A DNA stretch of 64,000 bases from assembly GCA_031431875.1 (NCBI GenBank), contig JANPEF010000082.1, forward strand, positions 4,901 to 68,900, read 5' to 3'. This document shows, one piece after another, positions 1 through 64,000 of this stretch (the first letter of the stretch is position 1; each line of letters starts with the position of its first letter). This stretch comes from Candidatus Eiseniibacteriota bacterium (lineage in GTDB: Bacteria > Eisenbacteria > RBG-16-71-46 > DASYSL01). The notes beneath the pieces were generated by a model. It was given only the letters and a program-made list of their open reading frames with translations, was not told the origin of the DNA and made no database searches. Both the position numbers and the translations under genes were made by a program.

Positions 1-2
1 CG

Positions 3-404
3 GTGGACGAGCGGGCCCGCCGGATCGACGAACGACGCCTGCGCGAGCTGCAGGAACTGCGCAGCGCGGTCGATCTCCACTTTCGGCGCGATGCCGCGCT
101 GCCGGATTCGCTCGAGGAACTGGCCCGCCGCTCGCCGCTTCCCGTGCGCATGACGGAGCCCGACGGTGGACGCCTCTACGGCTACGAGGTGATCGATTCG
201 ACATCGTATCGCCTGTGCGCCACGTTCACGTTCCCCACACCCGACCACGAGGACTCGCGCTACTACCACGAGAAGGAGTGGGCGCACGGAGCGGGCCGCC
301 AGTGCTTCCGCTTCCGCGTGCGCCTCCGCGATCGGGACGAGATCGCGCGGCCCGAGGACGCGACCGGCCCCATCCTCGAAGGCATATCCGATTCCACGCC
401 GTAG
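3..404 (+). CDS. Hypothetical protein, 5'-truncated by the window edge; pilin/pseudopilin-like globular domain
   Basis: Open frame with the pattern 'D..RL.EL..L...V..H......LP.SL.EL...Y.Y......Y.LCATF...W.HG.G.QCF' and two Cys that could form a disulfide. The true start probably lies upstream of the window. Confidence 0.6.
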   Translation: MDERARRIDERRLRELQELRSAVDLHFRRDAALPDSLEELARRSPLPVRMTEPDGGRLYGYEVIDSTSYRLCATFTFPTPDHEDSRYYHEKEWAHGAGRQCFRFRVRLRDRDEIARPEDATGPILEGISDSTP

Positions 405-407
405 CCC

Positions 408-427
408 GCGCCCGGCGAACTGGGCGC
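408..427 (+). terminator. GC-rich hairpin after the first CDS, between convergent genes
   Basis: GCGCCCGG-cgaa-CTGGGCGC stem-loop 3 nt after the stop; no U-tract. Confidence 0.35.
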
Positions 428-561
428 GACTCAACGTGGCGGTGGGGATGTTCGTGCGAAAGGTGATGCGGTTGTAGCGGATCCACCCGGCAGGAACGCA
501 GTCAACTCGAGATCTGAGCCGTCATCCTTCCGCGCCGCGTACGGCGTGGGATTCGGGCGTG

Positions 562-3537
562 CTATCGAGCCGAAACGAGCTGACGAAGCCTCTGAGTCGC
601 GTCGGCGATCTGGGGAGATTCGGGATCCGCGTGGGCCCACGCCCGAAGGAAGATGCGGTACTCGGTCGCGGCGTCAGCGCGGTGGCTTTGAGCCTCGAAG
701 ACCTTTGCCAGCTCGTAATGCGCAAGCGCGTCGCCCGGATACAAAGTGAGGCAATCGCGCAAGACGCGCGCCGCCTGATCGCGTTCGCCGGCGTCAGCGT
801 GAGCGCGTGCCAGGAGATGACGGTAGAACTCATCGAAGTATGCGGTCCTATAGATGCCGAGGGGACGGATCAGCGCAAGCTGGGCAAGGGCGCGACGCGG
901 CTGACCTCTTTTGAGTTCAAGATCGGCGCGCATCAGAACACATCGTACGCGGTGAATAGTCTTGGACTGATCCGTCCGCCTCGCAAGATCAGCGAGTTCA
1001 CGGTCGGCGGCATCCAATGAGTCCGCGAGGAGGAGGGCCATGGACCTCCAGGCCCGAACTTCCCATTCTTCGTGGGCCGACAGACCGCTTCGTCGCGACC
1101 AGGCGCGCCACTCTCCCATGGCTTCACCGCTCCAGGGGAGGTCGTACTGGTGCGCGATGAAGAACTTGAACATGACGCATCTCCGTTCCCAGATCGGATC
1201 CGGTGCCTCGCTTCGGGTGCGATCCAGGAGCTCGAACGCACCCCGGAATCGCCCCTGTTCCGCGAGGAGACCACAGACTCCCGAGCCCGGAATCGTCGCG
1301 ATCAGGGAATAACTCTCAGCGGGAGAGAGCCCTGAGCCCAGCCGCAAGGAGTCGAGCGCGATAGTTGCCGCCGCTGCGTCACCGCGATAGTAGGGCATGG
1401 TTGCGAGACACGCTTTGGGATACAGATTGTTCGGATCAACGGCCAGCGCATGGCGAAATGCCTGGTCCGCACTGTCCGGCTTCGCGGTTCTCAGATAGGC
1501 GTCTCCGAGCATGCTCCAGCTGTCCGGGTTGAGCGGAAATCGGGCAGCGGTCTCGCGCGCTACGGCCAGTGCCTCCTGGCGGCGGTCGAGTATGTCGAGG
1601 TTGGATGCGAGCTGGAACCAGAAGGGGGCATGATCCGGGTAGAGGCGGCATGCCCGTTTGACGATTGGGAGGCGCTCCGCTGCCGTCCCGGTTGAAGACA
1701 CATATTCGAGAGCCTCGCGATCGTCGGGCCACCGCTCCAGAATGTCCTGGTAGGCTTTCACTGCGTCGTCGACCCGATAGTTTGCAGAGTGTCGCCAGGC
1801 TTCGAGTCTCATCCGATCCTTGACGTTGAGGCGAGATCGCAACCTCCACGCCAGGTCCGCCGTCGCCCGCGCCTTCGTCTCCGAGACAGAGCTGACACCG
1901 TAGATCGCCCGGGCGAGGCCGAAGTAGGCGAGCGCCGAGGTGGAGTCGAGCTCGAGGGCGGTCTCGAACTCGTTCACCGCATCCCGCGATCGCCCTCCTT
2001 CGAGTGCGAGCGAACCGGCGATGTAGTGGCGATAGGAATCCGGCGAGTTCGACGTCAGTTCTCCTACTGAGGGTCGGTATTCCGCCGGTCGCGTATCCGA
2101 AGATCGGGGGAGCGCACTTGCAAGCGTCGCCACGACCGAGTCCGCCAGGGTAACCAGGTCCGGCGCAATTGTTCGGCGACCCGCGATGCTCTCCCCGTTC
2201 GCAACGTCCACGAGCCTCCACAGGAGTGTTGTTCCATCGGTTGATTGGACGACCTCGCCGTTGAGCATGAGCGTTGCCCCTGCCTCCCGGGCGACCTGCA
2301 GGGCCTCGTCGGCTTCGATGCGACCTCGCGCCGAGCCAAGTCGGCGGCGGCGCACGTCTCGGAGCAGTTCCGGGCTGACGATCCGACAGGGACTCACTTC
2401 GACAAGAGCGGTGTACACCAGGCTCGTGATGCTCTCGGAGAGCGTGGAGTCGGACGTCGGGCCGAGCGGCTGGAAATCGAGGACCGCCAGCGCCGGATCG
2501 TGAGTGGCAGGGTCCGGTCCGGCCGAGCGCTGGAACAATCCGTAGGCGGTTGCCAGGACGACCACCACGAGGGCAGCGGATACAATCCATGGCGAAATCC
2601 GTGGCCCCGCCGCTGGCCTGCGCTTCGCGTCGTGTGCAACCTCGGCGCGGTGGCCCGCGGACTCGGCCAGCCACAGGAGCTCCCGCCGCAGGTCCCCGGC
2701 GGTCTGCCATCGATCTTCCGGGTCTCTTTCCAGGCACTGCCGAACGAGCCGTAAAAATTCGGGTGGCGCCACGGAAGTCAAGGCGGCCAGGGCCGCCGGC
2801 GAGTCGCGCATGATCTGGGCGATGGTCATGGCATCCGTGGTTCCGGCAAATGCCCGCTGTCCTGTCGTCATCTCGAGCAGGACGCACCCGAGCGCCCAGA
2901 GGTCGCTTCGAGCGTCCACCGTGCCGCCTTGAAGCTGTTCCGGCGACATGTAGGGAAGGGTCCCGACCACGGTGCCGGTCGCCGTGATCGGCTCATTCGA
3001 TCTTCCGGATTCCTGTGCAAGCCTCGCCGTCGCCTCGGGATCGCCCGCACGGTCGGGACGCGTCGTCATGAGCGCGAGGCCGAAGTCCATCAGCTTGGCC
3101 CCGCTCTTCGTCAACATCACGTTGGCGGGTTTGAGATCCCGATGAATCACGCCGGCACGGTGAGCCCGGTCGAGCGCGCTGGCGATTTGCGCCCCGATCT
3201 CCACCACCTCGGCGCGAGGAATCGCACCGCGGCTGAGACGTCGCGCGAGGGTCTCCCCTTCGACGAGCTCCATCACGAGGTAGTCGGTATCCCCCTCGGT
3301 GCCGATGTCGTGAAGGACGCAAATATTGGGGTGATTGAGGCTGGAGATGGACTTTGCCTCGCGGCGGAAGCGGGCTCGATCCTCGGATGAGATCGAACCG
3401 TGCTGCGGCAGGATCTTGATGGCGACATCGCGGCCGAGTCGCGTGTCCCGGGCTCTCCATACCTCACCCATGCCGCCCGCGCCGAGTAGGGCGATGACCT
3501 TGTACGGGCCGAGGTGAGTCCCGGGAACCATGGCCAT
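562..3537 (-). CDS. Hanks-type Ser/Thr protein kinase with a TM helix, TolB-N/FlgO-like domain and TPR repeats
   Basis: GAGGMGEV, VAIK, HRDLKPAN, DFGLA, GTLPYMSPE and DLWALG motifs; hydrophobic segment WIVSAALVVVVLATAYGLF; TPR-like helices to the C-terminus. Confidence 0.93.
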   Translation of the reverse strand: MAMVPGTHLGPYKVIALLGAGGMGEVWRARDTRLGRDVAIKILPQHGSISSEDRARFRREAKSISSLNHPNICVLHDIGTEGDTDYLVMELVEGETLARRLSRGAIPRAEVVEIGAQIASALDRAHRAGVIHRDLKPANVMLTKSGAKLMDFGLALMTTRPDRAGDPEATARLAQESGRSNEPITATGTVVGTLPYMSPEQLQGGTVDARSDLWALGCVLLEMTTGQRAFAGTTDAMTIAQIMRDSPAALAALTSVAPPEFLRLVRQCLERDPEDRWQTAGDLRRELLWLAESAGHRAEVAHDAKRRPAAGPRISPWIVSAALVVVVLATAYGLFQRSAGPDPATHDPALAVLDFQPLGPTSDSTLSESITSLVYTALVEVSPCRIVSPELLRDVRRRRLGSARGRIEADEALQVAREAGATLMLNGEVVQSTDGTTLLWRLVDVANGESIAGRRTIAPDLVTLADSVVATLASALPRSSDTRPAEYRPSVGELTSNSPDSYRHYIAGSLALEGGRSRDAVNEFETALELDSTSALAYFGLARAIYGVSSVSETKARATADLAWRLRSRLNVKDRMRLEAWRHSANYRVDDAVKAYQDILERWPDDREALEYVSSTGTAAERLPIVKRACRLYPDHAPFWFQLASNLDILDRRQEALAVARETAARFPLNPDSWSMLGDAYLRTAKPDSADQAFRHALAVDPNNLYPKACLATMPYYRGDAAAATIALDSLRLGSGLSPAESYSLIATIPGSGVCGLLAEQGRFRGAFELLDRTRSEAPDPIWERRCVMFKFFIAHQYDLPWSGEAMGEWRAWSRRSGLSAHEEWEVRAWRSMALLLADSLDAADRELADLARRTDQSKTIHRVRCVLMRADLELKRGQPRRALAQLALIRPLGIYRTAYFDEFYRHLLARAHADAGERDQAARVLRDCLTLYPGDALAHYELAKVFEAQSHRADAATEYRIFLRAWAHADPESPQIADATQRLRQLVSAR

Positions 3538-3657
3538 GGGGAAATCGTACCTCAGGTTGCATGAGAGATGCTTACGAGCCGGGGGGAGGGTAGACCAGTC
3601 TACTGGAAGCCACTCTTCCGCGGTGAACGGAGAGCCACGACGGTGAGTTCCCGGCGG

Positions 3658-4172
<515 letters not shown>

Positions 4173-4176
<4 letters not shown>

Positions 4177-5678
4177 CGGCCCTCCCCGGTGCGATCGGCA
4201 AACTTCCAGCGCGCGATGGCCGCGCCGCCATCGTCGCCGCCCGGGGCGACCGGACGCACCGAGCGTGCCTTCTCGTGCGCGTGCAGCGAGGCGGCCAGCA
4301 GCGCGATCTCCTCGGTCTCGGGCGTGGCCGCCAGCGAGGCGGCCGAGAACAGCTCGCCCAGCAGGCCCGTGTGCACGTCGCCGCGGTCGAACTCGGGCAG
4401 CGCCAGGAGCCAGCGGTGGAAGCCGACGTTCGAGGCGACGCCCTCGACGACGGTCTCCTCGAGCGCGCGACGCATGCGCGCCAGCGCCTGCGCGCGATCC
4501 TCGCCCCAGGCGATCACCTTGGCGATCAGCGGGTCGTATTCCATGGGCACGCGGAAGCCGTGGTACACGCCGGCGTCGGTGCGGATGCCCGGACCCTGCG
4601 GCAGGCGCAGCCGCTCGATCACCCCGGCGCTGGGCATGAAGTTGCGCAGCGGATCCTCGGCGTAGATGCGGCACTGGATCGCCGCGCCGCGCGGCGACAT
4701 CGCGGCCGCTGGAAGCGAAAGGCGCTGCCCGTCGGCGATCTTCACCTGCTCGGCGACCAGGTCGAGGCCGGTGACGAGTTCCGTGACCGGATGCTCGACC
4801 TGCAGGCGCGTGTTCACCTCGAGGAAGTAGAAGTTGCCGTCCGGGTCGGCGATGAACTCGACCGTGCCGGCGTTGACATAGCCCGCCGTGCGCGCGATCG
4901 CGCAGGCGGCCTCGGCGAAGCGCGCGCGGATCTCGGGCGTGAACAGCGTCGACGGGGTCTCCTCGACCACCTTCTGGTGGCGGCGCTGGATCGAGCAGTC
5001 GCGCTCGCCGAGGAACACGATGTTCCCGTGCGCGTCGGCCAGGATCTGCGCCTCGACGTGCCGCGGGCGCTCGACGAAGCGCTCGAGGTACACGCTGTCA
5101 TCGCCGAACGCGGCCTTCGCCTCGCCGCGCACCAGCTCGAGCGCCGAGTCGAGTTCGGCCGCCGAGCGCAGCACGCGCATGCCCTTGCCGCCGCCGCCGG
5201 CTGCGGCCTTGAGCATGAGCGGGTAGCCGAGTTCGTCCGCGACCTTTTGCGCTTCCTTCATGTCGGCGAGCGCGCCCTTGGAGCCCGGCACGAGGGGTGC
5301 CCCGGCCTTGAGCGCGATCTCGCGCGCGGCGAGCTTGTTGCCCAGACTCGCGATCACGTGCGGTGGCGGGCCGATGAACGTCATGCCCGCGTCGACGACG
5401 GCCTGCGCGAACTCGGCGTTCTCCGACAGGAACCCGTAGCCGGGGTGGATCGCGTCGACGTGCGCCTGCTGTGCCACAGCGATCAGGCGCGGGATGCTGA
5501 GGTAACTCTCACGCGCCAGGCCGGGGCCCAGGCGGTACGCCTCGTCGGCGAGCAGAACGTGCAGCGCGGCACGATCCGGATCCGAGTAGACGGCGATCGA
5601 GGTGAGGCCCAGGTCGCGCAGCGTGCGAATGACGCGAACGGCGATCTCGCCCCGGTTGGCGACGAGGACGCGCTTCAC
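4173..5678 (-). CDS. accC: Acyl-CoA carboxylase biotin carboxylase subunit
   Basis: ANRGEIA, HPGYGFLSEN, GGGGKGMR, ERDCSIQRRHQK, EVNTRLQVEHPVTE, YDPLIAK. Confidence 0.95.
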
Positions 5679-6181
5679 GCGGGATCTCCATCGGCGGGCG
5701 GCGTGGAGTCGCGTGCCGGCGGTGCGTCGAACGGCACGAACGCCGGCGCGTCGATCCCGATCACGGTGCGGCCGGTCGTGAACGAGTGTGCCTCCGGCGA
5801 CGGACCGTCGCCCTCGATCGCGACCACGGCGGTGGCCACTCCGCCGTCATGCGCCAGCGAGATGGTCGCGTGCGTCGCGCCGATGGTGCGCGCGACCTCC
5901 GCGGCGCGGCCGGTGATGTAGAGATGCGGTCGACCGTGCGGGTCATGGCGCACCTCGAAGTCCTTCCAGCCGACGCCGTTCGACCAGCCGGTGCCCAGCG
6001 CCTTCATGCCCGCTTCCTTCGCCGCGAAGCGCGCGGCGAAGTGGCGCGCCGGCTCCTTGTGCCGCGTGCAGTACGCGGTCTCGCCGGCGGTGAACAGTCG
6101 GCGCGTGAAGCGCTCGCCCTTCGCCAGGGCGCCCGCGATGCGCGCCACCTCGACGAGGTCGATGCCGAGTCCCAGGATCAC
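5675..6181 (-). CDS. acpS: Holo-[acyl-carrier-protein] synthase
   Basis: GLGIDLVE, ARFAAKEA.MKALGTG, G.P, ISLAHD. GTG start at 6181 overlaps the upstream stop. Confidence 0.92.
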   Translation of the reverse strand: MILGLGIDLVEVARIAGALAKGERFTRRLFTAGETAYCTRHKEPARHFAARFAAKEAGMKALGTGWSNGVGWKDFEVRHDPHGRPHLYITGRAAEVARTIGATHATISLAHDGGVATAVVAIEGDGPSPEAHSFTTGRTVIGIDAPAFVPFDAPPARDSTPPADGDPA

Positions 6182-7617
6182 GCGCGCGGTCCTGCCAGCG
6201 CGGACGCGGGCTCGAGCGTGGCGACCGGCGTCGCATCCCACACCAGGGGCACGTTCGAGACGACCGCGCGGCGGCGGCCGTCGGCGCGCCGCGGGATCGT
6301 GTCGACGGCCTGCAGCTCGAGGGAGAGCGCCGCATCGACGTCGTGCACGCCCGCGGCGAGCGCGGCCTGCGTGCGCACCTGCGCGGCTTCATTCCACTCC
6401 GCGGCGGGCCGGATCTCGAACACCAGCGCATCCGGACGGGTCTGGAGCACGCGCCAGTCGGCGATCGCCGGGGCGTCTGGAGCGTCGACGATCGTGTCGA
6501 GCAGCCACTCGAACCAGTCGCCGTGGATGCGGCGGCCGGCGGGGGAGGTGACCAGTTCGTCGCTGCGGCCGTCCGTCAACAGGAGCCGCTCGCTGGTGCG
6601 GCCGCACGAGCACGTCGGCTCGGGAATGCGGCAGCCCACGTCGCCGGTCTTCACGCGAAACATCGGGTAGGATCGATTGTCGAGAACCGTGGCCACGAGT
6701 TCGCCGTCCTCGCCGTCGGGGACAGGCTCGCCGTCGCGCAGCACCTCGATCAACACGCGCTCCATCGAGACGTGCAGCCCGTTGCGCGCATCGCACTCGT
6801 GCGCGGCCTCGCCCAGCTCGCGGGTGCGCCACGCATCGAAGACCGGCGCGCCGAGCAGGGCCTCGAGGCGGGCGCGGCGTTCCTCGCCCAGGCTCTCGCC
6901 GCTCGACTGCACCGCGCGCGGCTTCCAGCCGTCGGCGGGCGCGGCGGCCGCGTAGCGCAGGAGCGCGCTCGGCGCACCGCACAACAGCCCGGCATCGAGC
7001 TTCGCACCACGGGTGGCAAGCCCGGCGGCTGCGCCGTCGTCGGCGCCGGGCTCGAGCTGTGCCGGGTGCAGCCACGCGCCGCCGCGCAGCGCGCCGCGCA
7101 GCGTGCCTGCGGCGTGCGGAAGGAGCGTGCCGTGGTCGGCGCGGCCGGTCAACTCGAGGCGGGGAAGGCGCCAGTCGAGGCCCATCCAGCCGACGTGGCG
7201 CAGTTCGTCGACCTGGCGTTCGCGGCGCGTGAGCGGATCGAGCCAGATCGGCGCGGCGGGAGCGTCGCCCGGCTGCCCGGGGAGCGGCGGCGCTTCGATC
7301 CAGTCGGTTCCCGGCGCGTCGCCGGCGACGAGGTCGCGGGCGAAGTCGCGGCGATCGCGCGCGTCGAGCGGCGGCAACGCGGCGAGGTCGCGGATCGAGC
7401 GCACCAGTTCCGGGTGGATTCCGTAGCGGGCGAAGCGTCGGCGCCAGAACGCCGTTGCGCCGCCGGCGTGGGCGAGCAGGGACTTGAGCCGCTCGACCTG
7501 CAGCGCCCCGAGGGCGCGCCGATCGAGGCACTCGTTCGCCGCGCAGGCACGGAAGAGCGCCGGGGCACCGGCGCGGAAGGCGGCGAAGGATCGCAGGCTC
7601 TTGGCGAACAGGGGCAT
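6178..7617 (-). CDS. Phenylacetate-CoA ligase/CapK-like ANL-family protein with degenerate catalytic motifs
   Basis: Q.ERL..LL.HA....FW, DL..LP.L, SSGESL, GELV.T.L.N..YP.FR.KTGD, CSCGR, GR.D. Start assumed at ATG 7617. Confidence 0.75.
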   Translation of the reverse strand: MPLFAKSLRSFAAFRAGAPALFRACAANECLDRRALGALQVERLKSLLAHAGGATAFWRRRFARYGIHPELVRSIRDLAALPPLDARDRRDFARDLVAGDAPGTDWIEAPPLPGQPGDAPAAPIWLDPLTRRERQVDELRHVGWMGLDWRLPRLELTGRADHGTLLPHAAGTLRGALRGGAWLHPAQLEPGADDGAAAGLATRGAKLDAGLLCGAPSALLRYAAAAPADGWKPRAVQSSGESLGEERRARLEALLGAPVFDAWRTRELGEAAHECDARNGLHVSMERVLIEVLRDGEPVPDGEDGELVATVLDNRSYPMFRVKTGDVGCRIPEPTCSCGRTSERLLLTDGRSDELVTSPAGRRIHGDWFEWLLDTIVDAPDAPAIADWRVLQTRPDALVFEIRPAAEWNEAAQVRTQAALAAGVHDVDAALSLELQAVDTIPRRADGRRRAVVSNVPLVWDATPVATLEPASALAGPRA

Positions 7618-7801
7618 GGGCTTCGCGATCGTGGGTGGACGGGTCGATGCGACGGATTGCGCGCATGATGCCCCCGGCAGGCGGTTCGTGCAAGCGATCC
7701 GGCGGCCCGGCGAGGTCCCAATCCCCCGCGCTTGACAGCGCGCCGCCGTGGCCGCATCAATGGTGCATTCCCTGCCCCGAACCGGCTCCCGGAGATCGCC
7801 C

Positions 7802-10006
7802 ATGCCCCCTGTGCGCAGCGCTGCCGCCCTGCTCCTCGCCTTGCCGCTCCTGCTCGCGCCAACGGTCGCCCCCGCCGCGCCTGCGAAAGCCCCGCCGGTC
7901 GCACCGATCGAGGACGTGACCGACGTCTACTGGGGCGTCCCCGTGGCCGATCCGTACCGGTACCTGGAAGACCGGAAGGACCCCCGTGTGCTCACCTGGA
8001 TCAAGGGGCAGGCCGATTTCACGACCGGCGTGATGGCCGCCGTGCCGCACCGCGACGAGTTGCGCGCCCGCATCGCCGAGTACGACGCCGGGCGTCCGTG
8101 GAAGGTGTTCGACATCGAGCCGCAGGCCGACGGAGGCCTCTTCTACCTGAAGCAGAAGGCGGGCGAGAACCTGGCGAAGCTCTACGTACGACCTGCCGGC
8201 GGCACGAGCGAGCGCGTGGTGGTCGATCCGTCGACGCGCACGCCGGCCGACGGCGGCCACTACTCGATCAGCTGGGCGCAGGCTTCACCCGACGGGAAGC
8301 GCGTCGCGATCGGCCTGGCCCCCTCGGGCTCCGAGGAGGACATCCTTTACGTCATTGACGTGACGAGCGGCGCGGCGCTCGGCGACTCGATCACGCGCAT
8401 GGAGGCCGCTTACGTCGAGCCGATGTGGCTGCCCGACGGCAGCGGCTTCTTCTACTCCCGCTTGCGCGACCTGCCGCCCGACGCCCCCGAGACCGAGGGT
8501 TATCGCCTGTCCCGCGCCTTCCTGCATCGCCTCGGCACGCCGGTCGCGAGCGATCCGCAGGTGTTCGGTCACGGGGCGAACCCGGCGATCGTGATGACCG
8601 AGGAAGACTTCCCCGCGATCGAGCTGCCCGACGGTTCGCCCTTTGCGCTGGGCCGGATCACGCACGGCGACTCGAACCAGCTCACGCTCTACAGCGCCCG
8701 CCTCGACGACCTGGTTGCCCACGGCAAGGACGCGAGCTGGAAGCTGATCTGCGACGTGCCCGACTCGGTGACCGGGTTTGCCGTGCACGGGACGACGATC
8801 GATCTGGTCACCTCGCGCGATGCGCCGCGCTTCAAGGTTCTGCGCACCGATCTCGCCGCGCCCGACTTCGAGCACGCGACGCTCGTCGTGCCGCCCGGGC
8901 ACCTGGTCGTCGACGGCATCCGCAGCGCGAAGGACGCGCTCTACGTGCAGTTCCAGCGCGGCGGTGCCGGCTCGATCGGGCGCGTGCCGCATGGCGCAGC
9001 GCCGGCGGTCGCGATGCTCGCGCTGCCCGACGACTTCCAGGCCGGCGTCCTCGTGGCCACGCATCCGAGCCTCCCCGGCACGTTCGTCGAGACCAAGGCG
9101 TGGACGCGGGCCGGAAAGACCTATTACTTCGATCCTGCGAACGACCGGTTCACCGACTCGAAGCTCAACCCGGTCGGCCGCTACGACGCGGTGCCGGGCT
9201 ACGCTTCGATCGAGGTCGAGGCGCCGTCGCACGACGGCGTGATGGTGCCACTGTCGATCCTCCACAAGGTCGGCCTGAAGAGGGACGGCTCGAACCCCGC
9301 GTACCTCACCGGCTACGGCTCGTACGGCATCAATCGCAACGTGAACTTCGATCCGAAGCAGCTCGCGTGGCTCGAGAAAGGCGGCATCATCGCGGTCGCC
9401 CACGTGCGCGGCGGCGGCGAGTTGGGGCAGGAGTGGCACAGCGCCGGGCAGAAGGCGAACAAGCCGAACACGTGGAAGGACTTCATCGCCTGCGGCGAGT
9501 ACCTGGTGCGCGAGGGCTGGACGTCCCCGGCGAAGCTCGCCGGTCAGGGCGGCAGCGCCGGCGGCATCACGATCGGCCGGGCGATCACCGAGCGCCCCGA
9601 CCTGTTCGCGGCCGCGCTGCTCGACGTGGGCTCGCTCGACGTCGTGCGCATGGAGACGACGACCAACGGCATCCCGAACATCATGGAGTTCGGGACCGTG
9701 AAGAAGGAGGACGAGTTCCACGGGTTGCTCGCGATGAGCGCATATCACCACGTGCAGGACGGCGTGAAGTACCCCGCCGTCATGCTCTCGCACGGGATCA
9801 ACGACCCGCGCGTCGAGCCCTGGGAGTCTGCGAAGATGTGCGCCCGCCTGCAGGCCGCGACCGCCAGCGGGAAGCCCGTGCTGTTTCGCGTCGATTACCA
9901 GGCCGGCCACGGGATCGGTTCGACGCGCAACCAGCAGCAGGCGACGCTGGCTGACAAGTGGGCGTTCCTGCTCTGGCAGATGGAAACCCCGAAGCCGCTG
10001 CCCTGA
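7802..10006 (+). CDS. Secreted prolyl oligopeptidase (peptidase S9A)
   Basis: Signal peptide; [29 protein letters not shown], nucleophile GGSAGG, D.RV, GHG. Confidence 0.93.
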
Positions 10007-10008
10007 CC

Positions 10009-11940
10009 GTGGACGCTGCCGCGCACGAGCCGCGCTTCCGGTTCCAGGTCGCCGTCGCCGTGGTCGCGTTGCTTGCGATCGCGGCGTCGCTGCTTCTGGG
10101 CGCGTTCGCGCCCGGCGTGCCGGCGCTCGTCGGCATTCCCGCCGCCACGCTGCCGCTGTGGGTCGCGCTCGCGTTCGGGGGCGTGCCGCTGGTGATCGGG
10201 GTGGTGCAGCGGCTCCTGCGCGGCGAGTTCAGCGCCGACGTGCTGGCCGCGATCTCGATCGTGGCCTCGGCCGTGCTCGGGCAGCACCTCGCCGGCGTGC
10301 TCGTCGTGCTCATGCTCGCCGGAGGCCAGGCACTCGAGTCCTTCGCGGCGCGACGGGCCTCGTCCGCGCTCAATGCGCTGGCGAAGCGCATGCCGACGGT
10401 CGCGCACCGCCGGGGCGACGACGGGCTCGTCGACGTCGCGATCGACGCGGTCGAGGTGGGCGCTGAGCTCGTCGTCCTGCCGCACGAGACGTGTCCCGTC
10501 GACGGCATCGTCGTCGAGGGCCGCACCACGATGAACGAGGCGTACCTCACCGGCGAGCCTTACTTCCAGGAGAAGATCCCGGGCTCGGCCGTGCTGTCCG
10601 GCGCCATCAACGGCGAGGGCGCGCTGGTGATCCGCGCGACGAGCCGCGCCGTCGACTCGCGCTACACGCAGATCATGCGCGTCATGCAGGACGCCGAGCA
10701 GCGCCGGCCGCGGATGCGGCGGCTCGCCGATCGCCTTGGCGCGTGGTACACGCCGCTGGCGCTGGTCGTCGCGATCGCGGCCGGGATCGCGTCGGGTGAT
10801 CCCGTGCGCTTCCTGGCGGTGCTGGTCATCGCCACGCCGTGCCCGCTCATCATCGCCATTCCGGTGGCGATCATCGGCGCGGTGTCGCTGGCGGCGCGGC
10901 GCGGCATCATCGTCAAGGATCCGAGCGTCCTCGAGGAGATCGACACCTGCCGCACGGCGATCTTCGACAAGACCGGCACGCTCACCTACGGCGAGCCACG
11001 CGTGAGCGAGGTGATGCCGCTCGCCGGCCACGCGAGTGACCGCGTGCTTGCGCGCGTGGCGAGCCTCGAGCGCTACTCGCGTCATCCGCTCGCCGGGGCG
11101 ATCCAGATCGCCGCCGAAGCGGCCAATCTCGCCATCGATCCAGCGACGGAGGTCTCCGAGCGGCCGGGCCAGGGACTGCGCGGCACCGTCGACGGCGTCG
11201 TCGTCGAGGTGACGAGCCGAAAGGCGCTGTCCGGGCGCGACACGGTCGCGCTCGCCACGCTCCCCGACTCGGGCGGCGGGCTCGAGAGCGTCGTCCTGTT
11301 CGACGGCGTCGTGGTGGCACTGGTGCGCTTTCGCGACGAGGTGCGCGCCGACGGCGGGCCGTTCGTCCGGCACCTCGAGCCCAGCCACGGGTTCAGCCGC
11401 GTGCTTCTGGTCTCGGGCGACCGTGAGAGCGAGGTGCGCCACCTCGCCGCCCAGGTCGGCATCACCGAGGTGCACGCCAGCCAGAGCCCGGAGCAGAAGC
11501 TGGCACTCGTGCGCGCCGAGACCGCGCTCGCGCCCACGCTGTTCATGGGCGACGGGATCAACGACGCGCCGGCGCTCGCCGCCGCAACCGTGGGCGTCGC
11601 GTTCGGGCAGGGCAGCGACGTGACCGCCGAGGCGGCGGGGGCCGTGATCCTCGACAGCTCGCTCGGGCGCGTCGACGAGCTGCTCCACATCGGGCGGCGC
11701 ATGCGCGGCATCGCGCTGCAGAGCGCGGTTGGCGGCATCGCGCTGTCGCTGCTGGGCATGCTCGCCGCGGCGCTCGGCTACCTGCCGCCGGTCGCGGGTG
11801 CGCTGCTGCAGGAAGCGATCGACGTCCTGGCGGTGCTCAACGCGCTGCGCGCCTCGTTCGCGCCGGGAACGCTCGCCGACTACGAGGGCGCGGCCGCTGC
11901 GATACAACGAAGCGTGGCGTCGTCGCGGGCGGACGGGTAG
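10009..11940 (+). CDS. Heavy-metal-translocating P1B-type ATPase (PCP / P1B-5-like)
   Basis: [31 protein letters not shown]; no N-terminal metal-binding domain. GTG start chosen after the upstream stop. Confidence 0.9.
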
Positions 11941-11949
11941 TCTCGGCGC

Positions 11950-12465
11950 ATGGAACGCCGCAGTGTCGAAGCCATCGTCCGGTCCCTCAACGATGCGAAC
12001 GTGCGCTACCTCGTCGTCGGGGGCCTGGCGGTCGTCGCACACGGCCACGCGCGCTTCACCGGTGATGTCGACCTGGTCCTCGATCTCGACCCGGACAATG
12101 CATTGCGGGCGGTCGAAGCTCTCGCCGCCCTCGACTACCGGCCCCGGGCCCCCGTGCCGATCCGGGAGTTCGCCGACCCGGCCCGGCGGGACGATTGGGT
12201 CGCGACGAAGGGACTGACCGTCTTTTCGCTCTCCAGCCCGGCGCACCCCGCGACCGAGGTCGACCTGTTCGTCGCGGCCCCGTTCGATTTCGACGTCGTG
12301 TACCGACGTGCAGCTCGGTTCGAAGTCGCGCCCGCCGTCAGCGCCACGTTTGTGTCGCGTGCGGACCTGATCGGGATGAAGCGGCTTGCCGGTCGTCCCG
12401 TCGACCTCGACGACGCGCGTATTCTCGAGTCGATGGACGACCCGGGGCCGGGGCACGAACCATGA
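11950..12465 (+). CDS. Minimal nucleotidyltransferase-fold protein
   Basis: GGLAV..HG..R.T.DVD and C-terminal K..AGRP.DL.D motifs. Confidence 0.8.
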   Translation: MERRSVEAIVRSLNDANVRYLVVGGLAVVAHGHARFTGDVDLVLDLDPDNALRAVEALAALDYRPRAPVPIREFADPARRDDWVATKGLTVFSLSSPAHPATEVDLFVAAPFDFDVVYRRAARFEVAPAVSATFVSRADLIGMKRLAGRPVDLDDARILESMDDPGPGHEP

Positions 12466-12659
12466 GCGGGACCGACCCGAACGGACCCGAGAGTGCGGGC
12501 TGGGATCGCGGATTCGAGGGCCACGCCGAGGCGCAGCGGCGTCGGATCGCAGCACTGCCCCTGTGGCTGAGGATCGAGTGGCTCGAGGAAACGCAACGCC
12601 TCCTCGAGCGGATGAAACGCGTCGATCTCACGATGCGTCCCGACGACATCCTTCCCTGA
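12462..12659 (+). CDS. Small (65 aa) helical hypothetical protein, probable partner of the nucleotidyltransferase
   Basis: ATGA overlap with the upstream stop; W...[19 protein letters not shown] pattern. Confidence 0.65.
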
Positions 12660-12669
12660 AACGAGCCCG

Positions 12670-15096
12670 ATGACCCCTCTACGAACCACACCCGGCCCCG
12701 CTCTCCTCCGCCGCATGGACGCGTGGTGGCGCGCGGCGAACTACTTGTCGGTCGGACAGATCTACCTCTACGACAATCCGCTCCTGCGCCGACCGCTGAC
12801 CGTCGAGGACATCAAGCCGCGCCTGCTCGGGCACTGGGGCACGACGCCCGGCCTCAACTTCATCTACGTGCACCTCAATCGCATCATCGTCGAGCGCGAC
12901 CTGGGCGTGCTGTACGTCTGCGGTCCCGGTCATGGCGGGCCGGGCATGGTCGCCAACACCTGGCTCGAGGGCGTCTACAGCGAGGTGTACCCGGACGTGT
13001 CGCAGGACGGGGAGGGGATGAAGCGGCTGTTCACCCAGTTCTCGTTCCCGGGCGGCATCCCGAGCCACGTCGCGCCCGAGACGCCGGGCTCCATCCACGA
13101 GGGCGGCGAGCTGGGCTACGCGCTCGTGCACGCCTTCGGCGCGGCGTTCGACAATCCCGATCTCGTCGTCGCCTGCGTGATCGGCGATGGCGAGGCCGAG
13201 ACCGGGCCGCTCGCCGCCAGCTGGCACTCGAACAAGTTCCTGAATCCCGCGCGGGACGGCGCGGTGCTGCCCATCCTGCACCTGAACGGCGCGAAGATCG
13301 CCGGGCCGACGGTGCTCGCGCGCATCCCGCGGCCCGAACTGGCCGCGTATCTCACGGGCTGTGGCTGGGATCCGATCTTCGTCGACGCCGACGATCCGCT
13401 GCCCGCGCATCGCGCGATGGCGCGTGCCATGGACCGCGCGTTCGACGCGATCGCAAAGGCGCAGAAGGCCGCTCGCCGCGCCGGCGTGCGCGCCGGACGC
13501 ACGGTGCGTCCGCGCTGGCCGATGATCGTGCTGGTCAGCCCGAAGGGGTGGACCGGGCCAGCGAAAGTCGACGGCAGGCAGGTCGAGGGTACATTTCGCG
13601 CGCACCAGGTTCCGCTCGCCGACGTGCACCACCATCCCGAGAGGATCGCGCAGCTCGAACGCTGGCTGAAGAGCTACAAGCCGCGCGAGCTGTTCGACGC
13701 CGACGGCCGGCCCCGCCCCGAGATCCTGGGCCTCGCGCCGGCAGGCGAGCGGCGCATGGGTGCGAATCCGCACGCCAACGGCGGGGCGCTGCTGCGCGAC
13801 CTGCGCCTGCCCGACTTCCGCGCCTACGCCGTTCCCGTGCCCGTGCCCGGCGCCGTCGACGCCGAGGCGACGCGCGTGCAGGGCGCCTACATCCGCGACG
13901 TGATGAAGAAGAATGCCGACCACGGGAACTTCCGCGTGTTCAGCCCGGACGAGACGGCGTCGAATCGCTGGAACCCGGTGTTCGAGGTCGAGAACCGCAT
14001 GACCACCGAGCCGATCACGAAGGACGATGACCACCTGTCGCCCGACGGCCGCGTGCTCGAGGTGCTGAGCGAGCACCTGTGCGAGGGCTGGCTCGAGGGC
14101 TATCTCCTCACCGGGCGGCACGGGTTCTTCTCCTGCTACGAGGCGTTCATCCACATCGTCGACTCGATGTTCAACCAGCACGCGAAGTGGCTCAAGTCCA
14201 CGCGTCACATCCCGTGGCGGCGGCCGATCGCCTCGCTCAACATCCTGCTCTCGTCGCACGTCTGGCGACAGGACCACAACGGGTTCAGCCACCAGGACCC
14301 GGGGTTCATCGATCACGTGGTGAACAAGAAGGCCGAGGTGATCCGCGTCTACCTGCCGCCCGACGCGAACACGCTGCTCGCGGTGACCGACCACTGCCTG
14401 CGCAGCCGCCACCTGGTCAACGTCATCATCGCCGGCAAGCAGGACGCGCCGCAGTGGCTCGACATGGACGCCGCGGTCCGCCACGCGGCGGCCGGCGCCT
14501 CGCTGTGGGAGTGGGCGTCGAACGACCGGGGTGGCGAGCCCGACGTGGTGATGGCCTGCGCGGGCGACGTGCCCACGCTCGAGACGCTGGCCGCGGTCGA
14601 GCTGTTGCGCACGCACGCGCCGGAGCTCAGGGTGCGCGTCGTCAACGTCGTCGACCTGATGACGCTCCAGCCCGAGAGCGAACACCCGCACGGGCTGTCG
14701 GATCGCGACTTCGACACGCTGTTCACCCGCGACAAGCCGGTCATCTTCGCCTTCCACGGGTACCCGTGGCTGATTCATCGCCTCACCTACCGGCGGACGA
14801 ACCACGCCAACCTGCACGTGCGCGGGTTCAAGGAGGAGGGGACGACGACGACGCCGTTCGACATGGTCGTGCTCAACGACCTCGATCGCTTCCACCTGGT
14901 CATGGACGTGATCGATCGCGTGCCCGGGCTCGGCTCCCACGCGGCGTATGCGAAGAAGGCGATGGCCGACGCGCTGGTCGCCCACACCGAGTACATCCGC
15001 CGCCACGGCGAGGACATGCCCACGATCCGTGACTGGCGCTGGGCCGGTACCACGCCGGTCAAGGCGACGGCCCGGCCGAAGGGAGCGCGCCCGTGA
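12670..15096 (+). CDS. xfp: Xylulose-5-phosphate/fructose-6-phosphate phosphoketolase
   Basis: [27 protein letters not shown]-binding [32 protein letters not shown]. Confidence 0.97.
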
Positions 15097-16325
15097 ACGT
15101 CCTCGTCCTCAACTGCGGCAGCTCGTCGCTCAAGTTCCAGGTCGTCGCCACCGACGCCGCGGCGATGGAGGCCGACTCCGATCGCGTGCTCGCACGTGGC
15201 GTAGTCGAGCGGATCGGCAGCGAGGCACTGCTCACGCTGACCGCCGGCGACGCGCCCGCCGTGCGCACCGCCGAGCCGCTGCGCGATCACCGTGCGGCGC
15301 TCGAGGCCGTGCTGCGCTGGCTCGTCGGGGGCGCCGTGCCGGGGATCGCTTCGCCCGGCGACGTGCACGCCGTCGGCCACCGCGTCGTCCACGGGGGCGA
15401 GACGCTGACCGCCGCGACCCTCCTCGACGAGGCGACGATCCGCACCATCGAGGCGTGCATCGACCTGGCTCCCCTGCACAACCCGGCCAACCTCAAGGGG
15501 ATCGACGCGGCGCGCACCGCGTTCGGTCCGGGCGTGCCGCAGGTCGGCGTGTTCGACACGGCGTTTCACGCGACGATGCCCGAGACGTCTTACCTGTACG
15601 CGATCCCGTACCCGATGTACGTGCGGCACCGCGTCCGGCGCTACGGCTTCCACGGCACGTCGCACCGCTACGTGGCGTGGCGCTATCGCCGGATCGCGGG
15701 TGTCGCGCGCGAGGCGACGAACGTGGTGAGCCTGCACCTGGGCAACGGCGCATCGGCCTGCGCGATCAAGGGTGGCATGTCGCTCGACACGACGATGGGC
15801 ATGACGCCGCTCGAGGGTCTGGTCATGGGCACGCGCTCGGGCGACCTCGATCCGGGTATCCTCGAGTTCCTTCACCACAAGGAAGGCCTCTCGCTCGGCG
15901 AACTCGATTCGATGCTCAACAAGCAGTCGGGCCTGCTCGGTGTCTCCGGGCTCACCAGCGACATGCGCGACCTGCTCGCCGAGGAGGCGGCCCACGGCGA
16001 TCGCCGGGCCCGCCTGGCGATCGACCTGTTCTGCCTGCGGGCGCGCAAGGCGATCGGCGCCATGCTGGCGCGGATGGGCGGCGCCGACGCGATCCTGTTC
16101 ACCGGTGGCATCGGCGAGAACGCCGCAGCGGTGCGGGCGCGCATCCTCGACGGCATGGAGTGGTGCGGCGTCGCGCTGGACACGGCGATGAACGACGCCA
16201 CCGTGCACGGCAAGGAGGGCGAGATCGGCGCCGCGGGATCGCACCTGCGCGTGTTCGTCATTCCCACCAACGAGGAACTGATCATCGCGCGCGACACGGT
16301 GCGCTGCGTCACCGGGACGCCGTGA
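15093..16325 (+). CDS. ackA: Acetate kinase
   Basis: [62 protein letters not shown]. Confidence 0.97.
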
Positions 16326-16352
16326 CGCCGGTCGCGCCGTGCGCATTCGAGG

Positions 16353-16556
16353 CGCGCGCTGGTTGAAAAGGCGCTCGCGGCACTGCGCACCGCGAGGAGA
16401 TCACGCTGCATGCTCTACCTTCTCGGAGTCAACGGGGACGGCCTCGCATTCTGGCGGCAGCTCGGCGCACAATCCCGGGGCGGGTTGCACCTGCTTTCCA
16501 TCGATCTCGAGGCACCATCGATCTCGAGGCCTGACAGGCGGCGCATCCGGTGTTAA
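16353..16556 (+). pseudogene. Start-less C-terminal fragment of a GNAT acetyltransferase
   Basis: Manual translation: RALVEKALAALRTARRSRCMLYLLGVNGDGLAFWRQLGAQSRGGLHLLSIDLE..., resembling the GNAT alpha3-beta5-'N..a..FW..lG' region. No N-terminal half is present. Confidence 0.55.
16498..16530 (+). repeat. Perfect 16-bp direct repeat, period 17
   Basis: CCATCGATCTCGAGGC at 16498-16513 and 16515-16530. Confidence 0.9.
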
Positions 16557-16597
16557 CCTCGCGGCCTCGCCGACCCACGGCCACGGAGGATTCGACG

Positions 16598-18019
16598 ATG
16601 ACCGATTTCCGCAGGACCACGGGGGGCACGGTCGCCCTCTCCACCGAACAACTCGACACGCTGCGCGCCTCGTTGCGCGGTCCACTCCTTCTCGCGGGCG
16701 ATGACGGCTACGACGCGGCGCGTGCGGTGTGGAATGCCATGATTGACCGCCGGCCCGCGGCGATCCTCCGCGCGCACGGCGCCGGGGACGTCATCCAGGC
16801 AGTGAACTTCGCCCGCACCCATGGTGTCCTGCTCGCGGTCAAGGGCGGCGGGCACAGCATCGCCGGCAAGGCGACGTGCGACGGCGGCCTCATGCTCGAC
16901 CTGTCCCTCATGCGCTCGGTGCGGGTCGAGCCGAAGAAGAAGCGGGCGCGTGTCGAGCCCGGCGCGCTGCTCTCCGACTTCGACCGCGAGACCCAGGCGT
17001 TCGGACTCTCGACCCCGACGGGCATCAACTCGACAACCGGGATGGCGGGTCTGACGCTGGGCGGCGGGTTCGGCTGGCAGAGTCGCAAGCGCGGCCTCAC
17101 CATCGACAACCTGATCGGCGTCGACATCGTGCTCGCCTCGGGTGAGCTGGTCGAGGCGAACGCGAAGCAGAACCCCGACCTGTTCTGGGCCGTGCGCGGC
17201 GGCGGCGGCAACTTCGGCGTCGTCACCTCGTTCGAGTATCGCCTGCACAAGCACGGGCCCGGGGTGTATGCCGGGCTCATCGTCTACCCGTTCGACCAGG
17301 CGCCCGCGGTGTTCGAGGGCTACCGCAAGTTCACCGCCGAGGCGTCCGAGGACATGACCGCGTGGCTCGTGCTACGCAAGGCGCCGCCGCTGCCGTTCCT
17401 GCCGGCGAAGGTGCACGGGAAGGAAGTCGTGGTCGTCGCGTTCTGCTGGATCGGGGCGCCGCGCCGGGGCAAGTCGATGGCCGCCCCGCTGCGCAAGTTC
17501 GGCAAGCCCGTCGGCGAGATGCTCGCCGTCATGCCTTTCGCCGGCTGGCAGACCGCGTTCGATCCGCTGCTCGAGCCGGGCGCTCGCAATTACTGGAAGT
17601 CGCACGACCTTCACAAGGTGACCGGCGACGTCGAGGGAATCCTGCTCGATGCCGTCGGCCGCCTGCCCACCGGCGAGTGCGAGGTGTTCGTCGGGCACCT
17701 GGGTGCTGCGGTCAATCGCGTGCCCATCGGCGACACGCCGTATCCGCATCGCGACATCGACTTCGTCGTCAACGTGCATACGCGCTGGCGCGAGGCGGCG
17801 GAGGACGCGGGCTGCATCGCCTGGGCGCGCGGGCTGTTCGACGCGCTCACCCCGCACGCGACCGGCGGCGTGTACGTCAATTTCATGCCCGAGGACGAAA
17901 CGCAGCGCGTCGCGGTGGGAGCCTACGGCCCGAACTACGCGCGCCTCGTCTCGCTGAAGTCGAAGTACGACCCGCAGAACCTGTTCAGCCTCAATCAGAA
18001 CATCCAACCGAAGGGCTGA
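16598..18019 (+). CDS. FAD-linked oxidoreductase (berberine bridge enzyme-like)
   Basis: GGGHS flavinylation motif, TGMAGLTLGGG.G, LFWAVRGGGGNFGVVT, YVNF, K.KYDP.NLF..NQNI; GGAGGA RBS before ATG 16598. Confidence 0.92.
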   Translation: MTDFRRTTGGTVALSTEQLDTLRASLRGPLLLAGDDGYDAARAVWNAMIDRRPAAILRAHGAGDVIQAVNFARTHGVLLAVKGGGHSIAGKATCDGGLMLDLSLMRSVRVEPKKKRARVEPGALLSDFDRETQAFGLSTPTGINSTTGMAGLTLGGGFGWQSRKRGLTIDNLIGVDIVLASGELVEANAKQNPDLFWAVRGGGGNFGVVTSFEYRLHKHGPGVYAGLIVYPFDQAPAVFEGYRKFTAEASEDMTAWLVLRKAPPLPFLPAKVHGKEVVVVAFCWIGAPRRGKSMAAPLRKFGKPVGEMLAVMPFAGWQTAFDPLLEPGARNYWKSHDLHKVTGDVEGILLDAVGRLPTGECEVFVGHLGAAVNRVPIGDTPYPHRDIDFVVNVHTRWREAAEDAGCIAWARGLFDALTPHATGGVYVNFMPEDETQRVAVGAYGPNYARLVSLKSKYDPQNLFSLNQNIQPKG

Positions 18020-18040
18020 GCCGACGCGAGGGCCGGTGCC

Positions 18041-18427
18041 ATGATCGACGAACTCCGTACCCATCTGCACTACGACGAGCCGCTGGCCGTCGAGTTCTAC
18101 GTCCTGCGGCACTACCGCCACCTGCTCACCGATGCCGAGCGCACCGCGTTGGACGCGGGCCTCGCGCGCTGGTGGGACCGCCTGCTCGAGCACATGCACG
18201 AGTGGGGAGCGCACGCCCGCGCGGCCACGGTCGCGCCGCCGTGGGAGCCGCTGCCGCTCGACCCGGCCCACGCCGAGCAGGCGCGCGCCGTCGTCGCCCG
18301 GTTGCGCGCGACGCATGGGGACGCGATCGCGATCGCCCGCTGTGCCGCTTGCCGGCGCGTGCTGCGCGACGCGGCGGTCGCGACGTGTCCGTGGTGCGGG
18401 GCGGCGGCGGGAGCCGGAGGGGCGTAG
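18041..18427 (+). CDS. Hypothetical protein with a C-terminal zinc ribbon
   Basis: CAAC...CPWC motif; ATG 21 nt after the upstream stop. Confidence 0.65.
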   Translation: MIDELRTHLHYDEPLAVEFYVLRHYRHLLTDAERTALDAGLARWWDRLLEHMHEWGAHARAATVAPPWEPLPLDPAHAEQARAVVARLRATHGDAIAIARCAACRRVLRDAAVATCPWCGAAAGAGGA

Positions 18428-18481
18428 GTCCCTGTGGTAGAATCGCTGCGCTCGGTGCGACCCCTTCTCCTGGAGGCTCCC

Positions 18482-20731
18482 TTGCTCGACTCTGAACTCC
18501 AGCCACGCCTGGCGCGCTCCTTCGGCGTGCTCCTCGCCCTCGCGGCCCTTGCCGCCTCGTCGCCCGCCCGCGCCCAACTCGATTGCCCGACGCCGCAGCT
18601 CATGGGGTCCCCGGTACCGGTGATCACGGGCCCGAATCCGATCTTCATGGCCTGCACTGACTTCGACAAGGATGGCGATCTCGACCTTGCCGTGACGAAC
18701 AGCGACTACGCCGGCGGTGGGTCGCAGGCCTCGGTGGCGGTCCTGCGCAACAACGGATTCGGTGCATTCACCCTCGACGCGACGTACCCCGTCGCGTCGA
18801 ACGCCTACGGTATCGTGGCCGGTGACTTCAACGAGGACGGCATCCTCGACCTCGCCGTGGCATGCCGGTCTGCGTCGCAGATCTGCATCCTGCGCGGACA
18901 GGGCGCCGGCGGCCTGGGCGACGGAACGTTTGCCCCGGCTATCGCGTACCCGGCCGGGGGGGGGCCGTTCCAGCTCGTGACGGGCGACTTCAACGGCGAC
19001 GGGAGTCTCGACCTGGCCGCATCCATCAACGATGCCGCACGCGTCGCGATCTACCGCGGCGCGGGCAACGGCACGATCGGCGCACCGCTCCTCGCGACGA
19101 TCGGCAACATCTCGACGGGGCTCGTCACCGGCGACTTCACCGGTGACGGCGTCCTCGACCTCGTCGCGACCGAGAACTACTTCGGGCGCATCGCGCTCCT
19201 GCGAGGCACGGGCACGAACGCGACCGTCAACGGCGGGTTTGCGCCGGCCGTCGCGTTTGCGGCGGGCGTCGAGCCGTTCGATCTCGAGGTGATCGACTTC
19301 AACGAGGACGGCATCCTCGACCTGGCGGTCGCGAATGGCAACCTCGGCGGGACCGTCGTCCTGCGCGGAGGAAGCAGCGGCGGCGTGGCGAACGGGACAT
19401 TCACGACTGTGGCCACGCTCGCCACCGGCACCACGGCCGGCATTGCCGCGCTCGATGCCAACGTGGATGGCATCCTCGATCTCGTAGCGGCCGAGAGCTT
19501 GCTGCCGTTCGGGCGTCGGCTCCACCTGTTGCTCGGTCAGGGCGCGGGAGGTGTGGGGAGTGGAACATTCGTTCCGGGAGCCGTCATCGGCCTGCCTTCC
19601 TTCCCGTACCAGGTGATCGCGGAGGACCTCAACGGCGACACGTTCGTCGACCTCGCGGTCACGGAGTACCAGTCCGACCGGATCGAGTTGTTGCGCGGAG
19701 GCTGCGGTGGCGCGCTACCCGATCCGCGCAGTCCCTACCTCACCGACGTGCGCGATGTCCCTGCCGACGAAGGCGGTCACGTCTACGTTACCTGGCTGCG
19801 CAGCGGGCTCGACGTGACGGGGGGCGCGGTGACTTCGTATCGCGTCTGGCAGCGCATCCCCGACGAACTGGCGCTGCCTGCTGGTGCGACGGCGACGTCC
19901 TCGGTGGAAGGCCCTGCGTTGCGCGAAGCCGGCGGCAAGCTCGAGCGGGTCGAGGCCGGTCCTGACGGTCGGCTGCTCGTCACCTTCTGGGAACACGTTG
20001 CCACGATTGCGGCGCAGCGGCTGGAGGGCTACGGCTACACGGCCACGACGAGCGAGGACTCGACCGCGGAGCGACCTGTCTCGACCGCGTTCTTCGTCAC
20101 GGCGGCGACCGCGAACATCGATGTCTTCTTCTCCTCGAACGTGGACAGCGGTGCGTCCATCGACAATCTCGCGCCGTCGGCGCCCGCGGGCCTCGCCCTG
20201 CTCGCCTCGAGTCCCGCCGGGCGCACGCTTCGCTGGGCGGCGAACCGCGAGCCGGACGTCGAGTTCTACCGCCTGGAGCGGGCGCCTTCGCCGGCATTCG
20301 TCCCGGGCGAGGTGGTCGTTCTCTCCACGCAGCCCGACACGGAATATGTCGACACGGACCTGTCGGTCGCGTCCTACCGGGTCGTCGCCCTCGATCACTC
20401 CCGCAACTCCAGTCCACCCTCGGCGATCGTCAATGCCGGATCCGTCGAGGTCGCGCCGACGTCGCGGCTCGCGCTCGCCGGCACGCACCCGCATCCCGCG
20501 CGCGCGGGCTCGCTGCGGATCGCCTTCTCGCTCGCCGATGGTGGGCCCGCCCGGCTCGAAGTGTTCGATGCCCGCGGTCGGCGGGTCGCCTCGCGTTCGC
20601 TCGACGGGCAGGGCGCGGGGGATCACGTCGTGAGCTTTGCAGGAGAACGACGGTTCGCGCCGGGGCTGTACTGGGCGCGCCTCACGCAGGCCGGGGCGAG
20701 CGCGGAGCGCAGGATCGTCGTCGTGGATTGA
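18482..20731 (+). CDS. Secreted FG-GAP/VCBS-repeat protein with an FN3-like domain and a C-terminal FlgD-Ig/T9SS-like domain
   Basis: Repeated GDFNxDGxxDL motifs; signal peptide ending ARA; C-terminal 'P.P...IAFSL....ARLEVFDARGRRV...GLYWARL'. TTG start follows GGAGG, with an extended -10 (TGG-TAGAAT, 18435-18443) upstream. Confidence 0.85.
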   Translation: MLDSELQPRLARSFGVLLALAALAASSPARAQLDCPTPQLMGSPVPVITGPNPIFMACTDFDKDGDLDLAVTNSDYAGGGSQASVAVLRNNGFGAFTLDATYPVASNAYGIVAGDFNEDGILDLAVACRSASQICILRGQGAGGLGDGTFAPAIAYPAGGGPFQLVTGDFNGDGSLDLAASINDAARVAIYRGAGNGTIGAPLLATIGNISTGLVTGDFTGDGVLDLVATENYFGRIALLRGTGTNATVNGGFAPAVAFAAGVEPFDLEVIDFNEDGILDLAVANGNLGGTVVLRGGSSGGVANGTFTTVATLATGTTAGIAALDANVDGILDLVAAESLLPFGRRLHLLLGQGAGGVGSGTFVPGAVIGLPSFPYQVIAEDLNGDTFVDLAVTEYQSDRIELLRGGCGGALPDPRSPYLTDVRDVPADEGGHVYVTWLRSGLDVTGGAVTSYRVWQRIPDELALPAGATATSSVEGPALREAGGKLERVEAGPDGRLLVTFWEHVATIAAQRLEGYGYTATTSEDSTAERPVSTAFFVTAATANIDVFFSSNVDSGASIDNLAPSAPAGLALLASSPAGRTLRWAANREPDVEFYRLERAPSPAFVPGEVVVLSTQPDTEYVDTDLSVASYRVVALDHSRNSSPPSAIVNAGSVEVAPTSRLALAGTHPHPARAGSLRIAFSLADGGPARLEVFDARGRRVASRSLDGQGAGDHVVSFAGERRFAPGLYWARLTQAGASAERRIVVVD

Positions 20732-20797
20732 GTTTCTGGTGCGCCGTCCACTCGCTGCCCGCGGAACCCGCCATGTTGCTTCGCAAGGGAGTGCCCC

Positions 20798-21469
20798 ATG
20801 ACCATACGCTCGATGTTGCACCCGCTCGCCCCCGTGCTTCTCATGTTCATGCTGATGACCTCCGCGTCCGTCGCTCGCGGCGCCGAGGAGGAGGCGGAGA
20901 GCCCGATGCAGCCCGGCGCCTGGGCAATTCAGTTCGGCATCGGCGACAACTTCGACCTGGAGTCGTTCTCGGGTGGAGCGTTGTCGGTCAAGCGCCACTC
21001 ATCGGCGAACTGTGCCTGGCGGGCCGGCGTCAATCTCTCCGCTTCGAGTCTCGGACGGGATACCTCGGTCGAGTTCGCGGACTCGACGACCCTGGAGGAG
21101 GAGGATTTCGACACCGAGTTCGCCGGAGTCGACCTCGACTGGCTCCGCTACTTCGGCGCCGGCACGACGGTACGCCCTTACTTCGGGTTCGGTCCGCGCG
21201 TCTCCTGGAGCCACGGCGGGTCATCCAACTCGGCACGGGAACGCGACCAGCACTCGTGGTCCGTTGGCGTGGGCGGACTGCTCGGCGCGGAGTACCGGGC
21301 CGCGTCCGCGATCGGGATCCACGCGGAATATCGCTACGCCCTCAGCTACACCTCGCGGACAGAGGAATTGCGCGCGGAACTCGATGTCCCTCCAGTCCTG
21401 CGATACGAGGACACGAGCTGGCAGCTATCGGGCGGCGGAGTGCGCTTCGGGCTGAGCGCCTACTTCTGA
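20798..21469 (+). CDS. Outer-membrane beta-barrel protein (8-stranded porin-like)
   Basis: Signal peptide, amphipathic strands (PYFGFG, GAEY, AEY), C-terminal GLSAYF beta-signal. Confidence 0.8.
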   Translation: MTIRSMLHPLAPVLLMFMLMTSASVARGAEEEAESPMQPGAWAIQFGIGDNFDLESFSGGALSVKRHSSANCAWRAGVNLSASSLGRDTSVEFADSTTLEEEDFDTEFAGVDLDWLRYFGAGTTVRPYFGFGPRVSWSHGGSSNSARERDQHSWSVGVGGLLGAEYRAASAIGIHAEYRYALSYTSRTEELRAELDVPPVLRYEDTSWQLSGGGVRFGLSAYF

Positions 21470-21499
21470 GTCCCGTGCGTCGAGGGCTTCGCGCCGGGG

Positions 21500-23029
21500 T
21501 CAGCCCTTCGCGGCAGGTCCCGGCGCCACTCGCCCGTAGGTGACGCCGAGGCCGCGCAGCCGCTCGGCGAGGCCGGCCGTATCCGCGAAGAAAGCCGCCG
21601 GCAACCGCCACGTCCAGTTGTCCGCGACCGTCCCCGGGAAGTTGATCCGCGCTTCGTCGCCCAGCCCGAGCAGGTCCTGCGGGGTCGTGATCGCGAGCCC
21701 CCCGACCGACCCCCACGCCATCCGGATCAGGTCCCATGGCACGCTGCCCGACGAAGGGCCGCGGTAGGCCTCGAAGTACGTCCGCTCCGCCGCCGGCGCG
21801 TGCGCGTGCCAGCCGGCCGACGTCGCGTTGTCGTGCGTGCCCGTGTAGACGACGCAGTTCGGGACGTGATGATGAGGCAGGAACGGGTTCGTCGGGTCGG
21901 TGAACGCGAACTGCAGGATGCGCATTCCCGGCAGGCCGAAGCGATCGCGCAAGGCGAACACGTCGGGCGTGATCTCGCCCAGGTCCTCGGCGATCAGCGG
22001 CAGCCCGGCGAGCCCGCGCTCGAGTGCGGTGAGGAAGGTGGCCCCCGGCCCGGGGACCCAGCGCCCGGACTCGGCGGTGACCGCGCCGGCGGGGACCTCC
22101 CAGTAGCCGGCGAAACCGCGGAAGTGGTCGAGCCGCACCAGGTCGACGAGCTTGAGCGCGGACTTCATGCGCGCGATCCACCACGCGTAGCCCTCGGCGG
22201 CGTGCGCTTCCCAGCGGTAGAGCGGGTTCCCCCAAAGCTGCCCCGTCTTCGCGAAGTAGTCCGGCGGCACGCCCGCGACGACGGCGGGGCGGCCCTCCGC
22301 ATCCAATTGGAAGAGTCGACGATGCGCCCACACGTCGGCGCTGTCGTGGGCGACGAAGATCGGCGTGTCGCCGATCAGCGAAACGCCGCGAACACGCGCG
22401 TGTGCCCGCAGCGCGGACCACTGGCGCGCGAACGCCCACTGACGGAACGCTTCGTGGCCGGTCGCGACGCGATGCTCGGCTCGCGCCGCGGTGATCGCCG
22501 CGGGGTGGGCGTCGCGCAGCGCCACCGGCCAGTCGACCCACGGGCCGCCGCCGTGCGCACGCTTGAGCGCGATGAACAGCGCGTAGGTGTCGAGCCACGC
22601 GGCCTCGCGCGTGCGAAAGGCGACGAAGTCGGCGGCGACCGCGGTGGTCGGGCCCGGCGTCGAGGCGACGAGCAGGCGATCGGCCGCGCGCACGAGCAGC
22701 GGCTCCTTCCACGCGTAGACACGCGCGAAGTCGATGGGGCCATCGCCGAACGCGGGAGCATCCGCCAGGTCGGCGGCGGTGAGCAGCCCGTCCGCGACCA
22801 GCGCTTCAGGCGAGATCAGGAGCGGGTTCCCGGCGAACGAGGAGAACGACTGGTAGGGCGAGTCGCGATACCCCGTGGGCCCCAGCGGCAGCACCTGCCA
22901 CCACGCGCATCCGGCCGCGGCGACGAAGTCGACCCAGCGATGTGCGGCCGGACCGAGGTCGCCGATGCCGTACGGACCGGGCAACGCGGTGGGATGGAGC
23001 AGGAGGCCGGCGGATCGACGGAGGCTCAT
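21500..23029 (-). CDS. malQ: 4-alpha-glucanotransferase (amylomaltase, GH77)
   Basis: GLLLHPTALP, WQVLPLGP, SPYQS.S.FAGN, GVPPDYF..TGQLWGNP, RLDHFRGF, AEDLG, YTGTHDN. Confidence 0.96.
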   Translation of the reverse strand: MSLRRSAGLLLHPTALPGPYGIGDLGPAAHRWVDFVAAAGCAWWQVLPLGPTGYRDSPYQSFSSFAGNPLLISPEALVADGLLTAADLADAPAFGDGPIDFARVYAWKEPLLVRAADRLLVASTPGPTTAVAADFVAFRTREAAWLDTYALFIALKRAHGGGPWVDWPVALRDAHPAAITAARAEHRVATGHEAFRQWAFARQWSALRAHARVRGVSLIGDTPIFVAHDSADVWAHRRLFQLDAEGRPAVVAGVPPDYFAKTGQLWGNPLYRWEAHAAEGYAWWIARMKSALKLVDLVRLDHFRGFAGYWEVPAGAVTAESGRWVPGPGATFLTALERGLAGLPLIAEDLGEITPDVFALRDRFGLPGMRILQFAFTDPTNPFLPHHHVPNCVVYTGTHDNATSAGWHAHAPAAERTYFEAYRGPSSGSVPWDLIRMAWGSVGGLAITTPQDLLGLGDEARINFPGTVADNWTWRLPAAFFADTAGLAERLRGLGVTYGRVAPGPAAKG

Positions 23030-23069
23030 GGGGACGCACGATACGGCATCGCGGCCCACGCGGGAATCG

Positions 23070-25680
<2,611 letters not shown>

Positions 25681-25703
25681 GCCCGTCACCCCGAGGAGTC
25701 CCG

Positions 25704-26045
25704 ATGTTCCGTTCCGTTCTCGCCGCCCTGCTCGTCGCGACGCCCGCGGCGGCGCAGACGCCCGGCGCCGGCTCGCCGATCGCCGCCTACCTGCCCTTCC
25801 TGCAGATCGGGCTCATCTTCGTGATCATGTACTTCCTCCTGATCCGTCCGCAGCAGAAGCGCCAGCAGGCGCTGGCTGCGCTGCAGGGCGGGCTCAAGAA
25901 GGGTGATCGGGTGGTCACGCAGTCCGGGATCATCGGCACCATCGCCGGCGTCGGCGACACGACGACGACGCTGCTGGTCGACAAGGACGTGAAGATCGAG
26001 TTCCAGCGCTCGGCGATCATCGGCCTCGTCGGCGACAAGAGCTAG
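25704..26045 (+). CDS. yajC: Preprotein translocase subunit YajC
   Basis: YFLLIRPQQKR, LKKGDRVVT.SGI.G; GAGGAG RBS; follows tgt. Confidence 0.93.
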   Translation: MFRSVLAALLVATPAAAQTPGAGSPIAAYLPFLQIGLIFVIMYFLLIRPQQKRQQALAALQGGLKKGDRVVTQSGIIGTIAGVGDTTTTLLVDKDVKIEFQRSAIIGLVGDKS

Positions 26046-26055
26046 GCCCGCCGCG

Positions 26056-26601
26056 ATGCCTGTCCTCCCGCTGCGCATCTACGGCGATCCCGTCCTCCGG
26101 GCCAAGGCCAAGCCCTTGCTCGAGGTCACCGACGCGACGAGGCCGTTCGTGCTCGACATGTTCGACACCATGCTCGCCGAGGATGGTGTCGGCCTCGCCG
26201 CGCCGCAGGTCGGCGCGTCGCAGCGCCTGCTCGTGCTCGCCGTGCCGGTCAAGCGACACAAGCGGATCGACATGACGTTGATCAATCCCGAGATCGTGCG
26301 GGCCGAGGGCTGGGAGGTCGGAGAAGAGGGCTGTCTCTCCGTCCCCGGGGTGTACGACGAGGTGAAGCGCGCGTCCTCGATCGCGGTCAAGGCGCTCGAC
26401 GAATCCGGGAAGCCGGTCGAGTTCGACGCCGATGGATTCCTGGCGCGGGCGATCCAGCACGAACTCGATCACCTGAACGGCGTGCTGTTCGTCGACCGCC
26501 TCGGGATGCTGCAGAAGCGGATGCATCGCAACGAGCTCAAGGCGCTCGAAGAGGGGCGTACGCCGCAGGGCGGAGGCAAGCACGAGGGTCCGGCCCTGTA
26601 G
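26056..26601 (+). CDS. def: Peptide deformylase
   Basis: GVGLAAPQ, EGCLS, QHELDHL. Confidence 0.97.
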   Translation: MPVLPLRIYGDPVLRAKAKPLLEVTDATRPFVLDMFDTMLAEDGVGLAAPQVGASQRLLVLAVPVKRHKRIDMTLINPEIVRAEGWEVGEEGCLSVPGVYDEVKRASSIAVKALDESGKPVEFDADGFLARAIQHELDHLNGVLFVDRLGMLQKRMHRNELKALEEGRTPQGGGKHEGPAL

Positions 26602-26619
26602 GGCCGCGCTCCCGCCGCC

Positions 26620-27597
26620 GTGCGTATCGTCTTTCTCGGAACACCCGAGTTCGCCGTGCCGTCGCTCGAGGCTCTCGCCGCGCGCTTCGACGTGGCGCTG
26701 GTCGTGGCGCAGCCGGATCGTCCGCGTGGTCGCGGACGCGAGATCGCCCCGCCGCCGGTCAAGGCGCGCGCATTCGAGCTGGGGCTGCCGGTGCTGCAAG
26801 TCGAGAAACCGAACCGCCCCGGCGTCGTCGCTGCGCTCACGGCCGTGCATGCCGACCTGTTCGTGGTGGTCGCCTACGGCGCGCTCCTCTCGCCTGTGCT
26901 CCTTGCGGCGCCGCGCCTTGGTTGCATCAACCTGCATGCGTCGTTGCTACCAGCCTACCGTGGCGCCTCGCCCATCCAGGCGGCGATCCTCGACGGGCGC
27001 ACGACGACAGGGAACACGACGATGTGGATGGCCGAGGGGCTGGACACCGGTGACGTGATCCTGTCGCGCGAGATCGCGATCGGTCCCGACGAGACCGCAG
27101 GCGAACTGTCGACGCGACTGGCGGTCGACGGCGCCGCGCTCCTCGTCGCGACGGTCGAGCAGATCGAAGCGGGGACCGCGCCGCGCACGCCGCAGGATGG
27201 GGCGGGTGTGACTCTGACGAAGAAGATCAGGAAGGACGACGGCGGGCTCGACTTCATGGCGCCGGCCGTCCGGGTTCACGACCGGGCACGGGCGATGACA
27301 CCGTGGCCGGGAGCCCAAGCAGTCTACGAAGGCACGTCGCTCCGCTTCGAGCGGACGCGCGTGGCGCCTGGTGCCGCGGACGGCACGGGTGAGAAGGACG
27401 CCGCCCCGGGGACGATCCTCGGGCCGGGCCCGGAAGGCGGGCTCGTGGTTGCATGCGGCGAAGGATGGCTCGAAGTGCTGCGGGTCCGGCCCGCGGGCAA
27501 GAACGAGATGAACGCGCTCGATTGGTGGCGCGGACTTCGCACGGGGACAGGCTCCGCCCCGCGCTTCAGCACCCCGAGCCGTGAGGAACAGAGATGA
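26620..27597 (+). CDS. fmt: Methionyl-tRNA formyltransferase
   Basis: FLGTPEFA, QPDRP.GRG, NLHASLLP.YRGA.PI, LDTGD, PWPG. Confidence 0.96.
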   Translation: MRIVFLGTPEFAVPSLEALAARFDVALVVAQPDRPRGRGREIAPPPVKARAFELGLPVLQVEKPNRPGVVAALTAVHADLFVVVAYGALLSPVLLAAPRLGCINLHASLLPAYRGASPIQAAILDGRTTTGNTTMWMAEGLDTGDVILSREIAIGPDETAGELSTRLAVDGAALLVATVEQIEAGTAPRTPQDGAGVTLTKKIRKDDGGLDFMAPAVRVHDRARAMTPWPGAQAVYEGTSLRFERTRVAPGAADGTGEKDAAPGTILGPGPEGGLVVACGEGWLEVLRVRPAGKNEMNALDWWRGLRTGTGSAPRFSTPSREEQR

Positions 27598-30161
27598 TGA
27601 AGAAGTCGCGTGGACCCAAGGGACCGAGCGTGTTGCCCCGCTCCGCACAGGACAAGGAAGGCCGCCCGAAGCGCGGTCCGGCACCGCGCAGTGGTGGGGG
27701 CCGTGATGACGCGCGCCCGGCGCGTCCGGCGTCGAAGTTCACGCGCGACGGTGCGCGTCCGGCGCGTCCTTCGGGCCCGCGGCGGGATGACGCGCGTCCG
27801 GCACGTCCCGCGGGGCCACGCCGCGATGACACGCGCCCGGCCCGCCCGTCCGGCCCGCGCCGTGACGATGCACGTCCGGCGCGTCCCGCGGGCCCTCGTC
27901 GCGAGGGCGAGCGTTCGTACTCGCCGCGCACCACCCGCGATGACGTTCGCCCGGGCCGTCCGGCGCCGAAGTTCACCCGCGATTCCGCGCGCCCGGCGCG
28001 TCCGTCCGCCCCGCGCCGCGACGATGCACGTCCGGCACGTCCGTCGGGCCCGCGCCGCGAAGGCGAGCGTTCGTACTCGCCGCGCCCGCGTCGCGATGAC
28101 GCCGCACCGGCGCGTCCGACCTCGCGTTACCAGCGCGACGACGCGCGCCCAGCCCGGCCGCGCCCCGATGGCGACAAGCCGTACCGCCCGCGCGCGACCG
28201 GCGATGCCGCCCGCCCGGCCCGTGCGGCCTCGAAGTTCACGCGCGATGCCGCCCGTCCGGCCCGTCCCGCCGGCCCGCGTCGCGAAGGCGATCGTCCGTA
28301 CACGGCAAAGCCGCGTGGCGCGGGTGATCGTCCGTACACGGCAAAGCCACGGCGTGATGCCGGAGACCGCCCGGCGCGTCCCGGCGGCGCCCGGCCGTTC
28401 GCCAGTGCCCGCCCGGGAGCTGGAGCCCGCCCTGGAGCTGGCGCCCGTCCGGGAGCTGGCGCCCGTCCGGGAGCTGGAGCTCGTCCGGGAGCTGGAGCTC
28501 GTCCGGGAGCTGGCGCCCGTCCGGGAGCTGGAGCTCGTCCGGGAGGCGCGCGTTCGTTCGCCGGTGCCCGTCCGGAGCGTCCCGGCGCGCCTCGTGCCGC
28601 TGCCGGCCGCGGCTATCGTCCGCGGGACGAGTTCGACAACCCGCGCGAGGGGCGCCGCTTCGCCCGTCCGCAGCGCTTCGACGCGAAGACCGGCCTCGCC
28701 ATCGCCGAGGACGCGCCGCGTCCGAAGAGGGAGAAGCCGGGCCAGGCCGGCGGCGCGCCGAGTGCGGCCACGCCGAAGCGCGGCCCGAACGTCCGCGACC
28801 TCGCGTTGCAGGTCCTCTTCCAGGTGCAGGTCAAGCGCGCCTTTGCCGAGCGCATCATCGAGGACCTGGCGGAGCAGATGAAGCTCGACCGGCGCGACCG
28901 CGGCTTCATGAACGAACTGGTCAAGGGCACGCTGCGCCAGCGCGCGACGCTCGACTGGCAGCTCAATCGCTTCATGCACGTCGGCCTCAACTCGACGCCG
29001 GCGTGGATCCAGAACGCGCTTCGTCTGGGCGCCTACCAGCTGATCCACCTCGATCGGATCCCGCCCCGCGCGGCGGTCGACGAGACGGTCAAGCTGGCGC
29101 TCAAGTACGGGCACCCCGGCACCGCGGGTCTCGCCAACAGCGTGCTGCGGCGCATCGCCGAGGCGGTGAGCGTGGGTGATCTCGCGCTTCCGGCGCCGAC
29201 CAAGGACGACGGGACGCCGGACTACGACGCGCTGGTCGCGATCACGTCGCATCCGCGCTGGTTGCTCGAGCGCTGGGTGCCGCGCTACGGCGTCGACGGG
29301 ACGATCGCGCTGTGCGAAGCGAACAACCGTCACGCGCACCTGGGCCTGCGCGCCAATCGCCTGCGGCTCGACCGCAAGGAGCTGCTCAAGCGCCTGGAAG
29401 AAGCGGGTCTCAAGGGCACGCCGGGCAAGTACTGCGATCACACCGTGTGGGTCGAGGCCGACGCGGACTTCGCCGACTTCCCGAGTTATGCGCGCGGTGA
29501 CTGCACCGTGCAGGACGAGAGCGAAACGCTGGTCAGCCTGCTCGCTGCGCCGAAGTCCGGCGAGCGCATACTCGACCTGTGCGCCGCGCCCGGCGGCAAG
29601 AGCACCCACCTGGCCGAGCTGATGGGCGACACGGGCGAGATCGTGGCGGTCGAGAAGATGGCTCCGCGGGCCCGCACCATGAGCAAGCAGATCCTGCGGC
29701 TGGGCCTCAAGTCGGTGAAGGTCGAGGTGGCCGACGGCACGTCGGCGAACCTGCTGCTGCTCGGCGCGGGCGGGATGTACGACCGCGCCGTCGTCGACGC
29801 GCCGTGCTCGGGCCTGGGCGTGCTCGCCCGGCGGGCCGATGCGCGCTGGCGCAAGCAGTCGTCGCTGTTCGAGGAGATGACCGCAGTGCAGTCGGCGCTG
29901 CTGCGCGCCGCCGCCGAGGTGGTCAAGCCGGGCGGCGTCATCGTCTACAGCGTGTGCTCGTTCGAGCCCGAGGAGACCGACGAGATCATCGCCTCGTTCC
30001 TCGCGGGCAACCCCGAGTGGCGCAAGGATCACGCCGCGGCGTTCCTGCCCAAGGAAACTGTGGAAGAGGGTGGCTCGATGCGCGTGTTGCCGCACGTGCA
30101 CGGGATCGACGGTGCGTTCGCCGCCCGACTCGTGCGTTCGTCGCGGCCGGACGGGGAGTGA
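27594..30161 (+). CDS. rsmB: 16S rRNA m5C967 methyltransferase RsmB/Sun with a ~400-aa repetitive N-terminal extension
   Basis: NusB-like domain (ELVKGTLR, LRLGAYQL, ETVKLA), SHP.WL, QDE, DLCAAPGGK, DAPCSGLG, YSVCS; position after fmt. Confidence 0.92.
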   Translation: MMKKSRGPKGPSVLPRSAQDKEGRPKRGPAPRSGGGRDDARPARPASKFTRDGARPARPSGPRRDDARPARPAGPRRDDTRPARPSGPRRDDARPARPAGPRREGERSYSPRTTRDDVRPGRPAPKFTRDSARPARPSAPRRDDARPARPSGPRREGERSYSPRPRRDDAAPARPTSRYQRDDARPARPRPDGDKPYRPRATGDAARPARAASKFTRDAARPARPAGPRREGDRPYTAKPRGAGDRPYTAKPRRDAGDRPARPGGARPFASARPGAGARPGAGARPGAGARPGAGARPGAGARPGAGARPGAGARPGGARSFAGARPERPGAPRAAAGRGYRPRDEFDNPREGRRFARPQRFDAKTGLAIAEDAPRPKREKPGQAGGAPSAATPKRGPNVRDLALQVLFQVQVKRAFAERIIEDLAEQMKLDRRDRGFMNELVKGTLRQRATLDWQLNRFMHVGLNSTPAWIQNALRLGAYQLIHLDRIPPRAAVDETVKLALKYGHPGTAGLANSVLRRIAEAVSVGDLALPAPTKDDGTPDYDALVAITSHPRWLLERWVPRYGVDGTIALCEANNRHAHLGLRANRLRLDRKELLKRLEEAGLKGTPGKYCDHTVWVEADADFADFPSYARGDCTVQDESETLVSLLAAPKSGERILDLCAAPGGKSTHLAELMGDTGEIVAVEKMAPRARTMSKQILRLGLKSVKVEVADGTSANLLLLGAGGMYDRAVVDAPCSGLGVLARRADARWRKQSSLFEEMTAVQSALLRAAAEVVKPGGVIVYSVCSFEPEETDEIIASFLAGNPEWRKDHAAAFLPKETVEEGGSMRVLPHVHGIDGAFAARLVRSSRPDGE
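27701..28290 (+). repeat. Coding imperfect tandem repeats (RRDDARPARPSGP-like, ~13 aa)
   Basis: About ten degenerate units in the rsmB frame. Confidence 0.8.
28407..28544 (+). repeat. 18-bp coding tandem repeat, (ARPGAG)x7 plus a partial unit
   Basis: gcy-cgy-cck-gga-gct-ggm units read directly. Confidence 0.95.
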
Positions 30162-30165
30162 TCGC

Positions 30166-30975
30166 GTGAGCGACGAGCCGCGGGAGATGACGCCGCCGGA
30201 ACCGGAAACGGGTCCGGCGGTCGTCCCGCCGAAACGGCGGGGGCGTTTCGCTCGCTCGTTGCGCGCGTTCGTCGGCACGATCGTCGTCGCGGGCCTCGCC
30301 TTCATCACCGGGCTCCTGCTGTTCGATCGCGTCGTCATGCCGCGCTTCACCCGGCAGGCGGGCGACGTGATGGTGCCCGACCTGTCGAACCTGAACAAGC
30401 AGCAGGCCGAGTCGGTGCTGGCGCGCGGCGGATTGCAGCTCTCGGTCGCGGCCGAGCGCTTCGACGCTGCGGCGCCGCGCGGCTTCGTCATCGCGCAGGA
30501 TCCCGAGCCCGGCCGCCCCGTGCGGGCGGGCCGTCGCGTGTCGGTGACGATCTCGCTGGGCGAGGAGTTCGCCAACGTGCCCGAGTTGTTCGGCGAATCG
30601 CTGCGCGGCGCGCGCCTGTTGCTCAGTCGAGCGGGGCTGCGCGCCGGTGCGATCGGTCGCGTGATCACGTCTGAAACCGGTCCGGGCCTCGTCGTCGCGG
30701 CCGAGCCGGCGTTCGGCGCGGTCGTCCCGCGTGGAACGACGGTCAACCTGCTCGTCTGCGTGTCGAACGAACCCGAGGCGTTCGTCATGCCCGACCTGGT
30801 CGGCCGTGACGCACAGGCCGCGGAGCGTGACCTCGAGTCGCTCGGGTTTCGCGTCGACGTGAACGGGCCGGGTTCCAACTTCGCGCGCATCGAGTCGCAG
30901 AACCCGCCGCCGGGTGCCCGCGTGCTGCGCGGGCAGACGATCGTCCTGACCGTCGCCGGACGCCTCATCCAGTAG
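30166..30975 (+). CDS. Membrane-anchored PASTA-domain protein (3 PASTA repeats)
   Basis: N-terminal TM; VPDL..L....A, VI.Q.P..G..V..G..V repeats. Confidence 0.88.
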   Translation: MSDEPREMTPPEPETGPAVVPPKRRGRFARSLRAFVGTIVVAGLAFITGLLLFDRVVMPRFTRQAGDVMVPDLSNLNKQQAESVLARGGLQLSVAAERFDAAAPRGFVIAQDPEPGRPVRAGRRVSVTISLGEEFANVPELFGESLRGARLLLSRAGLRAGAIGRVITSETGPGLVVAAEPAFGAVVPRGTTVNLLVCVSNEPEAFVMPDLVGRDAQAAERDLESLGFRVDVNGPGSNFARIESQNPPPGARVLRGQTIVLTVAGRLIQ

Positions 30976-31000
30976 TTCGACCGATCTCCGGGGGCCGCGC

Positions 31001-31825
31001 ATGCTCGTCTCGCCGTCGATCCTCTCCGCCGACTGGACCCGCCTCGACCACGCCGTGCGTCTCGCCGACGAGGGCGCCGACTGGCTGCACTGCGACGTGA
31101 TGGACGGACACTTCGTGCCCAACCTCACGTTCGGTCCACCGATGGTGGCCGCCCTCCATCGCATGACGAAGCTGCCGCTCGACGTCCACCTGATGATCGA
31201 CCAGCCGCTGCGCTATGCGCGCGCGTTCGCCGACGCCGGCGCGGCCGTGCTCACCGTGCACGCCGAGGCGCCCGGCGTCGCCGGCCCCGGCTGGCCCGCG
31301 CCCGTGCGCTCGCATGGCGAGGGCGGGGCGGGGGACGATGCGGCGGGTCCACCCGCTGCAGCCGCCGCGCCGCTGGCCGGAGGGGCACACCCGATCGACC
31401 TGCGCACGCTGCGCGCGACTCTCGAGGCCCTGCGCGCGCTCGGCGTGAAGCCCGGCCTCGCGCTCCGGCCCGACACCGGCATCGACGAGATCGAGTCCGT
31501 GCTCGACGTCGTCGACGTGCTGCTGGTCATGACCGTGTACCCGGGATTCAGCGGGCAGTCGTTCCTGCCCGCGCCGCTCGAGACCATTCGCCGCGCCGTC
31601 GGCGTGCGCCGCGCGCGCGGGCTGTCGTACCTGATCGAGGTCGATGGCGGCGTCGCGATCGAGGACACGGGCCCGCGCGTCGCCGCCGCCGGCGCCGACG
31701 TCGTGGTCGCCGGGCACGGCGTGTACCGGCAAGTCGATCCGGTCGCGGCGATGCGCGCCCTGCGCGCGCTCGAGGCGGGGGCGTATGCGCCGGGCGGCGA
31801 TGCCGACGGGGGAGACGCCGCATGA
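31001..31825 (+). CDS. rpe: Ribulose-phosphate 3-epimerase with an internal insertion
   Basis: SPSILSAD, HCDVMDGHFVPNLTFG, DVHLM, HAE, MTV.PGF.GQ.F, EVDGG. Confidence 0.94.
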   Translation: MLVSPSILSADWTRLDHAVRLADEGADWLHCDVMDGHFVPNLTFGPPMVAALHRMTKLPLDVHLMIDQPLRYARAFADAGAAVLTVHAEAPGVAGPGWPAPVRSHGEGGAGDDAAGPPAAAAAPLAGGAHPIDLRTLRATLEALRALGVKPGLALRPDTGIDEIESVLDVVDVLLVMTVYPGFSGQSFLPAPLETIRRAVGVRRARGLSYLIEVDGGVAIEDTGPRVAAAGADVVVAGHGVYRQVDPVAAMRALRALEAGAYAPGGDADGGDAA

Positions 31826-32499
31826 GCGCCGGAGCCGGATCCGCCGAGCACGACGCGGTCGAGCCCGGCCGTGTCCCGGCCACGCGGCCCGCGAACTTCG
31901 GCCCGCCCGACGCCCTGCGCACGATCGTCACGAGCCCGCGCGCGACGGTGCGCTGGCTGCTCGATCACGGAGACGGGGGGTTGTGGGCGTACCTGCTCGT
32001 CGGGACGCTCGCATTCCTCACCGCGACGATCACGGCCGCGATGGAGTCGAGCCTCACGCTGGACCACCTGTATCTCATGGCACCCGGACTCGTCTTTCGC
32101 GTGGTACCCGTCTGCGCGCTCCTCCTCCTGATCTTTCTCGGTGGCACGTTGCTCGCCGGCCGGATCCTGGGTGGGGCGGCGCGGGGGAAAGACTCGATCC
32201 TCGCGATCGCCTGGGGCCTCATCCCGCTCGTCGCGGTCCTCCCGTTCGCGATCGCGCGGGCGCTTTTCGAATCCTCGCTACCGGGGCCGCTTGCCTCGGC
32301 CCTGGACTGTGTTGCAGTCGCGGCATCGCTGGCGGCGGCGGGGTTGACCGTTCCCACATTCGCCGAAGGCGAGCGCTTCTCCTCGAGGCGAAGCGTCGTC
32401 GCCCTCATGCTCGGGGTCACGATCGCCTGCGCGGTCCACGTGGTGACCGGGCTTCCCAGCGTGTACTTTCAATACCTCATCAGCGGCCGCGTGGGCTGA
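31822..32499 (+). CDS. Multi-TM membrane protein, Yip1-like
   Basis: About 5 hydrophobic segments; '..SPR.T', 'LGG', 'AW..IP' pattern. Confidence 0.6.
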   Translation: MSAGAGSAEHDAVEPGRVPATRPANFGPPDALRTIVTSPRATVRWLLDHGDGGLWAYLLVGTLAFLTATITAAMESSLTLDHLYLMAPGLVFRVVPVCALLLLIFLGGTLLAGRILGGAARGKDSILAIAWGLIPLVAVLPFAIARALFESSLPGPLASALDCVAVAASLAAAGLTVPTFAEGERFSSRRSVVALMLGVTIACAVHVVTGLPSVYFQYLISGRVG

Positions 32500-32507
32500 G
32501 TCGCGAC

Positions 32508-33281
32508 GTGACTGCATCGCCACTCGCCCGCCTCGAATCCCGCGTCGTCGCCTGCCGCGCCTGTCCGCGCCTGGTCGCCTGGCGCGAGGAAACCGCGCGC
32601 GTGAAGCGCCGCGCGTACCGAGACGAGACGTACTGGGGCCGGCCTGTCCCCGCGTTCGGTGACGTCGACGCGCAACTGCTGCTCGTGGGCCTCGCTCCCG
32701 CTGCGCACGGCGGCAACCGCACCGGGCGCATGTTCACCGGCGACTCCTCGGGAGACTGGCTGTACGACGCGCTGCATGCGCACGGGTTCGCCAGCCAGGC
32801 GACCTCGACCAGTCGCGACGACGGCCTCAGTCTCACAGACACGTTCATCACCGCCGCCGCCCGCTGCGCGCCGCCCGACAACAAGCCGACGCCCGACGAG
32901 TTCGCGGCCTGCCGCCCGTTCCTCGTGGCCGAACTGGGGCTGCTGGGCGAAGTTCGCGTCGTCGTCGCGCTCGGCGCTCTGGCGTGGGAGCACGCGCTGC
33001 GCGCGTATGAGGAGCGTGGCGGACACGTGAAAACGCCGCGCCCGAAGCATGGGCACGGCGTCGAGATCGCTCTGGATGGAATCGCCGGGGACACCTTTGC
33101 CGGCGGGCGGGCGATCACGCTGCTCGGCTCCTACCACCCGAGCCGGCAGAACACGCAAACCGGCCGCCTGACGCGGCCGATGCTCTACGCCGTCTTCGCC
33201 CGCGCGCGCGACCTGCTGCCCGACTCGTCGGCCCGCGCGGCGGCCATGAAGGCGCGCACACGCTCGACGTCGACCGGCTGA
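32508..33281 (+). CDS. Uracil-DNA glycosylase family 5 (UdgB-like, Fe-S)
   Basis: C.ACPRL, GLAPAAHGGNRTGR.FTGD.SG, RCAPPDNKP, SYHPS.QNT.TG. Confidence 0.93.
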   Translation: MTASPLARLESRVVACRACPRLVAWREETARVKRRAYRDETYWGRPVPAFGDVDAQLLLVGLAPAAHGGNRTGRMFTGDSSGDWLYDALHAHGFASQATSTSRDDGLSLTDTFITAAARCAPPDNKPTPDEFAACRPFLVAELGLLGEVRVVVALGALAWEHALRAYEERGGHVKTPRPKHGHGVEIALDGIAGDTFAGGRAITLLGSYHPSRQNTQTGRLTRPMLYAVFARARDLLPDSSARAAAMKARTRSTSTG

Positions 33282-34048
33282 TCGAGCTTCCCGTCGCGCT
33301 TGAACCACGTGCCGACGATCGCGCCGTGCGCCACGTCGAGCGTGGCGCGGATGGTCGCATCGTTCACGCCCGAGCCCACCAGCACCGGCGCCTCGGGGAC
33401 CGCGCGCCGCACCGCGGCGACGTCGCCCAGCGCGGCGGCCTTGCCCGTGCCCGCGCCGGTGACGATCAGGGCATCGGCAAGCCCGCGGCGGAACGTGTCC
33501 TCGGCCATCTGCGGCAAGAGCGTCTCGCGGTCGCCCGCCAGCGGCTGCGCATGCTTGACCAGCACGTCGGCGAGGATGGCGATGCGCGTCGCGCCCAGGC
33601 GGCGGCGCTCGGCCAGCGTCTCGGCGGCGCGGCCGGTGAGCACGCCCTGATCGGTGAGCATCGCGCCGGCATGCACGTTGACGCGGATGAAGTCACAGTC
33701 GGCCGCCGCCGCGATCGACAGCGCGGCGAGCGCGTCGTTGCGCAGCACGTTGACGCCCAGCGGCACCTTGACCACGCGGCGCAGCTCGCGCGCGATCGCG
33801 GCCATCGCCGCGACCGTTGCCGGCGGCACGTGATCGCCGTGGAACGGCGCGTCGCCGAAGTTCTCGACGATGATCGCGTCGATGCCGCCAGCCTCCAGCG
33901 CCCTGGCGTCGAACAGCGCGCCTTCGAGCGCGGCGCGCATCGCATCGGCGGCACGTTCGGGGGCGCGGGCGGAGCCGGGCAGGGGCGGCAGGTGGACGAC
34001 GCCGATCAGCGGACGGCGTTTCCAGTCGAGTGCGGACGGTGACGGCAT
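33185..34048 (-). CDS. BtpA/SgcQ family TIM-barrel protein
   Basis: GVVHL.PLPG, ENFGD.PF, GVNVLRND, ADV.VKHA, ADALIVTG..TG, VGSGV; GGAGGAGG RBS. Confidence 0.92.
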   Translation of the reverse strand: MPSPSALDWKRRPLIGVVHLPPLPGSARAPERAADAMRAALEGALFDARALEAGGIDAIIVENFGDAPFHGDHVPPATVAAMAAIARELRRVVKVPLGVNVLRNDALAALSIAAAADCDFIRVNVHAGAMLTDQGVLTGRAAETLAERRRLGATRIAILADVLVKHAQPLAGDRETLLPQMAEDTFRRGLADALIVTGAGTGKAAALGDVAAVRRAVPEAPVLVGSGVNDATIRATLDVAHGAIVGTWFKRDGKLDQPVDVERVRAFMAAARADESGSRSRARAKTA

Positions 34049-34081
34049 GGTTCCTCCTCCAGTCATCAACGGGGCGTCAAG

Positions 34082-34405
34082 TCAACGGGCTCGATAGCGG
34101 GAGTCGACCGACCACTTGAGCACGGTTCGCCAGTGAGTCTCGCGGAGGCGCTCGGGCATCGCCGGGAGGCCCGCGGCGATCAAACGGCTCTCCAGATCAT
34201 GCACGTGGATTCGCGCCGCGACCCGTGGTGACGATGGGAAGTCGTGACGCCGTGTCCGCCCGGCGATCCTCGCCTTCAGCGCACACTCCAGCGCATACCC
34301 CGCAAGGTCGTACGCCCCCGACCACTGCCCGGACCGGAACAGCAACTTGGACTCACGCAGGCGTTGTCGCGAGAGTCTCTGCAGGGCTCGTCGATTGAGC
34401 TGCAT
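34082..34405 (-). pseudogene. HEPN-domain protein, apparently C-terminally truncated
   Basis: RL.E...L...G...GAY.LAGYALECALKA, HDL, W....RY, then a stop 3 codons later without the usual final helix. Confidence 0.6.
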
Positions 34406-34505
34406 CGGGCTCGACCGCTCCACGGGGGCGGATTCTGCGGGGGCGGGATCACTCGGGCGCAGTCTACCATGGCCGCTGCCGCGCCCGCCCCGGCCGGATG
34501 CCGCC

Positions 34506-34534
34506 TTGTCCGGACCCGCCCCCCGTGATAGTCT
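34506..34534 (+). promoter_or_regulatory. Sigma70-type promoter for ffh
   Basis: TTGTCC-N17-TAGTCT with an extended TGn. Confidence 0.55.
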
Positions 34535-34644
34535 GCGCACCGTCCATCCGGTCGCCGTCCGGAGCCCTTCGCGGCCCCGGTCGGCGTTCGTTTCTCCGCT
34601 CCGAATCCGTCTGAATCGTCGTTTCCGCGAAAGGCCGTCCCCGC

Positions 34645-36000
<1,356 letters not shown>

Positions 36001-36066
36001 GCCGCACGCGAACCCCTATCGTTGCGGGCCGTGTCGCGCCCGCGTTTCCCTGGAGGCAACACCGTC

Positions 36067-36483
36067 ATGGCCGTCGTCATTCGTCTGCGCCGCATGGGCG
36101 CCAAGAAGGATCCCAAGTTCCGCATCGTCGTCGCCGAGTCGAAGTCGCCCCGTGACGGGCGCTGCGTCGACGAGATCGGTCACTACAATCCGCAGCCCAA
36201 GGAAGCCGAGCTCAAGGTCGACGTCGAGCGCGCCACGTACTGGCTGTCGGTCGGCGCGACGCCTTCGGACCAGGTGAAGTCGCTGTTCAAGAAGGCGGGC
36301 GTCAAGCTGCCCGTTCGTGCCACCGCCAAGAAGGTGAAGAAGGCGGCTCCCGCCGCGGATGCGAAGAAGGCGAAGAAGGGTCCGCCCAAGCGCGTCGTCG
36401 CCAAGAAGGCGCGCGCCGCCGCCAAGGCCGCCGCGCCGAAGAAGGCCGCGAAGAAGGCGACGAAGAAGGACGCCAAGAAGTAG
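36067..36483 (+). CDS. rpsP: 30S ribosomal protein S16 with a Lys/Ala-rich tail
   Basis: [31 protein letters not shown]; GGAGG RBS. Confidence 0.95.
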
Positions 36484-36519
36484 CGTTACACGCGCCGCGC
36501 GGGGCGGCCGCGCTTTCCC

Positions 36520-36547
36520 CGGCGTTCCTCGCGCGCGAGGGACGCCG
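36520..36547 (+). terminator. 12-bp hairpin between rpsP and hemC
   Basis: CGGCGTTCCTCG-cgcg-CGAGGGACGCCG; weak U-tract. Confidence 0.45.
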
Positions 36548-36564
36548 TTCGCCCTGGAGGGTTC

Positions 36565-37506
36565 GTGAGCGCTTCGCGTCATCACCTGAAGCTCGGCGCC
36601 CGCGGCAGCGCGCTGGCTGTCGCGCAGGCCGAAGTCGTCGCGACCGCCCTCAAGGCGGCGCACAAGGGCCTCGACGTCACGATCGAGAAGATCGCGACGC
36701 AGGGCGATAGGGACCTCGACCGCCCGCTGCACCAGCTGGGCGGCAAGGGCGTGTTCACCAAGGAACTCGACGACGCGCTTCTCGAGGGGCGCATCGATCT
36801 CGCCGTCCACTCGCTGAAGGACGTGCCGACGGAGCTGCCCGAGGGCCTCGCGCTCGCGGCCGTCGGTCACCGCGCGCATCCGTTCGACGTGCTGCTCACG
36901 CTCGACGGTCGCATCCTCGACGAACTCGAGGAGGGCGCGAAGATCGGCACGTCGAGCCTGCGCCGTCGCGCCCAGCTCCTCCTCTACAATCCCGACCTCG
37001 AGATCGTCGATGTGCGCGGCAACCTCGAGACGCGATGGAAGAAGCTGCAGGCCGGGCAGGTCGACGCGCTGTGCCTCGCCGCCGCCGGGCTCGAGCGCCT
37101 GGGCTGGCAAGATCGCGTGAGCGAGATCTTCACCCAGGAAATCATGGTGCCCGCGGTCGGACAGGGCTTCCTCGCCATCGTCACGCGCGAGGACGACTCG
37201 AAGACGCGCTCTCTCGTCGAAGCCTACGAGGACCCGAAGGCCCGCATCGCGGCCGATTGCGAGCGCGGCTTCCTCGCGGCCCTGGGCGGTGGCTGCCAGG
37301 TGCCGGCCGGCGCGCTCGCCCAGGTGGTCGACAGCCAGGTCGTCATCGAGGGGATCATCGCCAGCCCCGACGGGATTCACGTCTATCGCGGCGATCACCA
37401 GGGCCGGAAAGCCACGGCCGCCGCGATCGGCAAGCGCCTCGCCATCGACCTCCTCGATCAGGGCGGCGATCGCATCGTCGCCCGGGCGCGCGCGCAGAAG
37501 GCCTGA
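36565..37506 (+). CDS. hemC: Hydroxymethylbilane synthase
   Basis: R.S.LA..Q, T.GD, KG.FTKEL, VHSLKD, GTSSLRR, RGN, PA.GQG, GGCQVP. Confidence 0.97.
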   Translation: MSASRHHLKLGARGSALAVAQAEVVATALKAAHKGLDVTIEKIATQGDRDLDRPLHQLGGKGVFTKELDDALLEGRIDLAVHSLKDVPTELPEGLALAAVGHRAHPFDVLLTLDGRILDELEEGAKIGTSSLRRRAQLLLYNPDLEIVDVRGNLETRWKKLQAGQVDALCLAAAGLERLGWQDRVSEIFTQEIMVPAVGQGFLAIVTREDDSKTRSLVEAYEDPKARIAADCERGFLAALGGGCQVPAGALAQVVDSQVVIEGIIASPDGIHVYRGDHQGRKATAAAIGKRLAIDLLDQGGDRIVARARAQKA

Positions 37507-37508
37507 CG

Positions 37509-38351
37509 ATGTCCGATCCCGGGCCGCTCGCCGGGCGCACCGTCGTCGTGACGCGCACGCTCGCGCAGGCCGGCGAGCTGACCGACGCGCTGCGCCGCCT
37601 CGGTGCCCGTGTGCTCGAGGCACCGGTCGTCGAGCTGGCCGATCCGCCCGACTGGGCACCGTGCGACGCCGCGGTGGCCGCGCTCACGACCTATGACTGG
37701 ATCGCCTTCACCAGCGGTAACGCGGTCGATCGCTTCGTGGCTCGTGCTGCGCGCGCGGGCCGCGACGTCGCCGCCGTGCTCGCCGCGGTGCGCATGGGAC
37801 AGTCGGCCGGTCCCCGCGCCGCCGCGATCGGCGCCGCCACGGCGCGCCGCCTGTCCGCCCGGGGCATTTCCGCCGCGCTGACCGCGGACTCGGCCCGCGC
37901 CGAGGGCCTGTTCACCGCGCTCGAACGCCTGGGCGCCGCGCGACCGGGCCGCCGCGTCCTGGTCCCGCGCGCATTCGAGGCGCGCGAGACGCTGCCCGAC
38001 GCACTGCGCAGCGCGGGGGCCACGGTCGACGTCGTTCCGGTGTATCGTGTCGTCGCGACGGCCTACGACGCCGCGCCCGTGGCCGCCGCGCTGCGCGAGG
38101 GCCGGGTCGCCGCGATCACGTTCCTGAGCGGGAGTGCGGCGCGTGCTTTCGTCGTGGCGCTGGCGGCTGCCTCGTCGGCGGAGGAAGACCCGCCGGCTTT
38201 CGCCGGCGTTCAGGCCGTCGCCATCGGTCCCATCACGGCCGCGGTCGTGCGGGGGCTGGGATTCGAGCGGGTTCACGAGGCGACCGGCGCGGACATCGCC
38301 GCGGTCGCCGCCGCCGTCGTCATCGCCTGCGAGGAGGATTCGCCATCATGA
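37509..38351 (+). CDS. hemD: Uroporphyrinogen-III synthase
   Basis: VVVTR...Q, FTS.NAV, AIG..T, VYR, AIGP.T; lies between hemC and hemB. Confidence 0.9.
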
Positions 38352-39334
38352 TGTTTCCCGAGTCGCGCCTGCGCCGCCTGCGTCGCACCCCCGCGTTGCG
38401 GGCGATGGCGCGCGAGACGCGCCTCCATCCGGCGCAGTTCATCGCACCGGCGTTCGTCGTGCCCGGCAGCGGCGTGCGCCAGCCGATCGAGATGATGCCC
38501 GGCGTCGCTCGCGTGTCGGTCGATCGCCTGGTCGAGGACGCGAAGGCGCTGGCCGGCCTCGGGATCGGCGGTGTGCTGCTGTTCGGCTTGCCGGCGGCCA
38601 AGGACGCCGTCGGCTCGGGCGCGTGGGCCGAGGACGGGCCGGTGCCCGCTGCACTGCGTGCGCTGAAGAAGGCCGACACCGGCCTCGTGCTGTTCGCCGA
38701 CGTCTGCCTGTGCGAGTACACCGACCACGGCCACTGCGGCGTGATCGAGGGCGGCCACGTCAACAACGACGCGACGCTGCCGCTGCTCGCCCGCGCCGCG
38801 GTCGCCTACGCCCAGGCGGGCGCCGACGTCGTCGCACCCTCGGACATGATGGACGGGCGCATCGGCGCCGTGCGCGAGGGGCTCGACGAGGCCGCTCTGC
38901 CCGACACCGCAATCCTCGCTTACGCCGCCAAGTACGCTTCGGCGTTCTACGGGCCGTTCCGCGAGGCCGCCGGCTCGACGCCGCAGTTCGGTGACCGCCG
39001 CGCCTACCAGATGGATCCGTCGAACCTGCGCGAGGCGATGCGCGAGATCGAGCAGGACCTGAACGAGGGCGCCGACGCGGTGATGGTCAAGCCCGCGCTG
39101 GCGTACCTCGACGTGATCCGCGCCGCTCGCGAGCGCACCGACGCCCCGGTCGCGGCCTACAACGTCAGCGGCGAGTACTCGATGGTGAAAGCCGCCGCCG
39201 CGCAGGGACTGGTCGACGAGCCGCGGGTCGTGCTCGAGATCCTCACCGGGATCCGCCGCGCGGGTGCCGACTGGATCCTCACCTACCACGCGGCCGACGC
39301 GGCGCGCTGGCTGGCCGAAGGGAAGCTCGCGTGA
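38348..39334 (+). CDS. hemB: Porphobilinogen synthase (Zn-type)
   Basis: [46 protein letters not shown]. Confidence 0.97.
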
Positions 39335-40632
39335 GCCACACCCGCGGGCCGGTGGGCGAAGCGCTGTGGCGCGAGGCGCAGGAACTGCTGCCCGGCGGCG
39401 TCAACTCGCCCGTGCGCGCGTTCCGCGCCGTGGGCGGGAACCCGATCTTCTTCGACCGTGGCGAGGGGCCGTACCTGTTCGACGTCGACGGCAGGCGTTA
39501 CATTGACCTCGTGGGTTCGTGGGGTCCACTCATTCTGGGCCACGCCCACCCGCGCATCGTCGCGGCCGCCACGCGCGCGATCGAGCGCGGCTCGTCATTC
39601 GGTGCGCCGAGCCCGGGCGAGGTCGAGCTGGCCCGGCGCGTCCTCGCGATGGTGCCGTCCCTCGAACAAGTGCGCTTCGTCAACTCGGGCACCGAGGCGG
39701 TCATGTCGGCCATCCGTCTCGCCCGTGCGGCGACCGGGCGCGACGTGATCGTGAAGTTCGAGGGCTGCTACCACGGCCACGCCGACAGCCTGCTCGTCGC
39801 CGCCGGCTCGGGCGCGCTGACGCTGGGGATCCCCGACAGCCCGGGCGTGCCGAAGGCGCTCGCCGCGCTCACCGCGGTGCTGCCATACAACGACCTCGCC
39901 GCCGCGCAGGAGTTCTTCGCCGCACGCGGGGGCGAGGTCGCCTGCCTGCTGGTCGAGCCGATCGCCGCCAACATGGGGGTCGTGCCGCCGCGACTCGGGT
40001 TCCTCGAGGGCCTGCGCGCACTGTGCGATCGCCACGGCGTGCTCCTGATCTTCGACGAGGTGATGACCGGCTTCCGCGTCGCCGCCGGTGGGGCGCAGGA
40101 ACTGTACGGCGTGCGGCCCGACCTCACCACGCTGTCGAAGATCCTGGGCGGCGGCTTCCCCAGCGGCGCCTACGGCGGATCGCGCGCGCTCATGCAGCTG
40201 ATCGCGCCCGCCGGACCCGTCTACCAGGCCGGCACGCTGTCGGGCAACCCGGTCGCGATGGCCGCGGGGGCCGCACAGCTGGCGGTGCTCGCCGAGACGA
40301 AGCCGTGGCCCGCGCTCGAGGCCAAGGGCGCGCGGCTCGCTGCGGGCCTGGCCGTCGCCTGCGCCGAGGTCGGCGTCGAGGCGACCGTCACGCGCGTGGG
40401 CTCGATGGGCACGCTGTTCTTCCTCGCCGGTGAGGCCGGCGATTTCGCGGCCGTGAAGCGCGCCGACACCGCGCGCTTCGGCCGTTTCCATGCCGCCATG
40501 CTCGAGCGCGGGGTGTACCTGCCGCCGTCGCAGTTCGAAGCCTGGTTCCTGTCGACCGCGCACGACGACGCGGTCATCGACGAAGTGATCGCCGCCGCAC
40601 GGGGAGCGCTCGCCGCCCTCGTCGCCGCCTGA
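39331..40632 (+). CDS. hemL: Glutamate-1-semialdehyde 2,1-aminomutase
   Basis: [48 protein letters not shown]. Confidence 0.97.
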
Positions 40633-40649
40633 CCCGGAGATTCGATTCG

Positions 40650-41936
40650 ATGCATGATCCTCGCTTCCTCCGCGAACAGAAGGACGTCGTCCGCGTCGGC
40701 GTCCTCAAGAAGGCCGGCGCCGTCCCGGCGCAGCTCGAACGGTTCTACGCGCTCGAGGAAGAGCGCCTGACGCTGCTCCAGGAGGCCGACGCGCTCAAGC
40801 AGAAGCGCAACCAGGCGAGCGAAGAAGTGGCGCGCATCAAGAAGGCCGGCGGCGACGCCGCCGGGATCATCGCCGCGCAGAAGTCGGTGGGCGACCGCAT
40901 CAAGCAGCTCGATGAACGCCTGCGTGTCGTCGAGGAGGAGGGCGAAGAGGCGGCCGCGTGGATCCCGAACCTGCCGCACGACTCGGTGCCCGAGGGCCGC
41001 GAATCGAGTGCCAACGTCGAGGTCGCGCGCAACGGCACGCTCCGCACCTACGACTTCACGCCGAAGCCGCACTGGGAGCTCGCCGCCGCGCTGGGCATCA
41101 TCGACTTCGAGCGCGGACCCAAGCTCGCTGGCGGCGGCTTCCCGCTGTTCGTCGGCGACGGCGCGCGCCTGGTGCGCGCGCTGATCGACCTCATGCTCGA
41201 CCTGCACATCGAGCAGCACGGCTACACCGAGGTGCACACGCCGATCGTCATCAACTCGCGCTCGCTCCGCGGCACCGGCCAGCTGCCCAAGATGGCCGAC
41301 GACATGTACAAGATCGAGGGCGAGGACCTGTGGCTCAATCCCACGGCCGAGGTTCCGGTGACGAACATCTACGGCGACGAGATCCTCGAGCCCGGCGTCA
41401 TTCCTGCCAAGCTGACCGCGTACTGCCCGTCGTTCCGCAAGGAGGCGGGCGCGTACGGCAAGGACACGCGCGGCATCCAGCGCCTGCACCAGTTCGACAA
41501 GGTCGAGATCGTGCGCTTCGTCCCCGCCGAGACCAGCTACGCCGCGCACGAGGAGCTGCGCAAGGACGTCGAGGACGTGCTGAACCTGCTCGAGCTGCCG
41601 TTCCGCGTGCTCCTGCTGTGCGCCGGCGACATGTCGTTCGCCGCCGCCAAGTGCTACGACTTCGAGACGTGGGCACCCGGCCAGGAGGCGTGGCTCGAGG
41701 TCAGCTCGTGCTCGAACTTCGAGGCGTTCCAGGCCCGCTGCGCCGGCATCCGTTTCCGCCGCGAGGCCGGGGCGAAGGCCGAGTTCGTGCACACGCTCAA
41801 CGCCTCGGGCCTCGCCCTGCCCCGGATCGTCATCACGATCCTCGAGCAGAACCAGGAGGCCGACGGCCGCGTGCGCCTGCCCAAGGCGCTGGTGCCCTAC
41901 ATGCGCGGCCAGGAGTGGCTGGCGCCGCGTTCCTAG
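40650..41936 (+). CDS. serS: Serine--tRNA ligase
   Basis: N-terminal coiled coil, GTGQLPK, PTAEVP, FRKEAG..G.DTRG..R.HQF.KVE, EVSSCSN, HTLN.SGLA. Confidence 0.97.
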   Translation: MHDPRFLREQKDVVRVGVLKKAGAVPAQLERFYALEEERLTLLQEADALKQKRNQASEEVARIKKAGGDAAGIIAAQKSVGDRIKQLDERLRVVEEEGEEAAAWIPNLPHDSVPEGRESSANVEVARNGTLRTYDFTPKPHWELAAALGIIDFERGPKLAGGGFPLFVGDGARLVRALIDLMLDLHIEQHGYTEVHTPIVINSRSLRGTGQLPKMADDMYKIEGEDLWLNPTAEVPVTNIYGDEILEPGVIPAKLTAYCPSFRKEAGAYGKDTRGIQRLHQFDKVEIVRFVPAETSYAAHEELRKDVEDVLNLLELPFRVLLLCAGDMSFAAAKCYDFETWAPGQEAWLEVSSCSNFEAFQARCAGIRFRREAGAKAEFVHTLNASGLALPRIVITILEQNQEADGRVRLPKALVPYMRGQEWLAPRS

Positions 41937-41945
41937 AATCTGCTC

Positions 41946-44477
41946 GTGCTATCGTCCGGGCTCGTGCCCTCCATCCGGAGAAGTAACCCGAACCCATCGC
42001 GAACCGCTGCGCGGCCGTGCGCGGCGGCGACCCCTGCGATCGCCTTCGCCCTGCTTATCCTCGGGGTGGCGACCGGATCCGCTGCGCGTGCCGCACCGTC
42101 GCCGAACCCGCCCGCGGCCGGGGCCGATTCCGCGGCGAGCGCCCCCATGCCCGCACCGCCCCGCATCTCCCGCGTCTTCGACGAGTTCATCGTGCGCGCG
42201 AAGCTCGACGACATCGAGTCGAGCCGCACCCTGCGCACGCTGACCGCCAGCACGCTCGCCCGGCTGCCGGTCGACGGCCTGCGCGACGCGATTGCCTTGC
42301 AGGCCGGCGTCATCGCCCAGGGCGGCGAGCTGCACGTGCGTGGCGGCCGGGTCGGTGACGTCTCCATGGTGGTCAGCGGCGTGCCGTTGGCGGATCCGCT
42401 GCGCGATCATCCGTTCGACCTGCCCCTGCTCGCCGTCGAGCGTGCCGAGCTGATCTCGGGTGGACTCGCCGGGCGCGATGGCGGGACGATCGCCGGCGTC
42501 CTCGATGTGCGCACCGTTGCGCCGCCCGATCGGCTCGAGACCACGTTCTCCTGGCAGAGCACGGCCGGCGCGGCCCCGCGCTACGACCGCTACTCGGCCC
42601 GCGTGGGCACGCCGATCGGCGCGCGTTATGGCATCGTGGCCAGCGGCGAGGTGACCCTCGACGACACGCACCTGCCGGCCCTGCGCACGCCCGACGAGCG
42701 AGAGGTGATCGGCGTGCCCATCGGCTGGCGCGGCGACAATCGCCTGCTCGCCCACGTCAAGCTCGCGCCGGTGCGCAGCAAGGGCGGGCCGATGCTCGAG
42801 ATCGTGTTCGACCGACGAGTCGAGAAGCCCTACGACCCCGCGTGGTCGCTGGTCGGCTGGGCGACGCCCTGTGTCGAGCCCGAGAGCTGCCTCACCGGGC
42901 CGGGGTTCAGTCCGACGGAGTTGCCCGGGTATACCCCCTGGAATGCCGCGGATCACCTGCCGACCAACGACACGCGCCGCATCGCGACGATCCTGTCGTG
43001 GACGCGCACGGGCACCGGCCGCCGCCTCGGGGGCGCGCTGGCATGGATGCGGCAGGAGGAACGGCGTGCTCCGGGCGGGTCCCACGACGACTCGTACGTC
43101 ACGCCGGAGAACCGCCCGCTCTATGGTCCGTACGACAGCCCGACGAGCGATCCGTTCCACGTCTACCGCGGGGAGTGGTCCCTCTATCACGAGAGTCGCG
43201 CCGAGCGGCTCTTCGCCCGCGTCGACGGAGTCATCGAGTCGGGCCCGCGCGTCACCTGGCGCGGCGGCGTGGGCGCGACCTACGACGCGGTGCGTCTGCA
43301 CGAACTCGACGGCTTCCAATTCGACCGGAAACTCGACTCGTTGCGTGCCTACGAGGCCTGGGCGCCCGGTGGCTTCGCCTACGCCGGAGGGCAGTTCGTC
43401 CACGAGGGAATGGTCGCCCACCTCGACCTCCGGGCCGAGTGGTTCACCGCCGGACCGCAGGCCCGCCTGCAATCGATTCCGGGGGACGGACGATCCATCG
43501 TCTCGCTGCAGCCGCGCCTCGGCATCGCCTTCCCGCTGGGGGATCGGGACGCGGTGAGCCTGAGCTACGTGCGCATCGAGCAGAACCCCGCGCGCGACTT
43601 CCTGTACGACAATCGGCTCCGCATCGACGGCCGCCAGCCGCTGGGCAATACGGGACTCACGACCGCCGGAATGATCTCGTACCAGGCAGCGCTCAAGCAC
43701 CTCTTCGGCGAACGACTCTATCTCCAGGCCGCCGTCTTCTACCGCGATATCTTCTCGCAGATCGGCGCGCGCAACTCCATCGCGCCGGACCGCCTGCCCG
43801 TGCGCCGCTACGAGAGCGCGGACAACGGCTACGTCGGCGGCTTCGAGCTGTCGCTGCTGCGGGATGTCGGGGAGCGCAGTCACCTCGAGGCGCACTACAC
43901 GTACATGAATGCCCGAGGTACGCAGTCGCTCGAGGAAGGGGACCCCTACGGGCTGAGCATCGGCCAGCGTCCGCAGTCGATCGAGGCCACGCCGCTCAAC
44001 TGGGATCGCCGGCACACGATCGCAGTCGCCGTATCGCGCCGCGCGGGGAAGGCCTGGTCGTTGTCGTGGGCGACGCGCGTCGGCTCGGGCCTGCCGTGGA
44101 CGCCGCGCGAGCGTCGTACGCTCCTGTCGTCGTACGAAGAGGTGAACAGCCGGCGCTTCCCCTGGGTGGAGTGGACGGACATCGGCGTGCGCTGGACCCC
44201 GCACCTGTATGGACGGTGGCTCGAGTTCGGTCTCGACGTGCGCAACCTGTTCGACGAGCGGATCGACGCCAAGGCCGCCGTCGACGGGTATCCGAACTCG
44301 CGGATCAACACGGTCTTCGACGACTACGGCGCCTACCGCACCGAGACCGGGCTGGGGGGCGGGGCCTACTGGAACGATTCCGACGGTGACGGGCTCCCGG
44401 GCTGGGTCCCCGTCGGCGACGACCGGCTGCTGCTCCCCGGCCGCTCCGTGCGGTTGCAGGCGGGCGTTCGCTGGTAG
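41946..44477 (+). CDS. TonB-dependent receptor-like outer-membrane protein
   Basis: Plug motif LQAGV....ELHVRGGR, SGG, PRLGIAFPL, SG.PWTP, RNLFD, R....G..W C-terminus. Start uncertain. Confidence 0.82.
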   Translation: MLSSGLVPSIRRSNPNPSRTAARPCAAATPAIAFALLILGVATGSAARAAPSPNPPAAGADSAASAPMPAPPRISRVFDEFIVRAKLDDIESSRTLRTLTASTLARLPVDGLRDAIALQAGVIAQGGELHVRGGRVGDVSMVVSGVPLADPLRDHPFDLPLLAVERAELISGGLAGRDGGTIAGVLDVRTVAPPDRLETTFSWQSTAGAAPRYDRYSARVGTPIGARYGIVASGEVTLDDTHLPALRTPDEREVIGVPIGWRGDNRLLAHVKLAPVRSKGGPMLEIVFDRRVEKPYDPAWSLVGWATPCVEPESCLTGPGFSPTELPGYTPWNAADHLPTNDTRRIATILSWTRTGTGRRLGGALAWMRQEERRAPGGSHDDSYVTPENRPLYGPYDSPTSDPFHVYRGEWSLYHESRAERLFARVDGVIESGPRVTWRGGVGATYDAVRLHELDGFQFDRKLDSLRAYEAWAPGGFAYAGGQFVHEGMVAHLDLRAEWFTAGPQARLQSIPGDGRSIVSLQPRLGIAFPLGDRDAVSLSYVRIEQNPARDFLYDNRLRIDGRQPLGNTGLTTAGMISYQAALKHLFGERLYLQAAVFYRDIFSQIGARNSIAPDRLPVRRYESADNGYVGGFELSLLRDVGERSHLEAHYTYMNARGTQSLEEGDPYGLSIGQRPQSIEATPLNWDRRHTIAVAVSRRAGKAWSLSWATRVGSGLPWTPRERRTLLSSYEEVNSRRFPWVEWTDIGVRWTPHLYGRWLEFGLDVRNLFDERIDAKAAVDGYPNSRINTVFDDYGAYRTETGLGGGAYWNDSDGDGLPGWVPVGDDRLLLPGRSVRLQAGVRW

Positions 44478-44512
44478 CCGAGCCGCCGGGGCGAAGTGCT
44501 ATCTTCGAAGCC

Positions 44513-45877
44513 GTGACCCCGGACCCGGACGACCACGCCCCGACTCCCGCACCCGTCGCCCGCAGCCGCACGCCCGCGCGCCGCCGAGGCTTTCTCGGCC
44601 TCGGCCTGGGCCGCGCGGGCCTGCCGCGCCTGTTCCAGGGCTACCTCTTCCTCGGTGTCGCCGGCATCGTGCTGGCGGTCTTCGTCTTCACCAACGTCGT
44701 CGTCGCCCGGTTGGCCTCGCAGGTGCAGTCGACGTCCGAGGTCTTCGCGCGTTTCTGCGCCACCGCTTCCTTCCCGGCGACGACCGACACGACGCTCCAG
44801 GCGATCGTGGGCGACGTCATCCAGGGCCTCAACTTCCCGATCGTGCTGACCGACGCGCGCGGGGTGCCGCGTGCCTGGAAGGGCATCGCGACCCGGACCG
44901 ACGACGTGCCAGCCGACTCGATCGAGGCGTTCGCGAGCGGTCGGCTGATCGATCCCGACTTGCGCGGAAAGATCGAGAGCATCCAGGCCGACGTCGAACG
45001 GATGGACCGACGCCACGCCCCGATCGCGATGACCCGGCCATCGGGCGGCGATGCGCTCGGCCAGGTGCACTGGGGCGACCCGCCGGGTCTCGAGCTCCTG
45101 CGCTGGCTGCCGTTCGTTGCCCTGGCGGTGATGCTGCTGTTCGTCGGGCTCGCGGTGTACGGCGCGCGCTCGATCAAGCTGTCCGAGCAGCGCTCGATCT
45201 GGGTCGGGCTGGCGCGCGAGACCGCCCACCAGCTGGGCACGCCGATCTCGTCGCTGCTGGGCTGGATCGAGCTCCTGCTCGACCGGGTGAAGAGTGGCAG
45301 CGGCCCCGACGTCACGCTGCCCCGGGCCGAGATCGCGGCCATGCTCGGTGAGATGGAGAATGACGCCGCCCGTCTCAACAAGGTGGCGTCGCGCTTCAGC
45401 CACATCGGTTCGATCCCGAACCTGGCGCTCATGGACATCACCCCGGTCGTGGCCGAGGCGGTACACTACCTGAAGCGTCGCCTGCCGCACCTGGGGCGGA
45501 GAATCGACATCCGCGAGGTGTATGGCGATGTGCCGCCCATCAACGCCAGCCGCGAGCTGCTCGAGTGGGTGGTCGAGAACCTCCTCGTCAACGCGATCAA
45601 CGCGGTCGACGAGAAGGGGGGCTGGATCGAGATCCGCCTCGAGCGCCGCCCCGAGACCGAGCGGGTCGAGCTCACGGTCACCGACAACGGCCGGGGCATG
45701 ACGCCCGAACAGGCGGCTCGCGCATTCGAGCCGGGCTTCACCACGCGTTCCCGCGGCTGGGGTCTGGGGCTCGCGCTGGTCAAGCGCATCGTCGAGGAGT
45801 TCCACGGCGGCACCATCGAGATCCGGCGCACCGCGCCGGGGGAAGGGACCTCGTTTGGCATCGAATTTCCGACCTGA
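44513..45877 (+). CDS. Membrane sensor histidine kinase
   Basis: Two TMs; H-box ETAHQLGTP, N-box ENLLVNA, DNGRGM, FEPGFTT, GWGLGL. Confidence 0.95.
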   Translation: MTPDPDDHAPTPAPVARSRTPARRRGFLGLGLGRAGLPRLFQGYLFLGVAGIVLAVFVFTNVVVARLASQVQSTSEVFARFCATASFPATTDTTLQAIVGDVIQGLNFPIVLTDARGVPRAWKGIATRTDDVPADSIEAFASGRLIDPDLRGKIESIQADVERMDRRHAPIAMTRPSGGDALGQVHWGDPPGLELLRWLPFVALAVMLLFVGLAVYGARSIKLSEQRSIWVGLARETAHQLGTPISSLLGWIELLLDRVKSGSGPDVTLPRAEIAAMLGEMENDAARLNKVASRFSHIGSIPNLALMDITPVVAEAVHYLKRRLPHLGRRIDIREVYGDVPPINASRELLEWVVENLLVNAINAVDEKGGWIEIRLERRPETERVELTVTDNGRGMTPEQAARAFEPGFTTRSRGWGLGLALVKRIVEEFHGGTIEIRRTAPGEGTSFGIEFPT

Positions 45878-45878
45878 G

Positions 45879-46766
45879 GTGACGGCCTTCGTCGCGGCGG
45901 CGCTGGCCGCGGTGGTGCTCGCGGGCGTCGGGGTGCCCGACGGCGCGGCGGCCCGGCGCACCCGCTCGCCGCGCCCGGCCTCCGGCGCGGACTCGAACAC
46001 GATCGTCTACGTCGTCGATGAATCGACCAGCGCGGCGCATACGCTCGTGCACGAGATCCGTTCCAACTACGGCGGCGACGACAACTTCGCGGCCATGGAC
46101 GGGATCCGCTACTACATCACCTACGTCATGCCCGGTCCCGAGGGCGCGCCGGTGCGCACCTGGACCGAGGCGCACTACATCTGGCTGCACGGCGCGCCGC
46201 GGGCGCGCATCGAGACCGTCGAGGACAGCACGGTCATCCTGGTCAACGGCGACACGACGCACGTGCGCCGTGCCGGCCGGTGGATCGACGATCCGGTCCC
46301 GGTCGCGGCCGCGCGCGAGCAGGCGCTCGACGCGATCTGGGCGGCGCGCCTGCCGCGCAACCTCAACCACCCCGGCATCCGCGCCCGCCAGCTTGCCGAG
46401 GCGCAGCGCGGCGTGCCGTTCACCACGCGCTACTTCTACGAGCATCCCGGACTCGACCGGCCCGAGGGCACCATCCTCGAGGTCACGTTCGCGCCGCCGG
46501 CATACACGCTGCAGCGGCTCTACACCTTCGATCCGCGCGCGAAGGCGTGGACGATCCTCGAACTCGCCGACGACAAGAGCCGCTACGACTGGACGTGGGC
46601 CGAGCGGCGCACGTTGCGCGCCGCGAACGCCGCGGGCGAGCCCGGGCCGATCCTGTGGACGGCGCTGGTGCAGGACATGCAACTCGAGGGCCGCATGCCG
46701 GACCTCCTGCTGTCGCCGCCCGATGCCGGTGCCGGCGTGGTGAGCACCCCGTCGAAGGGACGCTGA
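45879..46766 (+). CDS. Exported hypothetical protein, possibly LolA-like beta fold
   Basis: Hydrophobic N-terminal signal; 'YGG...F......Y' then a beta-rich region; tightly packed between the kinase and the regulator. Confidence 0.6.
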   Translation: MTAFVAAALAAVVLAGVGVPDGAAARRTRSPRPASGADSNTIVYVVDESTSAAHTLVHEIRSNYGGDDNFAAMDGIRYYITYVMPGPEGAPVRTWTEAHYIWLHGAPRARIETVEDSTVILVNGDTTHVRRAGRWIDDPVPVAAAREQALDAIWAARLPRNLNHPGIRARQLAEAQRGVPFTTRYFYEHPGLDRPEGTILEVTFAPPAYTLQRLYTFDPRAKAWTILELADDKSRYDWTWAERRTLRAANAAGEPGPILWTALVQDMQLEGRMPDLLLSPPDAGAGVVSTPSKGR

Positions 46767-46771
46767 ACGCG

Positions 46772-48349
46772 ATGGCCGACGAGACCAGGAAGCGTATCCT
46801 CTGGGCGGACGACGAGATCGACCTGCTGCGCCCTCATATCCTGTACCTCGAGGGGAAGGGCTACGTCGTCACGCCGGCGATGAACGGCGAGGACGCGCTC
46901 GAGCGCGTGCAACGGGAGCCGTTCGATGTCGTGCTGCTCGACGAGATGATGCCGGGCATGGGCGGCCTCGCCACGCTGGCCGCGATCAAGGAGCACCAGC
47001 CGACGCTGCCCGTGATCCTCGTCACCAAGAGCGAGCAGGAAGAACTCATGAACGAGGCGCTCGGCCGGCGCATCACCGACTACCTGATCAAGCCCGTGAG
47101 CCCGAGCCAGATCTGGCTGGCGATCAAGAAGGTGTTCGAGACGCAGGCGCTGCAGCAGGACCGCTCGGCGCGCGACTACGTCGGTCACGCGCGCTGGATC
47201 GCCGAGCTCGACACCAAGCGCGTGGACGCGGCGGGCTGGCTCGACGTGAGCCGCCGCCTGACCGCGTGGGACCTGGCGCTCGAGCACCTGTCCGAGCCCG
47301 GACTCAAGCAGGCCCACGCCGACAGCCGCCGCGAGCTCAACCAGGAGTTCGGACGCTTCATCGAGGAGCAGTATCCGCGCTGGGTGAAGGCGCCTGCGGG
47401 CGAACGGCCCATGCTCTCGGTCGATATCATCGAGCGCAAGGTGGTGCCGCACCTCAAGGCCGGCAAGCGCGTCACCTTCATCGTCATGGATTGCCTGCGC
47501 TTCGACCAGTGGCTGGCGCTGGCCCCGCTGCTCGAGCCGTACTTCGACATGGTGACCGAGCCCTACTACGGGCTTCTGCCCACGGCCACGCCGTACGCGC
47601 GCAACGCGCTGTTCTCGGGTCTGTTCCCCGACGAGATGGGCAAGAAGCACCCCGAGTGGTGGAACGAGGACACCAAGGACGACCGCAGCAAGAACCGCTT
47701 CGAACGCCAGTTCCTCGAGGCACAGCTGGCCCGCCTCAAGGCCACCCCCGAGAAACCGATCAAGTACGTGAAGATCTACACCATGGACGAGAGCCAGAAC
47801 GTGCGTCGGCAGGTGAGCACCTACGGTTCCCTCGGCATGGCCGCGCTGGTGTTCAACTTCATCGACATCATGGCGCACGGCCGCAGCGAGTCGGACCTGC
47901 TGCAGGAACTGGCTCCCGACGAGATCGCGTTCCGCGCCGTGCTGCGCGCCTGGTTCGCCCACTCGCCGCTGTTCGACGTGATGAAGGCGCTGTCGCTGCA
48001 GGACAACGTGATCGTCCTGACCACGGACCACGGCGCGGTGATGGGCAAGCGCGCGGCGCTGGTCCACGGTAACCGCGAGACCTCGACCAACCTGCGCTAC
48101 AAGTACGGCACCAACCTCACGGTCGACTCGCGCCAGGCGATCAACATCAAGGATCCGACCGCATGGCGCCTGCCGCCCGGCCACAACAAGAACTACCTGC
48201 TGGCGCGCGAGGACTACTACTTCGTCTACCCGACCCGCTTCCACGAATACGAGAAGGCATTCTTCGGCACCTTCCAGCACGGCGGCGTCTCGATCGAGGA
48301 GATGATCGTGCCGTGTGTCACGCTGACGCCGAAGGGGCGCGTGGGGTGA
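46772..48349 (+). CDS. PorX-like response regulator (REC plus PglZ/alkaline-phosphatase domain)
   Basis: WADDE, LLDEMMPG, KP; DCLR.DQW, LPTAT.YARN, TTDHG, HGG.S.EEM. Confidence 0.92.
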   Translation: MADETRKRILWADDEIDLLRPHILYLEGKGYVVTPAMNGEDALERVQREPFDVVLLDEMMPGMGGLATLAAIKEHQPTLPVILVTKSEQEELMNEALGRRITDYLIKPVSPSQIWLAIKKVFETQALQQDRSARDYVGHARWIAELDTKRVDAAGWLDVSRRLTAWDLALEHLSEPGLKQAHADSRRELNQEFGRFIEEQYPRWVKAPAGERPMLSVDIIERKVVPHLKAGKRVTFIVMDCLRFDQWLALAPLLEPYFDMVTEPYYGLLPTATPYARNALFSGLFPDEMGKKHPEWWNEDTKDDRSKNRFERQFLEAQLARLKATPEKPIKYVKIYTMDESQNVRRQVSTYGSLGMAALVFNFIDIMAHGRSESDLLQELAPDEIAFRAVLRAWFAHSPLFDVMKALSLQDNVIVLTTDHGAVMGKRAALVHGNRETSTNLRYKYGTNLTVDSRQAINIKDPTAWRLPPGHNKNYLLAREDYYFVYPTRFHEYEKAFFGTFQHGGVSIEEMIVPCVTLTPKGRVG

Positions 48350-48864
48350 AGGCGGAAGAAGCGACGTTCACGTCCAGCCTCGGGTCGCTGGCCGCCACGA
48401 TGGAGTTCGCCGCGGCCCTGGGTGCCGCGCTGCGCGCGGGGGATCTCGTGTTGCTCGAGGGCGGCATGGGCGCCGGGAAGACCACGTTCGTGCAGGGCCT
48501 TGCCCGCGGCATGGGGCTGTCCTCCGCGGTCAAATCGCCGACCTACACTCTGGTCCACGAGCACAACGCGACGCAGGCGGGGCGCCCCGGCCTCGGCCAT
48601 CTCGACCTCTATCGCGTCCCGGTCGGGCGCGACCTGGGGGACCTCGGCGTCGACGAGTTGCTCGCGCGCGGCGCCGTGGCCGTCGAGTGGGGCGGCCGCC
48701 TGTACGGCCCCGATGCCGACGCGATGCTGCTCGTGTTTCGCAGCGCAGCCGACGACGAACCGGAGGAAACCCGACACGTGAGCATCACCGGGCGTGGACA
48801 ACGCGGGCTGGAACTCGCGGCCGATGCCATTCGCCGGCTGCGGGCGATCCCGCACGGGGCATGA
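48346..48864 (+). CDS. tsaE: tRNA t6A biosynthesis ATPase TsaE
   Basis: G.MGAGKTT, SPTYTL, HLDLYR, VEW; GTGA overlap. Confidence 0.93.
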   Translation: MKAEEATFTSSLGSLAATMEFAAALGAALRAGDLVLLEGGMGAGKTTFVQGLARGMGLSSAVKSPTYTLVHEHNATQAGRPGLGHLDLYRVPVGRDLGDLGVDELLARGAVAVEWGGRLYGPDADAMLLVFRSAADDEPEETRHVSITGRGQRGLELAADAIRRLRAIPHGA

Positions 48865-50081
48865 GCATGCTGCTCGCCCTCGAGGCCTCCGGCGCGCGCG
48901 CCGAAGTCGCGGTCTGCGATGTGGACGGCGACGTGCGGGCCGCGCGCCACCGGCCCGCCGCCACTGAGCATGCGCGGATCCTCGCCGGGCTCGTCGACGA
49001 GGTGCTCCGCGAAGCTGCGGTCGGCGCGCGCGACCTCGCCGGCGTTGCGGTCGACGTCGGTCCGGGCTCGTTCACCGCGCTCAGGATCGCGCTCGCCACC
49101 GCGCACGGCATCGCCCAGCCGGGCGCCGCGCGCGTCGTGGGCGTGACCTCGTTCGCCGCGCTGGTCCACGGCCTCATGCGGCCGAAGCGGGTGGTCATCC
49201 CGTTGGTTCCCGCGGGGCGCACGCTGCTGTACGCCGGGTTCTACCGCGCCGACGCGCAGGGGCGTCTCACGCTGCTGCGCGGCCCGGCGGCCGCCGACCT
49301 CCCGAGGCTGCAGGTCCTGGTCGAGGAAGCGCTCGCGCTTCGCGCGGGAAAAGTCGCGCCGCACTTCGTCGGGCCGGGAGCGGCCCGGGAGCGCGAGGGG
49401 CTCGAGGCGCGCTGGCCCGGCTCGACTGGCAACGGCGCCACCGTTGACGCGGCCGAGGGCCCCGCGGTCGAAGCGGTCGCCCGGCTCGGCGCGCAGATGC
49501 TCGCCCCGCGTGGCCCCGCCGGCATGCCCTTGCCCAACTCCGTTGCCGACGCCGACGGGGCGACCCGCCCGCTCTACGTCCGGGTGCCGCAGGCGGTCGC
49601 CAACCTGCCCGCCGAGCGCCCCTCGTGGCGCGAACTCACGCTCGCGCCGTTCACCGAGAGCGATCTCGACGAGGCGCTCGTCATCGAGCAAGCCGTGTTC
49701 AGCGATGCATGGCCGCGCCAGTTTTTCCTCGAGGAAATCCGCCAGGCGGGCTCGCGGGCGCTGGCCGTCCGGCACCGTGGTACTCTCGCCGGATACCTGC
49801 TGGCGTGGCGTCTCGACCATGAATGGCACCTGGGGAACATCGCCGTCGCGCCCGCCCACCAGCGGCGTGGCATCGGGCGCTTCCTGCTCGAGACGCTGGT
49901 GCGCGAGGCCGATGCCGCGGGCGACGTGTCGATCACGCTCGAGGTGCGGCCGTCGAATTTCGCCGCGCAGGAACTGTACCGTGTGTTCGGCTTCCGCGCC
50001 GTGGCCCTGCGCCGCGGCTACTATCAGGACACCGGCGAGGACGCGCTCATCATGATGCGTGATCCGCGCGCGGGTGCGTGA
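48861..50081 (+). CDS. tsaB: TsaB-RimI fusion protein
   Basis: N-terminal LALEAS, H, GPGSFT.LRI, P.Y.R; C-terminal GNAT with IE...F...W, NIAV.P..QR.GIG, LEVR.SN..A..LY, R.GYY...EDA..M in the same frame. Confidence 0.9.
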   Translation: MSMLLALEASGARAEVAVCDVDGDVRAARHRPAATEHARILAGLVDEVLREAAVGARDLAGVAVDVGPGSFTALRIALATAHGIAQPGAARVVGVTSFAALVHGLMRPKRVVIPLVPAGRTLLYAGFYRADAQGRLTLLRGPAAADLPRLQVLVEEALALRAGKVAPHFVGPGAAREREGLEARWPGSTGNGATVDAAEGPAVEAVARLGAQMLAPRGPAGMPLPNSVADADGATRPLYVRVPQAVANLPAERPSWRELTLAPFTESDLDEALVIEQAVFSDAWPRQFFLEEIRQAGSRALAVRHRGTLAGYLLAWRLDHEWHLGNIAVAPAHQRRGIGRFLLETLVREADAAGDVSITLEVRPSNFAAQELYRVFGFRAVALRRGYYQDTGEDALIMMRDPRAGA

Positions 50082-50091
50082 AGGAGCGGGC

Positions 50092-50982
50092 ATGTCCTGG
50101 CTCAAGAAGAAGAAGACCGGGATCACGACGCAGGACAAGAAGGAGATCCCCGGCGGCCTGTTCATCAAGTGCGACGGCTGCGGTGAGATCCTCTACCAGC
50201 CCGAGCTCGAGGCAGCGCTGTGGACCTGTCCCAAGTGCAGCCACCACTTCCGCATCGCCTCCAGCGACTACGTCGGCCTGCTCGTCGACCCGGGCTCGTT
50301 CGACGAGCTGTTCACCGACCTGGTGGCCGAGGATCCGCTCGAGTTCAAGGATGCGCGCATGCGCTATCCCGACCGCTACGCCCAGGCGCGCAAGGCGACC
50401 GGCCTCAACGACGCCGTGCGCACCGGCCGCGCCACGATCGACGGCGTGCCCACAGCGCTCGCCGTGATGGACTTCTTCTTCATGGCCGGCTCGATGGGCT
50501 CGGTCGTGGGCGAAAAGGTCGCGCGCACGATCGAGCTGGCGATCGCCGAGCGCCGCGCGCTGGTCATCGTCACCGCCTCGGGCGGCGCGCGCATGCAGGA
50601 GGGCATCCTCTCGCTCATGCAGATGGCGAAGACCTCGGCGCTGCTGGCCACGCTCAAGGAGGCGCGCCTGCCGTTCCTGTCGGTCCTGAGCGATCCGTCG
50701 ACGGCCGGCGTGATGGCGTCGTACGCCTCGCTCGGCGACGTGATCCTCGGCGAGCCGGGGGCGCTGATCGGCTTCGCCGGGCCGCGCGTCATCCAGGACA
50801 CGATCGGCGAGGAACTGCCGGCGGGCTTCCAGCGCTCGGACTTCGTGCTCGATCACGGAATGCTCGACGCGGTCGTTCACCGCAAGGAAATGCGCGAACA
50901 CGTCGCACGGCTGCTCGGATTCTTCCGCCAGTCCACCGACGGCTTCCAGCCGGCCCCGGCGGACGCGCTCTACCGGCCCTGA
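50092..50982 (+). CDS. accD: Acetyl-CoA carboxylase carboxyltransferase beta subunit
   Basis: Zinc finger CDGC...CPKC, GSMGSVVGEK, SGGARMQEG, IGFAGPRVI, FQRS. Confidence 0.96.
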   Translation: MSWLKKKKTGITTQDKKEIPGGLFIKCDGCGEILYQPELEAALWTCPKCSHHFRIASSDYVGLLVDPGSFDELFTDLVAEDPLEFKDARMRYPDRYAQARKATGLNDAVRTGRATIDGVPTALAVMDFFFMAGSMGSVVGEKVARTIELAIAERRALVIVTASGGARMQEGILSLMQMAKTSALLATLKEARLPFLSVLSDPSTAGVMASYASLGDVILGEPGALIGFAGPRVIQDTIGEELPAGFQRSDFVLDHGMLDAVVHRKEMREHVARLLGFFRQSTDGFQPAPADALYRP

Positions 50983-52301
50983 TCCCGCACGACGCGTATC
51001 GCGCGGCGCTCGAGCGCCTGTACGGTCTCGAGCGCGGCAAGACCGGCTTCGGCCTGGCGGGCACGCGCGCGCTCGTCGAGGCACTCGGCCGCCCTGACCG
51101 TGCTTTCCGCTCCGTGCACCTGGCCGGCACCAACGGCAAGGGCTCGACCGCCGCGCTGATCGAGCGCGGCCTGCGCGCCGCCGGCGCCCGCACCGGATTG
51201 TTCACCTCGCCCCATCTCGTCGACTTCCGCGAGCGCCTGCGCCTCGACGGCCGCCCCGCCGCGGCCGCCGACGTGGCGCGCGCGCTCGCCCGCGTCGAGG
51301 CCATTCCCGCGCCGCCGGGGCACCCGCGCACGTTCTTCGAGGCCACGTTCGGCCTCGGCTGCGCGCTGTTCGCCGACGCCCGGGTCGACTGGGGCGTGCT
51401 CGAGTGCGGGCTCGGCGGCCGGCTCGACGCGACCAACGTCGTCACGCCGGCGCTCGGCGTGATCACGCCGATCGGGCTCGACCACGCCGAAATCCTGGGC
51501 GACACGCTCGAGGCGATCGCCGGCGAGAAGGCCGGCATCTTCAAGTCCGGCGTCCCGGTCGTGATCGCCGCACAGGCGCCGGCCGCCCATGCCGTGCTGG
51601 TCCGCATCGCGCAGGCCGTCGGCGCGCCGCTCGAGGCGGGGTCCGAACGCGCGCGGCTCGTCGCCGTCGACCGCATCGGCCCCGAGGGCAGCGACGTGCG
51701 CTTCGACGTCGCGGGCTTCGGCGCGGTCGAAGCCCGGCTGGCACTGGTGGGCCGCCACCAGGTCGAGAACGCGCGCACTGCGCTGGCCGTGCTCTCGCTG
51801 CTGGCCGCGCGCGAGCCCGGGCTCGGGCTCGATGCCGCGTGCGCCCGCACCGCGCTGTCGAGCGTGCGCTGGCCCGGGCGCTTCGAGTCCTGCCCGGGCG
51901 AGCCGCGACTGTGGTGGGACGGGGCGCACAATCCCGATGGCGCGCGCGTCGTGCGCGCGGCGTGGCGCGAGGCGCTGGGCGATCCGCCGGGTACGCTCGT
52001 GCTCGGGGTCTCGACCGACAAGGATCTCGACGCGATGCTCGGAGCGTTCGCCGGCCCGTGGCGGCGCGTGCACGCGGTCGCCGCCGAGAGTTCGCGCGCG
52101 GTGCCGCCGGAGGCGCTGGCCGCCGCGGTCGGTCGCGCCTGGCCCGGGATCGAGGCGACGGCGCACGCGTCGGTCGCCACGGGTGTCCAGGCCGCGCTCG
52201 AACGCGCGACGGGGGACGAACGAGTGCTCGTGGCCGGTTCGCTGTTCGTCGTCGGCGAAGCCATGAGCGCGATGGGCGCGGCGGAGGTGGCGTGCTCCTG
52301 A
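50979..52301 (+). CDS. folC: Folylpolyglutamate/dihydrofolate synthase
   Basis: GTNGKGS, FTSPHL...RER, TFFE, E.GLGGRLDATN, DH...LG, EKAGI, WPGR, DGAHN, GSLF.VG. Start uncertain; a CTG overlapping the accD stop is proposed. Confidence 0.93.
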   Translation: MIPHDAYRAALERLYGLERGKTGFGLAGTRALVEALGRPDRAFRSVHLAGTNGKGSTAALIERGLRAAGARTGLFTSPHLVDFRERLRLDGRPAAAADVARALARVEAIPAPPGHPRTFFEATFGLGCALFADARVDWGVLECGLGGRLDATNVVTPALGVITPIGLDHAEILGDTLEAIAGEKAGIFKSGVPVVIAAQAPAAHAVLVRIAQAVGAPLEAGSERARLVAVDRIGPEGSDVRFDVAGFGAVEARLALVGRHQVENARTALAVLSLLAAREPGLGLDAACARTALSSVRWPGRFESCPGEPRLWWDGAHNPDGARVVRAAWREALGDPPGTLVLGVSTDKDLDAMLGAFAGPWRRVHAVAAESSRAVPPEALAAAVGRAWPGIEATAHASVATGVQAALERATGDERVLVAGSLFVVGEAMSAMGAAEVACS

Positions 52302-55300
52302 GGCGAACCGTCGCGTTTGCGATCTCCGTGCTTCTTGCCGCGATCGCGGCCGTGGTTCCGGTCGAGGGGCAGGTGGCGCCCCCGGCTTCGGCTCCGGCTG
52401 CGCCCGCGCCCGTCGATTCCGCGCGCGCGATCGCGGACACAACCGCCGCCCTCCGCGATTCCGCCGCCGTTTCACGCGACACGACCCTCCCACCCGCGAC
52501 CGCGCCTCCGGTGCGGTCGATCATCACCCAACCCCGCCGCGGCAGCAGTCCGTACAACGTCGTCGCCGATCGCCTCGAGGGGGGACGCACCGCGCTCGAG
52601 GGCGAGGTGATCATGCTCATCGGCAACGTGACGCTGTCGCGCGACGGCACGGTGGTGAAGAGCCAGACCGGCCGCTACGTGAAGCGCGAGGGCACCATTT
52701 ACCTGACCGGCGGCGTCGACGCGGTCGACGGCGGGACCCGCGTCACGGCGCTGCAGGCCGCCTACAACGAGGCGACCGACTTCCTCACCCTCATGGGGCA
52801 GGTCGTCGTGCGCGACAAGGACCTGGTGCTGGAGTCCGACCAGGGCTCGTACGACCAGTCGCGCGGCCGCGCCGAGCTGTGGAGCCGCGTGCGGGGGCGT
52901 GACAGGACGCGCACGCTCACCGCCGATCGCGTCACCTACCTGCGCGACGAGCAGGTGGCACAGGCGCGCGGGCGCGTCGTCGCCCGCGACTCGACCGAGG
53001 GGCTCACGCTGACGGGCGAGGCCATCGACTACGACCGCCGGCGCGAGTTCGCGCTCGCCACCGCGCGGCCCACGCTGGTGCAGGCCGGGAAGAACGGGAA
53101 GGGCGCGACGACGCTGGTCGGCGACACGATCACCGTCGCCACGCCCGAGCGCATCGCGACCGCCGCCGGGTCCGTGGTCATCACGCGCGACAGTCTGCGC
53201 GCCGAGGCCGGCCGCATGGTGTACTACGATCGCGAGGAGCGTGGCGTGCTGACCGGCGAGCCGCGCGCGTGGACCGACGAGGTCGACGTGCGCGGCGACT
53301 CGCTCGAGATCTTCACCCGCGACCAGGGAATCGACCGCCTGCTCGTCCTCGCCAACGGGCGCATCGAGTACCACGCCGACTCCGGCGCCGACGCCGGCGG
53401 CAGGAGCCTGCTCACCGCGCAACGCATGGACGTCTGGTTCGACGCCGCGGACGACGGCATCGACAGCCTCTACGCCACCGGCGAGGCGGCGAACGAGTTC
53501 ACGGGGAAGCCGCTGCCCGATCGCCTCTCCGAGTCGAACCGGACGACCGGCGACCTGGTGCGTCTCTACTTCGACGGGAAGGACCTGCAGGAGGCGATCG
53601 TCACCGGCAAGGCCGCGGGCACGTATCGCGCCGAGCTCGCCGCCAGCGACACCGCCGGCGCCCGCGCGAACGCCGTGGAGTACGAGGCCGACCGCATCGT
53701 CTTCGAGGTGCCGAAGAACCGCATCCGCCTCGAGCAGAATGCGGTGCTGCGCTACGAGCAGATCGCGCTGCGCGCCCCTGAGGTCCTGTTCGACGTCAAG
53801 CAGCAGGTGCTCGAGGCCCGCGGCAACCCGCAGCTCGAGGACCGCGGCGACACGTTGCGAGGCACGTCGCTGGCCTACGACCTGGAGACCCGGCGCGGGA
53901 CGGTGTTCGGCGCGCGCACGCGCTACCAGACCGGGTGGTACGCCGGGGACAAGATCCGCCGTCTCGGCGACGACGTAATCGACGTGGGCGGCGCGCGCTA
54001 CTCCACCTGCAACCTCGACGACCCGCACTACGCGTTCCGCTCGGACCGGATGAAGATCTACCTCAAGGACAAGATCATCGCCCGGCCGGTGCTGTTCACG
54101 CTCAAGCACGTCCCGTTGCTGGCGCTCCCCTTCTACGTGTTCCCCATCCGTCAGGAGCGTACGTCGGGCCTGCTCGTGCCGCAGATCCAGTTCGGCTTCG
54201 GCGACGCGACCGGTGGGTATATCCGCAACGCCGGGTACTACTTCGCGCCGAACGACTACACCGACTTCACGGTCTCGGGCGACTGGTATCCGCAGGTGCC
54301 CTCGTGGGTGCTGCGTGGCGAGGCGCGTTACAAGTCGCTGTACAAGTTCGAGGGCCAGATGCAGGGGTCGATCGGGCGCTCGTTCTACACCACGGAGGAG
54401 CGGAATTGGGACTTCCGCGCCCAGCACGCGCAGACGATCAACGACGCCACGTCGCTCACCGCGCGGGCCAACTTCACCTCGAGTGCGGACTACACGCGCG
54501 ATCCGCTCACCGGCCTGCCGCTGGCGAACCGCATCGACCGCTTCCTCACCTCGAACCTGACGCTGTCGCACCGCCGGCCCTGGGCGTCGATCAACCTGGT
54601 GCTGTCCCGCCAGGAGGATCTCGACACGAATCCGATCAGCTCGCCGCTGCCCAAGCTGCAGGAGCAACTGCCGTCGCTGTCGATCGTGCTGCCGTCGCGC
54701 ACCCTGGGCCACAAGCCGGGGGCCACCGGCGGCGCGGGCTTCCTGCCGTTCCTGTCGACCACGTACCTGGGCTTCAATGCGCGCTTCCTCAACGACCGCA
54801 CCGTCTCGACGTTCCTGCGCCGCGACGAGTCGGGCGCGATCGCGGTGTTCGATACGTCGGTCGCCCGCCGCGCCTACCAGCACGTGGTGACGCTGAACGA
54901 CAATCGCCGCCTCGGCTTCGTCAACTTCGGACCGACGTTCCGCTGGACCGAGGTCGTCTACCAATACGATGCGACAGGCAAATCGCCGTCGGCCGGCGGC
55001 ACGTGGGCGGCGGGGGCGGGCGCCTCGATGACGCTGTACGGCACCTCGCACGGCGGGCTCGGTCCGATCACCTCGATTCGCCACGTGTTCCAGCCGATCT
55101 TCTCGTACTCGTTCCAGCCCCAATTCAGCCGCTTGCGCGTGCAGGTGCCGACCAGCGACACGACGTTCGCCACCGTCGACCGCTTCCCGCCGTTCGGCGG
55201 CATCGGGCTTTCGGGCACGCGACAGAGCTTCCTGTCGGTCAACCTGGTGAACCGCTTCGAGGCCAAGGTGCGGACCGAGAAGGGCGAGCGCGTGCTGTCG

Positions 55301-55951
55301 AACCTGCTCGGGATCGGCATCAACACCGCCTACGACTTCCTGCACGAGGCCAACGGCCGGGAGACGCCATGGCAGCCGATTCTGACCACGGTGCGCGTCC
55401 AGCCACCGAACTACATCAGCGGCGACCTGTCCCTGCGCCATGATCCCGCGGTGGACAAGCTGCTGCGCAACGCTTCGGCTTCGCTGTCGTTGCGCTTCGC
55501 CGGCGGGGGGCGTCCACCGGCGGTCGCCGAGATCCCGCTGGCCGGGAACGAGGCGCAGACTCGCGGCCCGCGCGACCAACTCGTGCCGTGGAGCCTGTCG
55601 ACCTCGATCAGTTACGGGGGCAGCCGGAACGTCCTCGAGAACTGGCAGCACAGCGAGTCGGCCAACCTCGTGGCCGAGATCCAGCCCACCGCCAACTGGA
55701 CGGTGCACTACTACAACCAGATCGATCTCAACGAGCGGCGGATCGTGGCCCAGGAGTGGTCGGTCACGCGCACGCTCCATTGCTGGCAGGCGCAATTCGT
55801 GCGGCGGTTCTCGGGGGGAACGGCCGATTACTACTTCAAGATCGGGATCCTCGACCGCCCCGAGATCTTCCTCGACCGCGGCACCGCCGGGCTGGGGACG
55901 ATCGGCGGCCTGGGCTCGCTGGGTGGGATCGGGTCCTCGCTGGTGCCCTGA
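52292..55951 (+). CDS. lptD: LPS-assembly protein LptD-like, with an extended multi-OstA/LptA N-terminus
   Basis: Signal peptide after GGAGG; repeated OstA beta-jellyroll segments; STC....PHY, P...LPF..FP....R.SGLL.P, GYY, L.CW, YYFKI. Confidence 0.85.
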   Translation: MLLRRTVAFAISVLLAAIAAVVPVEGQVAPPASAPAAPAPVDSARAIADTTAALRDSAAVSRDTTLPPATAPPVRSIITQPRRGSSPYNVVADRLEGGRTALEGEVIMLIGNVTLSRDGTVVKSQTGRYVKREGTIYLTGGVDAVDGGTRVTALQAAYNEATDFLTLMGQVVVRDKDLVLESDQGSYDQSRGRAELWSRVRGRDRTRTLTADRVTYLRDEQVAQARGRVVARDSTEGLTLTGEAIDYDRRREFALATARPTLVQAGKNGKGATTLVGDTITVATPERIATAAGSVVITRDSLRAEAGRMVYYDREERGVLTGEPRAWTDEVDVRGDSLEIFTRDQGIDRLLVLANGRIEYHADSGADAGGRSLLTAQRMDVWFDAADDGIDSLYATGEAANEFTGKPLPDRLSESNRTTGDLVRLYFDGKDLQEAIVTGKAAGTYRAELAASDTAGARANAVEYEADRIVFEVPKNRIRLEQNAVLRYEQIALRAPEVLFDVKQQVLEARGNPQLEDRGDTLRGTSLAYDLETRRGTVFGARTRYQTGWYAGDKIRRLGDDVIDVGGARYSTCNLDDPHYAFRSDRMKIYLKDKIIARPVLFTLKHVPLLALPFYVFPIRQERTSGLLVPQIQFGFGDATGGYIRNAGYYFAPNDYTDFTVSGDWYPQVPSWVLRGEARYKSLYKFEGQMQGSIGRSFYTTEERNWDFRAQHAQTINDATSLTARANFTSSADYTRDPLTGLPLANRIDRFLTSNLTLSHRRPWASINLVLSRQEDLDTNPISSPLPKLQEQLPSLSIVLPSRTLGHKPGATGGAGFLPFLSTTYLGFNARFLNDRTVSTFLRRDESGAIAVFDTSVARRAYQHVVTLNDNRRLGFVNFGPTFRWTEVVYQYDATGKSPSAGGTWAAGAGASMTLYGTSHGGLGPITSIRHVFQPIFSYSFQPQFSRLRVQVPTSDTTFATVDRFPPFGGIGLSGTRQSFLSVNLVNRFEAKVRTEKGERVLSNLLGIGINTAYDFLHEANGRETPWQPILTTVRVQPPNYISGDLSLRHDPAVDKLLRNASASLSLRFAGGGRPPAVAEIPLAGNEAQTRGPRDQLVPWSLSTSISYGGSRNVLENWQHSESANLVAEIQPTANWTVHYYNQIDLNERRIVAQEWSVTRTLHCWQAQFVRRFSGGTADYYFKIGILDRPEIFLDRGTAGLGTIGGLGSLGGIGSSLVP

Positions 55952-56024
55952 GCCGACCGCCGAGGCCTCCCGTCCGCAAGTTGCAAAGCCTTGCCCGCGC
56001 GCCGCTTGGGGCGGGGGGTGCCGC

Positions 56025-56054
56025 TTGACCGGGGATTTCCCCGGCCCGTACACT
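56025..56054 (+). promoter_or_regulatory. Sigma70-type promoter of the selenoprotein gene
   Basis: TTGACC-N18-TACACT; AGGAGG RBS at 56096-56101. Confidence 0.6.
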
Positions 56055-56107
56055 CGATCCATTCGCCGTACCCGCCGGGGGGTCCCCCGGCTCACAGGAG
56101 GAACTTC

Positions 56108-57460
56108 ATGTCTGTTTCGACGCTGCGCTCGCGGGCGCTCCTGCTCGTGTTCGTGTCCCTCGTCGTCCTTGGCTGGACGGCGTCGGGCGCGCGCACGCAA
56201 GGGAAGCTGACGGGCAAGGTGCTTCCGGTCATCAGCACGTCTGATGTGATCGGTTACACCGCGCCCTGCGGCTGACACACGCCCAAGGGTGGGCTGGCCC
56301 GGCGGGCCAGTTTGATCGACAGCACGAGGATCAAGTTCGGCGATGCGGTCGTCGTCGACGCAGGCGACTGGGCTCCGGACTTCACCAAGCCCAACGAGGC
56401 TCCCAAGCTCCAGTTCCTGCTCGAGATGGCGAACCTCATGAACTACGACGCCCTCGGTGTGGGCGAGCGGGAGCTTGCGTTCGGCCTGCCGACGATCCTC
56501 GAGTTGGCCGCGAAGTCGAAGTCGCCGTTGATTTCGTCGAACCTGATCGACAAGAAGACGGGCAAGCCCGTGTTCAAGACGTCGGTCATCGTCAAGAAGG
56601 GCGGCATCAAGGTCGGCATCTTCGCGGTCCTCGGACCGAAGATCGATCTGCCGGGCAACTCCGGCGAGCTGGTCACGGTCGATGATCCGATCGCGACCGC
56701 GCAGGCCATGGTCGCCGAGTTGCGCAAGCAGGTCGACGTCATCGTCTGCCTCGCGCACCTGGGCCGCGTCGAAGGCGAGGATCTCGCCGCGCAGGTGCCG
56801 GGGATGGATGTCGTGATTCTCGCGCACCACCCGGGCTTCGTCGCCCAGGGCCGGCGCGTCAACGCGGCGATCACGGTCGCCAGCGGTGAGCAGGGCCAGA
56901 ACGTCGGCTTCACGCAGGTGACGCTCGAAGGCAAGAAGGTGATGGACCTCACCTCGGAGACGAAGATCCTGATGCCCGAGATTGGCGACCGCGGCGACAT
57001 CGCGCGGATGGTCAAGGAGTTCGACGACAAGCTGAACGAGGAACAGCGCAAGGCGCAGCAGACGCAGACGCTGCAGAACTCGTCGACGGCGCCCGGGTCG
57101 GATCAGTACCTGGGCAGCGAGAATTGCATGAGCTGCCACCCGGCGCAGTACGAGCAGTGGAAGACGACGCAGCACGCGCACGCCTTCGCCACGCTCGAGC
57201 GGACGCAGAAGGATGCGACGCCCGAGTGCGTCCAGTGCCACGTGGTCGGCTTTGGCCGGCCGGGCGGGTACGAGAACGCGTCGAAGTCGGCGAAGCTCAA
57301 GAACGTCGGTTGCGAGTCGTGCCATGGCTACGGCACGCAGCACGACATGTTCGCGAAGACCGGCGGCAAGGTGGCCGAAGCCGTCTGCCTGACCTGCCAC
57401 ACCCCGGCGAACGACGCGGGCTGGAACTACGCGGCGAAGTTGCCGCGCGTCTCGCACTAG
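56108..57460 (+). CDS. Exported selenoprotein candidate: UshA-like domain with C-G-U motif fused to a tetraheme c-type cytochrome (450 aa, Sec56)
   Basis: The ORFs ending at 56275 and starting at 56312 are in frame across one TGA (56273-56275): ...GYTAPCG-U-HTPKGGLARR...DAGD. A hairpin follows. Heme motifs CMSCH, CVQCH, CESCH, CLTCH. Confidence 0.88.
56291..56313 (+). promoter_or_regulatory. Putative bacterial SECIS element
   Basis: ggg-CTGGCCC-ggc-GGGCCAG-ttt stem-loop; the G-led apical loop starts 25 nt after the UGA. Confidence 0.7.
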
Positions 57461-57601
57461 GCGGCGGCGGGGGGCCGGGAGCGGCCCAGGGAAGGTAGCG
57501 TGCGACGCGGGCGCGGTGGTACCCTTGGCGGGTACCGCGCGCCCGCGCGGCGTTACGCCGCGGGACCCGCCTCCCCCGACTCCCTCACGCCGGAAGCGCA
57601 C

Positions 57602-58990
57602 ATGCCCCTGCAGCCCGATGGAATGACCTATTTCGAGGACATCATCCAGTCGGTCGGCAACACGCCGCTCGTCCGCCTGAACAAGATGACCAAGGGCCTC
57701 CAGGCCACCGTCCTCGCCAAGGTCGAATCGTTCAATCCCGGCGGCAGCTCGAAGGACCGGATCGGTCTCTCCATGATCCGCGCCGCCGAGGCCGACGGGA
57801 AGCTCAAGCCCGGCGGCACGATCGTCGAGTGCACCTCGGGGAACACGGGCGTCGGCCTGGCCATGGCGGCGGTCGTGCTGGGCTACAAGACCGTGTTCTG
57901 CATGCCGGACAAGGTGGCGACCGAGAAGATCAACCTCCTCAAGGCCTACGGCGCCGAGGTGGTCGTCTGCCCCACCGCAGTCTCGCCCGACTCGCCCGAG
58001 TCGTACTACCAGGTCGCTCGCCGCATCGAACGCGAGCGGCCGAATGCGTTCCTCACCAACCAGTACGACAATCCGGCGAACCCGGCGGCGCACTACCGGA
58101 CGACGGGCCCCGAACTGTGGGAGCAGACCGCGGGCAAGATCGACGTGTTCGTCACCTCGATCGGCACCGGTGGCACGATCAGCGGCACCGCGAAGTACCT
58201 GAAGGAGAAGAACCCGAAGGTCCGCATCGTCGGCGCCGACCCGATCGGCTCGATCCTCCACCAGTGGTTCCACACCCGCACCATGGGCGAGGCGCACACG
58301 TACAAGGTCGAGGGCATCGGCGAGGACTTCCTGCCCGAGGCCTACGACTGGAGCGTGATCGACGACGTCGTGCAGGTGAACGACAAGGACTCGCTGAACA
58401 CGGCGCGCCGCCTCGCCCGCGAGGAGGGCATCCTGGTCGGCGGCTCGTGCGGCACCGCGCTGCACGCCGGGCTGCTCGAGGCGAAGAAGATGAAGCAGGG
58501 CGGCGTGATCGTCGTCATGCTGCCCGACACCGGCGAGCGCTACCTGTCGAAGGTGCACAGCGACGAGTGGATGCGCGACAACCACATGCTCGATCCGGCC
58601 GAGACGCGTGTCGCCGACCTCGTCTTCGGCAAGTCGGCCGGCGGGAAGGCACTGCTGTCGGTCGCGCCGGGCGACCTCGTGCGGAAGGCGCTCGACCTCG
58701 TCCGCGCCTACGACGTGTCGCAGCTCCCGGTCCTCGAGGGCGAGGCTTCCGTCGGCACCGTGTACGACGCGGAGATCATGAAGCGCGTGCTCGACGACCC
58801 GACGGTACTCGGCCGCACGGTGCGCGAGATCATGGACCCGCCGCTGCCGGTGATCGGCGCGCAGGAACCAGTGACGCGCGTGGCGCAACTCCTCAAGCAG
58901 AAGCACGCGGCGGTGCTCGTCTCCGCCAACGGGGGAGGACCCAGCGGAATCCTCACCCGTCTCGATGTCATCTCGCTGATCGCGGAGTGA
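57602..58990 (+). CDS. Cystathionine beta-synthase (PLP) with C-terminal CBS domains
   Basis: NPGGSSKDR, TSGNTG, GTGGT, EGIG, PDTGERYLSK, CBS pair (SQLPV, GILTR.D). Alternative starts nearby, e.g. 57623. Confidence 0.92.
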   Translation: MPLQPDGMTYFEDIIQSVGNTPLVRLNKMTKGLQATVLAKVESFNPGGSSKDRIGLSMIRAAEADGKLKPGGTIVECTSGNTGVGLAMAAVVLGYKTVFCMPDKVATEKINLLKAYGAEVVVCPTAVSPDSPESYYQVARRIERERPNAFLTNQYDNPANPAAHYRTTGPELWEQTAGKIDVFVTSIGTGGTISGTAKYLKEKNPKVRIVGADPIGSILHQWFHTRTMGEAHTYKVEGIGEDFLPEAYDWSVIDDVVQVNDKDSLNTARRLAREEGILVGGSCGTALHAGLLEAKKMKQGGVIVVMLPDTGERYLSKVHSDEWMRDNHMLDPAETRVADLVFGKSAGGKALLSVAPGDLVRKALDLVRAYDVSQLPVLEGEASVGTVYDAEIMKRVLDDPTVLGRTVREIMDPPLPVIGAQEPVTRVAQLLKQKHAAVLVSANGGGPSGILTRLDVISLIAE

Positions 58991-58992
58991 GC

Positions 58993-60186
58993 ATGGTGCG
59001 CATCGACGCGAAATCCGGCCTCGGCACCCGCGCGATCCACGCGGGCAACGCCCCCGACCCGCGCACGGGCGCGGTCGCGGTGCCGGTGTACCAGACCTCG
59101 ACCTACGCGCAGGACGGATTCGGCAAGCACAAGGGCTACGAATACGCGCGCTCGCAGAACCCCACGCGCGAGGCGCTCGAGGAGAACCTGGCGTCGCTCG
59201 AGAGCGGCGCGCACGGCTTCGCCTTCGCCTCGGGCCTCGCCGCGACGACGACCCTGCTGCACCTGCTCAAGGCCGGGGACCACGTCGTGGCCTCGAACAA
59301 CATGTATGGGGGCACGTTCCGCCTGTTCGACCAGGTGTTCGCCCACCTCGGCATGCGCTTCTCCTACGTGAACACGGCCGACCTGGCCGCGGTCGAGGCG
59401 GCGATCGAGCCGGCGACGAAGCTCATCTACATCGAGACGCCGACCAATCCGTTGCTCACCATCACGGACCTCGCGGGCATCGCGGCGATCGCCCAGCGGC
59501 ACGAACTGCTCACCGCGTGCGACAACACGTTCGCCACGCCGATGCTGCAGCGGCCGATCGAGTTCGGCTTCGACATCGTGCTCCACTCGACGACCAAGTA
59601 CCTGAACGGGCACAGCGACATGGTCGGCGGCGCACTGGTCGTCAAGCGCGACGACCTGGCGACCCGCCTGCGCTTCCTGCAGAACGCGGTGGGGGCGGTG
59701 CCCGGTCCGTGGGACTGCTGGCTCGCGCTGCGCGGCATCAAGACGCTGCCCCTGCGCATGGAGCGCCACGAGAAGAATGCCGGCGACCTCGCCGTGTGGC
59801 TCGCCGGCCAGGCGACGGGACCGCGCGGGCCGAAGGTGATCTATCCCGGCCTGCCCGATCATCCCGGGCATGCGCTGGCCAGGAAGCAGATGGCGGGGTT
59901 CGGCGGGATCATCTCGCTCGAGGTCCCCGATCTCGAGACCGGCCAGCGATTCTGCGAGGCGCTCACCCTGTTCACGCTCGGCGAATCGCTCGGCGGCGTC
60001 GAGTCGCTGGTGACGCATCCGGCGAGCATGACGCACGCCTCGGTGCCCAGGGCTCAGCGCGAGGCCACGGGCTTCACCGATGGCCTGGTCCGGCTCTCGG
60101 TCGGCTGCGAGGACGTTGACGACCTGCGGGCGGACCTGGAACGCGGGCTGGCGGCCTCCTCGGCAGCCGTGGCGGCGGCTCGCTAA
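58993..60186 (+). CDS. Cystathionine gamma-lyase/synthase
   Basis: YQTSTY, Y.R..NPTR, YGGT, ETPTNP, DNTF, HSTTKYLNGHSD, SLGGVESL, RLSVG.E. Confidence 0.94.
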   Translation: MVRIDAKSGLGTRAIHAGNAPDPRTGAVAVPVYQTSTYAQDGFGKHKGYEYARSQNPTREALEENLASLESGAHGFAFASGLAATTTLLHLLKAGDHVVASNNMYGGTFRLFDQVFAHLGMRFSYVNTADLAAVEAAIEPATKLIYIETPTNPLLTITDLAGIAAIAQRHELLTACDNTFATPMLQRPIEFGFDIVLHSTTKYLNGHSDMVGGALVVKRDDLATRLRFLQNAVGAVPGPWDCWLALRGIKTLPLRMERHEKNAGDLAVWLAGQATGPRGPKVIYPGLPDHPGHALARKQMAGFGGIISLEVPDLETGQRFCEALTLFTLGESLGGVESLVTHPASMTHASVPRAQREATGFTDGLVRLSVGCEDVDDLRADLERGLAASSAAVAAAR

Positions 60187-60299
60187 GGCCGATTCCAATC
60201 TCATAAAATCTTATGCTGCAGTTGTTTGCGCGACTCACTCCGTCCATGTAAAGCGAACAGATCGCCCTTCGGGCGGGGATGGACCGGTGGACAAATCGC

Positions 60300-60328
60300 T
60301 TGACACCCCCCCGGCCCGAACGTACGTT
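60300..60328 (+). promoter_or_regulatory. Sigma70-type promoter
   Basis: TTGACA-N17-TACGTT. Confidence 0.6.
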
Positions 60329-60585
60329 TCGCCGGATACGTCGCCTGGGGTGGGTCCCAACCTGTCAAGCACCCGGCTTCCCACACCTGCTACCAATCGG
60401 ACCCGCGTCCACCTGGCGAAGGGTCATGCGAGTGCCGCGTTTCGCGGTGAGCTTGCACCCTCTCCGCCTGACGCGTGGCGACACCCCGGATACGGAACCG
60501 GAAGTTGCGGTCCGGGCAACGAGACTTTAGTTCCGACATGACCTCGCTCCGGCGCGGGCCATGGCGAAGGAGGTGAAAGCAGAGG

Positions 60586-60786
60586 ATGCGGAAGCTTATC
60601 GCGCTTGCGGCGGTTGCAGTGTTCGCTCTCACGCTCTCGCTGGGTACGATCGGTTGCGCTCCGAAGGCTGAGGAAACTCCGGCCCCGGAGACGACGACGA
60701 CGACGACCACGACCGAGACGGTGACGGAGACGGTGCCGATGGACAGCACCATGATGGCGGATACGACCACGACGACCACGCACTAA
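60586..60786 (+). CDS. Small Thr/Glu-rich lipoprotein (66 aa)
   Basis: AAGGAGGTGA RBS; MRK plus hydrophobic stretch plus TIGC lipobox; own terminator. Confidence 0.85.
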   Translation: MRKLIALAAVAVFALTLSLGTIGCAPKAEETPAPETTTTTTTTETVTETVPMDSTMMADTTTTTTH

Positions 60787-60821
60787 TCGCGCGCGCGTTC
60801 CGCGCCGCTGCGATCCGTACG

Positions 60822-60852
60822 GAGAGAGGGCCCGCAAGGGCCCTCTTTCTTT
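60822..60852 (+). terminator. Rho-independent terminator
   Basis: AGAGGGCCC-gcaa-GGGCCCTCT followed by TTCTTT. Confidence 0.85.
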
Positions 60853-60886
60853 CCCCCGCTTCGCCCTCTGCAGCCCGGAGTTCCCC

Positions 60887-61381
60887 ATGGCCGACGACTT
60901 CTCGTTCGACATCGTCTCCGAAGTCGACTGGATGGAAGTGCAGAACGCGGTCCAGCAGGCGGTGAAGGAGATCACCACCCGGTTCGACTTCAAGGGCAGC
61001 GCCGCCGAGATCAGGGCCGAGGGCAAGGACGCGCTGGTCCTCATCGCCGACGACGATCTCAAGATGAGGAACGTGCGCGAGATCCTCGACGGCAAGCTGG
61101 TCAAGCGGGGCGTCTCGCTCAAATCGATCGAGGAGGGGCCGATCGAGCCCGCCGCCAAGGGCACGCTGCGCCGCACGCTCAAGCTCAAGAGCGGGCTCGA
61201 GTCCGAGCAGGCCAAGGAGATCACGAAGTTCATCAAGGGCCTGGGATTCAAGGTGCAGTCCACGATCCAGGGCGAGCAGGTCCGCGTCTCCGGCAAGAAG
61301 AAGGACGAGCTGCAGGCGGTCATGGCGGCCGTCAAGGCCCACGACTGGCCCCGCGCCCTCCAGTTTCAGAACTACCGGTAG
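60887..61381 (+). CDS. yajQ: YajQ family nucleotide/c-di-GMP-binding protein
   Basis: SFDIVSEVD..EV.NA, RFDFKG, AK.I.K.IK, IQGEQVRV.GKKKD.LQ, LQF.NYR. Confidence 0.96.
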   Translation: MADDFSFDIVSEVDWMEVQNAVQQAVKEITTRFDFKGSAAEIRAEGKDALVLIADDDLKMRNVREILDGKLVKRGVSLKSIEEGPIEPAAKGTLRRTLKLKSGLESEQAKEITKFIKGLGFKVQSTIQGEQVRVSGKKKDELQAVMAAVKAHDWPRALQFQNYR

Positions 61382-61476
61382 GGCCACCTCCGCCTCCGCC
61401 CAGGAGGCAACCCGGGCGCCCATCCCGCCGTAGGAGGGGCACGTTCGAGTCCCGTCCCACGCCCTCGGAGGCCGTC

Positions 61477-62574
61477 ATGTCCCACCGCACAGGGTTTGCC
61501 GCCCTCCTTGCCCCGTTCCCCCTGCTGGCTCTCGCCGCCCTCCTGGCCGCCGGCTGCAATGACCGCCGGGGAGTCGTGCGTGAGGACCGCACCGCCAGCG
61601 CCGTCGCCCTGGGTTCCTCGGCCGTCGTGCGCATCGAGACCCGCTCCGCCGACGTCCATCTGATCGCCAGTCCCGACGACACCGTCCGCGTGGTCACCGC
61701 GCGCCGCGTCGAGGGTTCGACCCAGCAGAACGCCGACGCCCTCTTCGCCCAGATCAAGGTCACCATGGAGCGTCAGGGTGACGTCCTCGTGCTGCGCGTG
61801 CGCGAGCCGGAGCGGCGGCGCACCCGGGTCAACGTCGATGCCGGCCCGTGGCGGATCCGCCGCTCGGTCGAGGTCGAGTTGACCATCGCCGTCCCCGCCC
61901 GCGCCCGCCTCGAGTGCGAGACCGCGCGCGGCGACTTCGACGCCACCGGCCTTCCCCAGCAGGCCGGCTTCGTGTCCAACACCGGCGACGTCGAGCTCAT
62001 GCAGATGAGCGGCCGCGCCAGCGTGCAGACCACCTCGGGCGACGTCACCCTCCGCGAGTGCGACGGCCCCGCGGTCGTTCGCGTCACCTCGGGCGACGTG
62101 GACGCGAACGACCTGCGCGGCGGATTGATCGTGCGCGCGACGAGCGGCGACGTGAACGCCGCCCGGGTGCGCGGCGGCGCCCGGATCGAGACCTCGACCG
62201 GCGACGTCGAGGCGCAGGACCTGGTGGGTTCGGTGTTCGTGTCGACCAGCGCCGGCAATGTCTCGCTCTCCGCCAACGCCGACTCGTGTGCGATCGAGAC
62301 CGCTTCGGGCGACGTCAGCGCGAGCCTGTCGGGCGCGCCATACTTCGTGCAGGTGCGGACCTCGGCCGGGCAGGTCGACCTCGCGATCCCGGAGCGCACG
62401 GGCGGCACGCTCGACCTGCAGACCTCGAGCGGCGCGATCGCTGTGCGCAACGAGGTCGCCGTCGACACCATGAGCCGCAATCGCCTCACCGGCCGCCTCG
62501 GCGGCGCGGGCTCCATCGCCGTGCGGACTTCGTCCGGCGACATCACGCTGTCCTCGGAGGGAGTGACCCCATGA
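61477..62574 (+). CDS. DUF4097-like beta-repeat lipoprotein (putative adhesin)
   Basis: Lipobox LAAGC; many 'T.SGDV' repeats. Confidence 0.85.
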   Translation: MSHRTGFAALLAPFPLLALAALLAAGCNDRRGVVREDRTASAVALGSSAVVRIETRSADVHLIASPDDTVRVVTARRVEGSTQQNADALFAQIKVTMERQGDVLVLRVREPERRRTRVNVDAGPWRIRRSVEVELTIAVPARARLECETARGDFDATGLPQQAGFVSNTGDVELMQMSGRASVQTTSGDVTLRECDGPAVVRVTSGDVDANDLRGGLIVRATSGDVNAARVRGGARIETSTGDVEAQDLVGSVFVSTSAGNVSLSANADSCAIETASGDVSASLSGAPYFVQVRTSAGQVDLAIPERTGGTLDLQTSSGAIAVRNEVAVDTMSRNRLTGRLGGAGSIAVRTSSGDITLSSEGVTP

Positions 62575-63848
62575 ATGCCGAACGTCCCCCCGTCTTCCGC
62601 GTGACGTCCACCCGCAGCCTGGCCGGACTCGGGCTCGCCCTCGCCGCCGCGTTGAGCTTCGGCCTGGCCGCGATCGCCCTGGCGCCGCGCGCCCGGGCCC
62701 AGGAAGTCGAGCTGCCCGGCGTCCCCGTCGACTCCGTGCGCGCCGACTTCCTCTCGCCGGCGCCTCCGCCTGTCTCACCGGCCCCGGGCGTGCCCGCGGT
62801 GCCGTCCGGGCCCGGCGACCTCACCATTCGCGGCGGTGGGGGCCCCCGGACCATCGAAGGCCCTGGCGGCGTATACAAGGTCCGCGCCGGCGAGAACGAC
62901 GTCGTGCAGATCGGCGAGGACATCGTGATCGAGCGCGGCGAACACGTGCTGGGCCACGTCTTTGCCATGGGCGGCAGCATCACCGTGCGCGGGGTCGTCG
63001 ACGACGACGTGGTTGCCGCCGGTGGCGACGTGATCCTCGAGGACGGCGCGCAGGTGCGCGGCGACGCCGTGAGCATCGGCGGCAACGTCGACAAAGCACC
63101 GGGTGCGACGATCCTCGGCTCGTCGGTGTCCTTCGGCAACGTGCCCGCCGGCATCCTCGGGATGCAGGGTCTCAACTTCATCGGCCACGGGTTCGACGCC
63201 GTCGGCCGCGTCTTCAAGATCCTGTTCTGGCTGCTCGTCGCCTGGGTCACCGTCACGCTGACCAGGGCGCGCGCCCGCCGGGTCACCGCTCGCATCGAGG
63301 CCGAGACGCTGGCCTCGCTGGGCTACGGCCTGCTGGGGATCGCCGCGATCGCCCCGGCCACCATCGTCGTCGCCCTCGCCGCCGTGCTGCTCGCGGTCAC
63401 CATCATCGGTATCCCCGTGGCCGTCCTGCTGCTCCTCGGCTATAGTCTCGGCTTGGTCGTTCTCCTGTTCTGGGGTGCCATTCTCGGCGCCTCGGCCCTG
63501 GGCGCATGGGTCGTGCGGCGTCTGTCGCCGCGGCTCGGCACGCCCGAGCTCGTCCGCAACACCATGGTCGGTGTCGTGGCCGTGACGGGAATCGGCCTCG
63601 TGTCGAGCCTGTTTCAGGGAGTCGGACTCGTCGTGCCGCCGGCCGGGCTGTTGGGTGGGCTGCTCGAAGTCGTCGGGATCCTCGTCAGCTGCGGCGCGAT
63701 GTGCGCCGGCGTCGGCGGGATCCTGCGCACGCGCGGCGGTCAGCCCGCGCCGATCCCCGTCGATTGGAGCCAGGCCGGCTTCGGCCCGGGTGCGCCCGGG
63801 ATGGCGCCACCGGTCGCTCCGGCAGCGCCGCCCGCGCCCACGACCTAG
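62571..63848 (+). CDS. Membrane protein with bactofilin-like beta-helix repeats and multiple C-terminal TMs
   Basis: Signal peptide; 'V.GD.V..GG.V' repeats; TIIGIP membrane motif; ATGA overlap. Confidence 0.78.
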   Translation: MNAERPPVFRVTSTRSLAGLGLALAAALSFGLAAIALAPRARAQEVELPGVPVDSVRADFLSPAPPPVSPAPGVPAVPSGPGDLTIRGGGGPRTIEGPGGVYKVRAGENDVVQIGEDIVIERGEHVLGHVFAMGGSITVRGVVDDDVVAAGGDVILEDGAQVRGDAVSIGGNVDKAPGATILGSSVSFGNVPAGILGMQGLNFIGHGFDAVGRVFKILFWLLVAWVTVTLTRARARRVTARIEAETLASLGYGLLGIAAIAPATIVVALAAVLLAVTIIGIPVAVLLLLGYSLGLVVLLFWGAILGASALGAWVVRRLSPRLGTPELVRNTMVGVVAVTGIGLVSSLFQGVGLVVPPAGLLGGLLEVVGILVSCGAMCAGVGGILRTRGGQPAPIPVDWSQAGFGPGAPGMAPPVAPAAPPAPTT

Positions 63849-63903
63849 GCTCCGCCTGAGTTAGCACGCCGGGCGTCGACCGGACGCGGAGGGATCCACC
63901 GAC

Positions 63904-64000
63904 ATGCCGCTTGCCCTCTGGGGCGCCACGCTGTGCGTTTCGCTCGGCGCCCTGATCATCCTGCTCGGCATCGCGATCTTTCGCGAGGACCCGCGCCAGC
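63904..64000 (+). CDS. N-terminus of a membrane protein, cut by the window end (possibly a 7TM sensor)
   Basis: GGAGG RBS; MPLALWGATLCVSLGALIILLGIAIFREDPRQ, open to the edge. Confidence 0.55.
   Translation, partial: MPLALWGATLCVSLGALIILLGIAIFREDPRQ

Follow-up and report, generated by a model that had tools for sequence, protein, structure and literature searches.

The gene at positions 56108-57460 (+) of the window, a 64,000-nucleotide stretch of DNA from a Candidatus Eiseniibacteriota bacterium, encodes what we regard as a genuine selenocysteine (Sec) protein, with the Sec predicted at residue 56. Taken as a whole, the observations are probably best explained by a Sec-decoded, exported and heme-coupled Cys/Sec redox protein of the NCBIfam family NF041198. 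Judged by its sequence, the protein is a new member of this already catalogued family, cytochrome domain included. Since the whole architecture is captured by NF041198, the gene is much less new than the initial annotation of this DNA had implied. The window offers a clean and complete example of the family, with intact Sec machinery, and no new kind of system.

The reading frame begins with an ATG at 56108, contains a single in-frame TGA (codon 56, 56273-56275) and ends with a TAG at 57458-57460, as read from the sequence. With the TGA translated as U, the product has 450 residues and a sole U in the context TAPCGUHTPKGGLARR; no other stop interrupts the frame, which beyond the TGA stays open for 394 codons (56276-57460). 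A Shine-Dalgarno sequence, AGGAGG, was read directly at 56096-56101 (+), with the ATG 6 nt downstream. Residues 1 to about 28 (56108-56191) resemble a signal peptide, with two Arg, the hydrophobic run ALLLVFVSLVVLGW and then TASGA, the cleavage site being judged by eye. Residues 6-25 form a lone helix of low pLDDT in the AF2 model of the 450-aa protein (mean pLDDT 86.9, pTM 0.70). All these elements of the initial annotation, from the ribosome-binding site to the 394 open codons, were found in the sequence. Its promoter claim held only as a consensus match (9/12): the sigma-70-like candidate TTGACC-18-TACACT is present at 56025-56054 (+), where the scan found one site against 0.2 expected in shuffles. 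A long GC-rich hairpin with no U-tract (57495-57556, +) lies between the selenoprotein gene and the following gene for cystathionine beta-synthase (CBS). A 140-nt stretch at this hairpin folds with -92 kcal/mol (z -2.52; 2/200 shuffles fold equally well). The terminator scan did not flag the hairpin, which could serve as the transcript end.

The initial annotation had read the in-frame TGA as Sec, and both the homologues and the genome agree with it. Eighty loci were sampled for column 56, of which two were left out with alignments short of the column. Across 83 homologous HSPs from the other 78 loci the column holds TGA in 44, TGC in 25 and TGT in 14, and no other residue, so about half of the sampled family genes (44/83) use Sec. 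Cys occupies the column in 17/17 full-length protein homologues, and a 95%-identical orthologue from another assembly (L020) retains the TGA. The genome carries selA (461.6 bits), selB (334.6 bits) and selD (373.7 bits), all above the curated cut-offs. For selC, a tRNA-Sec with the anticodon UCA was found (68 bits), which ARAGORN also calls as tRNA-SeC (tca). Since the UGA is aligned with Cys or UGA alone and the Sec machinery is complete, a selenoprotein gene is predicted.

That this TGA is a plain stop, in a pseudogene, through an assembly error, or separating a 55-aa peptide from a 382-aa cytochrome started at TTG 56312, is extremely improbable. TGA is an ordinary stop in this genome, as in the upstream LptD gene (55949-55951), and the 382-aa form is the one annotated by gene callers. 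Against a plain stop stand the TGA or Cys at the exact column in every HSP, over many phyla, and the complete Sec machinery. The 382-aa form would also be left without the signal peptide, the core strand at residues 38-43 of the AF2 model and the sole invariant motif. In addition, the stretch is covered in full by a contig from another study, and 56182-57550 by one from an RNA library; neither shows a difference at 56273-56275 among the differences listed (40 of 100).

The selenoprotein gene is thus real but mis-called, having been shortened by gene callers. The database copy of the protein (P0003, 100% identity) has 382 aa and starts at TTG 56312. It has no hydrophobic N-terminus, in line with the earlier remark that the downstream ORF lacks a signal peptide. 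Among the 120 listed homologues, 17 are full-length with a confirmed Cys at column 56. Many of the others have 339-382 aa and a query coverage of 76-85%, as expected of N-terminally truncated calls, and some shorter ones are without the cytochrome domain. The family escapes notice in MAG annotations because genes cut at the UGA lose both their signal peptide and the one motif that is invariant.

A hairpin with an 8-bp stem (GCUGGCCC / GGGCCAGU) and the loop GGC is located at 56293-56311 (+), the stem beginning 17 nt past the UGA; from this spacing and loop it is presumably a bacterial SECIS-like element. Folded alone, the hairpin is unexceptional (z -1.33; 23/200 shuffles fold equally well). 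Given this non-significant fold of the single sequence, its support comes from the comparison with relatives. Hairpin cells were paired in 75.6% of cases in 45 Sec forms versus 54.4% in Cys forms, counts that lean towards this structure because the hairpin was named from the window sequence. None of 500 shuffles reached the value of the Sec forms, slid controls gave 29-48%, and 41 hairpin cells were doubly changed in the Sec forms. The mean MFE was -15.2 kcal/mol for Sec forms and -12.0 kcal/mol for Cys forms (p 2e-4). Synonymous recoding gave z -0.58 (p 5e-5) for the Sec forms and -0.22 (not significant) for the Cys forms, with p 0.034 for the comparison of the two. RNAalifold on the 45 Sec-form segments produced no consensus structure, and an Rfam scan of 55900-57700 returned nothing near significance (best E 0.37). 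On these sequence comparisons, the stem-loop downstream of the UGA appears better conserved in Sec than in Cys forms. The peptide GGLARRA, conserved and common to the Cys forms, dictates much of the hairpin.

With C in place of U, the protein scores 290 bits against NF041198, the 'UshA-like (seleno)protein' family (UshA_like_PCGU), where the curated equivalog cut-off is 275. Residues 39-277 correspond to NF041198 positions 24-271, and the C-terminal 151 residues (300-450) alone match positions 370-518 of 519 with 126.5 bits. The hallmark of the family, P-C-G-[U/C] near the mature N-terminus, is present as TAPCGUHTPKGG. With the same P-C-G-U and both halves matched, nothing essential sets this protein apart from the profile; it has 450 aa against 519 profile positions, and the C-terminal tail of longer members is absent. 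The initial annotation had noted that UshA-like CxU proteins were known from computational work, and indeed 'COG0737 UshA-like, CxU' has been listed in selenoproteome surveys since 2008 (PMC2398784, PMC9312934, PMC13188914). No account of the cytochrome fusion or of a function was found in the literature searched. Family loci occur in Eisenbacteria, Krumholzibacteriota, Fibrobacteraceae, Acidobacteriota, Planctomycetota, Nitrospinota, Latescibacterota and Thermodesulfobacteriota, among others. Matches with E <= 1e-20 were obtained in 81/151 sampled Planctomycetota genomes, some of which may be to other nucleotidases or cytochromes. The family is large and spread over many phyla.

The N-terminal part of the protein, residues ~37-295 (56216-56992), is a degenerate 5'-nucleotidase/metallophosphoesterase domain. 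It matches the PDB profile of 2z1a with E 1.2e-27, the top Foldseek matches are 3ivd, 2z1a and UshA (E about 1e-22), and the Foldseek alignments to 5'-nucleotidases extend to about 305-335 columns. In common with E. coli UshA, Thermus 2z1a and CD73, the protein has the N-terminal metallophosphoesterase fold and a long linker helix (residues 296-325 in the AF2 secondary structure, 56993-57082), and the structural motifs GG-x-ARR, DxG, SAN and GxD are kept. The dimetal motifs of these enzymes (DxH, GNHE and GHxH, and GD in relatives), however, are all replaced. A canonical 5'-nucleotidase of the same genome (C28) has DLHGH, GNHE and GHTH where this protein has DVIGY, GERE and AHHP; this alignment upholds the changes of DxH to DVI and of GNHE to GERE noted earlier. 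The relatives carry DVK, DAGG, G(D/E)R(E/D), SQLG and GRNV at the dimetal ligand positions, and the functional ligand set DxH, GD, GNH[E/D], H and GHxH was found neither here nor elsewhere in the family. The C-terminal substrate-binding domain of 5'-nucleotidases is absent as well: past residue 327 Pfam finds cytochrome families alone, and a tetraheme cytochrome stands here instead of the nucleotide-binding domain. The 5'-nucleotidase metal ligands are lost family-wide, and the protein is predicted to be no phosphoesterase.

The fully invariant residues of the N-domain across the family are C54, G55, C/U56, G61 and G86, and no others. The only new invariant site among them is C-G-[C/U], present in 84/84 family sequences and here encoded by TGC GGC TGA (C54-G55-U56, 56267-56275). 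In each of the 44 Sec forms the Sec stands second, after the Cys (C-G-U). Such an order would fit an attacking selenolate with a resolving Cys, and many bacterial Sec/Cys families are peroxidase-like. Still, a Sec-dependent periplasmic peroxidase, in which peroxide oxidises Sec56, Cys54 resolves and the hemes re-reduce, is very improbable, as the protein has no similarity to the peroxiredoxin, GPx or CcpA families, the conserved neighbours include no oxidative-stress genes, and the family is common in strict anaerobes, for example in Desulfobulbaceae and Syntrophaceae loci.

The remainder of the protein, residues ~330-450 (57095-57457), is a tetraheme cytochrome c554-like domain, matching Pfam PF13435 with 65.6 bits (cut-off 20.8) and the PDB profile of cytochrome c554, 1bvb, with E 2.4e-15. 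The fusion proposed in the initial annotation is borne out by these matches and by the four CxxCH motifs after the TGA, all of which were located in the 450-aa translation: residues 340-344 (57125-57139), 374-378 (57227-57241), 402-406 (57311-57325) and 427-431 (57386-57400). Exactly four CxxCH are found in 79/84 family sequences, and none in 4/84, cytochrome-less paralogues in which C-G-C/U is retained. Candidate distal His ligands are H356 (81/84), H412 (80/84) and the H450 column (66/84); no Met is conserved among the 84 sequences. Four CxxCH, PF13435 and three candidate distal His are shared with cytochrome c554 of Nitrosomonas europaea (1bvb/1ft5). The latter, however, works in the hydroxylamine pathway as a free electron carrier of 211 aa, whereas here a C-terminal domain of ~120 residues is fused to an enzyme-like domain. 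Heme attachment requires the signal peptide that the 382-aa form lacks, in support of the earlier argument that the cytochrome-bearing protein needs this upstream part.

With three distal His and no Met, one heme has no obvious sixth ligand. It could be argued that Sec56 or Cys54 is an axial heme ligand, or part of an interface metal site, and not half of a free redox pair; His/Cys-ligated hemes occur in TsdA, SoxAX and DsrJ. We consider this improbable. As one of the hemes of cytochrome c554 is itself five-coordinate, a four-heme domain with three distal His requires no extra ligand. The cytochrome-less paralogues, moreover, retain C-G-C/U, so the motif would work without hemes in cis.

We favour a periplasmic Cys/Sec redox centre that exchanges electrons with the hemes. 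UGA-56 would be decoded as Sec by the SelA, SelB, SelD and tRNA-Sec of this genome, helped by the hairpin 17 nt downstream. The mature protein would be periplasmic and consist of two parts, the N-domain with its abolished two-metal site and the cytochrome. C54-G-U56 lies in the loop after strand beta-1, the site of the DxH ligand loop in true nucleotidases, and past the linker helix typical of the family the c554-like four-heme domain replaces the nucleotide-binding C-domain. The pair of Cys54 and Sec56 may alternate between an oxidised state, a selenenylsulfide, and a reduced thiol/selenol state, and this two-electron chemistry may be coupled to the one-electron chemistry of the heme chain, which could in turn connect the Cys/Sec centre with cytochromes of the periplasm and with the respiratory chain. 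The wiring of the Cys/Sec site to the heme chain, as proposed in the initial annotation, is inferred. The clients of the centre are most likely thiols or disulfides, of proteins or of small molecules; they might be, for example, thioredoxin-fold partners, and the reaction could run in the oxidase or the reductase direction.

In this Eisenbacteria genome the neighbours are LptD, CBS and cystathionine gamma-lyase (CGL), with no redox partner among them, and no DsbA-like gene was found in the genome. Directly downstream in 10 loci from Nitrospinota, Nitrospirota and related groups lies a gene for an exported DsbA-like CxxC protein, with gaps of -30 to +39 nt in nine of them and one locus unclear. 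A thioredoxin-domain/HEAT protein is encoded downstream in 5 Planctomycetota loci. Thioredoxin-fold neighbours were found in 15/78 loci and no more. The order LptD-HU-gene-exonuclease is conserved (17 and 14 loci); it was considered as a functional clue and set aside, since it looks like inherited housekeeping synteny.

The CBS and CGL genes bear on another possible substrate. By analogy with the heme-linked sulfur enzymes TsdA, SoxAX, SoxB and octaheme tetrathionate reductase, C-G-U could oxidise or reduce a small inorganic chalcogen or metalloid compound, such as sulfide, polysulfide, thiosulfate, selenite or arsenite. Two enzymes of cysteine/H2S metabolism, CBS and CGL, are encoded downstream both here and in four other loci (L020, L021, L035, L053), a further locus (L058) carries the CGL cluster, and several sulfur-handling cytochromes appear among the selenoproteins of a review table. 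There is also weak homology to SoxB (74 bits on TIGR04486, where the cut-off is 550; PDB SoxB, E about 1e-11). Such a substrate nevertheless seems rather unlikely to us. SoxB has the superfamily fold and the periplasmic location in common with this protein, but the similarity reflects the shared metallophosphoesterase fold, and true 5'-nucleotidases score higher. The dimanganese site of SoxB is absent here, and SoxB itself is without hemes and without C-G-C/U. CBS and CGL are cytoplasmic, their linkage is limited to one lineage, and no sox, dsr, psr or ars genes are among the conserved neighbours.

If thiols or disulfides are the clients, the membrane disulfide generators MauE, DsbB and VKOR offer a comparison. 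The likeness of the periplasmic C-G-C/U is to MauE, which a preprint describes as a disulfide-generating protein with a periplasmic C-G-C active site (bioRxiv 10.64898/2026.03.05.709764), and a DsbA-like CxxC protein is a neighbour in the 10 family loci mentioned above. Unlike these membrane proteins, the family would be soluble, with an unrelated fold and with hemes instead of quinone, and the analogy would be functional only. As a general rule, a replacement of DsbB, VKOR or MauE by the family was rejected, as the 151 Planctomycetota genomes showed no phyletic complementarity: DsbB, VKOR or MauE is present in 44/81 genomes with the family and in 27/70 without it. In the present genome DsbB, VKOR, Thioredoxin_4 and a credible MauE were all not found, the sole weak MauE-like match being without CxC. 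DsbB and VKOR are also missing from five other gene-bearing genomes, and MauE is present in 2/5. Like the present genome, G002, G003 and G005 have none of DsbB, VKOR and MauE, which is weak evidence on its own.

Tentatively, the family could represent a new class, a soluble periplasmic thiol:cytochrome c oxidoreductase with C-G-U or C-G-C on a dead metallophosphoesterase scaffold and four c-hemes. Acting on thioredoxin-fold partners, for instance the DsbA-like proteins encoded next to it, such a protein would form or cleave disulfides or selenenylsulfides and deliver the electrons directly to the pool of c-type cytochromes. We regard this proposal as possible though doubtful. A heme-wired Cys/Sec centre, if true, would connect the two-electron chemistry of thiols with the respiratory chain in an unusual way. 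The proposed oxidoreductase, if real, would offer bacteria a route independent of quinones as an alternative to DsbB, VKOR and MauE, and would be the heme-based bacterial equivalent of the Mia40-Erv1-cytochrome c relay of mitochondria.

The ORF at 56108-57460 (+) was found to read as the initial annotation had described it, with a Shine-Dalgarno AGGAGG (56096-56101, +) read from the sequence 6 nt 5' of the ATG at 56108, an in-frame TGA (56273-56275), and then 394 open codons up to the stop codon TAG (57458-57460, +). The promoter proposed there was also present as a sigma-70-like candidate site at 56025-56054 (+), matching the consensus at 9 of 12 positions. The GC content by codon position after the TGA (GC1/2/3 = 0.62/0.42/0.93) has the pattern of local real genes. 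When the TGA is read as U, the product has 450 residues with a single U at residue 56 (...YTAPCGUHTPKGGLARR...), and the four CxxCH motifs expected beyond it lie at residues 340, 374, 402 and 427. The N-terminus, with two Arg, the hydrophobic run ALLLVFVSLVVLGW and TASGA, looks by eye like a Sec-type signal peptide, and residues 6-25 form an isolated helix of low confidence in the AF2 model. TGA is a normal stop in the source genome, where the upstream LptD gene ends at TGA 55949-55951, and the public database copy of the protein is a shortened call of 382 aa with a TTG start at 56312.

The initial annotation had tied its selenocysteine reading to Sec machinery in the genome and to Cys or UGA at residue 56 of homologs, and both were found. 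All four components of the machinery are present in the source genome (98.45% complete): selA (461.6 bits), selB (334.6 bits, cut-off 242), selD (373.7 bits) and a tRNA-Sec with the anticodon UCA (68 bits, cut-off 47). Column 56 was Cys in 17 of 17 full-length protein homologues (36-65% identity), within an invariant P-C-G-C. Scanning a single genome per species gave 599 pattern matches, of which 351 were confirmed relatives and 80 loci were kept; two of these end before column 56 and so are absent from the codon count. In the 83 HSPs from the other 78 loci, codon 56 was TGA in 44, TGC in 25 and TGT in 14, and no other codon occurred. The TGA is kept in a 95%-identical orthologue from a different assembly (L020) and in a 43%-identical one (L021). 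Since the column holds only TGA or Cys across homologues, a strain-specific nonsense mutation and an assembly error are ruled out, and at the sequence level the pattern is the classical Sec/Cys signature.

A SECIS-like hairpin with an 8-bp stem and the loop GGC lies at 56293-56311 (+), the stem beginning 17 nt past the UGA. It was unremarkable by single-sequence folding (z -1.33, equally good folds in 23 of 200 shuffles) and overlaps the codons for GGLARRA, a conserved peptide common to the Cys forms too. The 42-nt segment folded more stably in the 44 Sec forms (mean -15.2 kcal/mol) than in the 39 Cys forms (mean -12.0 kcal/mol; Mann-Whitney p 2e-4). With synonymous recodings drawn from the codon usage of each gene itself, the Sec forms exceeded the expected stability (mean z -0.58, p 5e-5), whereas the Cys forms did not (mean z -0.22, p 0.14; Sec below Cys, p 0.034). 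Among 45 Sec forms, which are related sequences tested against a structure derived from the window sequence itself, the named helix was paired in 75.6% of cells (as high in 0 of 500 shuffles; slid controls 29-48%), with changes on both sides in 41 cells; 54.4% of cells were paired in the Cys-form alignment, which includes the window row. Comparison with relatives favours a role of the hairpin as a putative SECIS. The 50-nt stretch 56264-56313, which takes in the PCG-UGA codons and the hairpin, was also the sole match of many short metagenome contigs from other organisms in four runs, with flanks encoding ...TTDVKGKT(S/G). The pattern in this segment points to unusual conservation at the nucleotide level.

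With 290 bits, the selenoprotein passed the cut-off of 275 for the equivalog model NCBIfam NF041198, 'UshA-like (seleno)protein' (UshA_like_PCGU). The C-terminal 151 residues by themselves matched positions 370-518 of 519 with 126.5 bits, so the cytochrome domain is already contained in the curated model; the Pfam matches were confined to Cytochrome_C554 (65.6 bits) and to multiheme families with weaker scores. Against structures, the family profile matched cytochrome c554 (1bvb, E 2.4e-15) as well as 2',3'-cyclic phosphodiesterases and several 5'-nucleotidases, among them that of Thermus (2z1a, E 1.2e-27). The AF2 model (64-row alignment, pLDDT 86.9, pTM 0.70) aligned with 5'-nucleotidases over ~300 columns (E ~1e-22), including the long helix 296-325. 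Because the match reaches through this helix, the tetraheme cytochrome domain comes after a linker and replaces in position the nucleotide-binding domain of UshA. An ESM Atlas look-up with a Cys-form homologue returned numerous large clusters that share this architecture, unnamed or labelled just 'cytochrome c554' or '5'-nucleotidase-related'.

The altered metallophosphoesterase ligands (DxH to DVI, GNHE to GERE) were borne out by alignment with a canonical 5'-nucleotidase of the same genome (C28), in which DLHGH/DAGD/GNHE/GHTH correspond to DVIGY/DAGD/GERE/AHHP of the selenoprotein. In relatives the losses extend to the aspartate of GD, the histidine of SHxG and the GHxH motif. In 84 family sequences only C54, G55, C/U56, G61 and G86 of the N-domain are fully invariant; G49, G62, R65, D84, N145 and D234, nearly invariant, belong to motifs common to true nucleotidases. 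The Cys-x-Sec/Cys pair is thus the only new invariant feature of the disabled nucleotidase scaffold. Exactly four CxxCH motifs occur in 79 of the sequences, three in one and none in four, and candidate distal heme ligands are conserved (H356 in 81/84, H412 in 80/84, the H450 column in 66/84). That the Sec or Cys itself serves as a heme or metal ligand seems quite improbable.

Upstream of the gene lies a very large LptD (51404-55951, up to 1515 aa), and downstream follow cystathionine beta-synthase (CBS, 57602-58990), cystathionine gamma-lyase (59002-60186) and DUF520. The 141-nt spacer before CBS contains a very stable GC-rich hairpin (57495-57556), and the 140-nt stretch holding it folds at -92 kcal/mol (z -2.52); the hairpin lacks a U-tract, and the terminator scan passed it over. 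Such a very large LptD-like gene directly precedes the UshA-like gene in 17 of 78 loci (the window and loci within L024-L063), which belong to Eisenbacteria, Krumholzibacteriota and Fibrobacteraceae, and 14 loci have an HU gene between the two; this arrangement is read as inherited housekeeping gene order. Elsewhere in the window, a response regulator receiver domain is fused to a PglZ domain (46022-48346). Thioredoxin-fold neighbours were found in 15 of 78 loci in all: ten, from Nitrospinota, Nitrospirota and related groups, have an exported DsbA-like CxxC protein 3' of the gene (gaps of -30 to +39 nt in nine, L088 excepted, where stop-to-stop frames overlap), and five Planctomycetota loci have a 1223-aa thioredoxin-domain/HEAT protein, also 3'. 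Tandem paralogues occur in L020 (4733-5551), L029 (2771-3583), L058 (4835-5785), L061 and L071, and the second copies in the first three have no cytochrome domain and still keep C-G-C/U. The Cys paralogue adjoining downstream in L020 has no counterpart in the window. Adjacent family pairs in Planctomycetota (G111:C2:163400-166252, G152:C30:79932-82784, G061:C24:148129-151003 and G086:C20:101098-104000) have one TGA in the first copy and none in the second.

The selenoprotein is exported and carries four c-heme motifs together with the Cys-x-Sec/Cys pair. We infer that this pair is redox-active and would cycle between selenenylsulfide and thiol/selenol, exchanging electrons with the hemes; action as a peroxidase is very improbable. 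Thiol/disulfide clients are favoured as the probable substrates because of the thioredoxin-fold neighbours and a recent precedent from experiment, MauE, a DsbB-like disulfide generator with a periplasmic C-G-C active site (bioRxiv 10.64898/2026.03.05.709764). A small chalcogen or metalloid species as substrate is rather unlikely.

Searches of the source genome turned up no DsbB, VKOR or Thioredoxin_4-type DsbA and no credible MauE; the sole MauE-like match (C75:11048-11323) reached 21.5 bits, contains neither a CxC nor a CxxC motif and on visual inspection resembles DoxX. Five further gene-bearing genomes have neither DsbB nor VKOR, and two of the five have MauE. Among 151 Planctomycetota genomes, DsbB, VKOR or MauE was carried by 44 of 81 family-positive genomes (match at E <= 1e-20, a set that may take in some non-family nucleotidases or cytochromes) against 27 of 70 family-negative ones (odds ratio 1.9, p 0.07), a direction opposite to replacement. 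Because phyletic complementarity is absent in these genomes, replacement of DsbB, VKOR or MauE by the family is not supported. Separately, a Planctomycetota MauE homologue (L101, G030:C12:47500-48500, match 47809-48156) has an in-frame TGA (...APT-U-G-C-WG...) at the C-x-C active site of MauE, where an aromatic residue and Gly come next, and may be a Sec form of this disulfide generator. A VKOR homologue (L102, G134:C18:26800-27800, match 27104-27508) has one (...EPC-P-L-U-IAGH...) that places C-x-x-U at the apparent CxxC redox motif, and may likewise be a Sec form.

As the initial annotation had stated, such proteins were noted computationally before: a 2008 GOS selenoproteome table lists 'COG0737 UshA-like, CxU' with 76 Sec sequences from 20 samples (PMC2398784), and the entry recurs in reviews of 2022 (PMC9312934) and 2026 (PMC13188914), the latter citing NF041198. 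This makes the gene a new member of a family that is known and curated but functionally uncharacterised. In the literature searched, supplements aside, no description of the cytochrome fusion, the metal-site loss or any function was found. The novelty of the gene is modest, the family being already catalogued, and the earlier interpretation was supported as far as testable. The NF041198-type family occurs widely, its members are systematically mis-annotated, and its mechanism is intriguing.
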